A DNA stretch of 64,000 nucleotides from Parvimonas sp. Lineage in GTDB: Bacteria; Bacillota; Clostridia; Tissierellales; Peptoniphilaceae. Position numbers and translations under genes: made by a program. The notes beneath the pieces are model-generated. The model worked only from the letters and a program-made list of their open reading frames with translations. It was not told the DNA's origin and did not search any database. Where the stretch lies: assembly GCF_022770425.1 (NCBI RefSeq), contig NZ_JALEHY010000013.1. The stretch is one strand, 5' to 3'. Positions 1 through 64,000 of this stretch are shown piece by piece. How positions within the stretch are numbered: position 1 is the first letter of the stretch; every line of letters starts with the position of its first letter.

Positions 1-1
1 T

Positions 2-1282
2 TCATCAGCGTTGTGGCCGTTTTCAACTTTGGGTTGGCCAAATGAAACACAAGATTTAAAATACTTCTTTCCTACAAATGTTTTAGTTACAGGATATGAT
101 ATTATATTTTTCTGGGTTATCAGAATGGTATTTTCAAGTTTGTATAATCTTGGAGAAATTCCTTTTACAAATGTTTATTTTACCGGTCTTATCAGAGATG
201 AACTTGGAAGAAAAATGAGTAAGTCTTTGAATAATGGAATAGATCCGATAGAAGTTATTGAAAAATATGGTGCAGATGCTCTTAGATTTACACTTATTAG
301 CGGTAATACTCCGGGAAATGATATGAGATTTTATGAAAAGAGAGTTGAAGCAAATAGAAATTTTGCTAATAAGTTATGGAATGCCTCAAGATTTGTGTTG
401 ATGAATCTAAATGATGATGAAAAATATAATATAGACATTCAAAATTTAGAAAACGAAGATAAATGGATTTTAACAAGATTAAGCAGAACTACTAAAGAAT
501 TGACTGAAAATCTTGAAAAATTTGAATTTGGATTAGCGTCAGCTAAGATTTACGATTTTATTTGGAATGAATTTTGTGATTGGTACATTGAGTTTTCTAA
601 AACAAGGCTTTATGGAGATAATCTTGAAAAGAAATTAGTCTGTAAATCTGTTTTAGTTTATGTTTTAAATAATATATTAAAACTTTTACATCCTTTTATG
701 CCTTTTATCACTGAAGAAATTTATTCATTTTTACCTGAAAATACAGAAAAATTAATAAATGCTTCATTCCCTGTTTATGATAAAAACTTTGTATTTGATT
801 ATGAAGAAAAAGAAGTTGAAAATTTGATTGAGATGGTAACTGCAATTAGAAATAAAAGAAGTGAAAAGAATATTCCACCTTCTAAAAAATCTGATTTGTA
901 TTTTGTATCAAGTGATGATACTACAAAAGAAAGTACGAAAACATTAGAACATCTTTACAGGTTTTTAGCGTCATGTTCTAATGTTATAGTGATGGATAAA
1001 GATGAAGAAATCAGCAATTCAATGGTTGTAATTTGTAATAACCAAAAGGTTTATATACCTTTGGACGGGCTTGTTGATTATGAAAAAGAATTGGAAAAAT
1101 TGATGGCGGATTTGCAAAAATATGATGCGGAGATTAAAAGAGCTTCTTCTAAATTGGCAAATGAAAAATTTGTAAACAATGCTCCTCAAAAAGTAGTTGA
1201 TGAGGAAAAAGAAAAACTTTTAAAATATAAAAATATTTATAATGAGATAAAATTAAGTATTGAAAAGATAAAAAATATTTAG
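2..1282 (+). CDS. valS: valyl-tRNA synthetase, C-terminal ~425 aa (5' end outside window)
   Basis: Frame is open from the window edge. Class I aaRS KMSKS loop (GRKMSKSLNNGIDP) and a C-terminal coiled coil (EKELEKLMADLQKYDAEIKRASSKLANEKF) typical of ValRS. Confidence 0.93.
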   Translation, partial: SSALWPFSTLGWPNETQDLKYFFPTNVLVTGYDIIFFWVIRMVFSSLYNLGEIPFTNVYFTGLIRDELGRKMSKSLNNGIDPIEVIEKYGADALRFTLISGNTPGNDMRFYEKRVEANRNFANKLWNASRFVLMNLNDDEKYNIDIQNLENEDKWILTRLSRTTKELTENLEKFEFGLASAKIYDFIWNEFCDWYIEFSKTRLYGDNLEKKLVCKSVLVYVLNNILKLLHPFMPFITEEIYSFLPENTEKLINASFPVYDKNFVFDYEEKEVENLIEMVTAIRNKRSEKNIPPSKKSDLYFVSSDDTTKESTKTLEHLYRFLASCSNVIVMDKDEEISNSMVVICNNQKVYIPLDGLVDYEKELEKLMADLQKYDAEIKRASSKLANEKFVNNAPQKVVDEEKEKLLKYKNIYNEIKLSIEKIKNI

Positions 1283-1291
1283 GAGTTTATT

Positions 1292-1471
1292 ATGAAAATT
1301 GATTTTAATATAGTTTTTATGACTCTGTTAATAGTCATACTTGTAAGTATTCAATACACATTAAATAAAATACTTATGCTGTTAAAAGAAATTAAGGACT
1401 CAGAGAGAAAAAAATTGGAATTCAGACAGAGAAATAAAAAATTACAAAAGGGGGACTATTTTGATGAGTAA
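1292..1471 (+). CDS. small hypothetical membrane protein, 59 aa (not in ORF track)
   Basis: AGGAG at 1281-1285, ATG at 1292. MKIDFNIVFMTLLIVILVSIQYTLNKILMLLKEIKDSERKKLEFRQRNKKLQKGDYFDE has one hydrophobic helix and a basic tail. Its stop overlaps the hpt start by a few nt. Confidence 0.4.
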   Translation: MKIDFNIVFMTLLIVILVSIQYTLNKILMLLKEIKDSERKKLEFRQRNKKLQKGDYFDE

Positions 1472-1985
1472 AAGAGAAGTTCTTAGATTTACAAGAGAAG
1501 AAATTTCTAAAAGAGTTTGTGAACTTGGAAAGCAAATTTCAAAAGATTATTGTGGGAAAGACATTGTTGCAATAGGGTTGCTTAGAGGAAGTTTTGTTTT
1601 TCTTGCTGATTTAGTAAGAGAAATAGATAAGCCTATTGTAGTAGATTTTATGACGACATCTTCTTATGAACATTCTGAGGTATCAAGTGGAAATGTGAAT
1701 ATACTTTCTGATATAAGAGAGAATATTGAAGGAAAAGACGTAATTTTAGTTGATGATATTATGGATTCAGGTAATACTCTAAAAAATGTTGTAGATTATA
1801 TTTGGACTAAAAAACCAAATAGCGTTAAAACTTGTGTTATGCTTGATAAACCTTCAAGAAGAGAAGTAGACTTATCTCCTGATTACTGTGGCTTTACGAT
1901 AGATGATTGGTTTATTGTAGGATATGGATTGAATTTTGAAGATAAATACCGAAACATCCCGTATATATTTTCATACGAGGACTAA
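1464..1985 (+). CDS. hpt: hypoxanthine-guanine phosphoribosyltransferase
   Basis: PRPP-binding motif VILVDDIMDSGNTL; about 173 aa; GGGGGA RBS before ATG 1464 (the TTG at 1461 is one codon upstream). Confidence 0.9.
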   Translation: MSKREVLRFTREEISKRVCELGKQISKDYCGKDIVAIGLLRGSFVFLADLVREIDKPIVVDFMTTSSYEHSEVSSGNVNILSDIRENIEGKDVILVDDIMDSGNTLKNVVDYIWTKKPNSVKTCVMLDKPSRREVDLSPDYCGFTIDDWFIVGYGLNFEDKYRNIPYIFSYED

Positions 1986-1986
1986 T

Positions 1987-2724
1987 ATGTATAATAGATT
2001 TTCATTTATCTATGACAATCTTATGAAAACTCAAGTAGATTATGAAAAAATTTGTAAAAATATTTTGAATATTTGTTTAAAATATAATTTAAATGTCAAG
2101 ACGGTTTTAGAATGTGCAATGGGCAGTGGAAATTTAACTGAAGTATTTTTATCAGAAAATCTTGAAGTTGACGGCTTTGATATTTCTGATGATATGTTAT
2201 CTATTGCCTATAACAAATTAATTTCTTTTGAAAATGTAAATATTTTAAAAGGTGATGTAAGATATTTTAATTCCGGAAAAACTTATGATCTAATTTGTTG
2301 TTTTTTTGATGTTATAAATTATTTAACAAATTTATCAGACATAGAATCATTTTTATATAATTCATATAAACAGATGAATGAAAATAGCATTTTAATGTTT
2401 GATATAAATTCTAAATACAAATTAAAACAGTATCTTGGAAATAATGATTTTATAGTCGAAGAGGATGATGTTTTTTATACTTGGAGAAATGAATTAAGTG
2501 ATAAATATATTGATTTTAATATAGACTTTTTTACAAAAGCGGACAATAATATGTATGAAAGAATTGTTGAAAAGCAAAGGCAATATATTTATGAAGAAAG
2601 TGAAATTGAAAAACTTATAAAAGATAAAAATTTTAAAATTTTAGAAAAAATTGATTTTGAAACATTTGAAAAGTCTGATGAAAATAGTTTTAGAATTTTA
2701 TATGTATTAAGTAAACAAAAATAA
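1987..2724 (+). CDS. class I SAM-dependent methyltransferase
   Basis: SAM motif I (VLECAMGSGNLT) plus an acidic post-I residue (VDGFDIS). The likely start is ATG 1987 (MYNRFSFIYD), just after the hpt stop. Confidence 0.8.
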   Translation: MYNRFSFIYDNLMKTQVDYEKICKNILNICLKYNLNVKTVLECAMGSGNLTEVFLSENLEVDGFDISDDMLSIAYNKLISFENVNILKGDVRYFNSGKTYDLICCFFDVINYLTNLSDIESFLYNSYKQMNENSILMFDINSKYKLKQYLGNNDFIVEEDDVFYTWRNELSDKYIDFNIDFFTKADNNMYERIVEKQRQYIYEESEIEKLIKDKNFKILEKIDFETFEKSDENSFRILYVLSKQK

Positions 2725-2741
2725 AATTAAGTTTTAAAAAG

Positions 2742-2773
2742 GTTAAGAAATTATTATTTCTTAACTTTTTTTA
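2742..2773 (+). terminator. rho-independent terminator
   Basis: GTTAAGAAAT/ATTTCTTAAC 10-bp stem followed by a T-run. Confidence 0.7.
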
Positions 2774-2838
2774 TTTACCATTTTAAAATTTTTAAACTGG
2801 GTAATAAATTAGTGACTGATTTTTGAAAGGAGATAATT

Positions 2839-4011
2839 ATGTTAGGGAATTTTGTGTATCATAATCCCACAAAATTATATTTTGGGGATAAATCTTTAGA
2901 TAATTTGAATGATGAGTTAAAAAATTACGGGAAAAATATTATGCTTATTTATGGTGGCGGATCCATTAAAAATAATGGAATATATGATGAAGTAATTAAA
3001 ATTTTAAAAGATAACGGAAAAAATATTTTTGAGGACAGTGGAGTAATGTCTAACCCTACTTTGGAAAAATTAAATGAGGGTAGAAAAATCGCTAAAGAAA
3101 ACAATATTGATTTTATATTGGCGGTTGGTGGAGGTTCTGTTTGTGATTATTCAAAATGTGTGAGTGCATTTGCACATAGTGACGGTAATATTTGGAAAAG
3201 ATATTTTGAAAATCGTGAAGTAGTTGCAAACAAAACTATTCCTTTAGGTTGTGTATTAACGATGGTTGGAACCGGTTCTGAAATGAATGCAGGTGCTGTT
3301 ATAACTAACAGTGATTTGAAACTTAAACTCGGTTATGGTTTTGGAATTGATGTTTTTCCGAAATTTTCCATATTAAATCCGAAATTTACTTTTTCTCTTC
3401 CTAAATATCAAATGGTTGCAGGTATATATGATATAATGTCTCATATTTTCGAACAATATTTTTCCGATTTTGATGATAATACATCTGATTATATCATGGA
3501 AGGAATGTTGCGTTCTATAATACATAGCAGTAAAATAGCCGTTAAGAATCCGACTGATTATGAAGCAAGAAGTAATATAATGTGGACTGCTACTTGGGCA
3601 TTAAATACTTTTGTGGCTAAAGGTAAAACGACAGATTGGATGGTTCATATGATAGGACATTCAATCAGTGCATATACAGGTGCGACACATGGTATGACAT
3701 TAGCGGCAGTATCAATTCCTTATTACAAAAAAATGTTGCCTTATGCAGTTGAAAAATTTAAAAAATATGCCATAAATGTTTGGGATGTAAATCCTGTAGG
3801 AAAAACCGACGAAGAAATCGCTAAGGAAGGTTTAGTTGAAATGGAAAAATTTATGAGAGAAATTGGACTTGTCATGAATATTAAGGATTTGGGTGTAACA
3901 GAAGATATTGTAGATAAAATGGCAGATGTGTTTGCAATAAGACAAGGTGGCTACAAAGTTTTAACTAAAGAAGAAATTGCGGAAATATACAGGGAAAGTA
4001 TGACACTTTAG
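2839..4011 (+). CDS. iron-containing (group III) alcohol dehydrogenase, butanol-dehydrogenase-like
   Basis: GGGS nucleotide motif (AVGGGSVCDYSK), conserved His cluster (HMIGHSISAYTGATHG), 390 aa. Confidence 0.85.
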   Translation: MLGNFVYHNPTKLYFGDKSLDNLNDELKNYGKNIMLIYGGGSIKNNGIYDEVIKILKDNGKNIFEDSGVMSNPTLEKLNEGRKIAKENNIDFILAVGGGSVCDYSKCVSAFAHSDGNIWKRYFENREVVANKTIPLGCVLTMVGTGSEMNAGAVITNSDLKLKLGYGFGIDVFPKFSILNPKFTFSLPKYQMVAGIYDIMSHIFEQYFSDFDDNTSDYIMEGMLRSIIHSSKIAVKNPTDYEARSNIMWTATWALNTFVAKGKTTDWMVHMIGHSISAYTGATHGMTLAAVSIPYYKKMLPYAVEKFKKYAINVWDVNPVGKTDEEIAKEGLVEMEKFMREIGLVMNIKDLGVTEDIVDKMADVFAIRQGGYKVLTKEEIAEIYRESMTL

Positions 4012-4054
4012 AATTATTACAGTAACTGTAAATATAAAAATGATTATATAAAAC

Positions 4055-4088
4055 AGGATAATTTTTTTTGAAATTATCCTATTTTTTT
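4055..4088 (+). terminator. rho-independent terminator
   Basis: AGGATAATT/AATTATCCT stem followed by a T-run. Confidence 0.65.
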
Positions 4089-4136
4089 ACAAAATTTTAA
4101 ATCTATGTTAAAATATCTTAAGAAATAGGAGGTAAT

Positions 4137-5135
4137 ATGAACAGTTTATGGAAAATTTATCATAATGAAATTCCAACATTCATTATGGAATTTGCAAATA
4201 CAAAGGAAATGAAAAGATTAGATGATGTTGGAATGAATTGTGGTTGTGAATATACTAATTTTGAAAAATTTAAAAATTCTAATTATAAAAAATATTCAAG
4301 ATATGTGCACAGTATTTCAGTTGCACTTATTATTTGGCATTTTACAAATGATATGAAACAGTCTTTATCCGGACTATTTCATGATATTGCAACACCTGTG
4401 TTTGCACATACAATTGATTTTTTAAACGGTGACCACGAAACTCAAGAATCAACAGAAGACAATACAAAAGAAATTATAGAAAATTCAAAAGAAATAACAA
4501 ATTTATTGGAAAAATATAATATATCAGTTGATGAAGTTTGTGACTACCATATGTATCCCATAGCAGATAATGACTCTCCTAAACTTTCAGCGGATAGACT
4601 TGAATATTCACTTGGGAATATGTTAAATTACGGATTTACTACATTTGAAAAAGTAAAAGAATTTTATGACGATTTAACTGTATCTGATAATGAAACAGGT
4701 GAAACGGAATTGGTTTTTAAGACAAAGAGTATAGCAATAGAATTTACAGAAAATGTACTTAAAAATTCTCGTTTGTATGTTTCGGATGAAGATAGGGGAT
4801 CTATGCAAAAATTAGCTAATCTTATAAAATATGCGATTGAAGAGTCGGTAATTAGAAAAGAAGATTTGTACAAAACAGAAAAATTTGTAATTGAAAAGTT
4901 GAAAAAATCAGACAAAACGAATTATCTATGGACAAAGTACAGAAGTTATTCAAAAATTAATATTGTAAAAAATGAGTCTGATTTAACCGATTGTATTAAA
5001 GTCTCAGGAAAAAAGAGGTTTATTAACCCTTTTGTAAAAAATGAAGATAGAGTTTCAAAATTATCCGATAAAATTTTTGATAAAATTGAATTTATTAAAA
5101 ATATGAAATTTGACTATTGGATAAGTTTAAACTAA
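4137..5135 (+). CDS. HD-domain metal-dependent phosphohydrolase
   Basis: H...HD signature (HSISVALII ... GLFHDIATPVFAHTIDF). Confidence 0.75.
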   Translation: MNSLWKIYHNEIPTFIMEFANTKEMKRLDDVGMNCGCEYTNFEKFKNSNYKKYSRYVHSISVALIIWHFTNDMKQSLSGLFHDIATPVFAHTIDFLNGDHETQESTEDNTKEIIENSKEITNLLEKYNISVDEVCDYHMYPIADNDSPKLSADRLEYSLGNMLNYGFTTFEKVKEFYDDLTVSDNETGETELVFKTKSIAIEFTENVLKNSRLYVSDEDRGSMQKLANLIKYAIEESVIRKEDLYKTEKFVIEKLKKSDKTNYLWTKYRSYSKINIVKNESDLTDCIKVSGKKRFINPFVKNEDRVSKLSDKIFDKIEFIKNMKFDYWISLN

Positions 5136-5151
5136 TTAATATTTTTAAACA
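5132..5151. repeat. left copy of the 20-bp direct repeat bounding the island (CTAATTAATATTTTTAAACA)
   Basis: 19/20 identical to 10064-10083. Contains the HD-gene stop codon. Confidence 0.6.
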
Positions 5152-5490
5152 TGTACATTTGTAAATGATGTGAAACTAAAAATTATAAAAACTATAAAGT
5201 GTATGTTAGAATTAAGTGAGAATTAGGATTTTAGATAAAAGTCTATGAGATTTATCCATAAGAGATTAAATAGAACCATCAAATCCTTTATTCCAACGCA
5301 TAAGAGAAGCTTTAGAAATTTTATATTTTCTATAAACAAAACTAACAGAATTACTATTTTTGTATGTTTTAAGATTATGGTAACTTGTTTGAAGTAAATA
5401 AGGAATATAACATTGACTGTTCTTAATATTTTCTTGATTTTTTATATAATAGCATTCATAAAAGAGCTTTCCTTAATTTATCATACATTT
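5152..5490 (-). mobile_element. decayed IS481-like transposase remnant, copy A (N-terminal HTH part only, no DDE core)
   Basis: Minus-strand translation reads ...NSVSFVYRKYKISKASLMRWNKGFDGSI*SLMDKSHRLLSKILILT*. This shows the HTH and DKSHR(P) pattern of IS481-type transposase N-termini. About 95% identical to 9517-9590 plus 9732-9851. Confidence 0.6.
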
Positions 5491-5531
5491 AAAATTAAAA
5501 AATAGAAATATCTATTGATTTTTGTGGGAGG

Positions 5532-5540
5532 TGCTATAAT
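5532..5540 (+). promoter_or_regulatory. extended -10 promoter (TGcTATAAT) for the cassette
   Basis: TG at 5532-5533, TATAAT at 5535-5540, AAGGAG RBS at 5593-5598 before ATG 5607. Confidence 0.45.
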
Positions 5541-5606
5541 CAATGTAATTTATGGTATTCTTTTAAATTTTTGATATCATAATTAAAAATATATAAGGAG
5601 TTATTT

Positions 5607-6728
5607 ATGAAATTTATATATCCTAAAATACGTAATCATATACTAGTTGTTCCATTTGAAAATAAAATTTCTATAGGTAATACATTGCAATCGACTATTG
5701 AAGTAAAAGAAAATTCAGGTGTAATTAGAGAAATTTTATTTTTGTGTGATGGAACTCGAACAACAAAAGAAATTTTTTATATTGTTTTTAAAAAAGGATT
5801 TGATATTGAATAAAAAGATGTTAGTGATATTATAGATCAAATTTCTGAATATCCATATATTTTTGAAGATGGAAATGATAAAATTTTATATATTGATAAT
5901 AATCTTTTAGAAAGATATAGTAGAAATTTAAATTTTTTATCTAATTTTGATAAAAAAGGAAATAAAAAATATGATTATATAGATAAAATAATAAATTCAT
6001 GTGTTTTAGTATTAGGACTAGGAGGAGTTGGTTCTCCATTAATATATGATTTAGCTGCTTTAGGAGTTGGAAAAATTATTGCTGTTGATTTTGACTTTGT
6101 GGATATTAGTAATTTAAATAGACAAATACTATATAAAGAAAAACATGTTGGAAAAAAGAAAGTTTACTCAGCAAAAGAAACAATTAATGAATTTAATTCT
6201 AATATTGAGTTTATAGCAATTGACAAAAAAATAGACTCGTCTTTAGATGTATTGGATATTTTGGAACAATTCAAACCGGATTGTGTTATTTGTGTAGCAG
6301 ATAAACCACCAATAAAAATTTACAAATGGGTTAATGAAGCTTGTTTTATGAAGAGTATACCTTTTTTATACGGCGGGAATAGTGAGACAACGGCGTATTA
6401 TCATACTGTTATACCTAATATTTCATCTTGTTTTTTGTGCTATGAGAAAAAATTAGAAGAAAATAAAAATAAAGATGGTTATAATAAATATTTATCTATA
6501 TTAAACAATTCTTATTCTACTGAAAATAATTGTACGGCAGCATCATCATCAACTTTAGCTGCATTTATGGCGTTTGATATAGTAAGACTTATTACAGGAG
6601 CTGAAGTTCCATTGTCATTAAATAAGAGGATTCTTATTGATTATAAAACTAATATAATAGATGAAGAGTATGTTGAAAAACAGGATAATTGTGATTTGTG
6701 CTCAAATAATAATTATGATAGGAGGTGA
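5607..6728 (+). pseudogene. PqqD-like RRE domain fused to a ThiF/MoeB/E1-family adenylyltransferase; single frame interrupted by in-frame TAA at 5811-5813
   Basis: ORFs 5607-5813 and 6099-6728 share one frame, and 5814-6098 is open in that frame. N-terminus: ...VIREILFLCDGTRTTKEIFYIVFKKGFDIE*KDVSDIIDQISEYPYIFE (RRE-like). Core: RYSRNLNFL, nucleotide loop VLVLGLGGVGS, DFDFVDISNLNRQ, two CxxC pairs (CFLC, CDLC). There is no in-frame start between the stop and the Gly loop. Confidence 0.65.
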
Positions 6729-6732
6729 ATTT

Positions 6733-6816
6733 ATGAAAATAGTTATTAAACCAATTGATAATGTAGAATTGACTAAAAGAGGAGGTAGAGGAACAGCTGG
6801 AGAGTCAAGATATTAA
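6733..6816 (+). CDS. candidate precursor peptide, 27 aa (not in ORF track)
   Basis: GGAGG at 6721-6725, 7 nt before ATG 6733. MKIVIKPIDNVELTKRGGRGTAGESRY, stop TAA at 6814-6816. It lies between the two RRE-fusion genes. Confidence 0.5.
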   Translation: MKIVIKPIDNVELTKRGGRGTAGESRY

Positions 6817-6822
6817 AAATTT

Positions 6823-7962
6823 ATGAAATATATAATTAATTATGATATAATCACAATGCAAAATTTTGGTGGAAATTATATTATTAAAAATATATTAAAT
6901 GGGAAATCTCTATAAATTAATGAAGATGTATTAGATATCCTTAATTTTATGAAAAATCCATTTTTTATTGAAGAATGCATAAGTAGATTTAACTTAAAAA
7001 ATGAAGAAATGAATTTTATTATTGATGAATTATTAAGAACAGGAATGTTATCTGAATGTGAAAATAATTATATAGATGAAAAATTTTCAAAAACAGATTT
7101 TTCTTTTTTTGATTCTCAAAATATATATAAAGATAATTCTATTTGTATTCTTGGGGTACCTTATGATGGAGGAACTACAGGCGTTTCTGGATGCAAAATT
7201 GCTCCAAATACTTTAAAAAAATTTACTTCAAATTATTCTTATTTATATAATAGAATAGATAAAAAATTTTTTATCTCATACCCTAATATTGATTGTTATA
7301 ATAATCAAAATATTGTTGATCTAGGAAATATTTTAACGATTGCCGGTGAATCGTCATATGATTTACACAATAGACTTGAAATAGCATATAAAAACCATAT
7401 AAAAAATAAAGATAATAAGATAATTGTAGTTGGAGGCGATCATTCAATAACATATCCTATATTAAATTCGTTTGAAGAAGATATTATTTTTTTAAAGTTT
7501 GATGCACATTATGATGATAATTTGATATTAAACAATATTGTAAATCATTCAAATTTTATTAGAAAAATAGAAAATATAAAAAACATAAAAGAGATATATC
7601 ATATTGGAATAAGAGAACCTAGAAAGCCTGGATTAAATATAAATGGAAAAGCAATTACTTCTGATGATATTAGAAATAATAATGCAGAATTAATTTTTGA
7701 AGAATATTTATTGAATAATGCAAATTTTTATATATCTATAGATGTTGATGTTTTTGATCCATTAATTGTTCCGGCAACGGGATATACTTTACCATATGGT
7801 ATAAATTTAGGACAAATATGTAATTTAATAGATTATTTTAATAGAATAGGGAATATAATAGGAGTTGATATAGTTGAATATAATCCATTATTAGATAAGA
7901 ATGATATAACCATGTATACAGTAATGGATTTGTTAAAATATTTAATAAATATATTAACTTAA
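6823..7962 (+). pseudogene. RRE-like N-terminal domain fused to an arginase/agmatinase (ureohydrolase)-family enzyme; in-frame TAA at 6913-6915 (intact ORF 6949-7962)
   Basis: ATG 6823 and ORF 6949-7962 share a frame. N-terminus: MKYIINYDIITMQNFGGNYIIKNILNGKSL*INEDVLDILNFMKNPFFIEECISRFNLKNEEMNFIIDELLRTGMLSE. Ureohydrolase metal motifs are intact: GGDHSITYP, FDAHYDD, SIDVDVFDP. Confidence 0.65.
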
Positions 7963-7981
7963 GAATTTTTAGGAGGCAAGT

Positions 7982-8518
7982 ATGAAAGCACTTTTGGTTC
8001 TTGATTTACAAAAGGGAATAATAAGTCAAAAAAATTTTGATAATACATTGGCTAATATAAAAATATTAATAGACGACTTTAAAAAAAATAATGATATAGT
8101 AATATTAACTAAGCATATATCTAAGTTTGAAGAAAATCCACTATACATTCATGGTAAAGGGGTTGAAATTGAAGATGATTTTGTGAAATTAGCAGATTAT
8201 GTAATAGAAAAAGATAGTTGTAATCCATTTTTAAATACAGATTTGTATAATATTTTATTAAAAAACAATATAACTGATATATACATATGTGGATTTAATA
8301 CAGAATATTGTTGTCTTTTTTCTAGTATAATATCTACTGATAGAGGTTTTAAAACTGTATTTATAGAAGATGCTACAGACACAATTGGAGATGAAGATAT
8401 ATACGAGATGCCAGGATTGGATATTAGAGATTTTATAGGGTCAATTTTAAATTGGTCAGAGTTAGTTGAAGTTTTATATGTATATGAGTACTTAGAATTA
8501 AGAGATTGTAATGAATAA
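7982..8518 (+). CDS. isochorismatase-family cysteine hydrolase
   Basis: AGGAGG RBS. Asp-Lys-Cys triad context: ALLVLDLQKG, ILTKH, YICGFNTEYCC. Confidence 0.8.
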   Translation: MKALLVLDLQKGIISQKNFDNTLANIKILIDDFKKNNDIVILTKHISKFEENPLYIHGKGVEIEDDFVKLADYVIEKDSCNPFLNTDLYNILLKNNITDIYICGFNTEYCCLFSSIISTDRGFKTVFIEDATDTIGDEDIYEMPGLDIRDFIGSILNWSELVEVLYVYEYLELRDCNE

Positions 8519-8732
8519 TTTAGATTTTTAAAATCAGAAATATGATTTAAATGAATATTCAAAAGTATTGTTTTTTAATGATGTTGTTATTATTGATGAA
8601 GAAGATTCAGGGAATATATTTAGGTAGAACAGAAATTAATAAATACATATTAATTCCTAGAATAGGATTAGATATCGTATAATATCAAATTTAATATTTA
8701 ACAAATTTACAGGATTAATTTTTAGTTGTTTT

Positions 8733-9284
8733 TTGATGCTTACATTTTTTATTGGTTTATTTTTATTTAGATATAAATTTATGCCATCTTATTTTGAATA
8801 TTTTTGGCATGATTCACTTATTGTTGTACTTTTAATTTCTCCTATATTTGATTTTATAACTGGAATAACACATGAATTTTTTCATTTTTTAGCTAGTAGT
8901 AAATTTACCTATACATCATCATATTTTTCTATTGGAAGAAGGCTATTAAATGTAGTTTATCAAACAAGGATAAATAATATTTGGTTAATACCAAGAAAAA
9001 GTAGATATTTGATATATTTTTCAGGGATAATTTTAGATTTATTTATTATATGGATTACATTTTATGTTAAATATAATAGTATTATATACAGATTTTCTAG
9101 ATTTGCAATTTTATATTTAGAATTTGGAATAATATTCCAATTTAAATTTTATATGAAGACAGACATTTATTTTTTTATTAGTGATTTTTTAGGTAATCCA
9201 TCATTATATGAAGATTCTATGTCTTTTTTAAAACATATATTTAAAATTGAAAAAAATAAAAATGAATTACTATTATATATTTGA
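8733..9284 (+). CDS. polytopic membrane protein with HExxH motif (M50/site-2-protease-like or DUF3267-like putative zinc peptidase)
   Basis: GITHEFFHFLASS adjoins a hydrophobic segment, and there are several further predicted TM segments. The true 5' end is uncertain: an ATG at 8511 overlaps the upstream stop, but 8511-8732 is broken by stops. Confidence 0.55.
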   Translation: MMLTFFIGLFLFRYKFMPSYFEYFWHDSLIVVLLISPIFDFITGITHEFFHFLASSKFTYTSSYFSIGRRLLNVVYQTRINNIWLIPRKSRYLIYFSGIILDLFIIWITFYVKYNSIIYRFSRFAILYLEFGIIFQFKFYMKTDIYFFISDFLGNPSLYEDSMSFLKHIFKIEKNKNELLLYI

Positions 9285-9481
9285 TATTTATATTGTTGGC
9301 TAGTATAATAGATATGTTGTTTAGTTTGTATTATTTGATTCCGTCATTTAGATATATTTTTGCCAATATCACTGCTGGCGGTGATTTTAAAATTTATGGA
9401 ATCATAACATTATTTTTTTCTTTTATATATTATGGATTTGTATTATATGTTTTTTTAAAAGAAAAAACTAATAAGTTTTAG
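9281..9481 (+). CDS. small 2-TM membrane protein (possibly a frameshifted 3' part of the preceding gene)
   Basis: Hydrophobic 66-aa ORF with a TTG start overlapping the upstream TGA (TTGA). No clear RBS. Confidence 0.3.
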   Translation: MIFILLASIIDMLFSLYYLIPSFRYIFANITAGGDFKIYGIITLFFSFIYYGFVLYVFLKEKTNKF

Positions 9482-9516
9482 TTACATTTAAAACAATTTT
9501 GATTACAAAGCTGTTT

Positions 9517-10050
9517 TGTACATTTGTAAATGATGTGAAACTAAAAATTATAAAAACTATAAAGTGTATGTTAGAATTAAGTGAGAATTAATTTTCATTA
9601 TGAAGATTGTTCCTTAAAAGGATAAATAAATCTTTCACGAGCTGCTTCAATCAAAGAAACGTTAGGATTTCTTCTAATGAGATTTTTAATCCAAAAAATT
9701 TAGGTATCAGTATGAGAATTAGTGAGAATTAGGATTTTAGATAAAGGTCTATGAGATTTATCCATAAGAGATTAAATAGAACCATCAAATATTTTATTCC
9801 AACGCATAAGAGAAGCTTTAGAAATTTTATATTTTCTACAAACAAAACTAACAGAATTACCATTTCTGTTAGTTTTAACGGTATAGTATTGAGAACAAAT
9901 GAGTAATATATCGTTGGTTGAGTTTTATATTTGTTTGATTTAGTGGTATAATATTATTCATAAGAGAGTTCCTTTATAATTAATTTGTTTGTTGTTTTAA
10001 TTATATAGGATATTCTCTTTTTTTGTACATTTGGTCTCACATCAATTGTA
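9517..10050 (-). mobile_element. decayed IS481-like element remnant, copy B (HTH plus adjoining region, at least 2 in-frame stops, DDE core missing)
   Basis: Minus-strand translation reads ...RKYKISKASLMRWNKIFDGSI*SLMDKSHRPLSKILILTNSHTDT*IFWIKNLIRRNPNVSLIEAARERFIYPFKEQSS*. Imperfect terminal inverted repeat between 9525-9541 and 10034-10050 (13/17). Confidence 0.6.
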
Positions 10051-10063
10051 TCATAACATTAAG

Positions 10064-10083
10064 CTAATTAATACTTTTAAACA
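10064..10083. repeat. right copy of the 20-bp direct repeat bounding the island (CTAATTAATACTTTTAAACA)
   Basis: 19/20 identical to 5132-5151. Confidence 0.6.
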
Positions 10084-10165
10084 GTAATTGTAAAAGTAGT
10101 TATAAGTATGTTATAATTATCTTGTAAAATCATACAATTTATACTATCTATAATAGGGGGAAGAA

Positions 10166-11221
10166 ATGAAGAAATTTAGAAAAATTTTGGTTTCAACTTT
10201 GGCACTTGTACTGACTTTAGGAATGTTGTCAGCTTGTGGGTCAAAGAAACAAGAAGTAAAAAAATCAGAAGATGGAAAAACCATTATTGAAAAGGTGTCT
10301 ATCGGATTTGTTCCGTCAAGAGAACCATCGGAAATTGTTACTGCAACAGAACCTTTAAAAACTTTATTGAAAGACCAATTAGTCAAGAGCGGTTTTGATG
10401 TAAAAAATATTGATATAACAGTTGGAACGAGTTTTGAAGCGGTTGGAGAAGGTTTGAATTCAGGAACTTTGGATGTAGGTTTTATCCCTGCAGGAACTTA
10501 TGTTTTATACAGAGACGGTGCAGAAGTTCTTTTAACAGCTACGAGAAAAGGTCTTTCAGTTGACGATAATTCCGCTAAAGTTTGGAATGATAATAAACCA
10601 ACTAAAAAAACCGACAATCAAGTAACTTCATACAGAGCACTTATTATTGCAGGTCCTTCAGAAAAAGGACAAGAATTAGCTAAAAAAGTTAATTCAGGAG
10701 AAAAATTAGCTTGGGAAGATGTTAAAGATTTAAAATGGAGTGTTATGAATCCAACTTCTCCTGCCGGTTATATTTACCCAACTCTTTGGTTAAACGACAC
10801 TTTCGGAAAAACTATTAAAGATTTAGGTAGTAACGCAATTATCAGTGATTCTTACGGATCTGCTTTTGCAAGACTTGCTTCAGGACAGGTAGATGTTCTT
10901 TGTACTTATGCTGACGCAAGAAACGATCAAGAAAAGAAATGGACAGAAAATTATTCAAGAACAGCATCTATTTGGGATGAAACTAATGTTATAGGTGTTA
11001 CAACTCCTATTTATAATGATACTGTAAGCGTTTCAAAAAAATCTAAAACAGTTACTCCTGAATTTAAAAAAGCATTGGAAAAAGCGCTTATTGAGATTGC
11101 TAAAACAGAGGAAGGTAAAAAAGTTATTTCTGTTTACAGCCATGAAGGATATCAACCGGCAAAAGATGCAGATTATGATAATGAAGCGAAAGCTCAAGAT
11201 ATTGTAAAAAAATTAAAATAG
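10166..11221 (+). CDS. phnD: phosphate/phosphite/phosphonate ABC transporter substrate-binding lipoprotein (PhnD family)
   Basis: Lipobox LSAC after the signal peptide. PhnD-like periplasmic binding fold pattern. Followed by phnC and two phnE genes. Confidence 0.8.
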   Translation: MKKFRKILVSTLALVLTLGMLSACGSKKQEVKKSEDGKTIIEKVSIGFVPSREPSEIVTATEPLKTLLKDQLVKSGFDVKNIDITVGTSFEAVGEGLNSGTLDVGFIPAGTYVLYRDGAEVLLTATRKGLSVDDNSAKVWNDNKPTKKTDNQVTSYRALIIAGPSEKGQELAKKVNSGEKLAWEDVKDLKWSVMNPTSPAGYIYPTLWLNDTFGKTIKDLGSNAIISDSYGSAFARLASGQVDVLCTYADARNDQEKKWTENYSRTASIWDETNVIGVTTPIYNDTVSVSKKSKTVTPEFKKALEKALIEIAKTEEGKKVISVYSHEGYQPAKDADYDNEAKAQDIVKKLK

Positions 11222-11302
11222 TTATTATTTGTTGAATTGTATGAAATTTTAGGGAGAGAGCAATCTCTCCTTTTTTAAACTTAAACGAAATTGGAGAAAA
11301 TT

Positions 11303-12058
11303 ATGATAGAATTTAAGAAAGTTAGTAAAGTTTATCCTAATGGAACTAAAGGACTTGTAGATGTTGACTTAAAAATAGAGCAAGGAGAATTTGTTGCAAT
11401 AATCGGACTCTCAGGTTCTGGTAAATCAACCTTAATCAGATGTGTCAATAAGATGCATGAAATTACTTCCGGTGAACTCGTTGTAAATGATATTGATGTA
11501 AAGAAAATTAGTGGTAAAGAAATTAGAAAGTTTAGAAGAAATATCGGTATGATATTTCAATCCTTTAATCTTGTTACAAGGACTACTGTAATAAAAAATG
11601 TTCTTACTGCATTTGTTCCTGACCTTAAAGGCTTTAGAAAATTTTTTGGAATTTTTCCTAAAGAATGTAAAATAAAGTCTTTGGAAGCACTTGATAAAGT
11701 AGATATGCTTGAAAAAGCTTATGTCAGAGTGGATCAGCTTTCAGGAGGTCAACAGCAAAGAGTTGCTCTTGCAAGAGCGTTGGGACAAAATCCACAAATA
11801 ATTTTGGCTGATGAACCCGTTGCAGCATTAGATCCTGTTACTTCAAATCAAGTTATGACTGATTTTAAGAGAATTAATAAGGAAAATAAAATAACAATTC
11901 TTATAAATATTCATGATGTAGAACTTGCACTAAAATATTGTGACAGAGTTATCGGTATAAATAAAGGGAGAATTGTTTATGATGGAAGCTCGAAAAATAT
12001 TAATAATGAAATTTTAGATAAAATTTACCAAAAAGATTTATTTGTAAGCGGAGAATAA
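11303..12058 (+). CDS. phnC: phosphonate-type ABC transporter ATP-binding protein
   Basis: Walker A GLSGSGKST, signature LSGGQQQR, Walker B ILADEP. The N-terminus MIEFKKVSKVYPNG is typical of PhnC. Confidence 0.85.
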   Translation: MIEFKKVSKVYPNGTKGLVDVDLKIEQGEFVAIIGLSGSGKSTLIRCVNKMHEITSGELVVNDIDVKKISGKEIRKFRRNIGMIFQSFNLVTRTTVIKNVLTAFVPDLKGFRKFFGIFPKECKIKSLEALDKVDMLEKAYVRVDQLSGGQQQRVALARALGQNPQIILADEPVAALDPVTSNQVMTDFKRINKENKITILINIHDVELALKYCDRVIGINKGRIVYDGSSKNINNEILDKIYQKDLFVSGE

Positions 12059-12060
12059 GT

Positions 12061-12882
12061 ATGAAAAATTTATTTGATAAAATATTTCCGAATGAAAAAA
12101 TAATTTTGAAAAACGGAAAAACAGTTTTAAGACCCAGATCAAAAACTCCTATTATATCTTTATTTGTGATTGTTTTTATTTACATTTCGGCTAAGGTTAC
12201 GAATTTTAATTTGGAAGTTTTTGAAAATTTCAGTAATTTTTTTGATATCTTAAAAGGTATGTTTCCACCGGATTTAAGTTATACAAAAGAAATATTGACA
12301 CCACTTGCAGATACGGTAAAAATGTCACTTATCGGCTCTTTTTTAGGGGCTGTATGCTCATTGCCTATTGCGATTTTAGCCGCTAATAATATAATGAAAA
12401 ATAAGTTTATAAATGGAATTTTCAAATTATTTTTAAGTATATTAAGAACTTTACCTTCTCTTGTAATAGCACTTATAGCTACTTATATTTGGGGGCTTGG
12501 TACATTTGCCGGAACTGTTGCAATTTTTGTGTTTTCCTTATCTTATGTCGGAAAACTTCTTTATGAATCAATTGAAAGTGTAGATATGGGTGCATTTGAA
12601 TGTATGGAATCTATGGGATTTACAAAATTTTATGCATTTAGATATGCGATTTTACCTGTTATTTTGCCTTCATTTATTTCAACTTCATTGTTTAACTTCG
12701 AAGGTAATGTAAGATATGCAGCTATATTAGGATATGTAGGTGCAGGTGGAATAGGACTTATTTTAAATGAAAAACTCGGATGGAGAGATTATTCTAAAGT
12801 TGGAACTATAATTTTGCTATTGCTTTTAACGGTTTTTATTATTGAAACTATAAGCGAACATTTTAGAGGAAGATTGGAGTAA
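12061..12882 (+). CDS. phnE: phosphonate-type ABC transporter permease
   Basis: Polytopic membrane protein with a C-terminal GYVGAGGIG motif typical of PhnE. Confidence 0.8.
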   Translation: MKNLFDKIFPNEKIILKNGKTVLRPRSKTPIISLFVIVFIYISAKVTNFNLEVFENFSNFFDILKGMFPPDLSYTKEILTPLADTVKMSLIGSFLGAVCSLPIAILAANNIMKNKFINGIFKLFLSILRTLPSLVIALIATYIWGLGTFAGTVAIFVFSLSYVGKLLYESIESVDMGAFECMESMGFTKFYAFRYAILPVILPSFISTSLFNFEGNVRYAAILGYVGAGGIGLILNEKLGWRDYSKVGTIILLLLLTVFIIETISEHFRGRLE

Positions 12883-12885
12883 TAG

Positions 12886-13701
12886 ATGAAAAATTTAAAA
12901 GTAGAAGAAAAATTAAAAGAAGAACCTAAATCATATATGTATATATTATCAATTATTTTGATTGTTGCAGTTTTATTGTTATGGTCTGCAATGTCAATAA
13001 AGAAAGGAGATACTGCCGGTGAATCTTCACGTATTGCAAAAAGTATAATCACTGGTATTTTAAATCCTGATTGGAATTTTTTACTTAGATTAGATAAACA
13101 GGGAGTTATGTATTTGTTATTTGAAACAATATGCATTGCATTTTTAGGTACAATAATCGGTGCAATAATTTCCATACCTTTTGCATTTGTTTCTGCAAAA
13201 AAAATTGTTTCAAAGTATGTTGCATGGTTTGGAAAAATCTTGACTATGTGTGTTAGAACAATTCCTGCTTTTATATATGGTTTGATGTTTATCGGAGTTA
13301 CAGGTCCCGGAGCATTGGCAGGTGTTTTTACAATGTCTGTTGTTTCTATAGGTATGGTAACAAAGTTATATATTGATGTTATAGAAGATTTAGATTTTGG
13401 AATCATTGAGTCACTTTCTGCTATTGGATGTACAAAAATCGAACAAATAAGATATGGAATTTTGCCTCAACTTTATTCAAAATTAATATCAATTGTTATT
13501 TATAGATTTGATATGAATCTAAGAGATGCTGCAGTATTAGGACTTGTAGGAGCAGGAGGTATTGGAGCTCCTCTTATATTTGCTATGAATGCTTATCGTT
13601 GGAATGAAGTAGGTTCGATATTGCTCGGTATAATCATTTTAGTTTTAATTATAGAAGTTTTTTCAAATAAAATAAGAAGAAAACTTGCAAGAGGGTATTA
13701 A
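12886..13701 (+). CDS. phnE: phosphonate-type ABC transporter permease (second copy)
   Basis: Paralogue of the preceding gene; GLVGAGGIG motif. Confidence 0.8.
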   Translation: MKNLKVEEKLKEEPKSYMYILSIILIVAVLLLWSAMSIKKGDTAGESSRIAKSIITGILNPDWNFLLRLDKQGVMYLLFETICIAFLGTIIGAIISIPFAFVSAKKIVSKYVAWFGKILTMCVRTIPAFIYGLMFIGVTGPGALAGVFTMSVVSIGMVTKLYIDVIEDLDFGIIESLSAIGCTKIEQIRYGILPQLYSKLISIVIYRFDMNLRDAAVLGLVGAGGIGAPLIFAMNAYRWNEVGSILLGIIILVLIIEVFSNKIRRKLARGY

Positions 13702-13702
13702 T

Positions 13703-15205
13703 ATGGCTTTTACTATTATTTCTACAACAGATGTTCACGGAAATTTACTTGCTTACGACTTTGTAAATTCAATTACATCAAAAAAAGGACTTTCGAGATT
13801 TTCAAGTTATCTAAAAAGTAAAAGAGAAAATGAAAAAGTAATATATGTAGATAACGGAGATATTAACCAAGGTACTCCTATTGTGACTTATTCTAATAGT
13901 AATATATCACACAATGTTGTTGCTGTTTGTTTGAATTATTTAAATTGTGATTATATAAATATAGGCAATCATGATTTTAATTACGGAAGTGAGTTTTTAT
14001 ATACCTATGTTAAAGAAAATAATGCGGAATGTATAACTCAAAATGTAAAATACAAAGAGAAAAATCTCGGAAATTTTAAAATAATAGAAATTGATGGGAA
14101 AAAAGTTGCTTTTATTGGCGTTGTTACCGATTACATTCATAACTGGGAAAATCCTAAAAATTTAGAGAATTTAGAAATATTAAATGTTTTTGATGTTGTA
14201 AAAGAAAGTGTTGACAAAGTAAGAAGAGAAGTTGATTATGTTGTGGTATTTTATCATGGAGGATTTGAAAGAGATTTAGAAACAGGAAAACCGACTGAAA
14301 ATTTAACCGGAGAAAATATCGGATATAAAATGTGTGATGAAATTGATGGAATTGATGTATTAATTACCGGACATCAACACAGAAATTTGGTTGGTAAAAT
14401 AAAAAATACTGTTGTAATTCAATGTCAGGACGGTTGTTCTAAGTGTATGGAAGTTAATATTGATGATGAAATTTCTGCTAATATTATTGATGTTTCAGAG
14501 TATGATATAGATAAAGAATTGGAAAAAAAATTTGATTTAATTCTAAAAGATACTGAACTTTGGCTTGACACTGAAATTGGAGTTTGTAATTTGGAAGATG
14601 TTTATATTAAAGATATAAAACAAGCTCAATTGGAAAAACACCCTATAAGTTCTTTTATAAATAAAATTCAAAAAGAGTATATGAACGCAGATATATCTGC
14701 TTGTTGTCTTTTTGATGTTATGCCCGGTTTTGGGAAAAATTTAAAGTACAGAGATATAATTTTAAATTATCCGTTCCCTAATACTTTGGTTTTAAAAGAA
14801 ATGACAGGAGAAGATTTACTTCAATATCTGACACAACTTTCAGACTATTGGGTAGTAAATGATGATAAGATTGAAATAAATCCAAAATTTTTGTATCCGA
14901 AAAGAGAAATTTATAACTATGATTTATTGGATGGAATTGAATATACAATAAATGTTTCAAAAATAGGCAAAAATTTTATAACTGATGTCAAAATTAATGG
15001 TGAAAATTTAATCTTAGATAAAAAGTATTCACTTGTATTAAATAATTACAGGGCAACGGGCGGAGGAAATTTTTCACTGTTTCCAAAACTTAAAACTTTA
15101 AAAGAAGACACAAGAGATATTGCTGATGTTTTGATTGATTATGTAAAGAAACATAATTATATTGAAATTGAAAATAAAAAGAATATTAAATTAAAAATAG
15201 TTTAA
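13703..15205 (+). CDS. metallophosphoesterase / 5'-nucleotidase-family protein (no signal peptide)
   Basis: Calcineurin-like motifs TDVHGN, DNGDINQG, GNHDFN, GHQH, plus a 5'-nucleotidase-type C-terminal domain. ATG 13703 directly follows the phnE stop. Confidence 0.8.
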   Translation: MAFTIISTTDVHGNLLAYDFVNSITSKKGLSRFSSYLKSKRENEKVIYVDNGDINQGTPIVTYSNSNISHNVVAVCLNYLNCDYINIGNHDFNYGSEFLYTYVKENNAECITQNVKYKEKNLGNFKIIEIDGKKVAFIGVVTDYIHNWENPKNLENLEILNVFDVVKESVDKVRREVDYVVVFYHGGFERDLETGKPTENLTGENIGYKMCDEIDGIDVLITGHQHRNLVGKIKNTVVIQCQDGCSKCMEVNIDDEISANIIDVSEYDIDKELEKKFDLILKDTELWLDTEIGVCNLEDVYIKDIKQAQLEKHPISSFINKIQKEYMNADISACCLFDVMPGFGKNLKYRDIILNYPFPNTLVLKEMTGEDLLQYLTQLSDYWVVNDDKIEINPKFLYPKREIYNYDLLDGIEYTINVSKIGKNFITDVKINGENLILDKKYSLVLNNYRATGGGNFSLFPKLKTLKEDTRDIADVLIDYVKKHNYIEIENKKNIKLKIV

Positions 15206-15232
15206 AAAACGCTTATTAAAGCGTTTTTTATT
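15204..15232 (+). terminator. rho-independent terminator (AAAAAACGC/GCGTTTTTT)
   Basis: Stem followed by a T-run. Near-identical copy at 17164-17190. Confidence 0.7.
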
Positions 15233-15304
15233 TGTATTAAAGAAAACTATGTGAATATAATTTGATATATAAAACTTGGAAAATAAAGAGTATTTTTTAA
15301 GGCT

Positions 15305-15333
15305 TTGACATTTTTTATTTTTGTTGATATAAT
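15305..15333 (+). promoter_or_regulatory. consensus sigma-A promoter TTGACA-17-TATAAT
   Basis: TTGACA at 15305-15310, TATAAT at 15328-15333. Confidence 0.6.
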
Positions 15334-15397
15334 CAATTGCAAGAAAAGGTTATTTTTTTAAATATATAAGATTGTTATATAAGGAGGCTATATCTCA

Positions 15398-17014
15398 TTG
15401 AAAAAGTCTAAATTTTATTTACCGATTGAGTTAAAAACTTCTAATGTGATTTTTCTTTGTGTTTTTTCGCTCATTGTGTATTTAATTTCACTTATTTTTC
15501 CGTATATTTTTAAATATGTGCTTGATAATGTGGAGGATATTAAGAGTGAAAAACTATATTCGTACATATTAGGTATAATTTTATTTGCCTTTTTTTCACA
15601 TGGACTAAGTTACTTATGTGATTACCTAAATCAGATTTTTTGTAACAAAACTGCTTTGAGATATCAAAAAGAAATTGTAAAAAAGATTTCTGCGATAAAT
15701 ACACCGGATTATGAAGCAATGAACAAAGCAAAGGTTTTAAATCTTTTGAATTATGATATTGCAGTGATTTATACATATATTAATTTAAAAATAGATTTGG
15801 TTGTTGATGCAATAAAGATTTTTGTTGTAGCGCTCATATTACTTAGAATTAATTATATTCTTGCAGGAATAACGTTTCTTTTAATTCCTATTTATTATCT
15901 TGGAAATTACTTTAACAAAAATAAAATGGAAAAATTAGCGAAAGAGCAAGTTTTACTTGGAGATAAGAGTTTTGAACAAGCTCAAGATGTTGTTTCAAAA
16001 AAAACAAGTATTGAACTTTTTAAGGCGTGGAAATTATTTTTTAAAAAATTTAACCGTATGTCAGAAGAGTATTGGAAAGTTACTGGGATAAAGCATAAAT
16101 TTTTAATTTTAAATATGGAATTTCCAAAGTTTATTTCAACTTTAAGTCCTTTTGTGGTTTTAATTTTGGGGGCAAGTTTTGTTCATAGGGGAGTTTTTAC
16201 GATAGGAACTTTGATTATGTTTTTACAATATGCTAAAATGATTTACACTCCGATAACATCAATTGCCAACTTAAAGGCAAATGCAAATGCTTCGATTGCA
16301 AGTTTTGAAAGAATCAGAAATTTTTTAAACTATGAAAATGAAGAAAATAATTATTCAAAACTTTTTGTAAAACAAGAAATTCCAATAGAAATTAAAAATG
16401 TTGAAATTACAAATGCTAATGGTGAATTATTGTTTAAAATAGAGGACTTTAAAATTTCTAAAAACGGTCTTTATATTTTGAAAGGAGATAACGGAACAGG
16501 TAAAACTACACTTTTAAATTTACTTGCAGGTGTTTATTCGGTAAGTCAAATTAAAGAAAAAGACGGATATTTTAGAATAGCGGAAAATCAAAAAGAGGAA
16601 ATTTCTTATTTGTATAATCCTGCAATGTTATTTAACGGAACTGTTAAAGAAAATATAGTCTTATCCGAAACGGAGAGTGAAAAACAGATTTCAAAGATGA
16701 GAAATCTTTTAAGAAGATTTAATGCAAAAGATGAGAATTATGAAGTTAAAACTACTCCTGCTAATCTTTCGCTCGGAGAACAGCAAAAATTGTTTTTGAT
16801 TAGGACTTTTATGCAAGAAAAAAATATTATTTTGCTTGATGAACCGTCAGCTAATTTAGATGTTGATTCAAAAGTTATCCTGAGGGATTTTTTAAAAGAG
16901 CAAAAAGAAAATCATATAATAATTTTGATTGCTCACGATTTACTTTATGAAAAAATTTCAGATGAAATTTATAATATAAGTAATAAAAATTTAGTTAAAA
17001 CAAAATATATTTGA
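15398..17014 (+). CDS. fused TMD-NBD ABC exporter (half transporter)
   Basis: N-terminal 6-TM-like domain. Walker A GDNGTGKTT, signature LSLGEQQK, Walker B ILLDEP. TTG start 9 nt after GGAGG. Confidence 0.8.
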   Translation: MKKSKFYLPIELKTSNVIFLCVFSLIVYLISLIFPYIFKYVLDNVEDIKSEKLYSYILGIILFAFFSHGLSYLCDYLNQIFCNKTALRYQKEIVKKISAINTPDYEAMNKAKVLNLLNYDIAVIYTYINLKIDLVVDAIKIFVVALILLRINYILAGITFLLIPIYYLGNYFNKNKMEKLAKEQVLLGDKSFEQAQDVVSKKTSIELFKAWKLFFKKFNRMSEEYWKVTGIKHKFLILNMEFPKFISTLSPFVVLILGASFVHRGVFTIGTLIMFLQYAKMIYTPITSIANLKANANASIASFERIRNFLNYENEENNYSKLFVKQEIPIEIKNVEITNANGELLFKIEDFKISKNGLYILKGDNGTGKTTLLNLLAGVYSVSQIKEKDGYFRIAENQKEEISYLYNPAMLFNGTVKENIVLSETESEKQISKMRNLLRRFNAKDENYEVKTTPANLSLGEQQKLFLIRTFMQEKNIILLDEPSANLDVDSKVILRDFLKEQKENHIIILIAHDLLYEKISDEIYNISNKNLVKTKYI

Positions 17015-17163
17015 ACTTAAGGGATATGATTTAATCCATATTGTTTTATAGTAAATTTATTTTATTTACTAATCGTATATTGTAAAATTAAGTTAGACTG
17101 ATATGAAAAAACATCTCAAATAGGTTAAATAAAATAGTTAAGCTAAAAACTAAAGAATAATTT

Positions 17164-17190
17164 AAAAAACGCTTCTAAAGCGTTTTTTAT
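17164..17190 (+). terminator. rho-independent terminator, near-duplicate of 15204-15232
   Basis: AAAAAACGC/GCGTTTTTT stem followed by a T-run. Confidence 0.65.
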
Positions 17191-17277
17191 TTGTTTTAAG
17201 TCGGTTGTTAATTTATACTATTTGTGTTAAACTTATGGAAAGAGATGCTTATTGAATAAAGAAACGAGGTGTTTGTT

Positions 17278-17448
17278 GTGGAAGAAAATAAAACTACAGT
17301 TATAAAAAAGACAGTTAAGTCAGGAATTACTTTTGGAAGTGCATTGGCTATGGTAATAAGTTATGCAACTTGGAAATCAATCGGTTGGGCAATTTTCCAT
17401 GGATTACTTAGTTGGGGTTATGTAATATATTTTATTTTAAGATATTAA
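17278..17448 (+). CDS. small conserved-looking 2-TM membrane protein, 56 aa (not in ORF track)
   Basis: GAGGTG RBS, GTG start. VEENKTTVIKKTVKSGITFGSALAMVISYATWKSIGWAIFHGLLSWGYVIYFILRY. Confidence 0.5.
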   Translation: MEENKTTVIKKTVKSGITFGSALAMVISYATWKSIGWAIFHGLLSWGYVIYFILRY

Positions 17449-17540
17449 ACAGAATATTTTAAGTAAATAATTTAATATTTGAAACTTTATACAGTATTCA
17501 TTGGAAATTTCATTTTAATCCCGGAATAGGAGGAAATATT

Positions 17541-18386
17541 ATGAACAGGAAAATAAAATCAAAAGTAATAGGATTTAGAACAGTAGATGGAGCGGGGGTT
17601 AACCTTGTAAGAGTTTTGGGACGTGATAATGTTACAGAATTTGATCCGATATTGATGTTGGATTCTTTTGATAGTACAAATCCAAGTGATTATGTTGCAG
17701 GTTTTCCTATGCATCCTCATAGAGGAATCGAAACTATAAGCTATTTGTATAAGGGAAAAATGGTTCATAGTGATACGCTTGGAAATGAAGATAGTATTAG
17801 TGATGGAGAAGTTCAGTGGATGAATTCCGGTTCGGGAATTGAACATGAAGAAAAAATACCTGCATCTGAAAGATTACTTGGGGTACAACTTTGGCTAAAT
17901 TTACCTGCTAAAGATAAAATGAGTAAACCAAGTTATAATCATATTAAGAGAGCGGATATTAGAGAGATTGAATTTGAAGGTGGAATGCTCAGATTGTTAG
18001 CGGGAAAATATAAAGATCATATGGGTTATCAAGGTGAGTATCTTCCTTTAGATTATTATGATGTTCATTTGAATGGTAATTCAAATATAGTAATTGATAC
18101 ACCGTATAATGACTCTGTAATGATTTTTACACTTTTAGGAGATGTTTGTGTTGGCGGAGAAATTATAAAAGAAAAAACAGCAGTAAAATTAACTGAGGGT
18201 AATAGTTTGGAAATAAAAAGCACTGATAAACCTGCACAAGTTCTTTTTATAAAATCTATTAGGCTAAACGAACCGATTGCGTGGGCAGGTTCTATTGTTA
18301 TGAATTCAAATGAAGAGTTAAAAGAAGCCTCTTATGATTTAAAAAACGGAACTTTTATAAAAGAAAAAATAGAATTTAAATCTTAA
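17541..18386 (+). CDS. pirin-family protein
   Basis: Cupin metal motif HPHRGIETISY...E; 281 aa. Confidence 0.85.
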   Translation: MNRKIKSKVIGFRTVDGAGVNLVRVLGRDNVTEFDPILMLDSFDSTNPSDYVAGFPMHPHRGIETISYLYKGKMVHSDTLGNEDSISDGEVQWMNSGSGIEHEEKIPASERLLGVQLWLNLPAKDKMSKPSYNHIKRADIREIEFEGGMLRLLAGKYKDHMGYQGEYLPLDYYDVHLNGNSNIVIDTPYNDSVMIFTLLGDVCVGGEIIKEKTAVKLTEGNSLEIKSTDKPAQVLFIKSIRLNEPIAWAGSIVMNSNEELKEASYDLKNGTFIKEKIEFKS

Positions 18387-18411
18387 ATTAAAATAACAAA
18401 TTTTAAATTTA

Positions 18412-18448
18412 AACTGTACTTTTATTTATTGATTGTACAGTTTTTTTA
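18412..18448 (+). terminator. rho-independent terminator
   Basis: AACTGTAC/GTACAGTT stem followed by a T-run. Confidence 0.6.
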
Positions 18449-18707
18449 TTGCAAAAGTTTAAAATAATTTTCTAAAGTAAAATGATAATTTAGTTAATAA
18501 ATAAATCGATAAATTTTTTAATTTATGAAAATAAACATATTTAAAAGGTTTCAAAGGTATAATTATGCATTAATTTCACGCTTTAAAACAAGAGTTTAAA
18601 AATCAAATATTCAAATAATATATTTTAAATTGCATATTTTATAGCGTTTATATTTGAAAAGTTAATAAAAACAAAATAAATAATATTTAAAAAAAATAAT
18701 AATTATG

Positions 18708-18736
18708 TTGATTTTTTAAAAATATTAGTGTAAAAT
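18708..18736 (+). promoter_or_regulatory. candidate promoter TTGATT-17-TAAAAT for the protease gene
   Basis: Motifs and spacing read directly from the sequence. Confidence 0.4.
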
Positions 18737-18761
18737 ATATTCATATTTTTAGGAGGTATTT

Positions 18762-21700
18762 ATGAAAAAGAAAATTTATTCATTTATTTTGGCAATCATA
18801 TTTGTTCTGAATATTTTACCGACAAATATCGTTGCACATGATTTACCGTTGGATTTTGTGAAATCTTATGGAGAAGATGAAGAAACGGTGCGTATAATTG
18901 TACAAGTTTCAAAGAAATATGATATAAATACTGTTAAGAAAAAAGTTTTACAGTATAAAAACACTACATTAAAAAAGGAATTTGATTTGTTAATTTCAGG
19001 TTTTTCTGTAGAAATTCCAAGTTCATATGTAGGGTTAATTAAAAAAATACCCGGTGTAGAAACTGTTACTAAAACTACGCTTTATTATCCTACTATGGCT
19101 TCAAGTAAACTGCTTACACAATCAATTCAAGCGAGCAAAAATTTTTCAAATAATGGAGAAGGAATGGTTGTTTCTATTATTGACTCAGGAATTGATGTAA
19201 AGCATAAGGATTTACAAACTTTAACTAATCCGGAAAAGGCAAAAATTAAAACTCCGTTTCCTTTGGGAGAAAATAATAAAGATACAGAATTTACTTTAAA
19301 AGTTCCTTACGGATATAATTTTGCGGATGATAGTTATCTTGTAAAAGGTTTAGAGTCCAATCACGGGATACATGTTGCGGGAATTGTTGGAGCTAATGGT
19401 AGTGATGAAGAAGTAGAAAATAAATTAGCAATTGATGGTGTTGCAAGCGAGGTTCAACTTTTAGCAATGAAAGTTTTTAGTAATGACCCTAATAAAAAAG
19501 GAGCATCTGATGATGATATAATTGCTGCGATAGAATCTTCTGTAGAACATCATGCCGATATAATAAATATGTCTTTAGGTTCTGCGAGTGGATTTATGGA
19601 CGATACAAATCCGGTTCAAAGAGCAATAAATGCCGCACAGGAAAAAGGGGTTTTAGTTGTGGTTGCTGCAGGTAATGATACTGCTAATTTTGCTAAAAAT
19701 ACAAATACTGCAAAAACACAAAATTTGTATGGAAGAGATGATTTTGGGTTGGTTAGTTCTCCTTCCACCGCAAAAGGTGCATTATCAGTTGCATCATACG
19801 AAAATACTCATAAATTTGTTAATTTTCTTTCCTTTAATGCTGAAGGGAATTTAAAGCAATTTGAATATAAAATTGCACAGGGCAGTTATGCTAAAGAAGT
19901 TGCTAATATGATTTATGTAAATAAAGGTAAGCCTGAAGATTATACCTCAGTAGGTAGTTTGAATGGAAAGTTTGCATTAATTGAAAGAGGAGATATTACT
20001 TTTGTTCAAAAAGTTATAAATGCAAAGAATAATGGTGCAGGTGGGGTTTTAATTTTTAATAATGAAGATTCGGAAATGAATGGGATGGTTCTTACAGGAG
20101 CTCCAAAAGATATGTTTGTTACAAGTGCAAATAGAAATGTCGGACTTGAAATAAAGCAAGCATTAGAAAAAAATTCAAATTTAGAAGTTAAATTTAATAA
20201 AACTCTAACTCAAGTTGAAAGTTCTATAGCAAATGACTTTAGTTCATTTACTTCATGGGGAACGACAAGTAATTTGGATTTTAAACCTGAATTATCCGGA
20301 ATCGGAGGGAATGTTTATTCATTAGATAATGACAATGGGTATGTCATGGAAAATGGAACTTCTATGGCAACTCCGCATGTTGCAGGAGCGAGTGCAATAG
20401 TATATTCTCAATTAAGAAAAGATTTACCCGGTATTGACAACTATGCAGTTTTTGTTAAGAAAACTTTGCTTAATACTGCAAAAATTATGACAGATAATAA
20501 TTATGAAGAAAAATTACCTTTTTCTCCAAGACGACAAGGTGCAGGACTTGTGCAAACAGAAGATGCAATTAAAAACCGAGTATTAGCATCTTATGAGAAT
20601 GAAAACGGAGATGCGGTTGGTGCATTAAGATCTTTTTCGGGAGCTAAAACTTTTAATGTGAGTTTAAAAAACTATGGAAATGATACAGTTACATTTGATG
20701 TACAGGCAGGAAAAGTAATTACTACTGCAACGGTTAATGATTTTGTTAAAGAAGTTGAAAGCTCTGCAAATATAAAATCAAATGTTACAAAAGTTACTCT
20801 TTTGCCTAATCAAATTAAAAATGTTGAATTTACATTAGACGCATCAACTGTTACAAATGATTTTGTAGAAGGATTTATAGAATTTAAATCAAAAAACGAG
20901 AAGCAACCTTCGATTCATTTTTCATATATGGGTTATGTTGGAGATTGGAATTTTGAAAATGCTTTTGATAAATTGGATGTCGAAGAAAATAAAGGGCAAA
21001 CTTTGTATTCTGATACAAGGCTTGTAACAATATTAAAAGATCCTCTTAATCCATTTGATCAAGGTGTTATTGTTCCTTTGGGAGTTGAAGTTTCTCCTAA
21101 AATGGAAGAAGTTACTCCTTCACAAAATAATTTTGCAATTTCTCCAAATGGAGATGGTTTTGCAGACGTAGCAATTCCACAAATCGGTATTCTCAGAAAT
21201 TTAGAAAATGTTGTGTTTAATGTATTGAATTCTGAAAAGAAAGTTGTAAGAAAAATCGGTGGAGTAGATTTTGTTCGTGAACAGTCTCTTTCAAATTATC
21301 AAGACAGAGTTTCAAAAAATATGCAGTTTGTAACTTATCCTTATATTGAAGGTCTTTGGGATGGGTTATTATATGATAGTAAATTGGGAGGACTTGATGT
21401 CGCAAAGGATGGACAATACTATATTCAGGCTTTAGGTAGATTAAATAAAGATTTACCATATCAAGAATTGCTTTTCCCTGTAAAAGTTGATACTGTAAAA
21501 CCAAAAATAGAAATAATAAAAACGACTGATAATTTAAATTATACATTGACAGATAAGGGAAAAGAAGTTACATTTAAAGTCAGTGATGAAACAGGAATAA
21601 CATCAGTTTATGGTAAAGTTGGGAAAACACGATATGAAGCGATAAAACAAGAAAACGGAACTTATAAAATAGTAATACCATATAATATTGAAGTTTCAGA

Positions 21701-24083
21701 AAGATTGGATATATTTGCTAATGATTATGCATTTAATGAAGTCAGATATTCTGTTGATAATATTGTTGGAAATGATATCAGCATAACTAATTGGAAAAAT
21801 GTAATAGATAAGAAAATTGGTATAATGGGAAATTCGGTAATTGGAAAAACAAAAAATGAAAATACTAAGTATATTTCGTTTAAGTTTGTTGATAAGAAAT
21901 CAAAAGAAGAAACTAAAACAAAAGACTTTGTTGTTAGATTTAATAATTTTGGTGTAGATACAAATTTTACTTTGTCAAAAGAAGCTAAGTATGATGCATA
22001 TGTAATAGAAAAAAATGACCAAAAAGAAATAATCAAAGAAACATCGTTAGGACTTTTGATATATGATTATACCGCTCCGACTGTTACATTTAATTATTCC
22101 GATAAAATAACAGATAAAGCATTACAAAAAAATCCGTTAGAGAGTAAAGCGAAGAATTATGTTGAATATACTATGAAATTAAATTCTGACGGGACAGCAA
22201 CATACACAGGAAAAGTGTCGGATAATGTTTTTGAACCAAATGAGTTAACACTTACGATAGGAAGTAGAGAAAATAAAGTTTCCATTCAAAAAGACGGAAC
22301 TTTTACTTACAAATTAAAGACACCGTCAATAGAACATTTTGATTTTATAAATGTGTCCCAACCAAATTCAACAAATAATTCTGATGTAAGCACAACAATA
22401 GAAGGGCTTGATTTAGCAACAAGTCCTGTTGTAAAAACAAGAGGAAAAGAACGTACATACGTTGTAACTAAATATATTCCTTCTACTGAAGAAGTCAAAT
22501 CAGTTGAAGCTCCTTTTAAATTAACCATAGCAAGTAAGTATATACTTGGACTTTCAAACATTAACTCTACAGTAGGAGATACTGTTGTTGAAAGAGCAGG
22601 AAAATATTATTTTAAAATTGATGGTTTTACAAATAAAAGTGACAATGTGGTTTTTGTTGACGGACAATTGGCATCTGTAAACAAAACTGTTGATAATGGA
22701 ACACATTTCGTAAAAGAAATAGAAATTGTTGAAGGAATAAATGATGTAAATATTAGAATTGAATCTAAAGATTCTACTTTGTTAGCAGATACAAAAGTAA
22801 GAGTAATTTTTGATAAGCAGTTACCTAATTTTGTTTTAAAAACTCCTACTCAAGATAAATTTAAAACTGAAGAAACCACTAACGAAAAAGGCGAAAAGTC
22901 AGAAACGGTTTATATTGAAACTTGGGAAGATGTTTTAGAATTTACAGGTAAAATTTCTGATAACGGATTTGGTTATAATTTAACTATAAATAATGATTAT
23001 GTTGTTGGAAATAAAAATTCTTCGGTTTTTGGAGATTCTAAATACGGAAATAACAAAAAAGAGTTTAAAAAACAAGTTAGAGTAAATGACGGAGATACTG
23101 TTCTTATTAATCTTGAAGATAATTTTGGAAACAAAAAAGAACTTAAATATGTAATTAGAAAAATTGAAAAACCATTTAAAGAAAATGTTGTTTTAGTAGA
23201 CAGTATCGAAAAAAATGTTGGGGACACTTTAGATGTTTCGGAATTAATAAAAGAAAATCCTGATAATTATGATTTACAATTTGTTGAACAACCTGATTTA
23301 TCAAAGGCAGGAAATACTATTGTAAAGTTGAGAATAATTTATGATTCTGATAATATTGTTGAAAAAGAAATTCCTCTTACAATAATAGAAACAATTGAAG
23401 AAGTTACAGAAGACAATAAAAAATCTGATGAGGTTTTGGAAAATAATGAAGATACTTCTTTATCTAAAAATTTAGAAAATGAAATAATTTCATTAACTGA
23501 CTTTGCTACTAAATCAAGTATTAAAGGTAAAAAAACAATTTTAGATGGAGGAAAATTCATTGTAACAAGAGAAGACGGAGAAAATGATAAACTTCCTAAC
23601 AGTGATACTACAACTTACAAGTTTGTTTTGAGAAAAGGTGAAGAAAGTATAACAAAATTTGACGAAAAAGTTACTGTTAGCTTTCCTTTAGATAAATATA
23701 ATTTAAAAAATATTTACATTGTTAAAGATGGAAATTTAGAAAAGGTAGAATATAAAGTTGAAAAAAATGACCTTTATAGTTATGTAAGTGTTGATTTGTC
23801 AGAACTTTATGATGTAGTTGTTGAATATGAGATAAAAGAGTTGCCTGATGTTATTAAAGAAGACGACGTTAAGCTGGAAATTGATGAAACTTTAAAAACA
23901 GAAGAAGTAAATAGTTCCAACAAAGACGATATAAAAACGGAAACAAAAGATATAAAAACAGATAAACCTGTGACTAAGGAAAATAAACAAGGATTAGTTA
24001 AAACTAATGTTTCCGGTATGTCTTATTTGTTATTGTCGCTATTCGCTTTTGGTGCTATAATATCATCTAAAAAGAAAAAATAA
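18762..24083 (+). CDS. cell-envelope subtilisin-like (S8) serine protease, 1773 aa, C5a-peptidase/lactocepin-like
   Basis: Signal peptide. Asp/His/Ser triad motifs VSIIDSGID, NHGIHVAGIV, NGTSMATPHVAG. PA-domain insert (GKFALIERGDITFVQKVINAKNNGAGGVLIFNN). Long beta-rich C-terminal region, a hydrophobic segment and a KKKK tail. Confidence 0.9.
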   Translation: MKKKIYSFILAIIFVLNILPTNIVAHDLPLDFVKSYGEDEETVRIIVQVSKKYDINTVKKKVLQYKNTTLKKEFDLLISGFSVEIPSSYVGLIKKIPGVETVTKTTLYYPTMASSKLLTQSIQASKNFSNNGEGMVVSIIDSGIDVKHKDLQTLTNPEKAKIKTPFPLGENNKDTEFTLKVPYGYNFADDSYLVKGLESNHGIHVAGIVGANGSDEEVENKLAIDGVASEVQLLAMKVFSNDPNKKGASDDDIIAAIESSVEHHADIINMSLGSASGFMDDTNPVQRAINAAQEKGVLVVVAAGNDTANFAKNTNTAKTQNLYGRDDFGLVSSPSTAKGALSVASYENTHKFVNFLSFNAEGNLKQFEYKIAQGSYAKEVANMIYVNKGKPEDYTSVGSLNGKFALIERGDITFVQKVINAKNNGAGGVLIFNNEDSEMNGMVLTGAPKDMFVTSANRNVGLEIKQALEKNSNLEVKFNKTLTQVESSIANDFSSFTSWGTTSNLDFKPELSGIGGNVYSLDNDNGYVMENGTSMATPHVAGASAIVYSQLRKDLPGIDNYAVFVKKTLLNTAKIMTDNNYEEKLPFSPRRQGAGLVQTEDAIKNRVLASYENENGDAVGALRSFSGAKTFNVSLKNYGNDTVTFDVQAGKVITTATVNDFVKEVESSANIKSNVTKVTLLPNQIKNVEFTLDASTVTNDFVEGFIEFKSKNEKQPSIHFSYMGYVGDWNFENAFDKLDVEENKGQTLYSDTRLVTILKDPLNPFDQGVIVPLGVEVSPKMEEVTPSQNNFAISPNGDGFADVAIPQIGILRNLENVVFNVLNSEKKVVRKIGGVDFVREQSLSNYQDRVSKNMQFVTYPYIEGLWDGLLYDSKLGGLDVAKDGQYYIQALGRLNKDLPYQELLFPVKVDTVKPKIEIIKTTDNLNYTLTDKGKEVTFKVSDETGITSVYGKVGKTRYEAIKQENGTYKIVIPYNIEVSERLDIFANDYAFNEVRYSVDNIVGNDISITNWKNVIDKKIGIMGNSVIGKTKNENTKYISFKFVDKKSKEETKTKDFVVRFNNFGVDTNFTLSKEAKYDAYVIEKNDQKEIIKETSLGLLIYDYTAPTVTFNYSDKITDKALQKNPLESKAKNYVEYTMKLNSDGTATYTGKVSDNVFEPNELTLTIGSRENKVSIQKDGTFTYKLKTPSIEHFDFINVSQPNSTNNSDVSTTIEGLDLATSPVVKTRGKERTYVVTKYIPSTEEVKSVEAPFKLTIASKYILGLSNINSTVGDTVVERAGKYYFKIDGFTNKSDNVVFVDGQLASVNKTVDNGTHFVKEIEIVEGINDVNIRIESKDSTLLADTKVRVIFDKQLPNFVLKTPTQDKFKTEETTNEKGEKSETVYIETWEDVLEFTGKISDNGFGYNLTINNDYVVGNKNSSVFGDSKYGNNKKEFKKQVRVNDGDTVLINLEDNFGNKKELKYVIRKIEKPFKENVVLVDSIEKNVGDTLDVSELIKENPDNYDLQFVEQPDLSKAGNTIVKLRIIYDSDNIVEKEIPLTIIETIEEVTEDNKKSDEVLENNEDTSLSKNLENEIISLTDFATKSSIKGKKTILDGGKFIVTREDGENDKLPNSDTTTYKFVLRKGEESITKFDEKVTVSFPLDKYNLKNIYIVKDGNLEKVEYKVEKNDLYSYVSVDLSELYDVVVEYEIKELPDVIKEDDVKLEIDETLKTEEVNSSNKDDIKTETKDIKTDKPVTKENKQGLVKTNVSGMSYLLLSLFAFGAIISSKKKK

Positions 24084-24105
24084 TTAAAGGTTGTATTGAT
24101 TTAAA

Positions 24106-24147
24106 AACGGGATAATTTATTTTTGTAGAATTATTCCGTTTTTTATT
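24106..24147 (+). terminator. rho-independent terminator
   Basis: AACGGGATAATT/AATTATTCCGTT stem followed by a T-run. Confidence 0.7.
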
Positions 24148-24253
24148 TTTAAAATTCATAAATTAAATGTTGTCAATAAAAAAACTGTTAAAATTTATGT
24201 TAATAATTATTTTTATTGGGTATATTCAAATTATTAAATTTTAGGAGACAGTT

Positions 24254-24643
24254 ATGGACTTTGAATATGCTAAAGTTATTAAAAGTGATTTATCGGATAT
24301 TGATTCAGCAGTAAGTTTGTTGTTAAATGAATTGTCGAATGTTGTAAGAGATGAAGAGATGATGTTTGATATAAGATTGGTCATAAACGAAATAATTATA
24401 AATAGCTATGAACATGGGAATAAATGCAATAAAGAAAAAGGAATAGATATAAAAGTTTGTGTTAATATGGATTGTATACATATAAAGGTTAAAGACGAAG
24501 GTGACGGAATAAATTATGTTTTTAATGAAGACGGTAAAATTAATTTGACTACCTCAGGTCGTGGACTTAGAATTGTAAAAAATTTGGTTGATAAATTAGA
24601 AATTAATTCTAATGAAATAAGTGCAGTTATAATAAAAAAATAA
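24254..24643 (+). CDS. SpoIIAB/RsbW-like HATPase_c protein (anti-sigma-factor-type Ser kinase fold)
   Basis: N-box NEIIINSYEHGN, G1 box VKDEGDGI, G2 box GRGLRIV; 129 aa. Confidence 0.7.
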   Translation: MDFEYAKVIKSDLSDIDSAVSLLLNELSNVVRDEEMMFDIRLVINEIIINSYEHGNKCNKEKGIDIKVCVNMDCIHIKVKDEGDGINYVFNEDGKINLTTSGRGLRIVKNLVDKLEINSNEISAVIIKK

Positions 24644-24791
24644 TTTTTTTTAGTTTTAAAAGCAAGGATTTAGGAAAAGCCTTGTTTATTTTTTAGATTT
24701 TTTATGATAATTTGTATTGTATTTTTTTGTAGATATGATATAATGTAGTTGTACAGGCGATTTGTACAAAAAATATGAGGAGGTATTGGTT

Positions 24792-25751
24792 ATGAGAATG
24801 TTACCAAAAACTAATAGTTTATTAATTGTTTTGATAGTTGTTTTGGTATTCGGATTTTTCTATTTCGTACCGGTAGGTCTTTGGATTACTGCCTTGTTCA
24901 GTGGAGTAAAGGTAAAAATTTCGAATCTTATCGGGATGAAACTTAGAAGAGTACGAGCTTCAAAGATAATTTATCCTTTGATTAAAGCTACTAAGGCAAA
25001 TGTTGACATTAATATTTCTGAATTAGAAGCACATTATTTAGCAGGTGGGAATGTAAACAACGTAGTTGATGCTTTAATTGCGGCACAAAAGGCAAATATT
25101 GAATTGACTTTCGAAATGGCTACAGCTATCGACCTTGCAGGACGTGATGTGTTGGAGGCGGTACAAGTAAGTGTAAATCCAAAAGTAATTAACACACCTA
25201 AAATAGCAGCTGTTGCTATGAATGGAATTGAAGTAATAGTTATGGCAAAAGTAACTGTTAGAGCTGATATTTCAAGACTTATAGGTGGTGCAGGAGAAGA
25301 AACTATAATCGCAAGAGTTGGCGAAGGTATAGTAACTACTGTCGGTAGTGCCGAAAGACATAGTCTTGTACTTGAAAATCCTGATGCAATTTCTGAAACT
25401 GTTTTGAAAAAAGGGTTGGATTTAGGAACTGCATTTGAAATTTTATCGATAGATATTGCTGATGTTGATATCGGTAGAAACATAGGGGCTCAATTGCAAG
25501 CCGATCAAGCTGAGGCTGACAAAAAAATTGCTCAAGCTAAGGCTGAGGAAAGACGTGCAATGGCTGTTGCCGTTGAACAAGAAAATAAGGCTAAGATTGA
25601 AGAAATGAAAGCTAAGGTTGTTGAATCTGAAAGTAAGATTCCTCTTGCTATTGCGAAAGCATTTGAAGATGGAAATATTACTGTGTATGATTACGAAAAA
25701 ATTAAAAATTTACAATCTGATACAAAGATGAGAGAATCTCTATCAGAATAG
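24792..25751 (+). CDS. floA: flotillin-like protein FloA (UPF0365/YqfA family)
   Basis: Strong resemblance to B. subtilis FloA, e.g. [11 protein letters not shown]..., [84 protein letters not shown] 8 nt before ATG 24792. Confidence 0.92.
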
Positions 25752-25761
25752 AGGTGATTTT

Positions 25762-26208
25762 ATGAAAAAATCAAATGATTTTTCATCATATTTTGAAAAA
25801 ATCAAATCAGATTTAAATAATTTAATGAATGAAATTTCTGAATTTGAAAATAATACCGGTAAAGATAAATCTTTGAAAAAATCAAAGAAAAACAGTAAGA
25901 CTGTTAAAAATAAATCTTACGGATTTGAAAGTGCTGAAGGGAAATCTAAAATGACATCCTCTATGGAGGGGGTTGGTTATGAAGGTGTGTCAATGGAAGG
26001 AAAATCTATGATGACTTCTTCTATGGAAGGTAAAAGTATGATGAATAATTCCTTTGACGATAAAGATAAAATTTTTGAAGAGTCAAGTATGTATTTAAAT
26101 AAAAAAATACAACGAAAAAATAAAAGACTTAAATTGGAAGATAAAAGTAAATTATCTGATGCGATAATTTTATCGGAAATTATTGGAAAGCCTAAAGCAT
26201 TAAGATAA
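25762..26208 (+). CDS. hypothetical Lys/Ser/Met-rich protein with SMEGKSMM repeats
   Basis: ORF translationally coupled to floA. Repeats: GKSKMTSSMEG / VSMEGKSMMTSSMEGKSMMNNS. Confidence 0.6.
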   Translation: MKKSNDFSSYFEKIKSDLNNLMNEISEFENNTGKDKSLKKSKKNSKTVKNKSYGFESAEGKSKMTSSMEGVGYEGVSMEGKSMMTSSMEGKSMMNNSFDDKDKIFEESSMYLNKKIQRKNKRLKLEDKSKLSDAIILSEIIGKPKALR

Positions 26209-26212
26209 AAAT

Positions 26213-26258
26213 AAGGACGTTTGTTAGAATGTTTATTCTGCATAACGTCCTTTTAATT
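26213..26258. terminator. bidirectional terminator between convergent genes
   Basis: AAGGACGTT/AACGTCCTT outer stem with inner AGAAT/ATTCT, A/T runs on both sides. Confidence 0.65.
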
Positions 26259-26260
26259 TT

Positions 26261-27067
26261 TTAATTTTTGAATTTTATTACATACTTAGAAATAATACTT
26301 ATTTTATCTCCTGATTTTAGCTCTATGGATTCTTTTCCTTTATCGAAATACATTTTATTTCCATTTATTACAATATTAGATTCTTCAGGAATGTCAAATT
26401 CGTATTTGCCTTCTTTTAAATCTTCACCGACATCAAAATTTCCTGATGGAAGGTAACCGAGTTTATTGTAATCAATATTATCTTTAAATATAATTCCGTT
26501 CATATTTTCTAAAATTACAGTAGAAGTTTTATCTTTTGAAAATTTTATTCTATGATAAAATGGGAAGTCCTCCGCATCTACAGACTCATATTTGACATTT
26601 GACTTTGTATCATCATAGGATATATTACCTTTTCCATGTACTTGAATAATATAATTTCCTTCGTCTAACTTTAAATTTTGTAAAGTTGTTGACGGATTTA
26701 GAGAAAATTCTTCAACTTTTATTTCGTTAGAAGATTCTTTTTTAAAATTTATTATATATTCTTTTTGCATTTTCATTTCTTTTCTAAGTCTTATTATATC
26801 TGATTCAAAAGTCAATTCCACATTTGGATATTCTTTTTTATATTCAGTATAAGTTACTAATATTTTTTCGAATTTATCTTTTTCGTCATCAGACAATTCA
26901 GTGTAAGATTTTTTTAAAATAGCTGTTTCATTGGAATTTAAAGAAAATTGTGTTTTAGAATTTTTAATTTCATGATTCAATTTATCTACAGTTTTAGAAC
27001 CGCTTGTTCTACAAGAAACTAATAAAAAAGAACATATAATTATAATGTAAAAAAATTTATTTTTCAT
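26261..27067 (-). CDS. hypothetical lipoprotein
   Basis: Signal peptide with lipobox (FLLVSC). Confidence 0.7.
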   Translation of the reverse strand: MKNKFFYIIIICSFLLVSCRTSGSKTVDKLNHEIKNSKTQFSLNSNETAILKKSYTELSDDEKDKFEKILVTYTEYKKEYPNVELTFESDIIRLRKEMKMQKEYIINFKKESSNEIKVEEFSLNPSTTLQNLKLDEGNYIIQVHGKGNISYDDTKSNVKYESVDAEDFPFYHRIKFSKDKTSTVILENMNGIIFKDNIDYNKLGYLPSGNFDVGEDLKEGKYEFDIPEESNIVINGNKMYFDKGKESIELKSGDKISIISKYVIKFKN

Positions 27068-27245
27068 AAAAAGCTCCTCAAAACTTATATTTACATATTT
27101 TTTTCACATTTATTATAGCATATTTTATAATTCTTTACAAAAATATTTTTTAATGTGGTTGCTTTATTTTCACATTTGTGTTATTATAAATAATGTAATA
27201 TAAAAATATTACATATTTCCTATAAGTATTGGAGGATAAAAGGAT

Positions 27246-27446
27246 ATGAAGGGAACTGTAAAATGGTTCAATGCAACTAAAGGATTTGGATTTATTTCTA
27301 CTGAAAATGGAGAAGATGTATTTGTACATTATTCAGCATTAGAAGAAACAGGTGAATTTAGAACTTTAGATGAAGGACAAGCTGTTGAGTTTGAAATAGT
27401 TGACGGTGCAAAAGGTCCTCAAGCTTCTGGTGTTGTTAAATTATAG
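27246..27446 (+). CDS. csp: cold-shock protein (CspA family)
   Basis: RNP motifs KGFGFI and VFVHYS; 66 aa. Confidence 0.95.
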
Positions 27447-27467
27447 ATTATAATTTTAATTGGAAGT

Positions 27468-27497
27468 AATCCCCTATATAATAATAGGGGATTTTTA
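27468..27497 (+). terminator. rho-independent terminator
   Basis: AATCCCCTAT/ATAGGGGATT stem followed by a T-run. Confidence 0.75.
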
Positions 27498-27513
27498 AGT
27501 TAAGGAGAAATTT

Positions 27514-28398
27514 ATGGCTAAGATATTGAGATGTATTGATGAACATAATTCTATGCGATTTTTTTTCGCATTTACTGATGATGTTGTTAGGGAATTTAAA
27601 AGAGTACAAAAATCAAGTATTTCTTCTGATATAGAAATGGGAAAAATTTTAACAATGAATACTCTTTTATATTCTGATTTAAAAAATAATACGGATAGTA
27701 TTGATATAAAATTAAAAACTAACGGAAAGTGCGGATTGATAATTTCAAAATTATATAACGGTTCTTTCGTTACAGGTTATTTAGAAAATAAAACTTTGGA
27801 AAAGTATGATAAAATTTATAAAATAGGGAAAGTTTCAAAAGATTTTATTGGTGATAAAGGAATTATTGTAATAATAAAGGATTTAGGTCTGAAAACTCCT
27901 TATATCGGGCAGACGAATATTATTTCTGAAAACTTGAGTGAAAATTTCAGTAATTACTTTACAAGTTCAAATCAAACTTTAACAAATGTACATTTAGATG
28001 TGAAACCTTTTAAAAATGAATATGTTTCTTTTGGTTTTATGATGGAGCTTTTACCTAATTATACTGAAAAAGATTTGTCGCAATTTAAGATTTATTCGGA
28101 TATGTTTAAGGAAGAGTTGGACAATTACATTAACGGAAATTTTAAAGATGTAAGTTTTTACGATTATATTTGTTCAATATTGGATATTTTTAAGATTAGA
28201 ATAACTGAAGAAAAAATTATTCATTATAAGTGTAGTTGTAATGATGAAAAGATAGATGATATGCTTTTGAGTCTTGGGAAAAAGGAACTTGATGATATAA
28301 TAAATGAAGGCAAAGATATAGAAATTGCTTGCAACTTTTGTGATAAAAAGTATGTCAGAACTAAAGAAGATATAATCAGAATACTAAAAAATTTGTAA
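27514..28398 (+). CDS. hslO: redox-regulated chaperone Hsp33
   Basis: C-terminal zinc centre CxC...CxxC (YKCSCNDEK ... CNFCDKKY); 294 aa. Confidence 0.85.
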   Translation: MAKILRCIDEHNSMRFFFAFTDDVVREFKRVQKSSISSDIEMGKILTMNTLLYSDLKNNTDSIDIKLKTNGKCGLIISKLYNGSFVTGYLENKTLEKYDKIYKIGKVSKDFIGDKGIIVIIKDLGLKTPYIGQTNIISENLSENFSNYFTSSNQTLTNVHLDVKPFKNEYVSFGFMMELLPNYTEKDLSQFKIYSDMFKEELDNYINGNFKDVSFYDYICSILDIFKIRITEEKIIHYKCSCNDEKIDDMLLSLGKKELDDIINEGKDIEIACNFCDKKYVRTKEDIIRILKNL

Positions 28399-28411
28399 AA
28401 TTTGGAGAAAT

Positions 28412-29764
28412 ATGAAAAAAATAGATTTATTAGATGACAATATTTATAAAAATTTATTCAGGCTTTCGTTACCTATTATGATAACGTCATTTATACAGAT
28501 GTCATATACTCTTATGGATACGTTTTGGGTTGGGAAACTCGGGACGGAAGCGATAGCGGCTGTTGGAATTGTTGCTTTTATTATGTGGTTTGCTAATTCT
28601 TTAGTTTTAGTTTCAAAAACCGGAATTGAAATAGGTGTAGCTTACAGTATAGGTGCAAAAGATGACAGACAATTTAGAAAATACATTGATACGTCTTTTG
28701 TTATAAATTTAGCTATGTCAACTACTTTTGGACTTCTATTATTTATATTCAGAACGGAAATTATTGCTTTTTTTAATATGAAATCGTCAATAGTATTAGC
28801 TAATGCGGATAAATATTTAAAAATTGTTCTTTTAGGAATGCCGTTTACATTTTTAAATCCTGTTTTTTCAGGTATATTTAACGGATCGGCTAATAGTAAA
28901 GTTCCATTTATTGCAAATTCTTGCGGACTTTTTATAAATATAATTTTAGATCCTTTATTGATTTATGGTTTTTTTGGATTTCCTGAATTAGGAATCAGTG
29001 GAGCGGCATTTGCGACAACTTTTTCACAAATGGTTGTGACTTTTATATTTTTGATTTTTGCGATTAAGGATTCTAAAATTTTAAAAGGGTTTAATATGCT
29101 CAAAAATTTTGATTATTCGGTATTTAAAGAAGTATTAAAACTTGGAATACCTACTGCATTTAAATCGTGTATATTTGCATTTATATCTACTGTCTTATTA
29201 AGAATAATTGCAAATTGGGGAGAGAGTGCTGTTGCAGCAGAAAATGTTGCTGTTCAGATTGAGGCGATTAACTGGATGACTGTTGAAGGATTTTCTATTG
29301 CTCTTTGTGCACTTGTTGGTCAAAATTACGGTGCAAAAAATTATAAAAATATTACAGACGGTTATAAAAAAGGACTTAAAATTATATTGTCAATTGGAAT
29401 TTTTTGCTCTTTCTTTTTGTATTTTTCTTCCGATTATATAATGAAATTATTTATAAAAACGGACCTAAATACAATAAATATGGGAATTAGTTATCTTAAA
29501 ATTTTAGCTTTTTCTGAAATATTTTTAGCTTTGGAAATTGGAATTTCAGGTATGTTTAATGGGTTAAAAAATACGAAAACTCCTACGATAATAAGTACAC
29601 TTTGTAATGCGCTTAGAATTCCGCTTGCATATTTAGTTTATTATAACGGACTTTCAATAGAGTATATTTGGTTTGTAATTTCATTTTGTACATTTTTAAA
29701 AGGAATGTCGAATTTTATTGCATTTAAGTATTTTATAAAGAAAAATTTTGACTTTTCTTTATAA
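28412..29764 (+). CDS. MATE-family efflux transporter
   Basis: 12-TM-like 450-aa protein with a typical MATE N-terminus (LFRLSLPIMITSFIQMSYTLMDTFWVGKLG). Confidence 0.85.
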   Translation: MKKIDLLDDNIYKNLFRLSLPIMITSFIQMSYTLMDTFWVGKLGTEAIAAVGIVAFIMWFANSLVLVSKTGIEIGVAYSIGAKDDRQFRKYIDTSFVINLAMSTTFGLLLFIFRTEIIAFFNMKSSIVLANADKYLKIVLLGMPFTFLNPVFSGIFNGSANSKVPFIANSCGLFINIILDPLLIYGFFGFPELGISGAAFATTFSQMVVTFIFLIFAIKDSKILKGFNMLKNFDYSVFKEVLKLGIPTAFKSCIFAFISTVLLRIIANWGESAVAAENVAVQIEAINWMTVEGFSIALCALVGQNYGAKNYKNITDGYKKGLKIILSIGIFCSFFLYFSSDYIMKLFIKTDLNTINMGISYLKILAFSEIFLALEIGISGMFNGLKNTKTPTIISTLCNALRIPLAYLVYYNGLSIEYIWFVISFCTFLKGMSNFIAFKYFIKKNFDFSL

Positions 29765-29769
29765 AACTA

Positions 29770-29798
29770 TTGAAAAAAAATAGATTTTGTGTTATAGT
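29770..29798 (+). promoter_or_regulatory. candidate promoter TTGAAA-17-TATAGT for the T-box leader
   Basis: Motifs and spacing read directly from the sequence. Confidence 0.4.
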
Positions 29799-29839
29799 AT
29801 TTTTATTATTTTTATTTTATAAAATTGTTGATTAAAAGT

Positions 29840-30027
29840 AGTAAATAAAACGAAATTCAAAGAGAGCTGTTGGTTGGTGTTAAACAGTAATTTTATTTTA
29901 TTGAACTTGTTTATGAAATGTTTATGCCGTTGATTACGTTATAATCAAAAAGTGAGTGTATACTAATTAGAGTGGTACCGCGGAAATAACAACTTTCGTC
30001 TCTTTGTGAGACGGAAGTTTTTTTATT
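29840..30027 (+). promoter_or_regulatory. T-box leader (tRNA-Leu-responsive) with terminator
   Basis: AGAGA element at about 29861. Conserved T-box AATTAGAGTGGTACCGCGG at 29965-29983. Terminator stem TTCGTCTC/GAGACGGAA at 29994-30016 followed by a T-run. Candidate CTT (Leu) specifier at 29906-29908. Confidence 0.8.
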
Positions 30028-30143
30028 TTTTATTATAAAACAGCAAGTTTTAATTTGTTATTTGATTAAATATATCTATGGTAAATAAAATTTTTATTGT
30101 CAAATTTTAAAATTAAAATATAAATCGGATTTTGGAGGTATTT

Positions 30144-32555
30144 ATGAAAAATTATAATCCTAAAGAAATTGAAAAAAAATGGCAAGATATATGGGACGAA
30201 AAAAAGCCATTTAAATCAGAAATTAATGATAAGAAAAAGTTTTATGCTTTGATTGAATTTCCTTATCCGTCAGGACAAGGACTTCACGTTGGTCATCCAA
30301 GACCTTACACTGCAATGGATGTTGTAAGCAGAAAAAGAAGGCTTCAGGGAGAAAATGTACTTTTTACAATGGGTTGGGATGCTTTTGGACTTCCAACTGA
30401 AAATTATGCTATGAAAAATAAAATTCATCCTGAAGAAGTTACTAAAATGAATATTAAAAATTTTAAAAAACAATTAAAAAGTATTGGCTTTTCTTTTGAT
30501 TGGGACAGAGAAATAAATACAACAGATCCTAATTACTACAAATGGACTCAGTGGATTTTTATGAAAATGTTTGAAAAGGGATTGGCTTATAAAACAGAAA
30601 TGCCGATAAATTTTTGTACATCTTGTAAAGTTGGACTTTCAAATGAGGAAGTGGTAGGAGGTTGCTGTGAAAGATGTGGTGGAGAAGTAATTCATAAGGT
30701 TAAAAATCAATGGATGTTAAAAATAACCGAATATGCAGATAGACTTATCGATGATCTTGAAGATGTGGATTTTATTGATAGAGTAAAAACACAACAAATA
30801 AATTGGATTGGAAGAAGTTATGGAATGGAAGTTAAATTTAAACTTAAAAATGTTGATGATACACTTTTAGTCTATACTACAAGACCTGATACAATTTTCG
30901 GAGCGACTTATATGGTAATTTCTCCGGAGCATCCTTTTTTAAATAAATATGTTGAAAAAATAAAAAATATTTCTGAAATTAATGATTATATTAAAGAAGT
31001 TGAGAAAAAATCCGAGTTTGAAAGAACTGAAATGAATAAGGATAAAACCGGAGTTAAAATTGATGGATTAAGTGCTGTAAATCCATGTACAAATAAAGAA
31101 ATCCCTATTTTCATTTCAGATTATGTTTTAATGACTTATGGAAGTGGGGCTATAATGGCAGTTCCTGCACATGATACAAGAGATTTTGATTTTGCAAAAA
31201 AATTTGGTTGTGATATTGTAGAAGTTGTAAGCGGTGGAGAAAATGTTCAAGAAAAACCATACACTGATACTGAAACAGGTATAATGGTAAATTCAGATTT
31301 TTTAAATGGACTTTCTGTAAAAGATGCAAAAGAGAAAATTTTTGAATATCTTTCAAAAATAGGAATAGGAAATAAAAAAACTAATTTCAAACTTAGAGAT
31401 TGGGTCTTTTCAAGACAAAGATATTGGGGAGAACCGATTCCGTTGGTAAATTGTGAAAACTGTGGTTGGGTTGCGATTCCTGAAGAAGAATTACCGCTTA
31501 AATTACCGGAATTGGAATCTTTTGAACCTACGGAAACAGGAGAATCTCCTCTTTCAAAAATTGATGAATTTGTTAATTGTACTTGTCCTAAATGTGGAGG
31601 AAAAGCAAAAAGAGAAACTGATACAATGCCACAATGGGCAGGTTCTTCTTGGTATTATTTAAGATATATGGATCCTAATAATGATAAAGAAATTGCAAGT
31701 AAAGAAGCACTTGATTATTTTGGACCTGTTGATTGGTATAACGGTGGAATGGAACATACTACATTACATTTGTTGTATTCAAGATTTTGGCATAAATTTT
31801 TATACGATATCGGTGTTGTTAGTACCAAAGAACCTTATTTAAAGAGAACTTCTCATGGAATGATACTTGGCGAAAACGGAGAAAAAATGTCTAAGTCAAG
31901 AGGAAATGTAATAAATCCTGACGAAATGATAGATAAATACGGTGCAGATGCTCTTAGATGTTATGAAATGTTTCTTGGAGATTTTGAAAGAAGTGCTTCA
32001 TGGTCTGACGGTGGTATAAACGGGTGCAGGAAATTTTTAGAAAGAGTTTGGAAACTTCAAGATATTACAAATTCATCAAAAGAAATTACAAAATCTTTGG
32101 AAAAATCAATTCATAAGACAATTAAAAAAGTAAGTCAAGATTTTGAAACTTTAAAATTTAATACTGCAATAGCTCAACTTATGACTTTAATCAATGAATA
32201 TTATTCACTTGGAGAAATAAGTGAGAAAGATTTAAAGATATTTTTGATTTTGTTAAATCCTGTTTCTCCTCATATTACAGAAGAAATTTGGGAAAATATG
32301 AAATTTGATGACTATATCTTTTCTCAAACTTGGCCACAATATGATGAGTCTAAAACAATTGATACAGAAATTGAAATGCCGATTCAAATAAACGGAAAAG
32401 TGAGAGCAACTTTAACTATTTCAAAAGATGCAAAGTTTGAAGACTTTAAAGAAGAATTGTATGAAAATGAAAGTGTTAGAAAATTTGTGGAAGGGAAAAA
32501 TATTGTAAAAGAAATATTTGTTCCCGGTAAAATTTGTAACATAGTTATAAAATAA
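30144..32555 (+). CDS. leuS: leucyl-tRNA synthetase
   Basis: HIGH-type motif ([10 protein letters not shown]), KMSKS, CP1 editing domain, Zn-finger Cys pairs. GGAGG RBS before ATG 30144. Confidence 0.95.
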
Positions 32556-32576
32556 AAATTTCAAATTGAAAATTAA

Positions 32577-32614
32577 AAATTCCTCAAGGTTAATCTTGAG
32601 GAATTTGTTTTTTT
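32577..32614. terminator. bidirectional terminator; right arm overlaps the 3' end of the minus-strand gene
   Basis: AAATTCCTCAAG/CTTGAGGAATTT stem followed by a T-run. Confidence 0.65.
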
Positions 32615-33159
32615 AATAATTTTTTTACTATTAAAGGAACTAAAAATGCGGATGCGATTATTTCTGCAACTCCATTTGAAAGTGCAATTCCGATTAAAAA
32701 TTTTGCAGGATTTATTTTAAGTACATCATATATTTGTTCGGCACAAAAAATATAAGCAAAAAACAATACTCCGAAAGTATTGACTAATGTTCCGAGAATT
32801 GAAGGAATTATAACGGTGAGTATATTATCTGTATATTTTTTGATAAATTTATATGAAAAATAAGATATAATTCCTATCATTGCACGTGGAAGTACAGAAA
32901 CAAATGGGTTTATAAACATAAAAGACAATGGACTAACGCCAAGTAAATGTTGACAAAATGAAAATAAACCGAATATAAATCCTACAAAAAGAGAAACTAA
33001 CGGACCTTCGGTTAATGCAATAATGATAATTGGGATATGTACTGTTGTTACTCTTATAGCACCTATGGGTATAAATCCCAAAGGAGAAAGTGATAATATG
33101 ATTACTAAGGCACTTAGAATTCCTATTTTTGCAATTGATTTTGTTGAAATGTTTTTCAT
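32590..33159 (-). CDS. ECF-transporter S component-like membrane protein (substrate unknown)
   Basis: 189 aa with about 5-6 TM segments and an N-terminal pattern typical of ECF S components. No riboswitch recognised upstream. Confidence 0.55.
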   Translation of the reverse strand: MKNISTKSIAKIGILSALVIILSLSPLGFIPIGAIRVTTVHIPIIIIALTEGPLVSLFVGFIFGLFSFCQHLLGVSPLSFMFINPFVSVLPRAMIGIISYFSYKFIKKYTDNILTVIIPSILGTLVNTFGVLFFAYIFCAEQIYDVLKINPAKFLIGIALSNGVAEIIASAFLVPLIVKKLLKKQIPQD

Positions 33160-33331
33160 TATTAATACTCCTTAAATTGTTATAATAAGTCGCAACTATT
33201 ATAACATAAATTTTAGAAATTTTAAAATACAATTTATGGTCTTTAAGTTGATGTAAATGGAGAGCTTTATTTGCAAAATAGTATTAAAAAGTGTTATAAT
33301 ATAGTAAAATTTTAGAGAATGGAGGTAGATT

Positions 33332-34072
33332 ATGAAACCAGTTATTATAGGGATTTCCGGAAGTATTTTAGTTAATAAGGGAGATACTTTTTCAGGATAT
33401 AAAAGAGCATATGTTAATCAAGATTATGTTGAATCTGTTTTAAGAGCAGGAGCAATTCCTTTTATTATACCTTTTAATGAGGATTTAGAAATTACAAAAC
33501 TTATGGTAGAAAAAGTTGATGGAGTAATTTTGTCAGGTGGTCACGATGTAGAACCGTCAAATTATGGAGAAAATCCTTTGAAGAAAATCGGCGAAGTTTT
33601 TCCGCAAAGGGATGATTTTGATATGACTATATATAATGCTGCTATTGAACTAAAAAAACCGATATTTGGGATTTGTAGAGGATTTCAAATTATTAATGTA
33701 GTTAATGGCGGAACTTTATATCAAGATTTGTCTTATGCTGATTTTGTAAAACTAAAACATGATCAAAGGGATAATCCGGCTCAAGTTACGCATTCTATTG
33801 AACTTGAAGAAGGGACATTTCTTTTTGACATACTTGGGAAAAATGCTAAAGTAAACAGTTTCCATCACCAAATCGTAAAGGATGTGGCAAACGGATTTAA
33901 AGTTGTTGCTAAAAGTCCTGATGGAGTTGTAGAATCAATTCAAAAAATTGATGAAGATACATTTGTCATAGGTGTGCAGTGGCATCCTGAAATGTTATCA
34001 TCAACTTACAAAGATTTTCAAAATATTTTTGACGAATTTGTTAAAATCGTTGAAAAAAGAAAAAATATGTAG
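33332..34072 (+). CDS. gamma-glutamyl-GABA hydrolase-like class I glutamine amidotransferase (peptidase C26, PuuD family)
   Basis: Nucleophile elbow GICRGFQ, QWHPE His-Glu motif. Confidence 0.8.
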   Translation: MKPVIIGISGSILVNKGDTFSGYKRAYVNQDYVESVLRAGAIPFIIPFNEDLEITKLMVEKVDGVILSGGHDVEPSNYGENPLKKIGEVFPQRDDFDMTIYNAAIELKKPIFGICRGFQIINVVNGGTLYQDLSYADFVKLKHDQRDNPAQVTHSIELEEGTFLFDILGKNAKVNSFHHQIVKDVANGFKVVAKSPDGVVESIQKIDEDTFVIGVQWHPEMLSSTYKDFQNIFDEFVKIVEKRKNM

Positions 34073-34172
34073 TTTTTTAGTATAGTTATTATTTTTTTAT
34101 TTAGTTTATATTTTAGGTATGAATTTGTATTATTAAAAATAACTTACTCATTTAAAAGTAGGAGGAAATTTA

Positions 34173-35558
34173 ATGAATAAGAAAAAAATAGGATTTTGGT
34201 CAATTGTACTTTTAACCATAAATTCAATAATAGGAACGGGTATATTTTTATCACCCGGTAGCGTTGCAAAATCAGCGGGTACGCAGGCACCTATGATTTA
34301 TTTAGTTGCAGCAGTATTTACATCAGTTTTAGCAATTACTTTTGCATCTGCTGCAAAATATGTAACAAAAAGTGGTGCTGCGTATGCTTATGTAAAAGCT
34401 GCTTTTGGAAATACTTTAGGACAATATGTCGGTGTTACAAGAGTAATTGCCGCAAGTATAGCATGGGGAACAATGGGAACATTCGTAGTCAGAACCACTT
34501 TAAAAATATTTGGTTTTGATTCTGCTAACTTAACTTATGTTACAGTAGGTTTTTTAGTTTTGATGTCAATTTTATTATTAATTAATATCTTTGGAACAAG
34601 ATTATTAACTGTTATAAGTGATATTTCTACAATAGGAAAAGTTTTGGCTTTGTTGGTTACTATTTTTGCAGGAATTGCTATTTTGGTTTATACCGGTAAG
34701 TCTAACATTTCTGATATAAATTTATTAAAGGCAGCAGATGGTTCTCCATTGATTAAAGAAATGTCTGCAACTGCTTTTGTAACAGCCGTAATAGCCGCAT
34801 TTTATGCTTTTACAGGATTTGAATCAGTTGCGAGTGGTTCACAAGATATGGAAAATCCTGAAAAGAATTTACCAAAGGCTATTCCATTGGCGATCGGAAT
34901 TATTGCTGCGATTTATTTTGGAATTGTTTTAGTGGGTATGCATGTAAATCCTGTTGCATTGGTTCAATCAAAAGAAGTAGTTGTTTTGGCTTCTATTTTT
35001 ACTAATCCTATATTAGAAAAAGTTGTAGTTTTAGGTGCTTTAGTATCAATGTTTGGAATAAATGTAGCTGCATCTTTCCATACACCACGTGTATTGGAAG
35101 CAATGGCAAAGGAAAAACAAGTTCCGGAAATATTTGCAAAAAGAATGTCAAATGATTTACCGTTACCTGCATTTTTGTTTACTGCATTTTTTGCTATAAT
35201 TATTCCTTTAAGTTTTAGATATGATTCAACAGGAATCGCAATTATTAGTTCGATTTCACGTTTTGTTCAATTTTTAATTGTACCTTTAGCTGTAGTAGTT
35301 TTCTATTACGGAAAATCAAAAGAAACTATTTTAGATTCTAAAAAGAGTGTTGTAACAGATGTTATTATTCCAATACTGGCACTAATATTTTCAGTATTAC
35401 TTCTTGTAAAATTTGATTGGAAAGGACAATTTTCGATTAAAGATGCAAGTGGTGCGGTTGTAACAAATACAAAAGCAATCATTTCAATGATTGTTGGTTA
35501 TGTTGTATTACCTGTTATTATGTTTGTATATACAAAAATGAGAAAAGAAAACAGATAA
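34173..35558 (+). CDS. APC-family amino acid permease
   Basis: 461 aa, 12-TM-like, with an N-terminal GTGIFLSPG motif. Confidence 0.8.
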   Translation: MNKKKIGFWSIVLLTINSIIGTGIFLSPGSVAKSAGTQAPMIYLVAAVFTSVLAITFASAAKYVTKSGAAYAYVKAAFGNTLGQYVGVTRVIAASIAWGTMGTFVVRTTLKIFGFDSANLTYVTVGFLVLMSILLLINIFGTRLLTVISDISTIGKVLALLVTIFAGIAILVYTGKSNISDINLLKAADGSPLIKEMSATAFVTAVIAAFYAFTGFESVASGSQDMENPEKNLPKAIPLAIGIIAAIYFGIVLVGMHVNPVALVQSKEVVVLASIFTNPILEKVVVLGALVSMFGINVAASFHTPRVLEAMAKEKQVPEIFAKRMSNDLPLPAFLFTAFFAIIIPLSFRYDSTGIAIISSISRFVQFLIVPLAVVVFYYGKSKETILDSKKSVVTDVIIPILALIFSVLLLVKFDWKGQFSIKDASGAVVTNTKAIISMIVGYVVLPVIMFVYTKMRKENR

Positions 35559-35589
35559 TTTTAAAAATTAATTTTTTACAGTAAACTTA

Positions 35590-35623
35590 AAGTCAAAGTT
35601 TTAATCAACTTTGACTTTTTATT
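35590..35623 (+). terminator. rho-independent terminator
   Basis: AAGTCAAAGTT/AACTTTGACTT stem followed by a T-run. Confidence 0.75.
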
Positions 35624-35747
35624 TTGTAGATTCAAATAAAAAATATGATGAATAAATATTTTGTTGTATTTATTGTAATTAAACTGTTTTTATTGTATAA
35701 TAATTACTAACGGAAAAAATTCCTATATTTTAAAGGAGGGCTATGAC

Positions 35748-37283
35748 TTGTCTGAAGGTACTATTAACAACAGTATAGTAGTTATGAATAATATTAGCAA
35801 AATTTTCGGTAGTAATAAAGTTTTAGATAGTGTTAATTTTGAACTTAAAAAAGGAGAAATTCATGCTTTATTAGGAGAAAATGGTGCAGGCAAAACTACT
35901 TTAATGAACATTTTATATGGACTTTATTCTCCAAATGACGGAGAAATTTATATTAACTCTAAGAAATTTGATAGTATGACCCCTAAGATTGCTGTTGAAA
36001 ATGGTATAGGTATGGTACATCAACATTTTATGTTGATAGAACCTTTTACTGTTTTACAGAATATCGTTTTAGGTACAGAGGATACTAAAGGAGCTTTTAT
36101 TGATTTTGAAAAATCAAGAGTTAAGGTTATGAAAATAATCGAAAAATATGGATTTAACATTGATTTAAATTCAAAGATTCAAGATATAACCGTTGGTTCT
36201 CAACAAAAAGTAGAAATTTTAAAGGCATTGTATAAAGGTGCACAGATAATAATATTTGATGAACCAACTGCTGTGTTGACACCACAAGAAATAAATGAAT
36301 TTATAAATATATGCAATAATCTTAAAGCTGAAGGTAAGTCTATTATAGTCATTACACATAAATTAGATGAAATAAAGAAAATGGCTGATTATTGTACGAT
36401 TATTAGACGTGGAAAGTTTATTGATAAAATTACTGTTGTAAATTCTTCAGAGAAAGAACTTGCTGAAAAAATGGTGGGAAGAGAAGTAAACTTTAAAGTT
36501 GATAAAAAAGATATTGAAATTGGGGAAATTGTTTTAGAAATTGAAAATTTAAATGTTTTGGATAACAGAGATTTACCTGTTCTTAACAATCTTAGTTTAA
36601 ATGTTAGACGAGGAGAAATTTTAGGTATTGCGGGAGTTGACGGTAATGGACAGTCTGAATTGATTGAAGCTATAACCGGACTTAGAAAAGTTCAGTCAGG
36701 TAATATCAACATATTAGGTAAAGATATTACCAACAAATCAGTTTCCGATATTATAGAAAGCGGTATAAGTACAATACCTGAAGACAGACAAAAAAGTGGT
36801 CTTGTTTTAGACTTTACTATTGCTGAAAATATGATTTTGGAAAAAAGAAATAAAGAACCGTTTTCGAAGAAGGGTATTTTGAATTTTAAAGAAATAAATG
36901 ATTATGCAAAGTCAATGATTGATAAATTCGATATAAGACCTAATGATACTCAAGCGATAGTTGGTGGACTTTCGGGAGGAAATCAACAGAAGGTAATATT
37001 AGCCAGAGAAATAGATAATAATCCTGATTTGTTAATAGCTGCACAGCCTACAAGAGGACTTGATGTCGGAGCGATCGAAATAATTCACAAATATATTGTT
37101 CAGCAAAGAGATAATGGAAAGGCTGTTTTACTCATTTCATTCGAATTGGATGAAGTAATGGACTTATCAGATAGAATAGCTGTCATATACAAAGGAAGTA
37201 TTGTTGGAGAAAGACTTTCAAAAGATGCAAATGAAAATGATCTTGGTTTAATGATGGCGGGAGGTAAAGCAGATGAACAATAA
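35748..37283 (+). CDS. ABC transporter ATP-binding protein with two NBDs (BMP/nucleoside-sugar type)
   Basis: Two Walker A/signature/Walker B sets (GENGAGKTT ... IFDEPT; GVDGNGQSE ... LSGGNQQK). Confidence 0.85.
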   Translation: MSEGTINNSIVVMNNISKIFGSNKVLDSVNFELKKGEIHALLGENGAGKTTLMNILYGLYSPNDGEIYINSKKFDSMTPKIAVENGIGMVHQHFMLIEPFTVLQNIVLGTEDTKGAFIDFEKSRVKVMKIIEKYGFNIDLNSKIQDITVGSQQKVEILKALYKGAQIIIFDEPTAVLTPQEINEFINICNNLKAEGKSIIVITHKLDEIKKMADYCTIIRRGKFIDKITVVNSSEKELAEKMVGREVNFKVDKKDIEIGEIVLEIENLNVLDNRDLPVLNNLSLNVRRGEILGIAGVDGNGQSELIEAITGLRKVQSGNINILGKDITNKSVSDIIESGISTIPEDRQKSGLVLDFTIAENMILEKRNKEPFSKKGILNFKEINDYAKSMIDKFDIRPNDTQAIVGGLSGGNQQKVILAREIDNNPDLLIAAQPTRGLDVGAIEIIHKYIVQQRDNGKAVLLISFELDEVMDLSDRIAVIYKGSIVGERLSKDANENDLGLMMAGGKADEQ

Positions 37284-38358
37284 GAAAAAAATATTTATGT
37301 TGTTATTTTCTGTTATTATTGGATTTGTTGTGGGTTCAATAGTAATAAGTATTGCCGGATTTAATCCGTTGGAATATTATAAAATTATTTTAGAAACAAC
37401 TTTTTCAAAACCTAAATTTTTCGGAAGAACCTTGGTTGATGCCGTTCCGTTAGTAATTGGTAGTATAGGTGTTTCATTGGCGTTTAAAACAGGAGCTTTT
37501 AATATAGGTGCAGAAGGACAATTTATAGTGGGAGCTTTGACTGCAGCGTTTTTTGGATATTTTTTAAAACTTCCACCTATAATACACCCTATTGTATGTA
37601 TACTGTTAGCTGCATTGGCAGGTATGCTTTGGGGAGGTTTTGCTGGTTGGGTTAAGGCAAAATTTGGAGTTCATGAAGTAATAACAACGATAATGCTTAA
37701 CTGGATTGCCTTATATTTTTCAAATTTAGTTGTTACTTTTGGCAGTTTTTATAACGAAAATGCCCAAGCTTCAAATGAAATCAGAGAAACCGCAAGTATA
37801 AAAATGTTTCAAGGCCTAAAAGAGTCATCCAATTCGTTTATAAAAGGATTTTTTTCATCAGATATAAATTTTGGTGTTTTCTTGATGATTATATTAGCTA
37901 TTTTAGTTTATTATTTGCTTAATAAAACATCTAAAGGTTATGAATTAAAAGCTGTTGGATTGAATCCGCAAGCGGCTGAATTCGGTGGAATAAATGTCAG
38001 TAAAAATTTAATTTTATCTATGGGAATGTCAGGAGCGTTATGTGCCATTGCCGGAGCGGTTAAAGTTTTGGGATTTGCCGGTAACGTTGCAAGATTAACT
38101 GTTATGGAAGGAAATGGATTCGATTCTATGTCTGTAGCATTGCTTGCAAATAGTAGTCCTATAGGTTCCATATTTTCCGGATTTTTCTTTAGTATTTTAA
38201 GACGTGGAGGATTTAGAGTTCAACAAGTATTAGGGGTTCCTTATGAAATCGTTCAAATAATTATAGGTATAATTGTTTTATTTATATCAATGCCGTTATT
38301 TATAAGAATTATTTCAAAGAAATTTAACAAAAATAAAAAGGTAGGAGGTAAAAATTAA
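37273..38358 (+). CDS. ABC transporter permease (BMP/nucleoside type)
   Basis: Polytopic membrane protein overlapping its neighbouring genes. Confidence 0.8.
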   Translation: MNNKKKIFMLLFSVIIGFVVGSIVISIAGFNPLEYYKIILETTFSKPKFFGRTLVDAVPLVIGSIGVSLAFKTGAFNIGAEGQFIVGALTAAFFGYFLKLPPIIHPIVCILLAALAGMLWGGFAGWVKAKFGVHEVITTIMLNWIALYFSNLVVTFGSFYNENAQASNEIRETASIKMFQGLKESSNSFIKGFFSSDINFGVFLMIILAILVYYLLNKTSKGYELKAVGLNPQAAEFGGINVSKNLILSMGMSGALCAIAGAVKVLGFAGNVARLTVMEGNGFDSMSVALLANSSPIGSIFSGFFFSILRRGGFRVQQVLGVPYEIVQIIIGIIVLFISMPLFIRIISKKFNKNKKVGGKN

Positions 38359-39296
38359 TGAATTTTTGGGATTTTATTGCATTATTTATTTCAGATACAT
38401 TGTTATTTGCAACTCCGCTTTTGTTTACTGCTTTGGGAGGAATGTTCACTGAAAAGTCAGGTGTTACAAATATAGGATTAGAAGGTATGATGACGATAGG
38501 TGCATTTTTTGGAGCGGCAGTCGGTTACTTTACAGGAAGTGCAGTGCTTGGCTTTTTAGCAGGTGGTCTTGCTTCAGCACTTGTTGCATTGATTCATGCT
38601 ATTGTTAGTATAACTTTTGGAGCGGATCAAACTGTTTCAGGTATTGCCATAAATTTTATAGGACCTGGATTTGCACTATTTATGTGTTCTTTATTGTTTG
38701 ACGGAGCAAAACAAACCAAACCCGTTGGTCAAAATGCCGGTAAAATGTATAAAATTTTTGATAATTTAACCGGAAGTTCAAATATTGACAGAATTTTAGG
38801 ACAATATGTTACAACATATATTGCAATTGCACTTGTTGTACTTATATCTGTGTATCTTTATAAAACGAAGTTCGGACTTAGATTAATTGCAGTTGGGGAA
38901 CACCCTAAAGCTGCTGAAACCTTAAATGTAAATGTTATCAGATACAGATATTTTGCTGTAATCGTATCAGGAATTCTTGCAGGATTTGGTGGTGCGACTA
39001 TGAGTTTGGCAACTGTTTCGAATTTTACTCAAAGTTTAGTTTCAGGACACGGCTTTATTGCGTTAGTAGCTGTAATTTTTGGTAAATGGAAGCCTTATGG
39101 AGTTTTAGGTGCTTGTTTATTTTTCGGTGCAGCACAAGAGCTTGCTATTTTGTTACCTTCCTTGAAGGTTAATGTGCCTGAAGGCTTATTACCTATGATT
39201 CCTTATATAAGTACATTATTAATACTTATGTTCTTTGTAGGTAAATCAAAAGCTCCTTCTTCAGCAGGTGTACCATATTTAAAATTAGAAGACTAA
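38358..39296 (+). CDS. ABC transporter permease (BMP/nucleoside type)
   Basis: Polytopic membrane protein; ATGA overlap with the upstream gene. Confidence 0.8.
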   Translation: MNFWDFIALFISDTLLFATPLLFTALGGMFTEKSGVTNIGLEGMMTIGAFFGAAVGYFTGSAVLGFLAGGLASALVALIHAIVSITFGADQTVSGIAINFIGPGFALFMCSLLFDGAKQTKPVGQNAGKMYKIFDNLTGSSNIDRILGQYVTTYIAIALVVLISVYLYKTKFGLRLIAVGEHPKAAETLNVNVIRYRYFAVIVSGILAGFGGATMSLATVSNFTQSLVSGHGFIALVAVIFGKWKPYGVLGACLFFGAAQELAILLPSLKVNVPEGLLPMIPYISTLLILMFFVGKSKAPSSAGVPYLKLED

Positions 39297-39301
39297 ATTT
39301 T

Positions 39302-39330
39302 AAGACATACTTTTTAGTGTGTCTTTTTGT
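39302..39330 (+). terminator. rho-independent terminator
   Basis: AAGACATAC/GTGTGTCTT stem followed by a T-run. Confidence 0.6.
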
Positions 39331-39359
39331 TGTTAGAATTATATTATTGGGGGAATGTT

Positions 39360-40118
39360 ATGATAACTATTAAAAGTAAAAAAGAAATTGATGGAATGAG
39401 AAAATCTGCAGAGATTTTATCTAAAATTCATATAAATTTAAGAGATATTATTGTTCCTGGAATAACTACTATGGAAATAAATAAATTTTGTCATGAATTT
39501 ATGTTAAAACATGGAGCTACTCCAAAACAAATAGGATATCATGGATATCCTTATGCTACTTGTACATCTGTAAATGACGTGATTTGTCATGGATTTCCTA
39601 AAAATCAAAAATTAAAAGAAGGAGATTTGATTACTGTTGATATGGTAGTTGATTTAAACGGTTATTTATCTGACAGTGCATGGAGTTATGCGGTTGGAGA
39701 AGTGTCACAAGAAGTTAAAAATTTAATGAATATTACAAAGGAAGCACTATATAGAGGTATCAATGCAGCTGTTGTCGGAAACAGAATTGTTGACATAGGA
39801 TATGCAATACAAAATTTTGTTGAACCTAAGGGATATTCAATAGTTAGGGATTTTTGTGGTCATGGAATCGGAAAAGAAATGCATGAAGATCCGCAAGTTC
39901 CACACTATATAACAAGTAACAGAGGAGTTAGACTCGAAGAAGGTATGGTTATAACAGTTGAACCTATGATAAATGTTGGTGATTGGAGATGTACCATTGA
40001 TGATGACGGATGGACTGCAAGGACGATAGATGGCTCTCTTTCATGTCAATATGAACATACTCTTGTTATAACCAAAAATGGCCCTGAAATTTTAACTGAA
40101 CAATCTTTGTATGAATAA
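39360..40118 (+). CDS. map: type I methionine aminopeptidase
   Basis: Metal ligands in context (VDMVVDLNGYLSD, GHGIG, ITVEPM, YEHT). Start at ATG 39360 (MITIKSKKEIDGMRKS). Confidence 0.9.
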   Translation: MITIKSKKEIDGMRKSAEILSKIHINLRDIIVPGITTMEINKFCHEFMLKHGATPKQIGYHGYPYATCTSVNDVICHGFPKNQKLKEGDLITVDMVVDLNGYLSDSAWSYAVGEVSQEVKNLMNITKEALYRGINAAVVGNRIVDIGYAIQNFVEPKGYSIVRDFCGHGIGKEMHEDPQVPHYITSNRGVRLEEGMVITVEPMINVGDWRCTIDDDGWTARTIDGSLSCQYEHTLVITKNGPEILTEQSLYE

Positions 40119-40126
40119 AAAATATG

Positions 40127-40219
40127 TTGCTTTTTTTAGAATATTAGAGTATAATAAAGTTATAAATACTATTATTTAGGGATAAATCTAAATATAGGGA
40201 CTTTTAAAAATGGTGGGAC
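40127..40219 (+). promoter_or_regulatory. cggR-gap promoter (TTGCTT-17-TATAAT) with CggR-operator-like GGGAY repeats
   Basis: -35 at 40127-40132, -10 at 40150-40155. GGGAT at 40179-40183, GGGAC at 40197-40201 and GGGAC at 40215-40219, 18 bp apart. Confidence 0.5.
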
Positions 40220-40223
40220 AAAA

Positions 40224-41240
40224 ATGAATGAAGTAGAATTTATTAGAAAATTTATTCCTGAATATACTGAAAAACTGATTTTAAGATTTAAAATATTAGA
40301 TTATATTTCGACAATGTCACCAATAGGAAGAAGAAATATTGCATCTTATTTTTCATTAAGTGAAAGAACGATAAGAAATGAAATGGAATTTTTATCTAAT
40401 ATGGGATTTATAGAAATTATAAAATCCGGAGCTATAATAACAGATTTTGGAAATGAGATGTTATATAATTTAAGGGATACTGTAAACAAATTTAGGTATA
40501 ATGAAGATATATCTGGAAAGTTGAAAGAAATTTTAAATATAAAAGAAGTAATTGTTTGTGATTCTTATGATGATGAGCAATTAGGAAAAAGACATATGTC
40601 TAAAATTGCAGCAGAATATTTTTTAAATAAATTATCTGATAATTTGGTAATTGGTATATCAGGCGGAACTACTGTAAAGTCATTTGTTGAAGTAATGAAT
40701 AGTAGAAAGAAGTTTAATAATTTATCAGTTATTCCTGCAAGAGGAAGTTTGGGCAACGGTTTAGAATATCAATCGAATATTGTTGCAAATGAATTATCAA
40801 AGAAGTTAAATGCTAATTTTTTCGGTACTTTTTTACCCGATTATTTAGATGAGTTAACATTTGATAAGTTGAAGTCATTAAATGAAGTGAGGTTACTAAC
40901 AGAATACTTAGAGAAAATTGACATTTTGGTATTTGGAGTGGGAAGAGCTGATAAAATGGCTAAGCGACGTTCTCTTTCTGAAAAGGAGATAGAAATATTA
41001 AACGAAAACGGAGCAGTAAGTGAGGCTTTTGGAAATTATTTTGACATTTACGGAAATATAGTTTTTAGTTCTAATACAATAGGACTTGATATTTATAAAT
41101 ACTTGAAAATAAAGGATGTTATCGCAGTTGCGGGTTATGGAGATAAGGAAAAAGCAATTATTTCCATTTGTAGAATAAGGAAAGATATGACTTTAATTAC
41201 AGATAGATTAACTGCTGAAAAAATATTGAAAATATTATAA
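40224..41240 (+). CDS. cggR: central glycolytic genes regulator (SorC/DeoR family)
   Basis: N-terminal wHTH plus a sugar-phosphate-binding domain. Lies immediately upstream of gap-pgk-tpiA-eno. Confidence 0.85.
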   Translation: MNEVEFIRKFIPEYTEKLILRFKILDYISTMSPIGRRNIASYFSLSERTIRNEMEFLSNMGFIEIIKSGAIITDFGNEMLYNLRDTVNKFRYNEDISGKLKEILNIKEVIVCDSYDDEQLGKRHMSKIAAEYFLNKLSDNLVIGISGGTTVKSFVEVMNSRKKFNNLSVIPARGSLGNGLEYQSNIVANELSKKLNANFFGTFLPDYLDELTFDKLKSLNEVRLLTEYLEKIDILVFGVGRADKMAKRRSLSEKEIEILNENGAVSEAFGNYFDIYGNIVFSSNTIGLDIYKYLKIKDVIAVAGYGDKEKAIISICRIRKDMTLITDRLTAEKILKIL

Positions 41241-41278
41241 GCAATAGCTTTTAAATAAAATTTTTAAGGAGGAAAAAG

Positions 41279-42280
41279 ATGAAAGTTGCTATTAATGGTT
41301 TTGGAAGAATAGGTAGATTGGCATTTAGATTAATGCATGATTTAGAAGGAGTGGATGTGGTTGCGATAAATGATTTGACTGATGCTAATATGTTAGCTCA
41401 TTTATTAAAGTATGATTCAACTCAAGGAAGATTTGAAAAAGAAGTTATAGTAAAAGAAGGTAGTTTCGTTATTGACGGAAAGGAAGTAAAAGTTTTTTCA
41501 GATGCTGATCCTAAAAATTTGCCTTGGAAAGAATTAGATATAGATGTTGTTTTGGAATGTACAGGATTTTTTGTTGCAAAAGAAAAAGCACAGTATCATA
41601 TTGATGCAGGTGCAAAAAGAGTAATAATTTCTGCTCCTGGAAAAGGGGATATGAAGACAGTTGTATTTGGTGTAAATCATGATATATTAGACGGTTCAGA
41701 ACAAATTTTGTCCGGAGCTTCTTGTACTACAAACTGTTTAGCACCTATGGCTAAAGTTTTACAAGATAAATTTGGAATTGTTCAAGGAATTATGACAACT
41801 ATACATGCTTATACTGGAGATCAAAATACTTTAGATGCTCCTCATAGAAAAGGAGATATGAGAAGAGCAAGATCCGCTGCAATAAATATAGTTCCTAATA
41901 CAACCGGAGCAGCTAAAGCTATTGGACTTGTTATTCCTGAATTAAAAGGTAAATTAGACGGGTCAGCACAAAGAGTTCCTGTTGCTACAGGGTCACTTAC
42001 TGAGTTGGTTTCTGTTTTAGAAAAAAATGTTACTGTTGAGGAAATTAATAATGCAATGAAGGAAGCAGCAAGTGAGTCATTTGGATATACTGAAGATCCT
42101 ATAGTTTCTACTGATGTTATTGGAATTAAGTATGGTTCATTATTTGATGCAACACAAACAAGAATTGTTGAAGTTGATGGAAAGCAATTGGTTAAAACCG
42201 TTGCTTGGTATGACAATGAAATGTCTTATACCGCTAATTTAATTCGTACATTCCAATATTTAGTAAATCTTTCAAAATAA
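41279..42280 (+). CDS. gap: glyceraldehyde-3-phosphate dehydrogenase
   Basis: [12 protein letters not shown] motif, active site SCTTNCLAP. Confidence 0.97.
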
Positions 42281-42345
42281 AAATAAAAACTAAAATAATT
42301 TTTATGAGGTGAAATTTTCACCTCATATTATATAAGGAGTAATTT

Positions 42346-43539
42346 ATGAAAAAAGTTATTACTGATTTGAACGTGAAGTCTAAAAGAGTTATAGTCAGAG
42401 TTGATTTTAATGTTCCTATGTCAAAAACAGAACAGGGTAAAATTACCGATAATGCAAGAATTGTTGCAGCAATTCCTACTATAAAATATTTAACTGAAAA
42501 TGGTGCAAAAGTTATATTACTATCTCATTTGGGAAGACCTAAAGGTGAGGCGAAAAAAGAATTTTCTCTTGAATCGGTTTCTGTTGAACTTGGAAATCTT
42601 TTATCAAAAGAAGTTAAATTTTTACAAAGTGATATTGTGGTAGATGAAAATGTGAAAAAAGAGGTCTTTAATCTAAAAGACGGTGAGATTGCATTGTTGG
42701 AAAATACAAGGTTCAGAGCGGAAGAAACAAAGAACGATGATGAATTTTCTAAAGAATTGGCATCACTTGGAGAAATTTACATTAATGATGCATTTGGAAC
42801 AAGTCATAGAGCACATTGTTCAAATGTTGGTCTTTGTAAGTTTTTGCCGTCAGCAGTTGGTTTTTTAGTAGAAAAGGAAATATCTATTATGGGAAAAGCA
42901 CTCTCTAATCCGGAAAGACCTTTTGTTGCTATATTGGGTGGAGCTAAAGTTTCAGATAAAATAACTGTTATTGAAAATTTAATTAATAAGGTAGATTCTA
43001 TAATAATCGGAGGAGGTATGGCGTTTACCTTTTTAAAATCGCAAGGAAAAAATGTAGGTAAGAGTATTTTGGAAGAAGATAAATTGGATTTGGCAAAAGA
43101 ATTATTAGAAAGTGCCAAAGAAAATAATGTAAAAATTTTATTACCTACTGATGTAGTTGTTTCTAAAGAATTTTCAAATGATGCTGAATATAAAACGGTT
43201 GATGTTTCTGAAATTGAAGATGATTATATGGGGCTTGATATCGGATTGAACTCGGTAAATTTATTTTCGAATGAAATCAAAAATGCAAAGACTGTTGTGT
43301 GGAATGGCCCAATGGGTGTTTTTGAGATGTCTAATTTTGCTAATGGAACATTCGAAATTGCAAAGGCAATAGCACATACTGATGCTGTTACTATAGTTGG
43401 TGGCGGAGATAGTGCAGCAGCTGTTGAAAAATCAGGTTATAAGGATAAAATTACTCATATATCAACAGGTGGAGGAGCTTCTTTAGAATTTTTAGAAGGA
43501 AAAATATTACCCGGAATTGATGCGGTTGATGAAAAATAG
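42346..43539 (+). CDS. pgk: phosphoglycerate kinase
   Basis: RVDFNVP, HLGRPKG and GGGDS motifs; 397 aa. Confidence 0.97.
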
Positions 43540-43550
43540 TGGAGGATATT

Positions 43551-45598
<2,048 letters not shown>

Positions 45599-45724
45599 TT
45601 ATTTATAGCCTATAAGCTATATAAGTAGATTTTAGTGTAACATTTTATTATTAAGTTTTATTTAATTTACTGTATTAGTTTATAGGCTGAGTTTTTGTTT
45701 ATTTTTATACATATTGGAGGTAGT

Positions 45725-47329
45725 ATGTCAATCATAATTTCTGTATTAGGTGGACTGGGGTTGTTTCTTTATGGAATGAATTTAATGGGTTCCGGTTTGC
45801 AAAAATCTTGTGGAGAAAAATTAAAAGGCATAATTGCAGTTATAACAAAAAATAAAATATATGCAGTGTTAGTCGGAGTATTTGTGACTATGATTATACA
45901 GTCAAGTTCTGCAACCACAGTTATGGTTATAGGATTTGTAAATGCAGGTTTTATGACCTTAACTCAAGCAGTCGGAATAATAATCGGTGCAAATTTAGGA
46001 ACAACGATTACTGCTCAAATTATTGCTTTTGATATTTCAAAATATGCTCCTATTGTAATTGCTATAGGGGTATTCATGTGGCTTAGAGCTAAAAATGATA
46101 AGAAAAAAGATGTATCTGAAATATTAATTGGATTTGGGATTTTATTTTTGGGAATGTCTATTATGAGTTCCGGACTTTCTCCTTTGGCAAAAGAGGAGTG
46201 GTTTAAAAATATACTGATAAAACTTAATAATCCATTTGTTGGAGTTATAGCAGGGCTTGTTTTAACTACAATATTACAATCATCATCTGCGTCAATTGGT
46301 CTGTTAGAAGCTCTTGGAATGCAAGGACTTATTAATATTAATCAGGCTTTTGGAATTTTATTTGGTGATAATATCGGAACTACAACAACCGCATTAATTT
46401 CAAGTATAGGAGCAAACAAAAATGCAAAGAGAGCTGCATTTATACATTTTTTATTTAATTTCATAGGCACTATTATATTTATGCTAATGCTTAGAAAACC
46501 GGTACAAATTTTAGTAGAACATATTTCACCAGGAAATGTTCAAAGACAAATTGCTAATGCTCATACTTTATTTAATCTTATAAATGTTATAATTCAATTG
46601 CCGTTTTCAAATTTATTAGTTAAGATTGCCGAAAAATTTATTAAAGGCACTGATGAGTCTGAAAGTAACTATTCGGTAAATCTTGATAAGAGAATATTAG
46701 AAACACCAAGTATTGCTATATTACAAGCTCAAAAAGAAGTTGTAAGAATGGGAGAAATAGTTTTCGAATCATTGGAAAAAACGATAAAATGTTTTGAAAG
46801 TAGAGATACCAAACAAATAGAATTTGTACTTGAAAGAGAAAAGATGATAAATGGTTTAGAAAAGGAAATTTTAGACTATTTAGTATTATTATCTGACAAA
46901 AATTTATCAGACGAAGAAAAACATAAGGTATTTGTTATGATGTATTCTATAAATGATTACGAAAGAATAGGTGACCATTGTGAAAATATAATTGAATTGA
47001 TACAAGAAATTAAAGATGAAAATTCTGTATTCAGTAAAACAGCGTATGATGAGTATGAAGTTATGTCTAATAACATATTAGATATTGTATCAAGGACGAA
47101 TTTAGCTTATAAAAATTCTGATATTGAAATGGCAAAAAGTTGCATTAATATAGAAGAAGAAGTAGATAATTTAGAAGAAAGTTATAGAAAAAATCATATG
47201 GACAGAATTAACAGAGGGATTTGTGATACAAATTCAGGGGTTAAATTTTTGGATATTTTATCAAACTTCGAAAGAATTGCTGACCATAGTGTAAATATTG
47301 CGAATTACACTTCAGGAAAAGAATTGTAA
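45725..47329 (+). CDS. Na/Pi cotransporter-family protein with C-terminal PhoU-like repeats
   Basis: QSSSATT / QSSSASI repeat motifs in the membrane domain. Two PhoU-like ERIGDH / ERIADH motifs. GGAGG precedes ATG 45725. Confidence 0.85.
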   Translation: MSIIISVLGGLGLFLYGMNLMGSGLQKSCGEKLKGIIAVITKNKIYAVLVGVFVTMIIQSSSATTVMVIGFVNAGFMTLTQAVGIIIGANLGTTITAQIIAFDISKYAPIVIAIGVFMWLRAKNDKKKDVSEILIGFGILFLGMSIMSSGLSPLAKEEWFKNILIKLNNPFVGVIAGLVLTTILQSSSASIGLLEALGMQGLININQAFGILFGDNIGTTTTALISSIGANKNAKRAAFIHFLFNFIGTIIFMLMLRKPVQILVEHISPGNVQRQIANAHTLFNLINVIIQLPFSNLLVKIAEKFIKGTDESESNYSVNLDKRILETPSIAILQAQKEVVRMGEIVFESLEKTIKCFESRDTKQIEFVLEREKMINGLEKEILDYLVLLSDKNLSDEEKHKVFVMMYSINDYERIGDHCENIIELIQEIKDENSVFSKTAYDEYEVMSNNILDIVSRTNLAYKNSDIEMAKSCINIEEEVDNLEESYRKNHMDRINRGICDTNSGVKFLDILSNFERIADHSVNIANYTSGKEL

Positions 47330-47400
47330 AAGTTTGTCATTTTATTTAACAATTAACTAAATTTATAAAAAACTTTTATCAGGGAAATTTATAAAATCTC

Positions 47401-47429
47401 TTTACAATTGGGTAAACATAGGATATAAT
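47401..47429 (+). promoter_or_regulatory. near-consensus promoter TTTACA-17-TATAAT for the trxB-grd operon
   Basis: TTTACA at 47401-47406, TATAAT at 47424-47429. Confidence 0.55.
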
Positions 47430-47501
47430 AATAAACGGATGTTATGTTTGATTTCGTAAGTTGCTTCGTTTATTATTCTAAAAATTTACGGAGGTATGCT
47501 T

Positions 47502-48431
47502 ATGTATGATTGTGTGATTATCGGTGCGGGACCGGCCGGAATAAGTGCAGGTATATATGCTGCGAGATCAAGTATGAAAACACTTATAATTGAAAAAGGA
47601 ACACCCGGAGGACTTATTGCAAAGACAGATGAAATTGCAAATTATCCCGGAGCATCTGATATTCCAACAGGTCCGGATTTAATAAAAAGAATGGTAGAGC
47701 AGGCTAAATCATTTGGTGCTGAGTTTGTAACGGACACTGTAATTAAAGTTAGTTTAAAAGATAAAGTTAAATCTATTGTTTGTGAAAATAATGTTTATGA
47801 AACAAAAAGCATAATAATTGCAACCGGTTCAAATCCGAGATTATTAAATGTTCCTGGAGAAAAAGAGTTTACCGGAAAAGGAATTGCATATTGTGCAACA
47901 TGTGATGCTCCTTTTTTTGAAGGTCTTGATGTATTTGTTGTAGGATCGGGAGAAGCGGCAGTTGAGGAAGCAATGTATTTAACTAAGTTTGCAAGACAAG
48001 TTACGTTGCTGGTTAGGAAAGACAGGTTAACTGTTGCGAAATCAATAGAAGAAAAAGCTCTTAAATGTGAAAAATTAAAAATAATGTGGAATACTGAAGT
48101 AGAAAAATTTGAAGGAGCAGGAATACTAAACAGTATGACTGTTTTTAACAATAAAACCGGAGAAAAAACTACCATAGTGCCAAGAGAAGGAGATATGATT
48201 TTTGGAGTGTTTATATTTATAGGTTATGTACCGGAATCTCATTTATTTGAGGCTGAAATTGAAACTTCAAGAGGATATATTGTTTCTGATGATTGTATGA
48301 AAACTTCAGTTGAGGGCGTTTTTGTAGCAGGAGATGTTAGAGTTAAGGAATTGAGACAAGTTGTTACTGCTGTTAATGATGGTGCTATTGCTGCAGTTAA
48401 TGCAGGAAAGTATGTTGAAAGTCTTGATTAG
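47502..48431 (+). CDS. trxB: thioredoxin reductase
   Basis: GAGPAG FAD motif, redox CATC, GSGEAA NADPH motif. ATG 47502 lies 8 nt after GGAGG. Confidence 0.93.
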   Translation: MYDCVIIGAGPAGISAGIYAARSSMKTLIIEKGTPGGLIAKTDEIANYPGASDIPTGPDLIKRMVEQAKSFGAEFVTDTVIKVSLKDKVKSIVCENNVYETKSIIIATGSNPRLLNVPGEKEFTGKGIAYCATCDAPFFEGLDVFVVGSGEAAVEEAMYLTKFARQVTLLVRKDRLTVAKSIEEKALKCEKLKIMWNTEVEKFEGAGILNSMTVFNNKTGEKTTIVPREGDMIFGVFIFIGYVPESHLFEAEIETSRGYIVSDDCMKTSVEGVFVAGDVRVKELRQVVTAVNDGAIAAVNAGKYVESLD

Positions 48432-48484
48432 TGAATTTAATTCCGAAAGGATTAAATATATATAAATTTTAAGGAGGTGAGTAT

Positions 48485-49771
48485 ATGCGTCTAGAATTAG
48501 GAAAAATCTTAATTAATGATATTAAATTTTGTTCAGAAACAAAAGTAGAAAAAGGTGTTTTACACATTAATAAGGAAGAATTAATTTCTATGTTAATGGA
48601 AGATGAACACTTAAAATCAGTAGACGTAGATCTTGCAAAACCAGGTGAAAGTGTAAGAATTACTCCAATTAAGGATGTTGTAGAACCAAGAGTAAAGGTT
48701 AATGGAGCAGGTGGAGTATTCCCTGGAATGATTTCAAAAGTTGATGTAGTTGGTTCAGGAAGAACTCATGTTCTTAAGGGAGCTGCTGTAATGACAGTTG
48801 GTAAAATTGTTGGTTTCCAAGAAGGTATAGTTGACATGTGCGGACCAGGAGCAGATTATACTCCATTCTCAAAGACAAATAACATTGTTTTGATTGTGGA
48901 ACCTGCTGAAGGAGTTGCAACTCATGCTTATGAAAAGGCTGTTAGAATGGCTGGTTTGAAAGCTGCTACTTATTTGGGATTAGCTGGTAAAGAAGTTGAA
49001 CCGGATGAAGTAGAAGTATTCGAAACTAAACCATTATTCGAACAAGCTGAAGAATTAAAACATTTACCAAAAGTAGCTTATGTACAAATGTTACAATCTC
49101 AAGGATTATTACATGATACATATGTTTACGGTGTAGATGCAAAACAAATAGTTCCAACACTATTATATCCAACTGAATTAATGGATGGTGCTATCTTAAG
49201 TGGTAACTGTGTATCTTCTTGTGATAAGAATACAACTTACCATCACTTAAATAACCCTGTTGTTAGAGCAATGTATGAACAACACGGAAAAGAAATCAAC
49301 TTTGTTGGTGTGATTATCACTAACGAAAATGTATATTTGGCAGATAAAGAAAGATCATCAAACTGGACTGCTAAATTATGTGAATTTTTAAATCTTGACG
49401 GAGCTATCGTATCACAAGAAGGATTTGGTAACCCAGATACAGATTTAATAATGAACTGTAAAAAAATCGAAGGTAAAGGTGTTAAAACTGTAATCATCAC
49501 TGATGAATATGCAGGAAGAGACGGAGCAAGCCAATCATTAGCTGATGCTGATGCAGCTGCTAATGCAGTAGTAACAGGCGGAAACGCTAACGAAACTATT
49601 GTATTACCTAAGATGGATAAAGTTATCGGAACTTTAGATTATGTTGATATAATTGCAGGTGGATTTGACGGATCATTAAGAGAAGATGGATCTATCATGG
49701 TTGAATTACAAGCAATTACAGGTGCAACAAACGAATTAGGATTTAATAGATTATCTGCTACAGGATATTAA
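48485..49771 (+). CDS. grdE: glycine reductase complex protein B proprotein (alpha/beta subunits)
   Basis: N-terminus MRLELGKILINDIKF...; 428 aa. Cys at residue 242 (SGN-CVSS), where GrdE proproteins are reported to self-cleave to a pyruvoyl group (from memory). Followed by grdA and grdB. Confidence 0.9.
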   Translation: MRLELGKILINDIKFCSETKVEKGVLHINKEELISMLMEDEHLKSVDVDLAKPGESVRITPIKDVVEPRVKVNGAGGVFPGMISKVDVVGSGRTHVLKGAAVMTVGKIVGFQEGIVDMCGPGADYTPFSKTNNIVLIVEPAEGVATHAYEKAVRMAGLKAATYLGLAGKEVEPDEVEVFETKPLFEQAEELKHLPKVAYVQMLQSQGLLHDTYVYGVDAKQIVPTLLYPTELMDGAILSGNCVSSCDKNTTYHHLNNPVVRAMYEQHGKEINFVGVIITNENVYLADKERSSNWTAKLCEFLNLDGAIVSQEGFGNPDTDLIMNCKKIEGKGVKTVIITDEYAGRDGASQSLADADAAANAVVTGGNANETIVLPKMDKVIGTLDYVDIIAGGFDGSLREDGSIMVELQAITGATNELGFNRLSATGY

Positions 49772-49838
49772 AATTAAATCAAACATTATATGAAATAAGA
49801 AAATAAAAATTAAAAAATATAGAAAGGATGTGTAGTCA

Positions 49839-50297
49839 ATGGCACTTTTAACAGAAAGTACAAAAGTAATAATAATTGGCGATAGAGATGGTATTCCAGG
49901 ACCAGCTATTGAAGAATGTGTCGCTACAACTCCTGCAGAAATAGTATTCTCAGCAACTGAATGTTTTGTCTGAACTGCAGCAGGAGCAATGGACTTAGAA
50001 AATCAAAGAAGAATAAAAGAATTAGCAGAAAAATACGGAGCAGAAAATTGTTTAGTTCTTTTAGGAGCATCTGAACCAGAATCAGCAGCTTTAGCAGCTG
50101 AAACTGTAACAACAGGTGACCCAACTTATGCAGGTCCATTAGCAGGAGTTCAGTTAGGACTTAAAGTATATCACGCAGTAGAAGCAGAATTCAAAGCAGA
50201 AGTTGACGAATCAGTTTATGACGACCAAGTAGGTATGATGGAAATGGTTCTTGATTGTGATGCTATTACTGAAGCTGTTAGCGCGATTAGAGGTTAA
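49839..50297 (+). CDS. grdA: glycine reductase selenoprotein A, with UGA-encoded selenocysteine at 49971-49973
   Basis: ATG 49839 is in frame with track ORF 49989-50297. Translation [56 protein letters not shown] contains the GrdA redox motif CxxU. Confidence 0.93.
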
Positions 50298-50351
50298 TTA
50301 TAATTAATATTGAAATAATCATATAGAAATATATGAAGAGAGGTGATTAGT

Positions 50352-51659
50352 GTGGAAAAATTAAGAGTAGTTCACTATATAAACCAATTCTTTGCTGGTA
50401 TCGGTGGGGAAGAAAAAGCTGATCATAGACCAGAAGTAAGAGAAGAAAAAATCGGACCTGGTTTAGCATTAAATGCTGGTTTTAACGGTGAAGCTGAAAT
50501 AGTTGCTACAGTTATTTGTGGTGACGGTTATTTCGGTGAAAATATAGAACAAGCTAAAGCAGAAGTTTTAGAATTAGTAAAAAAATATAATCCGGATTTA
50601 TTCATTGCTGGTCCTGCATTTAACGCTGGTCGTTATGGGGTAGCAGCAGGAACAGTTACTGAAGCTGTTCAAAATGAATTAGGTATTCCTGCTTTAACTG
50701 GTATGTATATTGAAAATCCAGGTGCAGATATGTTCAAAAAGAGCGTATATGTAGTTTCAACTAAAAACAGTGCAGCAGGTATGAAAGATGCTGTTTCTAA
50801 AATGGTTCCACTTGCAATGAAAATTGTAAAGGGAGAAGAAATTGGTTCTCCTGCTGAAGAAGGTTATATTGAAAGAGGAATTAGAAAGAACATATTTAGA
50901 GAAGAATTCGGTGGTAAGAGAGCTGTAAATATGATGATCAAAAAGTTAAAGGGAGAAGAATTTGAAACAGAATTCCCAATGCCTAACTTTGACAGAGTAG
51001 ATCCAAATCCAGCAGTTAAAGATATTACAAAGGCTAAAATTGCTATTGTAACATCAGGTGGTATTGTTCCTCACGGAAATCCAGATCATATAGAATCATC
51101 ATCTGCATCTAAATATGGTAAATATGACATTGAAGGCGTAAATGATCTTGTTGACGGACAATGGGAAACAGCGCACGGTGGTTATGACCCTGTATACGCT
51201 AACCAAGACTCAGACAGAGTTATCCCTGTTGACGTTTTAAGAGAATTTGAAAAAGAAGGAAAAATCGGAAGTCTTCATAGATATTTCTATACTACTGTAG
51301 GTAATGGTACAGCAGTAGCTTCTTCTAAAGCATTTGCTGAAGAATTCAGCAAAGAATTAGTTGCTGATGGAGTAGATGCAGTTATCTTAACATCTACCTG
51401 AGGTACTTGTACACGTTGCGGTGCAACGATGGTAAAAGAAGTTGAGAGAGCCGGTATTCCGGTAGTACACGTATGTACAGTTACTCCAATTTCAATGACA
51501 GTAGGGGCTAATAGAATCGTTCCTGCTATAGCAATTCCTCATCCATTCGGTAATCCAAAATTAAGTATGGAAGAAGAATACCAATTAAGAAAAGGTATTG
51601 TTGAAAAAGCATTGAAAGCTTTAACAACTGAAGTAGAAACTCAAACAATATTTGAATAA
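50352..51659 (+). CDS. grdB: glycine reductase selenoprotein B, with UGA-encoded selenocysteine at 51399-51401
   Basis: Track ORFs 50343-51401 and 51429-51659 share a frame across TGA: ...AVILTST-U-GTCTRCGATMVKEVERAGIP (GrdB UxxCxxC motif). GTG 50352 lies 6 nt after GAGGTG. Confidence 0.93.
51414..51428 (+). other. candidate SECIS apical hairpin for grdB
   Basis: CGTTGC-GGT-GCAACG begins 13 nt after the UGA and has a G/U-containing loop. Confidence 0.5.
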
Positions 51660-51671
51660 TTTTCAAATAAA

Positions 51672-51699
51672 AAAAGGTGTCAAGTATTGACACCTTTTT
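51672..51699 (+). terminator. intra-operon terminator/attenuator between grdB and grdC
   Basis: 12-bp stem AAAAGGTGTCAA/TTGACACCTTTT with loop GTA. Confidence 0.7.
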
Positions 51700-51778
51700 A
51701 ATTTAATGGTATCCTTATATACGAGGGTAGTTGGCTTTAAAAGCTATCTGTTTTTTAAATTAAAGGAGGTAATTAAGA

Positions 51779-53320
51779 ATGAATTTTCCTGTATTAAAAG
51801 GAACTTCTTACGTATTAGTTCATGCACCAGACATGATCGTTCAAAATGGAACAACTCAAACTACTGAAAAGGCTTTGAATCCTAATTCAGAATATTTAAA
51901 AGAAATTCCAAATCATATTAGAAAGTATGATGAAGTTTTAAAGTACTTACCAAACCAAGTTTATATTGGAAACAAAAGACCGGAAGACTTAAAGGCAGTA
52001 CCACAACCTTGGTCTGATTCTGAAAAATATTTATCAGAAGCACCAAGATTTGGTAAATATGGTGAAATAATGCCTGAACACGAATTTATAGGTCTTATGA
52101 AGATTTGTGATGCTTTTGATTTAGTATTATTAAATAAAGAATTTACTGAATTAGTAAAAGCAGATTTAGAAAAACACCCATTAGTTAGTGATTCATTAGT
52201 TGCAAGACTTAAAGAAGGTGTTGAACAATCAGTTCTTGAAGGACATATGGATAATCATGCTGAAGGTTTATTCTTTGAAGATAAATTAGTAGGGGTAGTA
52301 ACAAGAGCGCATGATGTGGACGTAAACTTATCAGCTCATGTTATGTTAGAAAATTTGGTTACTAAGGCATCAGGTTTATTAGCTGCTTTACATTTAGTTG
52401 AAAAGAATAACATTAATCCTGCTGATGTTGAATATGTTATTGAATGTTCAGAAGAAGCTTGTGGAGATATGAACCAAAGAGGTGGTGGTAACTTCGCAAA
52501 ATCTATCGCTGAATTAGCAGGTTTCGATAATGCATCAGGTTCTGACTTGAGAGGTTTCTGTGCAGCACCTACTCATACTTTAATAGCTGCTTCTTCACAT
52601 GTTCATGCCGGAACTTTTAAACATGTTGTAATAGTTGCAGGAGGATGTACTGCAAAATTAGGTATGAATGGTAAAGACCACGTTAAAAAAGGATTACCTA
52701 TTCTTGAAGACGTTATAGGTGGATTTGCCGCTTTAATTTCCGAAAATGACGGAGTTAACCCAATATTAAGAACTGACATAGTAGGTAGACATACAGTAGG
52801 AACAGGTTCATCACCTCAAGCAGTTATGTCAGCATTGGTTACTGCACCATTAGAAAAAGCTAACTTAACTGTAAAAGATGTAGATAAATATTCTGCTGAA
52901 ATGCAAAACCCAGATATTACTAAACCTGCAGGGGCAGGAGATGTTCCAAACGCTAACTTTAAGATGATTGGAGCATTAGGTGTAATGAAAAAACAATTAG
53001 AAAAAGCTGAAATTCCAGGATTTATCGAAAATCATGGTATGGAAGGATGGGCTCCAACTCAAGGACATATTCCTTCAGGAGTACCTTATTTAGGATTCTG
53101 TAGAGAAGATTTAACTGAAGGTGAATTAAACAGAGCTATGATTATCGGTAAAGGTTCTTTATTCTTAGGAAGAATGACTAACTTATTTGATGGTGTATCA
53201 ATTGTTTTAGAAAGAAATTCAGGTAAAGTAGAAGAAAACTCTGGAGTTTCTAAGGAAGAAGTTAAGAAATTAGTTGCTGAAGCAATGAGAAATTTTGCAT
53301 CTTCTTTGATTGAAGAATAG
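51779..53320 (+). CDS. grdC: glycine reductase complex protein C, beta subunit
   Basis: 513 aa, thiolase/KAS-like fold pattern, located after grdB. Confidence 0.85.
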   Translation: MNFPVLKGTSYVLVHAPDMIVQNGTTQTTEKALNPNSEYLKEIPNHIRKYDEVLKYLPNQVYIGNKRPEDLKAVPQPWSDSEKYLSEAPRFGKYGEIMPEHEFIGLMKICDAFDLVLLNKEFTELVKADLEKHPLVSDSLVARLKEGVEQSVLEGHMDNHAEGLFFEDKLVGVVTRAHDVDVNLSAHVMLENLVTKASGLLAALHLVEKNNINPADVEYVIECSEEACGDMNQRGGGNFAKSIAELAGFDNASGSDLRGFCAAPTHTLIAASSHVHAGTFKHVVIVAGGCTAKLGMNGKDHVKKGLPILEDVIGGFAALISENDGVNPILRTDIVGRHTVGTGSSPQAVMSALVTAPLEKANLTVKDVDKYSAEMQNPDITKPAGAGDVPNANFKMIGALGVMKKQLEKAEIPGFIENHGMEGWAPTQGHIPSGVPYLGFCREDLTEGELNRAMIIGKGSLFLGRMTNLFDGVSIVLERNSGKVEENSGVSKEEVKKLVAEAMRNFASSLIEE

Positions 53321-53330
53321 AGGTGATTCC

Positions 53331-54488
53331 ATGTCTGATATAAAAAAGGTAATTGGTAATATCTTTGAAGAAATTGCTACTGGATTAGAAACTGGTGCTT
53401 TTACATCAAGACCAAGAATTGCTGTTACAACTTTAGGCAGTGAACACGGATTAGAAAATGTTGTTAAAGGGGCTGAACTTGCTCAATCAAGAGATAAAAG
53501 TGTTGAATATTGTATTATAGGACCGGAAGTTGAAACTACTCTAAAACAATATGTTGTTGCTAACGAAGATGAAGGTTATGCAAAAATGGAAGAACTATTA
53601 GATAGTGGAGAAATTGACGGTTGTGTTACAATGCACTACAGTTTCCCTATAGGTGTTTCAACAGTAGGTAGAGTAGTGACTCCTGCTGCTGCAAAAGAAA
53701 TGATAATTGCAACTACTACTGGAACTTCATCTGCTCATAGAGTAGAAGGAATGGTAAAAAACGGTATCTATGGTATTATAGTTGCTAAGGCATTGGGGAT
53801 TGAAAATCCAACAGTTGGTATTTTAAACCTTGATAATGCAGTTGCAGTTGAAAAAGCATTTAAAGAATTAAAAGAAAATGGTTATGACATAAACTTTGCT
53901 GAGTCAAATAGAGCTGATGGTGGAGTATTGATGAGAGGAAATGACTTATTACAAGGTGTTCCTGATGTTATGGTAAATGATACTTTAACAGGAAATCTTT
54001 TAATGAAAGTATTTTCTTCATACACTACAGGCGGCGGATTCGAAGCTATGGGATACGGATATGGTCCTGGAATCGGAGAAGGATATGATAGATTAGTTCT
54101 AATTATTTCAAGGGCATCAGGATTCCCTGTAATTGCTAATGCAATGACTTATGCAGGTCAGTTAGTGAAAGGTAATATTAAAGAAGTTTCTAAAAAAGAA
54201 TTTGAAAAAGCAAATAAAGCCGGATTAAAAGCTATTTTAGAAAAAATTACTTCTGCCGGAGCAAAAAAATCTGAACCGGCTGAAGAAGTTACTTGTCCTC
54301 CGGAAGAACAAGCTACAGCAACTATTTCAGGTATAGATATTCTTGAGCTTGAAGACGCTAAGGTAGCATTGTGGAAACATGGAATTTTTGCAAAGACAGG
54401 TATGGGATGTACCGGACCGGTAGTTATGGTTAATGAAGCTAATCTTGAAAAATCTAAGGAAATTTTAGAAAAAGAAGGATATGTTTAA
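53331..54488 (+). CDS. grdD: glycine reductase complex protein C, alpha subunit
   Basis: About 385 aa, PlsX/phosphotransacetylase-like pattern. GAGGTGA RBS before ATG 53331. Confidence 0.85.
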   Translation: MSDIKKVIGNIFEEIATGLETGAFTSRPRIAVTTLGSEHGLENVVKGAELAQSRDKSVEYCIIGPEVETTLKQYVVANEDEGYAKMEELLDSGEIDGCVTMHYSFPIGVSTVGRVVTPAAAKEMIIATTTGTSSAHRVEGMVKNGIYGIIVAKALGIENPTVGILNLDNAVAVEKAFKELKENGYDINFAESNRADGGVLMRGNDLLQGVPDVMVNDTLTGNLLMKVFSSYTTGGGFEAMGYGYGPGIGEGYDRLVLIISRASGFPVIANAMTYAGQLVKGNIKEVSKKEFEKANKAGLKAILEKITSAGAKKSEPAEEVTCPPEEQATATISGIDILELEDAKVALWKHGIFAKTGMGCTGPVVMVNEANLEKSKEILEKEGYV

Positions 54489-54499
54489 AATTTATAAAT

Positions 54500-54532
54500 A
54501 AGAGAGTTTTTAAAAAACTCTCTTATTTTTTT
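54500..54532 (+). terminator. rho-independent terminator ending the grd operon
   Basis: AAGAGAGTTTT/AAAACTCTCTT stem followed by a T-run. Confidence 0.8.
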
Positions 54533-54599
54533 GTTTAGATACTTTAAAATGTGGTATATTATTAATGTCTAATACAGACTTAATTTAAGGAGGTAATTT

Positions 54600-55163
54600 A
54601 TGAGTTTAATAGGAAAAAAAATCGAAGAATTTAATGTTCCGGCATACTATGATGGAGATATTATCAATGTAACTGATAAAGATTTAGAAGGTAAATGGAG
54701 TGTATTTTTCTTTTATCCAGGTGACTTTACATTTGTTTGTCCGACTGAGTTAGAAGATTTAGCATTAAGTTATGATAAGTTTAAAGAAATAGGTTGTGAA
54801 ATCTATTCAGTATCTACTGATTCTGAATTTGTTCATAAAGCTTGGTGGGATGCATCTGAAACAATAAGAAAAATTCAATATCCGATGATCTCAGACAGAG
54901 CATTAGCACTTTCAGAACAATTTGGAGTTTTGATTGAAGGTGAAGGACAAGCATTAAGAGGAACTTTTGTTGTAAACCCTCAAGGTGAAATTGTTCTTTA
55001 CGAAGTAAATGCTAACGGAATTGGTAGAAATGCTAAGGAATTATTGAGAAAAGTTCAAGCTGCTCAATTTGTTTCAAAGCATGGAGATAAAGTGTGTCCT
55101 GCAAGATGGGAACCGGGTGATGAAACTTTAACACCTGGGTTAGACTTAGTAGGTAAATTATAA
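54600..55163 (+). CDS. ahpC: typical 2-Cys peroxiredoxin (AhpC type)
   Basis: Peroxidatic Cys in FTFVCPTEL, resolving Cys in KVCPARW; 187 aa. Confidence 0.92.
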   Translation: MSLIGKKIEEFNVPAYYDGDIINVTDKDLEGKWSVFFFYPGDFTFVCPTELEDLALSYDKFKEIGCEIYSVSTDSEFVHKAWWDASETIRKIQYPMISDRALALSEQFGVLIEGEGQALRGTFVVNPQGEIVLYEVNANGIGRNAKELLRKVQAAQFVSKHGDKVCPARWEPGDETLTPGLDLVGKL

Positions 55164-55185
55164 TATATAGATGAAATAACTATTT

Positions 55186-55222
55186 AAAAAACGGCAAACT
55201 TTTTCGAGTGAGCCGTTTTTTT
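55186..55222. terminator. bidirectional terminator
   Basis: AACGGC...GCCGTT stem flanked by A and T runs, between convergent genes. Confidence 0.6.
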
Positions 55223-55236
55223 ATTGAATATAATTA

Positions 55237-55611
55237 TTAGATTATAACAAGTAGTAATCCTGCTAAAAAAATGAAAAAAGAAATGAAGTACAAGTTTTTA
55301 AAGTCTTTAATTGTTACTACATTAGGATTATTGAGTTTAAAAGATATATTTACTTCTCTATTTAAATTTTTTTTTGAAAATACACCTGCGTAATTTCCTG
55401 ATTCACTTTCTAATGCTGTTGCGATATAATTTTGATTGTTGTATTCATATTTTACGATGTATGGATAGGCGATCATCCCTTTTGTTGATTTAATTCCGTT
55501 ACCGTAACCAATAATAATTCCTTTAGAGTTTTTTCCAAATAGAATTAGTATCAATTTTTTATATGTTACCAGTATTGAAATCATGCAAAAAATAATTCCT
55601 AATATTTTCAT
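55237..55611 (-). CDS. small membrane protein (TM - beta-rich domain - TM; DUF3592-like architecture)
   Basis: Hydrophobic N- and C-termini flank a soluble domain of about 70 aa. Confidence 0.5.
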   Translation of the reverse strand: MKILGIIFCMISILVTYKKLILILFGKNSKGIIIGYGNGIKSTKGMIAYPYIVKYEYNNQNYIATALESESGNYAGVFSKKNLNREVNISFKLNNPNVVTIKDFKNLYFISFFIFLAGLLLVII

Positions 55612-55655
55612 GATAAGTCCTTTTTTAAAATTTTACAATACAAAATAAGTTACTA

Positions 55656-56015
55656 TTATTTATTTTTAAAAAATTCAAAAAATTTTAAAAATATAGATTT
55701 TTTCTTAAATTCTTTTGTCACATTTTCCCAACTATTAACTGAAATTTTTTCATTATCAAAAAATAGTTTAAAATAGTTTTGAATTTTATCAGAATTTTTC
55801 GTATAAAGACGATAATGCTCGAAATTTTCAAAATCATATTTTCTATACTCTATCATATATTCATTGTCTATAGCAAAGACTTGAATATAATTAGAGTCAT
55901 CAGTATTAGATAATACTAACCATTTATGGTTGCTATACAGTAAATTATTGATAATTTTTTCAATTTCTTCAATTTTTGCAGGTTTATTTATTAATTCAGT
56001 AGTTATATTTTTCAT
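55656..56015 (-). CDS. hypothetical cytoplasmic protein, 119 aa
   Basis: Clean ORF; no motif recognised. Confidence 0.5.
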   Translation of the reverse strand: MKNITTELINKPAKIEEIEKIINNLLYSNHKWLVLSNTDDSNYIQVFAIDNEYMIEYRKYDFENFEHYRLYTKNSDKIQNYFKLFFDNEKISVNSWENVTKEFKKKSIFLKFFEFFKNK

Positions 56016-56192
56016 TGTAGTATCCTATCGTTAATTAATTTTTAGTTATCTACTTATTATTTATATTATACTATTTTTTAAAAATATTTTCCATATTTTA
56101 AATTTGTTTTCCAAAATTAAATACTAATAATGTTTATCTGTTTTTTATTAGGGTATAAGAGAGAAACATACCAAATAGGAGGGGAAAAGTGT

Positions 56193-56780
56193 ATGAAAAA
56201 GAATAAGTTTTTTGTTTTATTTTCAGTTTTAGCTTTAGTTGTATGTTTATTTGTATATAAACAATTTTCAACTAAGAATACTAATGAAGTTAAAACAACA
56301 GTTGATTCTGCTAATAATAAAACAGCGGAAAACAAAGATAATGCTGAAAATAAAAAAAACAACTCACAAGTTGAGCCTTTAGAAGCGGATAAAGATATTA
56401 CTTTTGAAAAATTAAAGGCTTTGGGTAAACCGTTTATTTTAGATTTTAGTCAAGAGCACTGAAGTGCTTGCAAAGTATTGCATCCAACTTTGGAAAAGTT
56501 GTACGAACAATATGGTGATCAAATCACTATCAAATCAGTAGATTTAGCAGTTGCAAGAGATTTTGCGAAAAATTACCCTATTAGGGTCACACCTACATTG
56601 TTTTTCTTTAAAGCTGACGGAACACCTTTTGTACCGTCTGAAGAATTAGCTAAAGAACTCAACTATGTATCTTACAAAAAGAAATCGGATGATACAATTG
56701 CTGTTTCCGGTAATGAAGGTGTTGTAAAATATGAGATTTTAGTTAAGGTATTAAAGGAGATGGGGGTAAATGTTAGATAA
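56193..56780 (+). CDS. membrane-anchored thioredoxin-like (TlpA/ResA-type) selenoprotein with a UxxC redox motif; UGA at 56460-56462
   Basis: AGGAGGGG RBS before ATG 56193. Track ORFs 56130-56462 and 56478-56780 share a frame. The read-through product is ...KPFILDFSQEH-U-SACKVLHPTLEKLYEQYGDQ..., which matches the thioredoxin-fold pattern F-x-x-x-W-C-x-x-C-x-x-x-x-P with Sec at the first Cys position. Confidence 0.75.
56462..56490 (+). other. candidate SECIS hairpin directly after the UGA
   Basis: AAGT(56462-65)/ACTT(56487-90) and TGCAA(56469-73)/TTGCA(56478-82) stems, with loop AGTA. Confidence 0.4.
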
Positions 56781-57462
56781 TTTAGTTAATCTTATTGGTG
56801 CAAATTTAAAAACATTTTCTTTGTTTGGGCCAATTTTAGCATTACTTGGAGGGATTTTAACTTCGGTGTCACCTTGCTCACTTGCTTCTATACCGCTTGT
56901 AATAGGGTATATGACTGGAACAAAAGAAAATGATACTAAAAGAGCATTTAAAATGTCGGTTGTGTTTTCACTTGGAATGGCGATAACTTATACTTCTTTA
57001 GGAGTTGCGGCTGCACTTTTAAGTAAAATTTTTAATCAGTCAGGAAGGTGGTTTGATCTTTTTTTAGGAGTAGTGATGATATTAATGGCACTACAGACTT
57101 GGGAGGTTGTAAATGTAATTCCAAGTAAAATTTTAACAAATAAAAGTGGGAAAAAAGGTTATATAGGAGCGTTGATTGTTGGGATTATGGCAGGACTTTT
57201 TTCCAGTCCTTGTTCTACACCGATATTAGTAACGTTGCTTGCGATAGTTGCTGCAAAAGGAAGTTTATTATGGGGAACATTACTTTTCTTATTGTATTCG
57301 ATAGGTAATAGTATATTAATCATAGTTGCAGGGACAAGTACCGGTTTTGTTGGAAATATAATGTCTAATAAAGCATACGGAAAAATATCTGATATTATAA
57401 AGATTGTCTTTGGTATTTTTATATTACTTATAGGATTATATTTCTTATATAGAGCATTTTAA
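56770..57462 (+). CDS. ccdA: CcdA/DsbD-family thiol-disulfide electron transporter (cytochrome c biogenesis protein transmembrane region)
   Basis: Two membrane-embedded Cys motifs (TSVSPCSLASIP and FSSPCSTPIL). Overlaps the upstream gene's stop. Confidence 0.85.
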   Translation: MLDNLVNLIGANLKTFSLFGPILALLGGILTSVSPCSLASIPLVIGYMTGTKENDTKRAFKMSVVFSLGMAITYTSLGVAAALLSKIFNQSGRWFDLFLGVVMILMALQTWEVVNVIPSKILTNKSGKKGYIGALIVGIMAGLFSSPCSTPILVTLLAIVAAKGSLLWGTLLFLLYSIGNSILIIVAGTSTGFVGNIMSNKAYGKISDIIKIVFGIFILLIGLYFLYRAF

Positions 57463-57497
57463 AAGAGTTTAGTAAAAACTAAACTCTTTTGTTTTTA
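57462..57497 (+). terminator. rho-independent terminator
   Basis: AAAGAGTTTAG/CTAAACTCTTT stem followed by a T-run. Confidence 0.75.
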
Positions 57498-57524
57498 TTA
57501 ACTATTTGTTATAATTGAGTAAAG

Positions 57525-57542
57525 TATATATATATATATATA
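57525..57542. repeat. (TA)9 dinucleotide microsatellite abutting the HIT gene start codon
   Basis: Read directly from the sequence. TATAAT at 57510-57515 lies just upstream. Confidence 0.9.
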
Positions 57543-58000
57543 TGATTTGTGATAGAAATGAAATGATAAAAAATAAAGAAAATATTTATTTTGTAAAGGC
57601 GCTTGAAACGGGATATGTAGTTCTTGGAGATATTCAAAAATTTTATGGGTATACCTTATTTTTATATAAAATGCATAAAAATGAACTTTTTGATTTGGAA
57701 TTTGAATTTAGGAAAAAATTTTTACATGAAATGACTATTGTTTCAAATGCTGTTTTTAATGTATTTAATTGTGAAAAGATAAATTATGAATTGCTGGGGA
57801 ATGGAGACAGTCATTTACATTGGCATTTATTTCCTCGCAGAAAAGGTGATTTGGGTAATTATGGAATTAATGGCAAAGGTCCTGTTTGGTGGTTACCGTA
57901 TGAACTTATGTACTCTGATAAATATGTTGTCGGTTTAGATGAACTTGAGAAAATGAAGTCGGTATTGTCTTTGGAAATTGATAAATTATTAGGAAAATAG
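57542..58000 (+). CDS. HIT-family hydrolase
   Basis: Histidine triad HLHWHLFPR. The start is uncertain (ATG 57542 or TTG 57515). Confidence 0.75.
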   Translation: MICDRNEMIKNKENIYFVKALETGYVVLGDIQKFYGYTLFLYKMHKNELFDLEFEFRKKFLHEMTIVSNAVFNVFNCEKINYELLGNGDSHLHWHLFPRRKGDLGNYGINGKGPVWWLPYELMYSDKYVVGLDELEKMKSVLSLEIDKLLGK

Positions 58001-58102
58001 GTTTTATTAAATAAGAGGCACTTTTTATTATGTAAGTACTTTACATTTTTTATAAAAAATTCTATAATAATTGTTAGTGTTATAATATTTTAGGAGGAAA
58101 GT

Positions 58103-58744
58103 ATGAAATTTTTTATTGACACAGCAAATGTGGACGAAATTAAAGAAATTAACCAATGGGGAATTCTTGACGGAGTTACTACAAATCCATCTTTGATTGC
58201 AAAAGAAGGAAGAAATTTTGTAGAAGTAATTACTGAGATAACCTCAATAGTTGACGGTCCTATTTCGGCAGAAGTTATTAGTTTAAATTCTGATGAAATG
58301 ATAAAGGAAGCAAGGGAACTTGCTAAAATTAATAAAAATATTGTTATAAAAATTCCGATGACTGAGGAAGGGTTAAAAGCAGTTAGTATCTTGAGCAAAG
58401 AAGGAATAAAAACAAATGTAACTTTGATTTTTTCAGCTACTCAAGCACTTCTTGCTGCAAAGGCAGGTGCAACCTATGTAAGTCCGTTTTTAGGTAGACT
58501 TGATGATATAAGCTCTGATGGAATGATTTTGATAGAAGATATATTTGATGTATTTACCAATTATGGAATTGATACCGAAATAATAGCTGCATCTGTCAGA
58601 ACTCCTATGCATGTTTTACAAATTGCAAAATGTGGTGCTGATATAGCAACAGTTCCGTATAAAGTTTTTAAGCAAATGCTAAAACATCCGCTAACTGATA
58701 TCGGTATAGAAAAATTCTTAGCTGACTGGGAAACTGTAAAATAA
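58103..58744 (+). CDS. fsa: fructose-6-phosphate aldolase / short transaldolase
   Basis: [16 protein letters not shown]-terminus, Schiff-base Lys context (VIKIPMT); 213 aa. Confidence 0.9.
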
Positions 58745-58756
58745 TAGGAGGATATA

Positions 58757-59737
58757 ATGGACAGAAATTTAACTTTAAATTTAGTAAGAGTAACTGAGGC
58801 TGCTGCAATCAGAGCTTCTTATCTTTTTGGAAGAGGAAATAAAAATGAAGCTGATCAAGCAGCGGTAGATGCTATGCGTTCAATGTTTAATGAATTACCT
58901 ATGGAGGGGACTGTTGTTATAGGAGAGGGAGAAATGGATGAGGCTCCTATGCTATATATTGGAGAAATTGTTGGTAATGGACAAACTGATGCAGTTAAAG
59001 TTGATATAGCAGTTGATCCTGTTGATGGAACTTCTCTTGTAGCAAATGGACTTCCAAACGCTATTGCGGTAGCAGCTTGTGCTCCTAAAGGTTGTCTGTT
59101 ACATGCTCCTGATATGTATATGGATAAAATTGCTGCAGGTCCGTTAGCAGTAGATGCGGTACATATAGATTTACCGATAGAAATGAATATAAGAAGACTG
59201 GCAAAGGCTTTAGGTAAAGATGTAAGTGAAGTTACAGTCAGTATTTTAGATAGAGAAAGACATAGAGATATAATAGAAAGAGTTAGAAAACTCGGTGCAA
59301 GAATCAAACTTTTTGAAGCAGGAGATATTGCCCAAGCAATAGCAACTTGCATTGAAAATAGCGGATGTGATTTAATGGTTGGAATTGGAGGAGCTCCTGA
59401 AGGCGTTTTAGCTGCTGCTGCTATAAAGGCATTAGGAGGAGTTTTTCAAGGAAGACTTGTTCCATCGAATGAAGAAGAATTTGAAAGATGTGAAAAAATG
59501 GGACTTTCAGACCCTAATAAAGTTTTAGAAATGGATGATTTAGTTAAAGGTGATGAAGTTTTATTTGCAGCTACGGGAGTTAGTGATGGGGAATTTTTAG
59601 AAGGTGTAAGACATATCGGTAATGATAAGGTTAAGACTTATTCAGTAGTAATGAGAGCGGAAACAGGAACTATAAGATTTGTTGAAGCGACTCATAAGAT
59701 ATCTAAAAAGCCTGAATATACAAAAGTAAAAAGATAA
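58757..59737 (+). CDS. glpX: class II fructose-1,6-bisphosphatase
   Basis: GlpX pattern (VTEAAAIRAS..GRGNKNEADQAAVDAMR, VDPVDGT); 326 aa. Confidence 0.9.
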   Translation: MDRNLTLNLVRVTEAAAIRASYLFGRGNKNEADQAAVDAMRSMFNELPMEGTVVIGEGEMDEAPMLYIGEIVGNGQTDAVKVDIAVDPVDGTSLVANGLPNAIAVAACAPKGCLLHAPDMYMDKIAAGPLAVDAVHIDLPIEMNIRRLAKALGKDVSEVTVSILDRERHRDIIERVRKLGARIKLFEAGDIAQAIATCIENSGCDLMVGIGGAPEGVLAAAAIKALGGVFQGRLVPSNEEEFERCEKMGLSDPNKVLEMDDLVKGDEVLFAATGVSDGEFLEGVRHIGNDKVKTYSVVMRAETGTIRFVEATHKISKKPEYTKVKR

Positions 59738-59739
59738 TT

Positions 59740-61062
59740 ATGAATTTAGAATTATTAAAAAGTAAATATTTAGACGAATTAAAAACGATAGCTAAGTCTT
59801 ACGGTATTGCAAATATTTCAAAATATAAAAAAGATGAACTTATAAATGAAATTTTAAAAATATCCAATAGTGTTGAAAATGTTGTAGAAGAAAATTATCA
59901 AGATAAAGATCTTCGTTCCGAAAATGAAAGTTTTGAGAGTAAAGAACAGGTTTCTTTACAAGTTTGTGGAATCATAGATATTACTCCTGACGGATATGGA
60001 TTTTTAAGATCCAACGGATATGATTCCGGAGAGGATGATACTTATGTTTCTCCTACACAGATAAGAAGATTTAGATTGAAAAAAGGAGATAAAATATTAG
60101 GACTTACACGGGATAGAAAAGAGACCGAAAAATTTTCACCACTTATTTTTATCAATGAAATAAATGATATAAAAGTTTCAAACTTAAGATTAAGAAAAGA
60201 TTTTGATGATTTAATTCCTGTTTATCCTAATGAAAAATATGTTCTTGAAAATAATAAAGACGAAGTTTCAACAAGAATAATTGATTTTATGGTTCCCATA
60301 GGTAAGGGTCAAAGAGCTTTGATAGTTGCTCCTCCAAAAGCGGGAAAAACAAGTTTACTTCGTTCTATTTTGAGAGGAATTGAAATAAATTATCCAAAAT
60401 CTAAAATATTTGTTTTATTGATTGATGAAAGACCCGAAGAAGTTACAGAAATGAAAAAATTTACAAAAGCTGAAGTAATAGCATCAACTTTTGACGAACT
60501 TCCTCAAAATCATATTAGGCTTTCAGAATTTGTCTTGGAAAGGGCAAAGAGGTTGGTTGAAATTGGAGAAGATGTAGTTATATTAGTGGATAGTATAACA
60601 AGACTTTCCCGTGCTTATAATGTAAATACTCCATCATCAGGAAAAACTTTAACAGGGGGACTTGATCCATTTGCATTACATAAACCAAAGAGATTTTTTG
60701 GTTCTGCAAGAAATGTTGAAAATGGGGGAAGTCTCACAATAATTGCAACTACTCTTGTCGATACAGGAAGCAAGATGGATGATATGATTTATGAAGAATT
60801 TAAAGGTACAGGAAATATGGAAATTCACTTAAGTAGAAGACTTTCTGAACTTAGAATTTTTCCGGCAATCGACATCTATAAATCAGGTACAAGAAAAGAA
60901 AATTTGCTTTTGAACGAAACTGAAATAGAAGTGTCAGAGATGATTAGAAGAAAGCTGTCCAATACAAATACTAATGAAATAACAGAAATAATAATCAAAA
61001 ATTTAAAAAGAACAGACAGTAATAAAGAATTTTATGATGTTATATTAAAAAATAAAATATAA
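59740..61062 (+). CDS. rho: transcription termination factor Rho
   Basis: N-terminal SAP-like and RNA-binding domain (DGYGFLR), Walker A PPKAGKT, RecA-type ATPase core. Confidence 0.95.
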
Positions 61063-61103
61063 TTTATTTTAAAATTTAATCTGATGATTTATTAATAATT
61101 TTT

Positions 61104-61135
61104 AAAGAGTGATGTTTATCACTCTTTTATTTTGC
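61104..61135 (+). terminator. rho-independent terminator
   Basis: AAAGAGTGAT/ATCACTCTTT stem followed by a T-run. Confidence 0.75.
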
Positions 61136-61206
61136 TTTTTAACAAAAGTTTTTGCACAATATTCAAAATATGATATAATATTACTTAGAGGTGTTTATAT
61201 TAAATT

Positions 61207-61698
61207 ATGAAAAATAAAAAAATAGGTATTCTTATTGCGATTTTAATATATATTTTAGGTATCGGTATTATTTTTGTTCAGTCAAAAATTGAAGCAGATA
61301 AGATTACAAAAGAGAGAGAAAAATTTTATATTGTAATGGATACAAATAAAAAAGATGTTTTGAAGATAGAAAAAAAGTATTTTAATTCGTCATCAATAAA
61401 CAAAATGAAAATTATAAAAACGGGTGATGATAAGATTTACAGTATCGAAGATAAGAAACTCATGGAAGATATTATGGATAAGATGGACTTTTTAAAGTTT
61501 GTTTCGGATTCTTCTCTTAATATGTCAACAGAGGACATAACTTTTGAAATTGTAACTGAGAGTAATGTTTTGAGTATTACAATGTCACAAGAAAATAAAG
61601 TTGCAACTTTAAAGTATAATGATTCTACCTTGCTTGTTACAGTTACTGATGAGTTTTATGATATGATTTATAGTATATATGACAAAGTTAAAAGTTAG
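61207..61698 (+). CDS. hypothetical membrane-anchored protein
   Basis: N-terminal TM anchor; no motif recognised. Confidence 0.5.
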   Translation: MKNKKIGILIAILIYILGIGIIFVQSKIEADKITKEREKFYIVMDTNKKDVLKIEKKYFNSSSINKMKIIKTGDDKIYSIEDKKLMEDIMDKMDFLKFVSDSSLNMSTEDITFEIVTESNVLSITMSQENKVATLKYNDSTLLVTVTDEFYDMIYSIYDKVKS

Positions 61699-61709
61699 AG
61701 AGATTTATT

Positions 61710-62525
61710 ATGATTATAAAAGAATTGATTGATAAATTTGGAGATGAAAGTGAAAATTGGCTTATTTTGGAATTTTTGACAAAAAGAAAGATAAATGAAT
61801 TGAAACTAAATTATTTGTTAAATATTGATGATATTTATAATGAATTTTTAGATATTAAACATATGCGGGAAAAGTCTTATCCTCTTCAATATATATTCGG
61901 TAAATGGGAGTTTTACGGGTTGGAATTATTGGTTGATGAGTCAGCACTTATTCCTCGATTTGAAACGGAAATTTTAGTTGATGAAATTTTAAATCTTAAT
62001 TGTAAAAAAGAAAGAATTTTAGATATAGGCTGTGGGAGTGGAGCTATTTCATTAGCGCTTGCAGAAAATTTACAATTTTCAAAGGTTTTTGGAATTGATA
62101 TAAGTGAAAAAGCAGTAGAGTTGTCCAAAAAGAATAAAAAAAAATTAGGTACTAGAAATGTAAAGTTTATACTCAGTGATATGTTTTCGAATCTTGATGA
62201 GAAAAAATTTGATATAATTGTTTCTAATCCTCCATATATTGATAAAGAAGATATGAAAACTTTGGCTAAAGAACTTTCTTTTGAACCGCAAAATGCACTT
62301 TATGGCGGTGAAGATGGGTTATATTTTTATAGAGAGATAATAAAAAAAGCAAATGATTACTTGAACGAATCGGGAATAATTGCTTTTGAAATAGGATATA
62401 ATCAAAATGATGCAGTTTGTGATTTATTAAAAAATGAAAATTTCGATATAATTCTAACTAAAAAAGATTTTTCTGGGTTTGATAGAATTATTATTGCTAA
62501 AAAAGGAGTGATGAGTGTTGATTAG
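61710..62525 (+). CDS. prmC: release-factor glutamine N5-methyltransferase
   Basis: SAM motif LDIGCGSGAI and catalytic NPPY (VSNPPYI). Confidence 0.9.
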   Translation: MIIKELIDKFGDESENWLILEFLTKRKINELKLNYLLNIDDIYNEFLDIKHMREKSYPLQYIFGKWEFYGLELLVDESALIPRFETEILVDEILNLNCKKERILDIGCGSGAISLALAENLQFSKVFGIDISEKAVELSKKNKKKLGTRNVKFILSDMFSNLDEKKFDIIVSNPPYIDKEDMKTLAKELSFEPQNALYGGEDGLYFYREIIKKANDYLNESGIIAFEIGYNQNDAVCDLLKNENFDIILTKKDFSGFDRIIIAKKGVMSVD

Positions 62526-63033
62526 TCTTTTTTTTGTGTTTTTCTTTATAGGAGTTTATAATTTTGGAGGCGGTTATGCAATGGTTCCTCTTATTATTTC
62601 TCTTGTAGTTGATAAATACGGATGGGTTAGCATATCGGAATTTATAAACTTTTTAACGATTTCGCAAATTACTCCGGGACCTATTGCGATAAATTTGGCA
62701 ACATTTGTGGGATACACAGTGGGAAATGGTGTTTTAGGTTCAATTATAACAACATTGGCTGTAGTTTTGCCGAGTTTTATAATAATAACTTTGATAGTTT
62801 TATGTATGAAAAAATTTAAAGATAATGAATATGTTAAAAACTTTTTTATTGGAATAAGACCTGTAGTACTGGGACTTATCGCTACAAGCTGTATATCTGT
62901 TATAGATTCAGATTTTTATACAATATATTCATTTGTAAGTTTTTCGATTATTTTTTATTTGACTACATATAAAAAGCTTCATCCTATAATTGCTATTTTT
63001 CTTACAGGATTTATTGGAATGTGGATAGTTTAG
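62515..63033 (+). CDS. chrA: chromate-transporter (ChrA/CHR) family half-protein
   Basis: Short CHR pattern (GGGYAMVPLI ... TPGPIAINLATF). Confidence 0.8.
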   Translation: MLISLFFVFFFIGVYNFGGGYAMVPLIISLVVDKYGWVSISEFINFLTISQITPGPIAINLATFVGYTVGNGVLGSIITTLAVVLPSFIIITLIVLCMKKFKDNEYVKNFFIGIRPVVLGLIATSCISVIDSDFYTIYSFVSFSIIFYLTTYKKLHPIIAIFLTGFIGMWIV

Positions 63034-63041
63034 GAGGTAGT

Positions 63042-63575
63042 ATGTTATTTAAGTTATTTAAGATATTTTTATATCTAAGCACACTTACAGTTGGTGGCGG
63101 AGCGGCTATGATACCTGTTATAAATAAAGAAGTAGTTGAAAAATATAAACTATTAACAGAAGATGAGTTTTTAGATGCACTTGGAATTGCACAAAGCACA
63201 CCGGGAGTTTTAGGGTGTAATATAAGTATAATAGTGGGTTACAAAATTTATGGAATATTGGGAGCATTAGTTTGTCTTTTTTGTTCCATTTTACCTGCTT
63301 TTTTATCAATATTAATCATTTCAATATATTTTAAAGATATAAGCTCGAATTATTATGTTGAAAAGTTTTTTATTGCTGTAAAACCTGCTTTAATTGCAGT
63401 TTTAGCATCTGCTGTTGTGATATTGGGTAAAAAATCTAAACTTAAATTACCTCATTATTTTGTAAGTTTTATTGTGGTTATCTTAGTAAGTTATTTTAAA
63501 ATCAGTCCGTTTATAGTTATATTTTTAGGTGGTTTAATTTATGTTATTTTTATAAAATTTTTAAGTAAAGAATAG
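63042..63575 (+). CDS. chrA: chromate-transporter (ChrA/CHR) family half-protein, second paralogue
   Basis: GGGAAMIPVI ... TPGVLGCNISII. AGGAGG RBS before ATG 63042. Confidence 0.8.
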   Translation: MLFKLFKIFLYLSTLTVGGGAAMIPVINKEVVEKYKLLTEDEFLDALGIAQSTPGVLGCNISIIVGYKIYGILGALVCLFCSILPAFLSILIISIYFKDISSNYYVEKFFIAVKPALIAVLASAVVILGKKSKLKLPHYFVSFIVVILVSYFKISPFIVIFLGGLIYVIFIKFLSKE

Positions 63576-63707
63576 ATGAAAACTTTTATACTTTCTATAA
63601 ATATGTTATAATTTTATTCTGATACTATATAAATTAGAGTGAGGTTAAGAAAATTTAATTAAAAATACAAAGCAATTTGATTGGAATATGAAAAGGAGAG
63701 GTTTATT

Positions 63708-64000
63708 TTGTTTGATAAATTAGAATTATTAGTTGAAAAATTTCAGGAACTTGAAGGAAAAATAATTGACCCTGAAATAATGAAAGATATGAATATTTGG
63801 CAAAAACTTGCCAAAGAACATTCGGATTTGAAGCCTATAGTTGAAAAATATAAAGAGTATTCAAAAAATAAAAAAGAATTAGAAGAAAATAAAGAAATGT
63901 TAAGAGAAAGTCTTGATGATGATATGAAGGAGCTTGTTAAGGAAGAAATTTCACTTCTTGAAGAGGAAATTGAAAAATCCGAACAAGAACTTAAAATTTT
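63708..64000 (+). CDS. prfA: peptide chain release factor 1, N-terminal part (3' end outside window; not in ORF track)
   Basis: GGAGAGG RBS, TTG start. (M)FDKLELLVEKFQELEGKIIDPEIMKDMNIWQKLAKEHSDLKPIVEKYKEY is a typical RF1 N-terminus. Confidence 0.85.
   Translation, partial: MFDKLELLVEKFQELEGKIIDPEIMKDMNIWQKLAKEHSDLKPIVEKYKEYSKNKKELEENKEMLRESLDDDMKELVKEEISLLEEEIEKSEQELKI

Follow-up and report, generated by a model that had tools for sequence, protein, structure and literature searches.

The cassette region of the window, the 64,000-nucleotide stretch of Parvimonas sp. DNA analyzed here, very probably represents a mutation-inactivated copy of a mobile five-gene cassette of the RiPP type. Judged by sequence, the intact relatives of this cassette appear to form a family of ribosomal peptide natural products not yet described. 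The cassette comprises one 27-residue peptide and four enzymes, three of which carry an RRE (a peptide-docking domain). Its features in the window are as follows.

5152..5382, no strand assigned: left flanking repeat, what is left of the 5' end of a transposase (HTH region), with stops in its minus-strand reading
5532..5540, plus strand: TGCTATAAT, resembling an extended -10 and lying upstream of the first gene; a consensus match only
5607..6728, plus strand: RRE-ThiF/MccB-like adenylyltransferase pseudogene, with an in-frame TAA at 5811-5813 (codon 69) inside the RRE
6733..6816, plus strand: precursor peptide gene MKIVIKPIDNVELTKRGGRGTAGESRY, ORF intact, 27 aa
6823..7962, plus strand: RRE-arginase-fold (PF00491 ureohydrolase) pseudogene, with an in-frame TAA at 6913-6915 (codon 31) inside the RRE
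7982..8518, plus strand: isochorismatase-family cysteine hydrolase, ORF intact, without an RRE
8532..9481, plus strand: RRE-HExxH intramembrane metalloprotease pseudogene, in fragments in three frames
9517..9888, no strand assigned: right flanking repeat, carrying the transposase-remnant sequence of the left repeat, here in two parts separated by a 130-nt insert

Read from its sequence, the window copy is a pseudogene array in which the pathway should be unable to run: stops truncate both the ThiF and the arginase RRE-enzyme, and the gene for the protease is broken. The ORFs of the peptide and the hydrolase alone are left whole. The original prediction had described six co-directional reading frames. 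Their domain content held, but the ThiF and arginase frames are not open, and the two membrane-protein frames at 8733-9481 are not separate genes. The codon at the ThiF stop is GAA in the relative L001, and that at the arginase stop is GAA in L002 and L010; both window stops are GAA-to-TAA changes. TAA is an ordinary stop here because the arginase and hydrolase genes of the cassette also end in TAA. A sister Parvimonas MAG (L019) is 99.5% identical and has the same stops as the window.

Continued function of the window copy, either by stop-codon read-through or through RRE-less split proteins made from internal starts, is highly improbable. Long ORFs with intact catalytic motifs do lie downstream of each stop and are annotated as genes in Parvimonas MAGs (P0002, 298 aa; P0121, 337 aa). 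However, each stop cuts the RRE mid-domain, and deletion of the RRE abolished the activity of GrcB (PMC12250964). The protease gene is also frameshifted with the loss of about 63 residues, and decay has continued in L019, where an arginase frameshift and a ThiF codon deletion were found.

The cassette had been described as IS-flanked, but the flanks proved to be direct repeats and not whole insertion sequences. The left repeat matches the right flank at 9517-9590 (D2, 74 nt, 100%) and at 9721-9888 (D1, 168 nt, 93%), and the D2 74-mer has two copies only within the window. On the minus strand, the repeat translates as ...SVSFVYRKYKISKASLMRWNKGFDGSI, a stop and then SLMDKSHR..., a stop-ridden N-terminus of a transposase HTH. 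An extended -10 promoter had also been proposed. The motif TGCTATAAT is there, but promoter-like matches in this DNA (20–25% GC) are not enriched relative to shuffles (58 versus 53 expected), and the motif is not kept in L001.

Intact five-gene cassettes were found in several streptococci, Cytobacillus and Alkalibacterium, on a Macrococcus armenti plasmid and on metagenomic contigs. Across genera (L002-L009, L012-L016, L022 and L024), the genes keep the order ThiF, peptide, arginase, isochorismatase, protease. Across the related cassettes, no constant transporter, exporter or immunity gene was found.

The 27-aa ORF has the strong ribosome-binding site that was predicted, with GGAGGTG upstream of MKIVIKPIDNVELTKRGGRGTAGESRY. 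Co-occurrence of the short peptide had been put forward as a check, and a conserved peptide lies between the ThiF and arginase genes in every intact or near-intact relative (orthologues in L001, L002, L005, L006, L008, L009, L010, L012, L013, L016, L017, L019, L022 and L024). Together with the RREs described below, this peptide supports the prediction of a leader-guided, RiPP-like peptide-modification pathway. In all intact cassettes, the peptide contains an invariant VE(L/M)TKRGGR, followed by 3–5 variable residues and then ES. The ORF is far beyond chance and the precursor is under purifying selection, with 306 synonymous versus 10 non-synonymous pairwise codon differences in the 9-codon VE(L/M)TKRGGR motif. 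Peptide length is about 25–34 residues (MKIEIVQLNEVELTKRGGRNEVGES on the Macrococcus plasmid; up to 34 aa in streptococci), and the conserved leader is beta-strand-like (...I-K-x-[LIV]-[DN]-x-V-E-L-T-K). Peptides of the Parvimonas/Lagierella clade extend past E-S by R-[YFM]. Activation at the C-terminal carboxylate would thus occur in a chemical context that is not kept across the family.

The ThiF domain spans residues 104–362 of the 5607-6728 translation (PF00899, E 1.2e-45). It keeps GLGGVG, NLNRQ, ADKP, CFLC and CDLC, with intact motifs for ATP, Mg and Zn. At the N-terminus, 18 of 27 family members match PqqD (PF05402) and 12 of 27 match PaaA-like_N, and the N-terminal profile matches PaaA (1.2e-9). 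The predicted RRE is thus supported in the family. Pfam did not call PqqD on the window's own ThiF or arginase N-termini (E <= 1), and the RRE calls for these two enzymes rest on family profiles and orthologue models. Among PDB entries, the intact L002 orthologue gave MccB (3.5e-30, residues 56–369) and PaaA (2.3e-19) as top matches. ThiF proteins of Enterococcus faecalis and Streptococcus pseudopneumoniae, with MFS transporters adjoining, are 33–36% identical to the window enzyme.

MccB being the best solved-structure match, with the Zn-binding CxxC pairs and ATP motifs conserved, a microcin C-type Trojan-horse pathway was considered, in which the ThiF enzyme adds a nucleotide to the peptide C-terminus. 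We regard it as very unlikely. Published work found the Asn side chain essential for N–P bond formation, but Asn is never the last residue of the precursors here, which is Ser or else Tyr, Phe or Met. The cassette also lacks MccC/D/E/F-like genes, and in a published survey non-Asn ThiF clades fall outside microcin C (PMC11256085).

The arginase domain spans residues 106–373 of the 6823-7962 translation (PF00491, E 9e-46), and the Mn-ligand motifs GGDHS, DAHYD and DVDVFDP are kept, as had been predicted. An AF2 model of the N-terminus of an intact orthologue consists of a beta-sheet and then three helices. Nearly all Foldseek matches to this model were RRE-type peptide-binding domains of RiPP enzymes, including TigE (E 2e-4, TM 0.73), the MccB clamp, lasso B1, TbiB1, CteB, TruD and PqqD. 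The N-terminal profile also matches TigE (4.9e-10). These models and profiles support an RRE at the arginase N-terminus. Assignment to the OspR type did not stand, since this family is PF00491, the kind of the enteropeptin enzyme KgrD, whereas OspR is PF12640. The arginase could act on a substrate other than peptidyl-Arg.

The two membrane proteins predicted at 8733-9481 are pieces of one gene, and the HExxH motif among them is real (HEFFH, kept in the window together with MKTD). The intact gene encodes 383–419 aa. The window copy is frameshifted and lacks roughly residues 58–120; tblastn of the intact L002 protease placed its pieces at 8559-8621, 8611-8679 and 8667-9254, and an additional frameshift lies near 9280. 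The original prediction had missed a third RRE, at the N-terminus of this protease, which is seen in the AF2 model of an intact orthologue (pLDDT 91). Its top Foldseek matches were TbiB1, lasso B1, TigE, CteB and PqqD, with target-normalized TM of 0.7–0.8 against the stand-alone RREs (TbiB1, lasso B1, PqqD), and hhalign gave 94.6% to the arginase RRE and 77.8% to the ThiF RRE. The membrane domain found no convincing structural match by Foldseek. Family matches were weak: Peptidase_M50 fell below the Pfam threshold, and daptide_HExxH and YydH/LiaK were specific at 1.6e-4 and 7e-4 (relatives to 3e-10), scores far below the curated NCBIfam cut-offs, which makes the enzyme a distant relative of these proteases and not a member. 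The protease forms part of a large separate family (1434 representatives at E <= 1e-3), and some relatives, such as P0380, are fused to a ThiF domain.

The ORF at 7982-8518 is an isochorismatase-type cysteine hydrolase, as predicted (PF00857, E 5.2e-22), with D8, K77 and C110 (TEYC) all kept. Its PDB matches are pyrazinamidase/nicotinamidase, cysteine hydrolases and N-carbamoylsarcosine amidase, and TEYC aligns with the catalytic region of PncA. Small amides and ureides are the substrates of its nearest named relatives (biuret hydrolase, RutB, nicotinamidase and N-carbamoylsarcosine amidase). The role of this enzyme is left unexplained by the lactam model set out below.

Each chemical step, and the order of steps, is our inference. 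The leader would be docked in turn by the PqqD-like recognition domains of three enzymes. The PF00491 ureohydrolase would most likely convert one or both Arg of the invariant RGGR to ornithine and urea; the PF00491 arginase KgrD is reported to form Orn in enteropeptins. The MccB-like ThiF enzyme would then adenylate a carboxylate, that of the peptide C-terminus or that of the invariant Glu in the terminal E-S, and a nucleophile would capture the adenylate. The ThiF-like enzymes GrcB, EnfB and IndF carry out ring closure after adenylating a precursor carboxylate, and free amines can capture the adenylate of EnfB. Our best guess for the nucleophile is the delta-amine of the new ornithine, so that Arg-to-Orn conversion and ATP-driven carboxylate activation would lead to a macrolactam. 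Leader removal may fall to the RRE-fused HExxH intramembrane protease, and the cysteine amidohydrolase may carry out further amide or ureido hydrolysis, or serve in editing or immunity.

A pathway that builds a small molecule or cofactor on a peptide scaffold, comparable to pantocin A, PQQ and mycofactocin, would instead convert RGGR and/or E-S into a small metabolite and then excise it; the arginase and the isochorismatase-type hydrolase would keep to the small-molecule-like roles usual for such enzymes. We consider this unlikely. In its favor, RGGR and the terminal E-S never change, whereas the stretch between them differs in length and composition, the cassette has no constant dedicated exporter, and the hydrolase's nearest named relatives act on small substrates. 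The N-terminal half of the ThiF enzyme moreover aligns with PaaA, which builds a small molecule from internal Glu residues. However, the peptides here lack the EEN motif of pantocin precursors, and a leader-docking domain on the protease suits release of a peptide core.

The proposed peptide-modifying cassette was also compared with known systems. The prediction that this enzyme set is not described as a family agreed with our literature searches, in which the combination was not mentioned, including in the 2024–2025 ThiF-RiPP and peptide-arginase papers. The match of the ThiF enzyme to MccB covers the catalytic domain and some of the clamp, that to PaaA the N-terminal RRE plus half of the ThiF domain, and all share the ATP, Mg and Zn motifs. 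Unlike microcin C and pantocin A, the cassette has no C-terminal Asn, EEN motif, MccC/D/E/F or PaaB/C partners. KgrD, compared here by family and published description, shares Pfam family PF00491. It is reported as a Mn-dependent ureohydrolase of a Firmicute RiPP pathway that turns a peptidyl Arg into Orn. There it works alongside a radical SAM enzyme and methyltransferase and requires a prior thiomorpholine, whereas the partners here are ThiF and an isochorismatase-type hydrolase. The OspR-type enzymes (landornamide, selidamides, PbsE, FlmR, OhkR) belong to the same ureohydrolase superfamily, and conversion of peptidyl Arg to Orn and urea is likewise proposed here. Their family is PF12640, and the OspR structure paper mentions no RRE, in contrast to the RRE-bearing arginase of the cassette. 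Like the daptide and epipeptide (YydH/LiaK) HExxH proteases, the cassette protease is polytopic, about 400 aa long, has a downstream invariant Asp and occurs in a RiPP-like cluster.

MccB and PaaA had been thought to be the only RiPP ThiF enzymes, a view overtaken by the characterization of GrcB (Glu-Cys thiolactone), EnfB (enterofaecin macrocyclic imide) and IndF (indolylamide) from the ThiF-like (TLAT) macrocyclizing RiPPs of Firmicutes. Like the TLAT pathways, the cassette has an N-terminal RRE fused to a ThiF adenylyltransferase and a short ribosomal precursor, and it occurs in streptococci and relatives, often with Rgg-type regulators and transposons adjoining. The published precursor types are WWIII, NWYFI, VEGR, NICxxxK, CxxxC and GxxQY, whereas the cassette has VELTKRGGR...ES. 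It pairs the ThiF enzyme with an RRE-arginase, an isochorismatase-type hydrolase and an RRE-protease, companions that no characterized ThiF RiPP is reported to have.

The region for which a peptide-modification pathway had been proposed turned out to hold several of its genes in damaged form. The content of that proposal was correct, the intactness of the genes was not, and its interpretation is supported with corrections. GC content runs from 18 to 27% across the cassette region, and the nearest database proteins come from Parvimonas metagenome-assembled genomes (MAGs) with 99–100% identity. The three soluble enzymes were assigned by Pfam to the families predicted for them, with PF00899 (ThiF) covering residues 104–362 of the 5607–6728 translation (E 1.2e-45), PF00491 (arginase) covering residues 106–373 of the 6823–7962 translation (E 9e-46), and PF00857 (isochorismatase) matching the hydrolase (E 5.2e-22). 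Their NCBIfam neighbours were ThiF/MoeB, agmatinase, and biuret hydrolase together with RutB and nicotinamidase, respectively, none at the equivalog cut-off. The Peptidase_M50 match of the HEFFH membrane ORF stayed below threshold. The short peptide gene is located as follows:

6733–6816, plus strand: 27-aa peptide ORF behind a GGAGGTG ribosome-binding site

The ThiF motifs GLGGVG, NLNRQ, ADKP, CFLC and CDLC are all present and align to those of MccB; the Gly-rich ATP loop, NxxRQ, the catalytic Asp and two CxxC zinc pairs place the protein among ThiF/MoeB/E1 enzymes. The arginase carries the Mn ligand motifs of PF00491 ureohydrolases (GGDHS, DAHxD and DxDxxDP at residues 204, 227 and 307). Its PDB matches are agmatinases, guanidino-acid hydrolases and arginases, and peptidyl-Arg is a candidate substrate. 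The hydrolase has the isochorismatase-like triad, located by motif at D8, K77 and C110, and its TEYC stretch aligns with the catalytic region of PncA.

Uninterrupted frames are lacking for several components in this genome. The translations of 5607–6728 and 6823–7962 are as first described, but each frame contains one TAA, at ThiF codon 69 (5811–5813) and arginase codon 31 (6913–6915). Both positions read GAA (Glu) in the nearest relatives, so each stop represents one G-to-T change. Recoding of TAA was considered and rejected: the arginase and hydrolase genes of the cassette themselves terminate with TAA, which marks it as an ordinary stop here. The two membrane-protein frames, originally counted as separate genes, are parts of a single gene whose intact orthologues encode 383–419 aa. 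Based on tblastn and three-frame reading, its first ~57 residues lie in two frames, residues ~58–120 are missing, the body occupies the 8733 frame, and the tail (9281–9481) sits in yet another frame. A sister Parvimonas MAG (L019, GCA_034090885.1) is 99.5% identical to the window over 8.5 kb at the same chromosomal position, and its copy (4779–7142) carries both TAA stops. An additional frameshift splits its arginase into ORFs of 154 aa and 187 aa, and its ThiF has a one-codon deletion (AASSSTL to AASSTL). The shared lesions, and the further ones in L019, indicate that decay was ancestral to both and is still going on. The window copy is a pseudogene array and a relic. The biological consequence for the window itself is therefore small, and the interest sits in the intact relatives.

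The flanks of the window copy consist of two direct repeats:

5152–5382, read on the minus strand: left direct repeat, stop-ridden transposase HTH N-terminus
9517–9590 and 9721–9888, read on the minus strand: right direct repeat, stop-ridden transposase HTH N-terminus

A 130-nt segment (9591–9720), with no counterpart in the left repeat, splits the right-hand one. Related loci L003, L007/L008 (streptococcal), L011 and L017 likewise have transposase genes or pieces of them beside the cassette, and locus L001 has HTH_28 and rve fragments at the equivalent upstream position. The upstream element TGCTATAAT, proposed as an extended −10 promoter, is present at 5532–5540, without statistical significance or conservation. 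Promoter-like sites numbered 58 versus 53 expected, making the scan uninformative in such AT-rich DNA, and its single terminator-like site falls inside the ThiF gene. Directly upstream of the left repeat lies a 332-aa ORF (4137–5135) with a sub-threshold HD-domain match (E 6.9e-4). The sister MAG keeps this ORF, which seems to belong to the normal chromosomal surroundings and not to the cassette; the cassette sits between it and a phosphonate transporter gene.

Among relatives, the order RRE-ThiF, small ORF, RRE-arginase, isochorismatase, RRE-HExxH membrane protein (RRE, the PqqD-like leader-docking domain) is intact in five metagenomic contigs (L002–L005, L022), in Cytobacillus massiliigabonensis and Alkalibacterium olivapovliticus, and in Streptococcus sp. 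k-628, S. cuniculipharyngis and S. himalayensis. The whole cassette is also intact on pJEK46-1, a 62.5-kb circular plasmid of Macrococcus armenti (L024 4491–8600, equivalent to NZ_CP083605.1 43085–47194); its peptide, MKIEIVQLNEVELTKRGGRNEVGES, lies within L024 5598–5684 and is unannotated in the record. On contig L002, the cassette adjoins a Rep3 replicase and phage-like genes, and a search of the phage collection returned no match. Lagierella, Heyndrickxia coagulans and Thermosporothrix hazakensis (Chloroflexota) carry the cassette in degraded form. The Thermosporothrix remnant (L011 1–5258) comprises the arginase C-terminus, a split isochorismatase and the protease, interrupted by IS630-like transposase fragments; the distance of this phylum from the Firmicute hosts implies that the cassette was transferred horizontally and then decayed. 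Copies are rare: at 39% identity or more to the window ThiF there are about 26 ThiF clusters, the protease patterns matched only 6 of 185,579 species genomes, and a metagenome pattern scan gave 4 loci. Both scans undercount, since the patterns are narrow; S. himalayensis, Heyndrickxia coagulans and the window's own lineage are among those missed.

Two ORFs lie ahead of the streptococcal operon (L008 3200–4351; L016 3105–4268; L007 5823–6975). One encodes a 288–290-aa HTH_3 (Rgg-like) regulator; the other, of 44–52 aa and ending in IDPGPANIMPK or IDPGPANIHMN, resembles the precursor of a short hydrophobic pheromone. This arrangement suggests quorum-sensing control of the streptococcal operon. 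Together with the Macrococcus plasmid copy, the position behind Rgg-type regulators raises the prospect that the product may matter in host-associated competition or signalling.

A peptide ORF was found between the ThiF and arginase genes at every related locus that spans the interval, bearing out the predicted co-occurrence. All copies share the pattern [IV]K.[LIV][DN].VE[LM]TKRGGR, followed by 3–5 variable residues and then E-S, giving tails such as NTINPES, NTLNPES, NEAGES, NEVGES and GGDES. Peptides of the Parvimonas/Lagierella clade have an extra R-[YFM] at the end (GTAGESRY, GGSGESRM). At the DNA level, variation reaches all codons of the 9-residue motif, and pairwise codon differences comprise 306 synonymous and 10 non-synonymous changes, indicating that the peptide gene is translated and constrained. 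Cleavage of a double-glycine leader before the last Arg of KRGGR was entertained as speculation and set aside; the spacing is unlike that of the canonical motif, and the cassette has no C39 peptidase gene.

Neither Pfam nor NCBIfam called PqqD at either N-terminus of the window's own ThiF and arginase translations, so the RRE assignments were made with family profiles, hhalign and fold models. The RREs of the window copy are interrupted; these tests were run on orthologues and upheld the recognition domains predicted on both enzymes. At the ThiF N-terminus, PqqD matched 18 of 27 family members and PaaA-like_N 12 of 27; the corresponding profile found PaaA at 1.2e-9, then PqqD, LynD and MusD. 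The whole protein is closest to MccB (3.5e-30) and PaaA. For the arginase, the N-terminal profile matched the N-terminus of the radical SAM RiPP enzyme TigE at 4.9e-10. The top PDB matches of that profile, the designed propellers Tako8 and Ika8, were discarded as spurious, no stretch passing threshold alone. An AF2 model of this region (pLDDT ~85 over residues 1–75) shows four short strands then three helices. Its Foldseek hits were nearly all RRE-type domains from RiPP enzymes, including TigE (TM 0.73), the MccB clamp, lasso B1, TbiB1, CteB, TruD, ThcOx, SuiB, PqqD and PbtF. The protease N-terminus aligned to the arginase RRE by hhalign at 94.6%. Its full-length AF2 model (pLDDT 91.3, pTM 0.87) places strands at 25–49 and helices at 51–94, with TbiB1 and lasso B1 as the best PDB matches of the N-terminus (Foldseek, target-normalised TM 0.75–0.80). 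RREs are thus on three of the four cassette enzymes; the hydrolase has none. In Sutcliffiella cohnii (L018 678–8484), a YcaO gene and an MFS transporter gene flank another RRE-PF00491 arginase (P0141), and a LanB-like dehydratase is encoded downstream. The fusion thereby occurs in a different, apparently uncharacterised RiPP context, in support of such fusions being peptide-modifying enzymes.

The membrane protease belongs to a large family. Word-indexed searching found only 3 relatives, and an exhaustive HMM search was needed to recover 1434 representative clusters at E ≤ 1e-3, with 72 at E ≤ 1e-30. Across 41 relatives, H-E-x-x-H, R212, G240, T289-D290 and Y292 do not vary. Site-2 (M50) intramembrane metalloproteases are marked by HExxH within a transmembrane helix, an Asp ligand further along and a match to PF02163. 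Here the PF02163 matches (E 2e-3 to 2e-2) lie below the cut-off, and NCBIfam points to a distant relationship with the daptide and YydH/LiaK intramembrane proteases. Foldseek gave no convincing match between the membrane domain and a solved structure (SpoIVFB, E 2.0). In one relative, P0380 (768 aa), a ThiF domain and the RRE-HExxH membrane protease share one polypeptide chain, which links their functions in Rosetta-stone fashion. P0285 (854 aa) and P0298 (763 aa), in which the protease profile matches C-terminal halves only, may be fusions of the same kind; a ThiF-peptidase fusion has been noted in the literature for the CxxxC clade.

The analysis shows the components of the cassette, leader-docking domains on three of them, active sites with intact motifs, and a precursor under constraint; the route itself is inferred. 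The arginase would convert the Arg of RGGR to Orn, the ThiF enzyme would adenylate the C-terminal or a Glu carboxylate, the Orn amine would attack the adenylate to form a macrolactam, and the protease would remove the leader. These steps have precedents. KgrD (PF00491) turns peptidyl Arg into Orn in enteropeptins. GrcB, EnfB and IndF activate a carboxylate of the precursor as its adenylate, and an internal nucleophile then closes the ring; the EnfB adenylate is also captured by free amines, and GrcB activity is lost on RRE deletion (PMC12250964). More speculatively, the ureohydrolase could cut an acyl-guanidine and the amidohydrolase then the resulting acyl-urea, a route made conceivable by the hydrolase's nearest named relatives, which cleave ureido and amide groups. 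Tentatively, and at a likelihood slightly short of even, we propose that intact cassettes constitute a new RiPP class whose VELTKRGGR...ES precursor is processed by three RRE-guided enzymes. The PF00491 peptide arginase and MccB-like ThiF would make a linkage unseen in ribosomal peptides, either the ornithine-to-carboxylate macrolactam or one via an acyl-guanidine/acyl-urea intermediate processed by the isochorismatase-type amidohydrolase, with Rgg/short-peptide quorum-sensing control in streptococci and spread by plasmids and transposons.

ThiF-like enzymes are being actively mined for new peptide macrocyclisation chemistry, with only ~5 reaction types characterised, and peptide arginases are wanted as ornithine-installing tools. 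Here the two occur together with an isochorismatase-type hydrolase, and three separate enzymes each bear a leader-docking domain. A new modification would be the probable outcome of this combination, which would also supply an RRE-guided PF00491 arginase for peptide engineering.

Generic hallmarks of a RiPP cluster are a conserved short precursor gene beside the modifying enzymes, PqqD-like RREs on those enzymes, and a modified peptide product; the cassette shows the first two, and a modified peptide is its predicted product. We class the cassette with ThiF-type RiPP clusters. The original prediction knew of no described family combining these enzymes. Consistent with this, neither the enzyme set nor the precursor motif was mentioned in the accessible ThiF-RiPP and peptide-arginase literature (2025 ThiF reviews, a 2024 lactic-acid-bacteria survey, 2025 IndF and peptide-arginase papers, and full-text search), an absence that is no proof for literature outside this set. 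Published ThiF-RiPP precursors are of the WWIII, NWYFI, VEGR, NICxxxK, CxxxC and GxxQY types, and the RRE-ThiF network in the literature numbers 27,400 members. The related proteins P0094 and P0045 were considered as EnfB or IndF; no convincing precursor ORF of at least 20 aa was found beside them and identity is not claimed. Microcin C-type systems need a precursor with C-terminal Asn and MccC/D/E/F-type partners, whereas the cassette has neither, all recovered precursors ending in S, Y, F or M. The internal EEN of pantocin A-type precursors is likewise absent from all recovered precursors. [quoted passage not shown] In contrast, the cassette arginase matches PF00491 only, has the motifs of a classical ureohydrolase, and belongs to the family of KgrD.

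Follow-up and report, generated by a model that had tools for sequence, protein, structure and literature searches.

A conserved 27-aa ORF between ThiF-like and arginase-family genes, the probable precursor gene of a RiPP cassette that has decayed in one Parvimonas genome

Introduction

The window analysed here is a 64,000-nt stretch of a Parvimonas metagenome-assembled genome (MAG). Between a ThiF-like gene and an arginase-like gene it contains a 27-aa ORF, and the locus raises the question of whether so short a reading frame is a gene at all and, if it is, to which system its product belongs. Work on ThiF-like RiPP enzymes is a small and rapidly expanding field, in which the formation of phosphoramidates, indolizidinones, thiolactones, cyclic imides and indolylamides is known; peptide arginases are in demand as a means of introducing ornithine. 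The cassette described below pairs an arginase with a ThiF-like enzyme.

The initial annotation of this DNA read the ORF as a candidate precursor peptide that belongs with its two neighbouring enzymes. Its coordinates and its statements about the sequence were all correct on recheck: 4 nt separate the stop codon of the ThiF-like gene (TGA, 6726-6728) from the ATG of the peptide, 6 nt separate the stop codon of the peptide from the ATG of the arginase-like gene (6823), and the peptide has Arg at positions 16, 19 and 26. The ORF was also called unannotated. This holds for this MAG as recorded at NCBI, where the annotation overlooked a conserved gene, but other gene callers did call the ORF, as products of 33-51 aa with upstream start codons.

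Results and Discussion

The peptide ORF

6721..6725, + strand: GGAGG Shine-Dalgarno sequence of the peptide ORF, 7 nt 5' of its ATG
6733..6816, + strand: proposed precursor peptide gene, 27 aa (MKIVIKPIDNVELTKRGGRGTAGESRY), ATG at 6733 and TAA at 6814-6816

Small ORFs are plentiful in this AT-rich window (28.8 % GC). A six-frame count gives 359 ORFs of at least 27 aa, so the ORF taken alone is not beyond chance. It is the only one of the window's 20-60 aa ORFs with GGAGG at 5-10 nt upstream. Scans of the 27-aa peptide against Pfam and NCBIfam gave no family matches. The explanation that it is a chance ORF with no biological meaning is nevertheless negligible in probability, being refuted by the conservation, synteny, codon-level selection and Shine-Dalgarno sites described below for at least 12 taxa.

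Conservation and selection

A homologous ORF of 25-34 aa occurs at the equivalent position in all related cassettes examined. It lies between the ThiF-like and arginase-like genes or, on shorter contigs, just 3' of the ThiF-like gene; the position was checked in every related locus that contains the ThiF-like/peptide junction. The taxa are Parvimonas, Lagierella, Cytobacillus, Heyndrickxia, Paenibacillus, the B. cereus group, Alkalibacterium and at least five Streptococcus species. AGGAGG, GGAGG or GGGGG precedes the ATG by 6-9 nt in every related locus. The small ORF is thus present throughout, and its conserved position and co-occurrence bear out the tie between peptide and flanking enzymes that the initial annotation had drawn.

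The core V-E-L-T-K-R-G-G-R is unchanged in all locus peptides, and its codons contain no non-synonymous differences but up to nine synonymous ones in nine codons. To judge from these codons, VELTKRGGR is under purifying selection at the amino-acid level, and conservation of the peptide as a whole is far beyond chance. We propose a layout in which residues 2-13 form the leader strand, residues 11-19 are the invariant VELTKRGGR and E24-S25 are an invariant pair. E12, K15, R16 and R19 do not vary, nor does G17-G18, which is always followed by Arg. The conservation of the Gly pair and the Arg positions, which the initial annotation had singled out, therefore extends to GG, R16 and R19 and excludes R26. 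All three Arg had been named as possible arginase substrates; R16 and R19 are plausible as such, whereas R26 is confined to the Parvimonas/Lagierella-type tail and the Bacilli-type peptides stop at ...ES. The second conserved element is a Glu-Ser near the C-terminus, invariant in 17 of 17 distinct peptides and preceded in each by a turn residue (Gly or Asn-Pro). The Glu lies 5 or 6 residues from R19, varying among peptides, and the last residue of the 17 peptides is Ser, Tyr or Met.

A genome-wide DNA motif scan gave six matches, five of them true, and the enzymes are present with all five. The match in Clostridium thermobutyricum was rejected as chance, having neither the enzymes nor a short ORF. 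In metagenomes the same approach gave 30 matches, with short family ORFs in only three, the three that have the enzymes; the other 27 lack both and were likewise attributed to chance. The S. pseudopneumoniae peptide alone is found on 331 contigs. The hosts of the cassette include S. intermedius, S. suis, Heyndrickxia coagulans, the B. cereus group and oral Parvimonas, that is, Firmicutes of medical and industrial relevance. In H. coagulans CP151954 an intact cassette lies at 2.886-2.899 Mb. The ORF shows the general features of RiPP precursors: it is short, lies beside modifying enzymes, is conserved across taxa and carries the mark of selection on its amino acids.

A different role for such an ORF would be that of a regulatory leader, in which the peptide has no function and its Arg codons sense arginyl-tRNA and attenuate the arginase gene. 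Three Arg codons do lie directly upstream of the arginase-family gene, and in related loci a terminator-like hairpin follows directly 3' of the peptide gene. The window, however, has no hairpin after the ORF, just the 6-nt gap. Arg is encoded by AGA in some lineages and by CGT, CGC or CGA in others, and residues other than Arg are equally invariant, so selection acts on amino acids and not on codons. Four identical tandem copies of the peptide, found at one B. cereus-group locus, would make no sense in an attenuator, and three of the cassette enzymes have peptide-recognition domains (below). We regard attenuation as very improbable.

Enzymes of the cassette

The genes are ordered ThiF-like enzyme, peptide, arginase-family enzyme, isochorismatase-like hydrolase and HExxH membrane protease. 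In the window the four enzyme genes are:

5607..6728, + strand: ThiF-like (MccB/PaaA-type) adenylating enzyme with N-terminal RRE, pseudogene (Pfam ThiF)
6823..7962, + strand: arginase/agmatinase-family (PF00491) enzyme with N-terminal RRE-like domain, pseudogene (Pfam Arginase)
7982..8518, + strand: isochorismatase-like cysteine hydrolase without RRE, intact (Pfam Isochorismatase, 5e-22)
8559..9481, + strand: remnant of an RRE-fused HExxH polytopic membrane metalloprotease (HEFFH at 8871-8885)

The first enzyme matches Pfam ThiF over residues 104-362 (1.2e-45). Against the PDB, the family profile finds MccB (4e-42) and PaaA (2e-37), and the AF2 model of a homologue (P0121, pLDDT 93.5) superposes on full-length MccB with a TM score of 0.75-0.77 over about 363 columns. 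Its N-terminus resembles the MccB clamp in fold, and Pfam PqqD matches 17 of 48 relatives. Conservation extends to the residues that bind ATP and Mg and to the CxxC pairs: G136, G138, G139, G141, D162, N168, R171, Q172, K184 and D231 are invariant, and N170, C274, C277 and C361 nearly so. The enzyme has the E1-like domain, Gly-rich ATP loop, CxxC Zn site and RRE of MccB/PaaA-type adenylyltransferases. Judged by sequence and modelled structure, it is a member of this peptide-modifying clade and not of the carrier-activating ThiF/MoeB clade. More distant RRE-ThiF proteins, at about 30 % identity, were considered as family members and rejected. They occur in other contexts (ThiF with MFS at L017; M3 peptidase, ThiF, PEP mutase and MFS at L018/L019) without such a peptide, and therefore fall outside this family.

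The arginase-family enzyme matches Pfam Arginase over residues 106-373 (9e-46), and in the PDB it has matches to agmatinases. It has the binuclear-Mn ligand motifs of PF00491 ureohydrolases, GGDHS, DAHxD and DxDxxD, which are invariant in 26 sequences. It scores below the NCBIfam equivalog cut-offs for both agmatinase and arginase, and is therefore neither of these in the strict sense.

The N-terminal domain of this enzyme has no direct match to Pfam PqqD. Its AF2 model (pLDDT 87) has a beta-beta-beta-alpha-alpha-alpha order, which is the RRE topology. Comparison with hhalign pairs the N-terminal domains of the arginase and ThiF-like enzymes at 90.9 % (E 1e-6) and those of the membrane protease and arginase at 95.7 % (E 9e-9); the third pairing gives 90.1 %. 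On these profile-profile matches the N-terminal domains of the arginase-family and HExxH enzymes are homologous to the RRE of the ThiF-like enzyme and to each other, and together with the predicted topology they identify the arginase N-terminus as RRE-like. Three of the four enzymes thus carry a RiPP recognition element (RRE) or a domain like it.

Every cassette has an isochorismatase-like hydrolase gene, and the catalytic triad of its product, Asp8, Lys77 and Cys110, is invariant in 10 of 10 cassette homologues. The membrane protease is matched weakly by Peptidase_M50 and by two RiPP metalloproteases, the intramembrane daptide enzyme (4.5e-5) and YydH/LiaK (4.8e-4). The cassette includes no dedicated ABC or MFS exporter.

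Decay of the cassette in this window

Of the four enzyme genes only the isochorismatase-like one is undamaged here; the peptide gene is intact too. Each flanking gene has one in-frame TAA, as the mention of 'repaired' enzymes in the initial annotation implied. The stop in the ThiF-like gene (5811-5813) falls inside the RRE, where the intact Parvimonas alleles P0261 and P0262 have Glu; that in the arginase-like gene (6913-6915) falls inside the RRE-like domain, where the intact allele P0256 has Glu. Both arose from GAA to TAA. Two frameshifts interrupt the protease remnant, and about 63 codons of its RRE-like domain are missing: tblastn with the intact 383-409 aa homologues recovers pieces in frames 3/1/3/2, with residues ~58-120 gone. 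Recoding or read-through of the two in-frame TAA codons was considered and rejected. Each stands where the intact alleles have GAA (Glu), frameshifts and a deletion affect the third gene as well, and the peptide ORF itself terminates in TAA.

With GAA to TAA changes in two genes, and with frameshifts and a partial deletion in the protease gene, the pathway has almost certainly ceased to work in this Parvimonas genome, and with its enzymes broken no product is possible from this locus. The ORF seen here is therefore the relic of a cassette; other Parvimonas assemblies have that cassette intact. A direct repeat flanks the cassette:

5152..5382, no strand assigned: left copy, an IS transposase 5' fragment read on the minus strand
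9517..9888, no strand assigned: right copy of the same IS transposase 5' fragment

The repeat search pairs the two copies through 74 nt at 100 % and 168 nt at 93 % identity, the right copy having an insertion of about 130 nt relative to the left. The minus-strand translation of the left copy is HTH-like ('...YRKYKISKASLMRWNKGFDGSI*SLMDKSHR...').

The Glu-Ser motif, the N-terminal recognition domains, the four-enzyme cassette and its degradation here had no part in the initial annotation.

Proposed pathway and its alternatives

ORF 6733-6816 is probably the RiPP precursor gene of the ThiF-like/arginase-family/isochorismatase-like/HExxH cassette, with a chemistry along the following lines. The leader, shown bioinformatically as an amphipathic N-terminal strand plus the invariant VELTK, would be docked on by the RRE-type domains of three of the four enzymes. 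The Mn-dependent arginase-family enzyme would then, with fair likelihood, turn the invariant R19, R16 or both into ornithine. That the MccB/PaaA-type ThiF enzyme adenylates some carboxylate of the peptide is highly likely. We tentatively suggest that this carboxylate is the Glu side chain of 'ES' and the nucleophile the ornithine delta-amine, whose capture of it would close an isopeptide macrolactam of 6-7 residues; the turn-forming Gly or Asn-Pro before the Glu would suit ring closure. Leader removal may fall to the RRE-fused intramembrane HExxH protease, perhaps at export. The RRE-less cysteine hydrolase could act on the leaderless species, either in final tailoring or in self-protection. 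We infer the modified residues, the nucleophile, the boundary between leader and core and the part of the isochorismatase-like enzyme from these features. The variable distance between the Glu and R19 and the want of a dedicated exporter count against this scheme.

The cassette may even represent a new RiPP class, which we put forward with some doubt: an RRE-fused PF00491 arginase would make ornithine, whose delta-amine the MccB-like ThiF enzyme would join to an adenylated carboxylate, that of Glu or of the C-terminus. If so, the product would be a ribosomal ornithine-isopeptide macrolactam, made by a reaction type unreported for ThiF-like enzymes under the guidance of three RRE-bearing enzymes. 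The streptococcal pathway would in that case be coupled to a pair of RRNPP-like regulator and pheromone, which would suggest a part in signalling or antagonism in host-associated Firmicutes. A regulator gene and a 45-aa ORF with 'IDPGPAN' adjoin the cassette in streptococci.

Counting against chemistry in the tail, conservation peaks centrally, in VELTKRGGR, and not at the N-terminus; the chemistry could sit there, as it does in pantocin A. In such a route K-R-G-G-R, with E12, would be the true reaction site: the ThiF-like enzyme would adenylate E12 or, after cleavage, the newly freed carboxylate of a Gly, and with leader and follower both discarded the product would be a small molecule derived from ornithine or arginine. 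The invariance of E12 and K15 fits this, as does the case of PaaA, which with MccB is closest among solved structures: it modifies mid-PaaP residues and tolerates a follower. On the other hand, all 17 distinct peptides keep the invariant Glu-Ser and a preceding turn residue, for which a follower that is thrown away would have no need, and the cassette has no pantocin-type oxygenase or decarboxylase. We consider a central route unlikely.

The Gly pair itself invites two further readings, both raised by the initial annotation: cleavage after G18 would free a tail of 7-9 aa, or an exposed ...KRGG end would be adenylated in the manner of ubiquitin, ThiS and MoaD. E1-type enzymes classically accept GG C-termini, G17-G18 and the Arg after it are invariant, and the cassette includes a protease gene. 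The comparison with double-glycine leaders fails in register. Their consensus is LSxxELxxIxGG, with Glu and Leu at -8 and -7; VELTKRGG has them one residue off, at -7 and -6, and has Lys at -4, not a hydrophobic residue. The gene tables of the cassettes list no C39-peptidase/ABC exporter at any locus. As for an exposed KRGG, no peptide ends in GG, which is always followed by the invariant Arg and 6-8 more residues. Ubiquitin, ThiS and MoaD combine the Gly-Gly end with a beta-grasp domain of about 65-100 aa, and the 25-34 aa peptides have neither; the 18 residues that end with the Gly pair are far too few for a beta-grasp carrier. The enzyme moreover groups with MccB and PaaA and not with ThiF and MoeB, and no rhodanese, sulfurtransferase, E2 or JAMM partner is present. 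A junction at GG is, on balance, distinctly unlikely as the main explanation, but cleavage after G18 is compatible with the precursor reading preferred here, as the site of leader removal.

Relationship to known systems

Microcin C of E. coli (MccA and MccB) shares with the cassette an N-terminal peptide clamp or RRE joined to an E1-like adenylation domain and a peptide gene directly adjoining the enzyme gene, and MccB is the best PDB match in both profile and fold. MccA, however, has 7 aa with an obligatory terminal Asn, and the product is a peptidyl-adenylate. The peptides here have 25-34 aa and no terminal Asn in any of the 17 distinct sequences, and the arginase, cysteine hydrolase and membrane protease stand in place of MccC/D/E/F.

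PaaA, including its N-terminal domain, is the second-best match in structure and sequence. In PaaA and GrcB a ThiF-like enzyme is fused to an RRE; both adenylate the side chain of a Glu within or near the C-terminus of a precursor of ~30-40 aa, and in both pantocin A (PaaP and PaaA) and the GrcA/GrcB thiolactone the ring is closed by an intramolecular nucleophile (PMC12596934). The peptides described here differ in having neither the central EEN motif of pantocin A precursors nor a C-terminal Cys. An ornithine nucleophile is without precedent in the reviews of ThiF-like RiPP enzymes covered here, in which 'lactam', 'ornithine' and 'isopeptide' occur 0 times each.

For the arginase, the nearest counterpart is KgrD of the enteropeptin pathway in Enterococcus and Streptococcus, a Mn-dependent PF00491 arginase that acts in a RiPP pathway of Firmicutes and makes Orn from peptide-bound Arg (PMC12703449). 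The likeness is drawn from family and description. KgrD belongs to a radical-SAM sactipeptide pathway and acts on a thiomorpholine-modified Arg, whereas the cassette enzyme is partnered with a ThiF-like enzyme and has an N-terminal RRE-like domain. The reaction proposed here, peptidyl-Arg to peptidyl-Orn and urea, is also that of the OspR-type arginases (landornamide, FlmR, OhkR, PbsE). Those are of the PF12640 family, with precursors of the NHLP, Nif11, SCIFF and DD(I/V)LF types and no fused RRE reported. [quoted passage not shown]

Several ThiF-like RiPP families are known from lactic acid bacteria (WWIII/EnfB, NWYFI/IndF, VEGR, NICxxxK, CxxxC and GxxQY); RRNPP/Rgg-type regulators and fragments of transposases are frequent neighbours (PMC11256085, PMC12445099). 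They resemble the cassette in the general kind of cluster and in host range (Streptococcus and other Bacillota), but none of the six precursor types fits VELTKRGGR...ES. The literature surveyed on ThiF-like RiPP families makes no mention of an arginase or isochorismatase partner, and in the searchable literature, subscription-only papers excepted, we found no description of this cassette or peptide. This four-gene peptide-modification cassette of a few Firmicutes is thus apparently undescribed. It brings to the field a design that is unusual in its three RREs, together with a cysteine hydrolase of unexplained role. With four genes and a 26-aa peptide it is a compact, testable system that may yield a new macrocyclisation and perhaps also a new peptide with a signalling or antimicrobial function.

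The daptide and YydH/LiaK proteases are the sole NCBIfam matches of the membrane protein, with which they share an HExxH in a polytopic membrane domain. Scores are far under the cut-offs (22.8 against 300 bits for daptide, 19.9 against 225 for YydH/LiaK), and the cassette protease differs from both in its additional N-terminal RRE-like domain.

The peptide gene and the state of the cassette

The ORF reported in the initial annotation lies between a ThiF-like gene and an arginase-family gene. Its coordinates, its GGAGG and the gaps on either side are as first described; it starts 4 nt 3' of the ThiF-like TGA (6726-6728) and ends 6 nt 5' of the arginase-family ATG at 6823. A small ORF as such is nothing special in this window of 28.8 % GC, where 359 ORFs reach 27 aa or more. 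Among those of 20-60 aa, this one alone has GGAGG 5-10 nt upstream.

Features of the cassette in the window
5152-5382, minus strand, left direct repeat, N-terminal HTH part (5' gene fragment) of an IS transposase, stop-broken
5811-5813, in-frame TAA of the ThiF-like gene, inside the N-terminal peptide-recognition domain
6721-6725, plus strand, Shine-Dalgarno sequence GGAGG of the peptide ORF
6733-6816, plus strand, peptide ORF MKIVIKPIDNVELTKRGGRGTAGESRY, 27 codons, from ATG 6733 to TAA 6814-6816
6913-6915, in-frame TAA of the arginase-family gene, inside the N-terminal peptide-recognition domain
7982-8518, isochorismatase-like gene, intact
8559-9481, remains of the membrane HExxH protease gene, with the motif HEFFH
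9517-9888, minus strand, right direct repeat, the same stop-broken part of an IS transposase

Both TAA codons stand in place of GAA (Glu) of the intact Parvimonas alleles (P0261 and P0262 for ThiF, P0256 for the arginase). Intact alleles in other Parvimonas-like assemblies encode a 373-aa ThiF-like and a 368-aa arginase-like protein; in other NCBI MAGs these genes are truncated in different ways. The arginase fragment of the Parvimonas sp. MAG studied here is 100 % identical to MCI5996938.1. Compared with intact homologues, the protease gene is in four pieces and three frames, with about 63 codons of its RRE (RiPP recognition element, a peptide-docking domain) gone. Within the cassette two genes alone are intact, that of the isochorismatase-like protein and that of the peptide; the latter is identical across all Parvimonas assemblies seen.

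The direct repeats (74 nt at 100 %, 168 nt at 93 %) and the low GC content of the cassette (22 % versus 28.8 % for the window) suggest that it is a mobile or acquired island. In this genome the ORF is what survives intact of a decaying mobile cassette, and the local copy of the pathway is almost certainly dead. A gene for an HD-domain protein (4137-5135) immediately precedes the left IS fragment and is found in the cassette of no other locus. In Clostridium tepidiprofundi (L010, 1923-5141) an N-terminally truncated arginase-like gene and an isochorismatase-like gene alone lie beside an IS110 transposase; this locus is another decayed copy of the cassette.

Conservation of the peptide family

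The arginase-like protein has full-length homologues (about 365-395 aa), and each was located on its contig. Every one of these contigs has a ThiF-like gene, a short gap, an arginase-like gene, an isochorismatase-like gene and a gene for a membrane protein of 383-409 aa, and in every traced cassette the gap contains a small ORF that belongs to this family. The small ORF is kept beside both enzymes, with the GG, R16 and R19 inside its core.

Peptides of the family
This window (Parvimonas): MKIVIKPIDNVELTKRGGRGTAGESRY
Metagenome contigs: MEIVIKKVDKVELTKRGGRGGSGESRM
Lagierella: MKIEIKEVDKVELTKRGGRGGSGESRM
Cytobacillus and Heyndrickxia coagulans: MKITIKVLNDVELTKRGGRNTLNPES
Alkalibacterium: MVIQVKVLDEVELTKRGGRNTINPES
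Paenibacillus: MKIEIIELTEVELTKRGGRNVLGES
B. cereus group: MKIEVVKLSEVELTKRGGRNIVNQES
Streptococcus suis, himalayensis, cuniculipharyngis, pseudopneumoniae and intermedius: ...KKIEIKVLD[ST]VELTKRGGRNT[IV]NPES

The core V-E-L-T-K-R-G-G-R is invariant, except for T to I in one cluster. A Glu-Ser pair near the end is also invariant, forming the C-terminus in Bacilli and preceding R[YM] in peptides of the Parvimonas/Lagierella type. The stretch from R19 to this Glu is variable, with four or five residues ending in Gly, Asn-Pro or Asn-Gln.

Four features establish the ORF as a genuine gene. In every pairwise comparison the nine codons of the core show no non-synonymous and up to nine of nine synonymous changes (for example L001 against L014), which demonstrates selection on the protein. 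A strong Shine-Dalgarno sequence lies 6-9 nt upstream of every copy. A hairpin (GC-rich or long) with a U-run lies directly 3' of every copy except that of the window, where the peptide stop is 6 nt from the arginase ATG. In Bacillus cereus group sp. Bce018 (L021, 4393-4937) there are four identical tandem genes (MKIEVVKLSEVELTKRGGRNIVNQES), each with its own AGGAGG, and the gene order is altered to ThiF, four peptide genes, arginase, membrane protein and isochorismatase.

Hairpins with U-run after the peptide gene, by contig
L001, 3137-3196
L004, 1419-1481
L005, 5927-6001
L006, 5929-6001
L008, 1917-2008
L009, 5873-6001
L015
L020, 7192-7264

A hairpin and U-run after the structural gene are common for bacteriocins and RiPPs, and here the hairpin may act as a leaky terminator and so set the ratio of precursor to enzyme.

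Independent motif scans confirm that peptide and enzymes occur together. Among 185,579 species-representative genomes there were six matches, and the enzymes are present at all five that are true. In the metagenome collection only three of 30 matches are short family ORFs, all with enzymes. This linkage and the conservation bear out the initial proposal of a precursor peptide. Two unrelated-looking proteins, P0251 (49 aa) and P0250 (58 aa), contain (E)LTKRGGRN (E ~0.4-0.6), a resemblance that is probably due to chance.

Domain architecture of the cassette enzymes

The ThiF domain occupies residues 104-362 of the ThiF-like protein, preceded by about 100 residues. In profile searches the family matches MccB (4e-42) and PaaA (2e-37, including the N-terminus) above all ubiquitin-type E1s, MoeB and ThiF. 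The AF2 model of an intact homologue (P0121, pLDDT 93.5) resembles full-length MccB (TM 0.75-0.77), with PaaA next. The family keeps the ATP loop, the catalytic Arg/Asp/Lys residues and the CxxC pairs, and Pfam PqqD, which has the RRE fold, is matched by 17 of 48 relatives. The other suggestion of the initial annotation, a ubiquitin-like substrate with an exposed GG, fails: the enzyme belongs to the MccB/PaaA clade, the GG is never terminal and the peptide is too small.

In the arginase-family protein, which is closest to agmatinases, all binuclear-Mn ligand motifs are invariant. Its N-terminal domain of ~100 residues has a beta-beta-beta-alpha-alpha-alpha topology in AF2. The membrane protein has its HExxH motif within a polytopic domain, with weak matches to Peptidase_M50 and to the daptide and YydH/LiaK RiPP intramembrane metalloproteases. 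By profile-profile comparison the N-terminal domains of these three proteins are related, ThiF to arginase (90.9 %, E 1e-6), membrane protein to arginase (95.7 %, E 9e-9) and membrane protein to ThiF (90.1 %), so three of the four enzymes each carry a peptide-recognition domain. No other single observation argues as strongly for the small peptide being the substrate that they share. The isochorismatase-like protein has an invariant Asp-Lys-Cys triad and no RRE.

Proposed biosynthesis

The gene, its conservation, its association with the enzymes and the RRE fusions are established from sequence, whereas the chemistry is inferred from what is known of these families. The leader (an N-terminal amphipathic strand and VELTK) would dock on the RREs and the ureohydrolase would turn the invariant R19 and/or R16 into ornithine. 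A precedent for this conversion is KgrD, an arginase of family PF00491 whose substrate is the enteropeptin precursor (PMC12703449). The earlier idea that arginines are arginase substrates is likely for R16 and R19; it is not upheld for R26, which is lineage-specific.

The ThiF-like enzyme would, again from its family, adenylate a peptide carboxylate, with an internal nucleophile displacing AMP, a logic common to MccB, PaaA, GrcB, EnfB and IndF (PMC12596934, PMC12150305). The most likely site, in our view, is the invariant Glu with its side chain, because the true C-terminus is not invariant (Ser, Tyr or Met), the peptides tolerate additional residues beyond the Glu, and PaaA and GrcB are precedents for Glu side-chain activation. 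Ornithine would be the favoured nucleophile, as this gives the arginase a purpose. The specific Orn-Glu lactam that would result is a hypothesis that we hold to be less likely than not.

Leader removal would fall to the HExxH protein, possibly by cleavage after the GG. A double-glycine leader in the classical sense, as initially considered, is not upheld, the consensus register being wrong and a C39/ABC partner (peptidase/exporter) missing. The cysteine hydrolase, being without an RRE, should act on the leaderless species, in either tailoring or immunity.

Relation to known systems and related clusters

By analogy, the cassette would work like RiPPs with ThiF-like adenylyltransferases. However, its peptide is neither Asn-terminal like the microcin C precursor nor of the pantocin type with EEN, and it matches none of the described types WWIII, NWYFI, VEGR, NICxxxK, CxxxC and GxxQY. 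No mention of a ThiF, arginase and isochorismatase cluster or of the peptide motif was found in searchable papers and supplements. We class the cassette as an uncharacterised RiPP family, a new combination of known enzyme superfamilies, relevant to natural-product and Firmicute biology.

A PF00491 arginase whose N-terminal domain is of the same kind is found in another RiPP-like cluster in Sutcliffiella cohnii (L022, 501-8832), together with YcaO, MFS, DUF2087, a LanB-type dehydratase and an M3 peptidase, with a 30-aa ORF (MKKELKVEIKKSVKKNPVPKQSKNRYTVAN) in front. As they occur in at least this one other context, RRE-fused arginases may be a recurring tailoring module.

An RRE-ThiF enzyme of ~30 % identity lies beside an M3 peptidase, a PEP-mutase-family protein and an MFS transporter on two contigs that carry integrase/resolvase (L018, 3954-9329; L019, 2421-7796). 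This looks like another uncharacterised ThiF-type cluster.

Streptococcal cassettes have upstream a conserved 290-aa XRE-HTH regulator with a weak TPR-like C-terminus and a ~45-aa ORF with a signal-like N-terminus and a conserved C-terminal (E/G)IDPGPAN (L009, 3105-3974 and 4131-4268; L008, 67-204; L011; L014; L047). They may form an RRNPP-type regulator/pheromone pair that controls the cassette.

What the first reader, a model, noticed from the sequence alone, without database searches (positions are those of the whole stretch)
6823..7962. Arginase-fold enzyme with its own RRE-like leader-binding domain (putative peptide arginase)
Seen in the sequence: the catalytic ureohydrolase motifs are intact (GGDHSITYP, DAHYDD, SIDVDVFDP). 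About 75 aa upstream, in the same frame, read like a PqqD-type domain (NGKSL*INEDVLDILNFMKNPFFIEECISRF...NFIIDELLRTGMLSE). Established knowledge: arginase-family members acting on peptides (OspR-like) generate ornithine post-translationally; as far as I recall, the described ones are not RRE fusions. Inference: a leader-dependent peptide arginase would be a new architecture, and a useful one for engineering.
Basis: partly seen in the sequence, partly recalled or inferred. Interest (0 to 1): 0.7.

Follow-up and report, generated by a model that had tools for sequence, protein, structure and literature searches.

The report
Broken leader-guided peptide arginase gene
The gene belongs to a widespread, apparently undescribed family of arginase-type enzymes that carry their own peptide-docking domain and sit in peptide-antibiotic-style gene clusters, but this Parvimonas copy is a recently inactivated pseudogene inside a decaying cluster.

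Summary
Window 6823-7962 reads as one frame with all six arginase-family metal ligands intact and one TAA at codon 31 (6913-6915). The roughly 75 N-terminal residues are a true RiPP recognition element (RRE). An AF2 model of the domain in an intact homolog (pLDDT 92.8) has the beta3-alpha3 topology. Its Foldseek hits are almost all solved RREs: TigE, lasso B1 proteins, MccB, CteB, PqqD.

The TAA is a real nonsense mutation. An independent assembly carries it, a 95%-identical relative has GAA, and almost all aligned homologs have Glu. The surrounding cluster is also eroded. It encodes RRE-ThiF, the 27-aa precursor, RRE-arginase, an isochorismatase-like hydrolase and an RRE-HExxH membrane protease. 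ThiF has its own nonsense codon and the protease gene has frameshifts and a 202-nt deletion.

Intact clusters occur in Streptococcus, Heyndrickxia, Cytobacillus, Alkalibacterium and Lagierella, with precursors ..VELTKRGGR(N/G)xxxxES. RRE-arginase fusions number well over 100 clusters at 50% identity. They also occur beside YcaO/LanB and radical-SAM genes, and once fused to ThiF.

OspR is the wrong comparator (PF12640). This enzyme is PF00491, like KgrD. Arg-to-Orn activity is inferred, not shown.

The parts
5152..5382 (-). Left copy of a flanking direct repeat. It is a remnant of a transposase N-terminal helix-turn-helix region, with in-frame stops.
   Evidence: the repeat finder reports a 74-nt repeat at 100% identity (5152-5225 and 9517-9590) and a 168-nt repeat at 93% (5215-5382 and 9721-9888). 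The minus-strand translation reads ...VSFVYRKYKISKASLMRWNKGFDGSI*SLMDKSHRLLS. Calling this transposase-like is my reading of that translation; I did not run a family search on it.
5607..6728 (+). RRE-ThiF-like adenylyltransferase (TLAT) gene, inactivated by an in-frame TAA at 5811-5813.
   Evidence: Translation. Pfam ThiF E=1.2e-45. The intact ortholog is 62% identical, and its best solved relatives are MccB (2e-29) and PaaA (2.5e-19, including the N-terminal RRE). The codon is GAA in both L016 and L017.
6734..6816 (+). Precursor peptide gene: MKIVIKPIDNVELTKRGGRGTAGESRY (intact).
   Evidence: It is conserved at the same position, between ThiF and the arginase gene, in all related loci. It is identical in L016 and L017.
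6823..7062 (+). RRE (PqqD-like) domain of the arginase gene, interrupted by TAA at 6913-6915 (codon 31, in or just after strand beta3).
   Evidence: Alignment to intact homologs. AF2 domain model of P0002 with pLDDT 92.8 and beta-beta-beta-alpha-alpha-alpha topology. Foldseek hits to TigE, lasso B1 proteins, MccB, CteB, PqqD, TruD, SuiB and PbtF. A PDB profile search hits the TigE N-terminus at E=2e-7.
6913..6915 (+). Nonsense codon TAA, derived from ancestral GAA (Glu).
   Evidence: TAA in the window and in independent assembly L017, GAA in L016. The intact allele P0125 reads KSLEVNEDV. Almost all aligned homologs have Glu here.
6949..7962 (+). Residual 337-aa ORF, the form annotated in GenBank as 'arginase family protein'. 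It contains the complete ureohydrolase catalytic domain but lacks beta1-beta3 and helix 1 of the RRE.
   Evidence: ORF. 100% identical to P0001, Parvimonas sp. MAG. Pfam PF00491. No Shine-Dalgarno-like sequence precedes the ATG at 6949.
7982..8518 (+). Isochorismatase-like cysteine hydrolase gene (intact). Its role in the pathway is unknown.
   Evidence: Pfam PF00857 E=5e-22. It sits directly after the arginase gene in every related locus. It shows no differences from L017.
8559..9481 (+). Remains of the RRE-HExxH intramembrane metalloprotease gene, the putative leader peptidase. It is a pseudogene with frame changes and internal deletions.
   Evidence: tblastn with the 396-aa orthologs finds pieces in frames 3, 1, 3 and 2, with about 63 residues missing. 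Relative to L016 there are 2-nt, 202-nt, 12-nt and 10-nt deletions. Orthologs match the daptide intramembrane metalloprotease (E=4.5e-5) and YydH/LiaK (E=4.8e-4) models weakly. Their N-terminus aligns with the arginase RRE by hhalign at probability 93%.
9517..9888 (-). Right copy of the flanking direct repeat (transposase-like remnant).

Best explanation
Window 6823-7962 is the nonsense-inactivated copy of a two-domain RiPP tailoring enzyme. [quoted passage not shown]

Proposed mechanism in intact relatives:
1. The RRE docks the conserved N-terminal part of the short precursor (..I-x-I-K-x-[VLI]-[DN]-x-VELTKRGG..) as an extra beta strand.
2. Docking presents an arginine of the RGGR region to the metal site. 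The guanidino group is hydrolysed to give ornithine and urea.
3. The neighbouring RRE-ThiF-like adenylyltransferase then activates a peptide carboxylate with ATP, most likely the C-terminus. The new ornithine delta-amine is the obvious nucleophile for ring closure to a macrolactam.
4. An RRE-HExxH membrane protease removes the leader, probably after the Gly-Gly.

What is shown: the domain architecture, the fold, intact catalytic residues, conserved synteny with the precursor, and the pseudogene state of this copy. What is inferred: that the substrate is peptidyl-arginine, the order of steps, and the ring.

In this Parvimonas lineage the pathway is dead. The arginase RRE is cut by GAA>TAA, ThiF carries its own GAA>TAA, the protease gene is shattered, and a stem-loop after the precursor gene is deleted.
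For: Fold and motifs:
- PF00491 E=9e-46; metal ligands in invariant columns.
- Full-length model of homolog P0002, pLDDT 83. Its catalytic domain is closest to agmatinases 1wog, 3pzl and 7lba, proclavaminate amidinohydrolase and guanidino-acid hydrolases.
- N-terminal domain model, pLDDT 92.8. Nearly all of the top 46 Foldseek hits are RiPP RREs; the top hit has TM 0.85.

RiPP context:
- The order ThiF, precursor, arginase, isochorismatase-like, HExxH protease is conserved in at least 7 taxa.
- ThiF is most similar to MccB and PaaA.
- All three large enzymes carry related N-terminal RRE-like domains.
- All precursors keep VELTKRGGR.

Functional coupling of ThiF and arginase:
- P0145 is a single 775-aa chain with the order RRE, ThiF, RRE, arginase. 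It lies next to an Arg-rich candidate precursor, a C39 peptidase and a GNAT.

Other RRE-arginases in RiPP clusters:
- With YcaO and LanB.
- With radical SAM and JmjC.

Precedent:
- TLATs adenylate peptide carboxylates and close rings with side-chain nucleophiles; EnfB also accepts primary amines (PMC11256085, PMC12250964).
- KgrD shows that a PF00491 enzyme can make peptidyl-ornithine (PMC12703449).

Pseudogene state:
-.
- dN/dS is about 0.16 against the lineage with the intact arginase allele, but there are 0 synonymous and 4 nonsynonymous differences against the strain sharing the stop.
Against: - No biochemical data exist for any member.
- Pfam PqqD (PF05402) does not detect the N-terminal domain at sequence level. 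Only 1 of 19 domains matched, at E=0.12.
- The closest catalytic relatives act on small molecules.
- The isochorismatase-like hydrolase has no role in the proposed scheme.
- Spacing between RGGR and the conserved Glu-Ser differs by one residue between the Bacilli-type and Peptoniphilaceae-type precursors. The C-terminal residue also varies (S, M, Y). The ring topology is therefore not constrained.
- The residual 337-aa ORF still has a perfect active site, so some leader-independent activity cannot be excluded.
- The ThiF TAA is seen only in this assembly and could be an assembly error.
Confidence: 0.7

Rival explanations
1. The truncated 337-aa product, starting at ATG 6949, is still made and works as a leader-independent ureohydrolase, on peptide or on small guanidino compounds. 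On this reading the locus is a functional remnant rather than a pseudogene.
For: The catalytic domain is complete with all ligands. NCBI annotates the 337-aa ORF as a protein. The adjacent isochorismatase-like gene is intact and identical in L017.
Against: No ribosome-binding site precedes the ATG at 6949. Sister assemblies show further decay of the same gene: P0121 is truncated at 154 aa, and P0124 and P0127 are frameshifted. All 4 arginase differences between the two strains that share the stop are nonsynonymous. The two partner enzymes are destroyed.
Confidence: 0.12
2. The family consists of ordinary small-molecule agmatinases or guanidino-acid hydrolases. The N-terminal winged-helix domain would be regulatory or DNA-binding, and the link to the peptide gene coincidental.
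For: The best NCBIfam match is the agmatinase model TIGR01230 at 122 bits. The best structural matches are agmatinases. Winged helix-turn-helix domains are widespread; members give weak Pfam hits to HTH_28, PCI and RPA_C.
Against: The score is below the agmatinase cut-off of 174. Foldseek hits for the domain are RiPP RREs, not DNA-binding proteins. Synteny with a conserved precursor and two other RRE enzymes is strict. Recurrent RiPP contexts and the ThiF fusion argue the same way. RRE-bearing catalytic domains cluster apart from short ones: 91% and 96% of proteins have a nearest neighbour of the same class.
Confidence: 0.08
3. The enzyme acts on the peptide but does not simply make ornithine. 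It might hydrolyse an amidino or acyl-guanidine intermediate made by the ThiF-like enzyme. Or the ThiF product might be a peptidyl-nucleotide of the microcin C type, with the arginase and isochorismatase-like enzymes acting in tailoring or immunity.
For: PF00491 members hydrolyse many amidino substrates, including proclavaminate, guanidinobutyrate and metformin. ThiF is closest to MccB. The isochorismatase-like cysteine hydrolase is unexplained by the simple scheme.
Against: The precursors lack the C-terminal Asn that microcin C chemistry needs, and the EEN motif of pantocin (PMC11256085). Arg is the only guanidino group encoded, and it lies within the invariant VELTKRGGR stretch shared by all precursors.
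Confidence: 0.1

Closest known systems
KgrD, the Mn-dependent arginase of the enteropeptin (KGR) pathway of Enterococcus cecorum
   Same: Same Pfam family (PF00491). It is a RiPP tailoring enzyme that converts peptidyl-arginine to ornithine (as described in PMC12703449 and PMC10028609).
   Different: KgrD works in a radical-SAM pathway and needs a thiomorpholine-modified Arg. The cluster here has no radical SAM enzyme, and its partner is a ThiF-like adenylyltransferase. I could not check whether KgrD has an N-terminal RRE because neither its sequence nor the paper was available. This is the main uncertainty for novelty.
OspR / FlmR / OhkR / PbsE peptide arginases (Pfam PF12640, UPF0489)
   Same: Ureohydrolase superfamily, a binuclear metal site, Arg-to-Orn conversion on RiPP precursors, and use in peptide engineering.
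   Different: [quoted passage not shown] The window protein gave no PF12640 hit. The word RRE does not occur in the two papers on these enzymes; they are homodimers whose substrate recognition is described as still unclear. The family here has a discrete RRE.
Agmatinase SpeB and related small-molecule ureohydrolases (proclavaminate amidinohydrolase, guanidinobutyrase, formiminoglutamase)
   Same: Closest catalytic-domain sequence and fold, with the same metal ligands.
   Different: The score is below the equivalog cut-offs. The family here adds an N-terminal extension of about 100 aa containing an RRE, and it sits in RiPP clusters. Its catalytic domains cluster separately.
RiPP ThiF-like adenylyltransferases (MccB, PaaA, GrcB, EnfB, IndF) and their clusters
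   Same: The neighbouring gene has the same RRE plus E1-like adenylation architecture, with MccB and PaaA as its best solved relatives. The cluster logic is also shared: a short precursor, a TLAT, a protease or transporter, and flanking transposon remnants (PMC11256085).
   Different: The precursor type VELTKRGGR..ES matches none of the described groups: C-terminal Asn, EEN, GRC, WWIII, NWYFI, VEGR, NICxxxK, CxxxC or GxxQY. No TLAT paper I read mentions an arginase partner.
RRE-fused tailoring enzymes in general (for example the radical-SAM enzymes TigE, CteB and SuiB, lasso B proteins, and cyclodehydratases)
   Same: An N-terminal beta3-alpha3 RRE fused to a catalytic domain. TigE is the closest RRE in both sequence (E=2e-7) and structure (TM 0.85).
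   Different: The catalytic partner is a ureohydrolase. That combination is not mentioned in the main text of the RRE-Finder survey or in any paper I found.

Membership tests
Arginase/ureohydrolase family (Pfam PF00491) | Profile match above the gathering threshold | tested here: met
   E=9e-46, 157 bits against a cut-off of 22, residues 106-373.
Arginase/ureohydrolase family (Pfam PF00491) | Six metal ligands: His of GGDHS, Asp/His/Asp of DAHxD, and the two Asp of DxDxxDP | tested here: met
   H207, D227, H229, D231, D307 and D309 are present in the window and lie in invariant columns across homologs. Assigning these residues as ligands rests on established knowledge of arginase structures.
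Arginase/ureohydrolase family (Pfam PF00491) | Three-layer alpha/beta/alpha arginase fold | tested here: met
   AF2 model of the 51%-identical homolog P0002. Foldseek gives E about 1e-22 to agmatinases 1wog, 3pzl and 7lba. The window protein itself was not modelled.
Agmatinase (NCBIfam TIGR01230 equivalog) | Score at or above the curated cut-off (174.3 bits) | tested here: not met
   122.2 bits for the window protein and 127 bits for the intact ortholog.
OspR-type peptide arginase (Pfam PF12640) | [quoted passage not shown] | tested here: not met
   No PF12640 hit at E<=1. Those motifs are absent from the translation. Family definition taken from PMC12703449.
KgrD-type (PF00491) peptide arginase | Sequence relationship to KgrD, and a radical-SAM / KGR-precursor context | tested here: inconclusive
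   PF00491 membership is shared. There is no radical SAM gene or KGR precursor in the cluster. The KgrD sequence was not obtainable, so no direct comparison was made.
RiPP recognition element (PqqD-like winged helix) | A three-stranded antiparallel sheet followed by three helices | tested here: met
   DSSP on the model gives E10-15, E18-23, E29-32, H34-42, H49-55 and H60-72, pLDDT 92.8. This is for homolog P0002, which aligns throughout with the window sequence.
RiPP recognition element (PqqD-like winged helix) | Structural similarity to solved RREs | tested here: met
   TigE has TMq 0.85. LarB1-type 6jx3, TbiB1, MccB, CteB, PqqD, TruD, ThcOx, SuiB, McbB, MibB and PbtF are all in the top 46 hits.
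RiPP recognition element (PqqD-like winged helix) | Sequence-profile match (Pfam PF05402 PqqD) | tested here: not met
   No hit for the window protein. One of 19 family N-termini matched, at E=0.12. A family profile does hit the N-terminal region (residues 9-82) of TigE, a solved radical-SAM enzyme, at E=2e-7. PF05402 is known to miss most non-PqqD RREs (PMC7470986).
RiPP recognition element (PqqD-like winged helix) | Binds the leader region of a cognate precursor | not testable with these tools
   Only context is available. A conserved precursor sits directly upstream in all loci.
Functional gene (any family) | Uninterrupted reading frame | tested here: not met
   TAA at 6913-6915, shared with independent assembly L017. 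L016 has GAA and the intact allele is P0125.
TLAT-type RiPP cluster (MccB/PaaA-like), for the locus as a whole | An RRE-ThiF adenylyltransferase adjacent to a short precursor | tested here: met
   In the window the gene carries a nonsense codon. The microcin C feature (C-terminal Asn) and the pantocin feature (EEN) are not met.

The most novel reading that the evidence does not exclude
The RRE-arginase and RRE-ThiF pair, together with the VELTKRGGR..ES precursors, define a new RiPP class. A leader-guided PF00491 arginase first unmasks an ornithine amine. A ThiF-like adenylyltransferase then ligates that amine to an activated carboxylate, giving an ornithine-derived side-chain-to-tail macrolactam of 8-9 residues. 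More broadly, RRE-fused PF00491 arginases would be a general, leader-programmable route to ornithine across TLAT, YcaO/LanB and radical-SAM pathways.
Probability: 0.3. Interest if true: 0.75.

Novelty: new variant of a known kind. Interest (0 to 1): 0.55.

Why it matters
Ornithine is a useful handle in peptide drugs. The peptide arginases used for engineering so far (OspR type) have no defined substrate-docking module, and the papers on them describe their substrate recognition as still unclear. A ureohydrolase with a modular RRE would give a leader-programmable way to place ornithine. It would also point to an unexplored ThiF-dependent RiPP class present in Streptococcus suis, the probiotic Heyndrickxia coagulans and oral or gut Peptoniphilaceae.

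For this particular locus the message is more modest. It is a recently dead copy. It is useful mainly as the pointer to intact relatives (P0002, P0008, P0010, P0125) and as one example of a pattern seen across several assemblies: these clusters are repeatedly inactivated by independent lesions.

Tried and rejected
- **Pfam and NCBIfam on the read-through protein and on 19 family N-termini.** No usable PqqD hit, so fold evidence was needed.
- **PDB profile search with the N-terminal alignment.** The top hits, the designed WD40 proteins Tako8 and Ika8, are artefacts of summed repeats; each stretch has E of about 39. They were disregarded. The TigE hit was kept because it covers the whole domain.
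- **First domain-only structure job.** It was rerun without that row.
- **Recoding or read-through of TAA.** Rejected. TAA is not a Sec or Pyl codon, a close relative has GAA, and the rest of the cluster is broken.
- **General poor assembly quality as the cause.** Unlikely. Flanking housekeeping genes read as long intact ORFs, and the arginase stop recurs in an independent assembly. The ThiF stop, however, is unique to this assembly.
- **Degenerate DNA pattern for D/N-x-VELTKRGGR in GTDB genomes.** Six loci were returned, one of them a chance match inside a pyrH-like gene (L011).
- **Second large protein search with the family profile.** It did not surface an Enterococcus cecorum protein, so KgrD stayed unresolved. 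The enteropeptin paper is not in the library.
- **Promoter scan.** Uninformative in this AT-rich DNA: 52 sites found against 47 expected.
- **ABC exporter at 15398-17014.** Considered as part of the cluster and rejected. It lies beyond the right-hand repeat and a phosphonate transporter operon, and is absent from related loci.
Full report
**What is in the window**

The window comes from a Parvimonas sp. genome. The ORF at 6949-7962 is 100% identical to GenBank MCI5996938.1/WP_293560231.1, annotated 'arginase family protein [Parvimonas sp.]'.

Reading 6823-7965 in one frame gives 379 codons with one internal TAA at codon 31, nt 6913-6915. Pfam PF00491 matches residues 106-373 at E=9e-46. The six positions that bind the binuclear metal centre in arginases are H207, D227, H229, D231, D307 and D309. 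They lie in invariant columns in alignments of 18 and 21 homologs.

**The N-terminal segment is a real domain, and it is an RRE**

Homologs of 362-416 aa cover 97-100% of the read-through sequence without interruption. They come from Lagierella, Cytobacillus, Heyndrickxia coagulans, Streptococcus suis, S. himalayensis and several metagenomes.

Sequence libraries do not name the domain. A profile of 19 such N-termini does match the N-terminal region (residues 9-82) of a solved radical-SAM enzyme, TigE (8vpo), at E=2e-7. It also matches the lasso RRE TbiB1 weakly over its full length.

An AF2 model of the intact 51%-identical homolog P0002 (pLDDT 83) shows strands at 10-15, 18-23 and 29-32, followed by helices at 34-42, 49-55 and 60-72. 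A disordered linker (81-92) then leads into the arginase fold. The domain modelled alone reaches pLDDT 92.8 with the same topology.

Foldseek against the PDB returns RiPP recognition elements almost exclusively. The hits are TigE (TM 0.85), lasso B1 proteins 6jx3 and 5v1v, the MccB peptide clamp, CteB, PqqD, TruD, ThcOx, SuiB, McbB, MibB and the PbtF RRE. The full model's catalytic domain is closest to agmatinases (1wog, 3pzl, 7lba), proclavaminate amidinohydrolase and guanidino-acid hydrolases.

**The stop codon is a true nonsense mutation, and the whole cluster is decaying**

Almost all aligned homologs have Glu at the stop position. Three related Parvimonas-type assemblies can be compared:

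| Assembly | Identity to window | Arginase codon 31 | ThiF codon at 5811 |
|---|---|---|---|
| Window MAG | n/a | TAA | TAA |
| L017 (Logan SRR19212883) | 98.96% | TAA | GAA |
| L016 (ENA) | about 95% | GAA; product P0125 reads KSLEVNEDV | GAA |

The arginase stop is thus seen in two independent assemblies. Other members of the same 90% cluster are degraded further: one is truncated at 154 aa and two are frameshifted.

The upstream ThiF-like gene (5607-6728) has its own GAA>TAA at 5811-5813. This is seen only in the window.

The downstream membrane-protein gene is 396-409 aa in relatives. Here it survives only as pieces in frames 3, 1, 3 and 2, with about 63 residues missing. Relative to L016 it has 2-nt, 202-nt, 12-nt and 10-nt deletions. 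A 57-nt segment holding a 14-bp stem-loop just after the precursor gene is also deleted in the window and in L017.

dN/dS against L016 is about 0.16 for the ThiF and arginase genes, which indicates past purifying selection. Between the two stop-bearing strains the arginase gene differs by 0 synonymous and 4 nonsynonymous changes. These counts are small, but they fit recent loss of constraint.

Genes outside the cluster read as intact ORFs. They include valS, hpt, an Fe-ADH, a phosphonate ABC transporter, a 5'-nucleotidase, a pirin and an S8 protease. The cluster is bracketed by direct repeats at 5152-5382 and 9517-9888. One 74-nt core is 100% identical, and both copies look like remnants of a transposase N-terminus.

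**The conserved cluster**

Related loci keep the same gene order:
1. RRE-ThiF (364-381 aa)
2. a 26-34-aa peptide
3. RRE-arginase (365-394 aa)
4. an isochorismatase-like hydrolase (about 177 aa)
5. a membrane protein of 386-409 aa with an HExxH motif

The precursors are highly conserved:

| Source | Precursor |
|---|---|
| Window, L016, L017 | MKIVIKPIDNVELTKRGGRGTAGESRY |
| Lagierella | MKIEIKEVDKVELTKRGGRGGSGESRM |
| H. coagulans, Cytobacillus | MKITIKVLNDVELTKRGGRNTLNPES |
| Alkalibacterium | MVIQVKVLDEVELTKRGGRNTINPES |
| Streptococcus suis, S. cuniculipharyngis | MKDSKKETKKIEIKVLDSVELTKRGGRNTINPES |

The ThiF-like protein's best solved relatives are the RiPP enzymes MccB (E=2e-29) and PaaA (E=2.5e-19, with the alignment starting in the N-terminal RRE). 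The membrane protein weakly matches the daptide intramembrane metalloprotease and the YydH/LiaK epipeptide protease models. Its N-terminus aligns with the arginase RRE by hhalign at probability 93%, E=3e-7. The ThiF N-terminus aligns more weakly, at probability 65%. All three large proteins therefore appear to carry a leader-docking domain.

**Size and spread of the RRE-arginase family**

A profile search of 1.84 billion representative proteins listed 150 top hits. About 135 of them are 365-445-aa proteins matched from the first 25 or so profile positions to the end. Among 369 proteins fetched, 123 match the RRE profile at E<=1e-3, and about 40 more have an extension of similar length.

Catalytic domains of proteins with long N-terminal extensions cluster apart from short agmatinase-like ones. 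Nearest neighbours share the same class for 91% of long and 96% of short proteins. The window's subfamily forms its own group of 26 members. The few short members that could be checked are truncated forms: the P0001-cluster pseudogene ORFs and one fragment.

The window protein scores below NCBI's equivalog cut-offs for agmatinase (122 against 174 bits), formimidoylglutamase and arginase.

More distant members sit in other RiPP-type clusters:
- next to a YcaO and a LanB-type dehydratase in Sutcliffiella cohnii;
- next to a radical SAM enzyme, a JmjC protein and a small Arg-containing ORF;
- as a single 775-aa chain with the order RRE, ThiF, RRE, arginase, beside an Arg-rich candidate precursor, a C39 peptidase and a GNAT.

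**Most likely mechanism**

Shown: the architecture, the fold, intact catalytic residues, and strict association with a conserved Arg-containing precursor and a peptide-activating ThiF enzyme.

Inferred:
1. The RRE binds the conserved N-terminal half of the precursor.
2. The ureohydrolase converts an arginine of the RGGR motif to ornithine plus urea.
3. The ThiF-like enzyme adenylates a carboxylate, and the new delta-amine closes a lactam.
4. The HExxH protease removes the leader, plausibly after Gly-Gly.

There are precedents for the inferred steps. TLATs adenylate peptide carboxylates and close rings with Cys, indole or imide nucleophiles, and EnfB amidates with primary amines (PMC11256085, PMC12250964). 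KgrD is a PF00491 enzyme that makes peptidyl-ornithine (PMC12703449). The role of the isochorismatase-like cysteine hydrolase is unexplained.

**Comparison with what is known**

The window protein does not match it (PMC12703449). The word RRE does not occur in either paper on those enzymes.

The functionally closest known enzyme is KgrD, which is PF00491. I could not obtain its sequence or the original paper, so whether it has an RRE is open.

Three recent papers or reviews on ThiF-like RiPP enzymes never mention arginase, agmatinase, ornithine or isochorismatase. The precursor groups they describe do not include this one. The RRE-Finder paper's main text does not mention an arginase fusion. 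Further full-text searches found nothing.

**Verdict**

The copy in this window, however, is a recently inactivated pseudogene in an eroding cluster, and the comparison to OspR should be replaced by KgrD. The family is a new variant of a known kind: peptide arginases and RRE-fused tailoring enzymes are each known, but this combination is not. It is worth testing in an intact relative.

Noticed in passing
window 5152-5382 and 9517-9888: Direct repeats bracket the RiPP cluster: a 74-nt core at 100% identity and a 168-nt segment at 93%. Their minus strand reads like the N-terminal helix-turn-helix of a transposase, with in-frame stops. The right copy has about 130 extra nt between the two segments. 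This suggests the cluster arrived as, or is embedded in, a decayed mobile element.
   Followed up: partly
window 5811-5813 and 6913-6915: Both nonsense codons are the same change (GAA to TAA, a G>T transversion), and both fall inside RRE domains of adjacent genes. The arginase one is shared with an independent assembly. The ThiF one is unique to this MAG and could be either a strain-specific mutation or an assembly error.
   Followed up: partly
window about 6813-6822; L016 1505-1561: A 57-nt segment with a perfect 14-bp stem-loop lies between the precursor gene and the arginase gene in L016 and is deleted in the window and L017. Intact clusters in other genera also have a hairpin at this position (seen in the intergenic sequences). 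It may act as an attenuator setting the precursor-to-enzyme ratio.
   Followed up: partly
L001 210-1333; L016 295-1420; L002 9699-14680: The cluster is damaged independently elsewhere. The Lagierella MAG has a frameshift in ThiF. L016 has two nonsense codons in ThiF, though its coverage is only 3.4x. In one H. coagulans genome a DDE transposase gene lies between the pieces of the split protease gene. Recurrent inactivation may mean the product is costly or under fluctuating selection.
   Followed up: partly
L021 180-2705: A single 775-aa protein (P0145) has the order RRE, ThiF, RRE, arginase. It is preceded by a 47-aa ORF ending ...YMRGLHRRRA with a terminator-like hairpin, and followed by a C39 peptidase gene on the opposite strand and a GNAT acetyltransferase gene. 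This is a gene-fusion link between the two enzymes and possibly an N-acylated-ornithine pathway.
   Followed up: partly
L018 501-5070; L020 352-4280; L019 5-3647: Distant RRE-arginases sit beside other tailoring genes. L018 has a YcaO, an MFS transporter and a LanB-type dehydratase, with candidate precursor MKKELKVEIKKSVKKNPVPKQSKNRYTVAN. L020 has a JmjC protein and a radical SAM enzyme, with a 46-aa Arg-rich ORF. L019 has two unknown proteins of about 365 aa, with a candidate precursor containing the tripeptide KRC. None of these was analysed further.
   Followed up: no
L003 5825-6331; L004 4955-5461: H. coagulans loci carry an extra 168-aa protein directly after the protease gene. It has an N-terminal zinc ribbon and a C-terminal S4 RNA-binding domain (Pfam S4, E=1.4e-7). 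It could be an immunity or target-related factor, hinting at a translation-related target.
   Followed up: no
window 6779-6816 (precursor C-terminal half): The core RGGRGTAGESRY loosely resembles the RGGRVKDLPGVRY loop of ribosomal protein S12. The S12 sequence is recalled from memory and was not checked with any tool. The resemblance may be coincidental.
   Followed up: no
window 7982-8518: The isochorismatase-like gene is the only enzyme gene of the cluster that is still intact, and it is identical to the L017 copy. By eye, its Asp-Lys-Cys triad positions are present (D8, the Lys of VIEKDSC, and a Cys in EYCC). It might retain an independent function such as immunity or detoxification.
   Followed up: no
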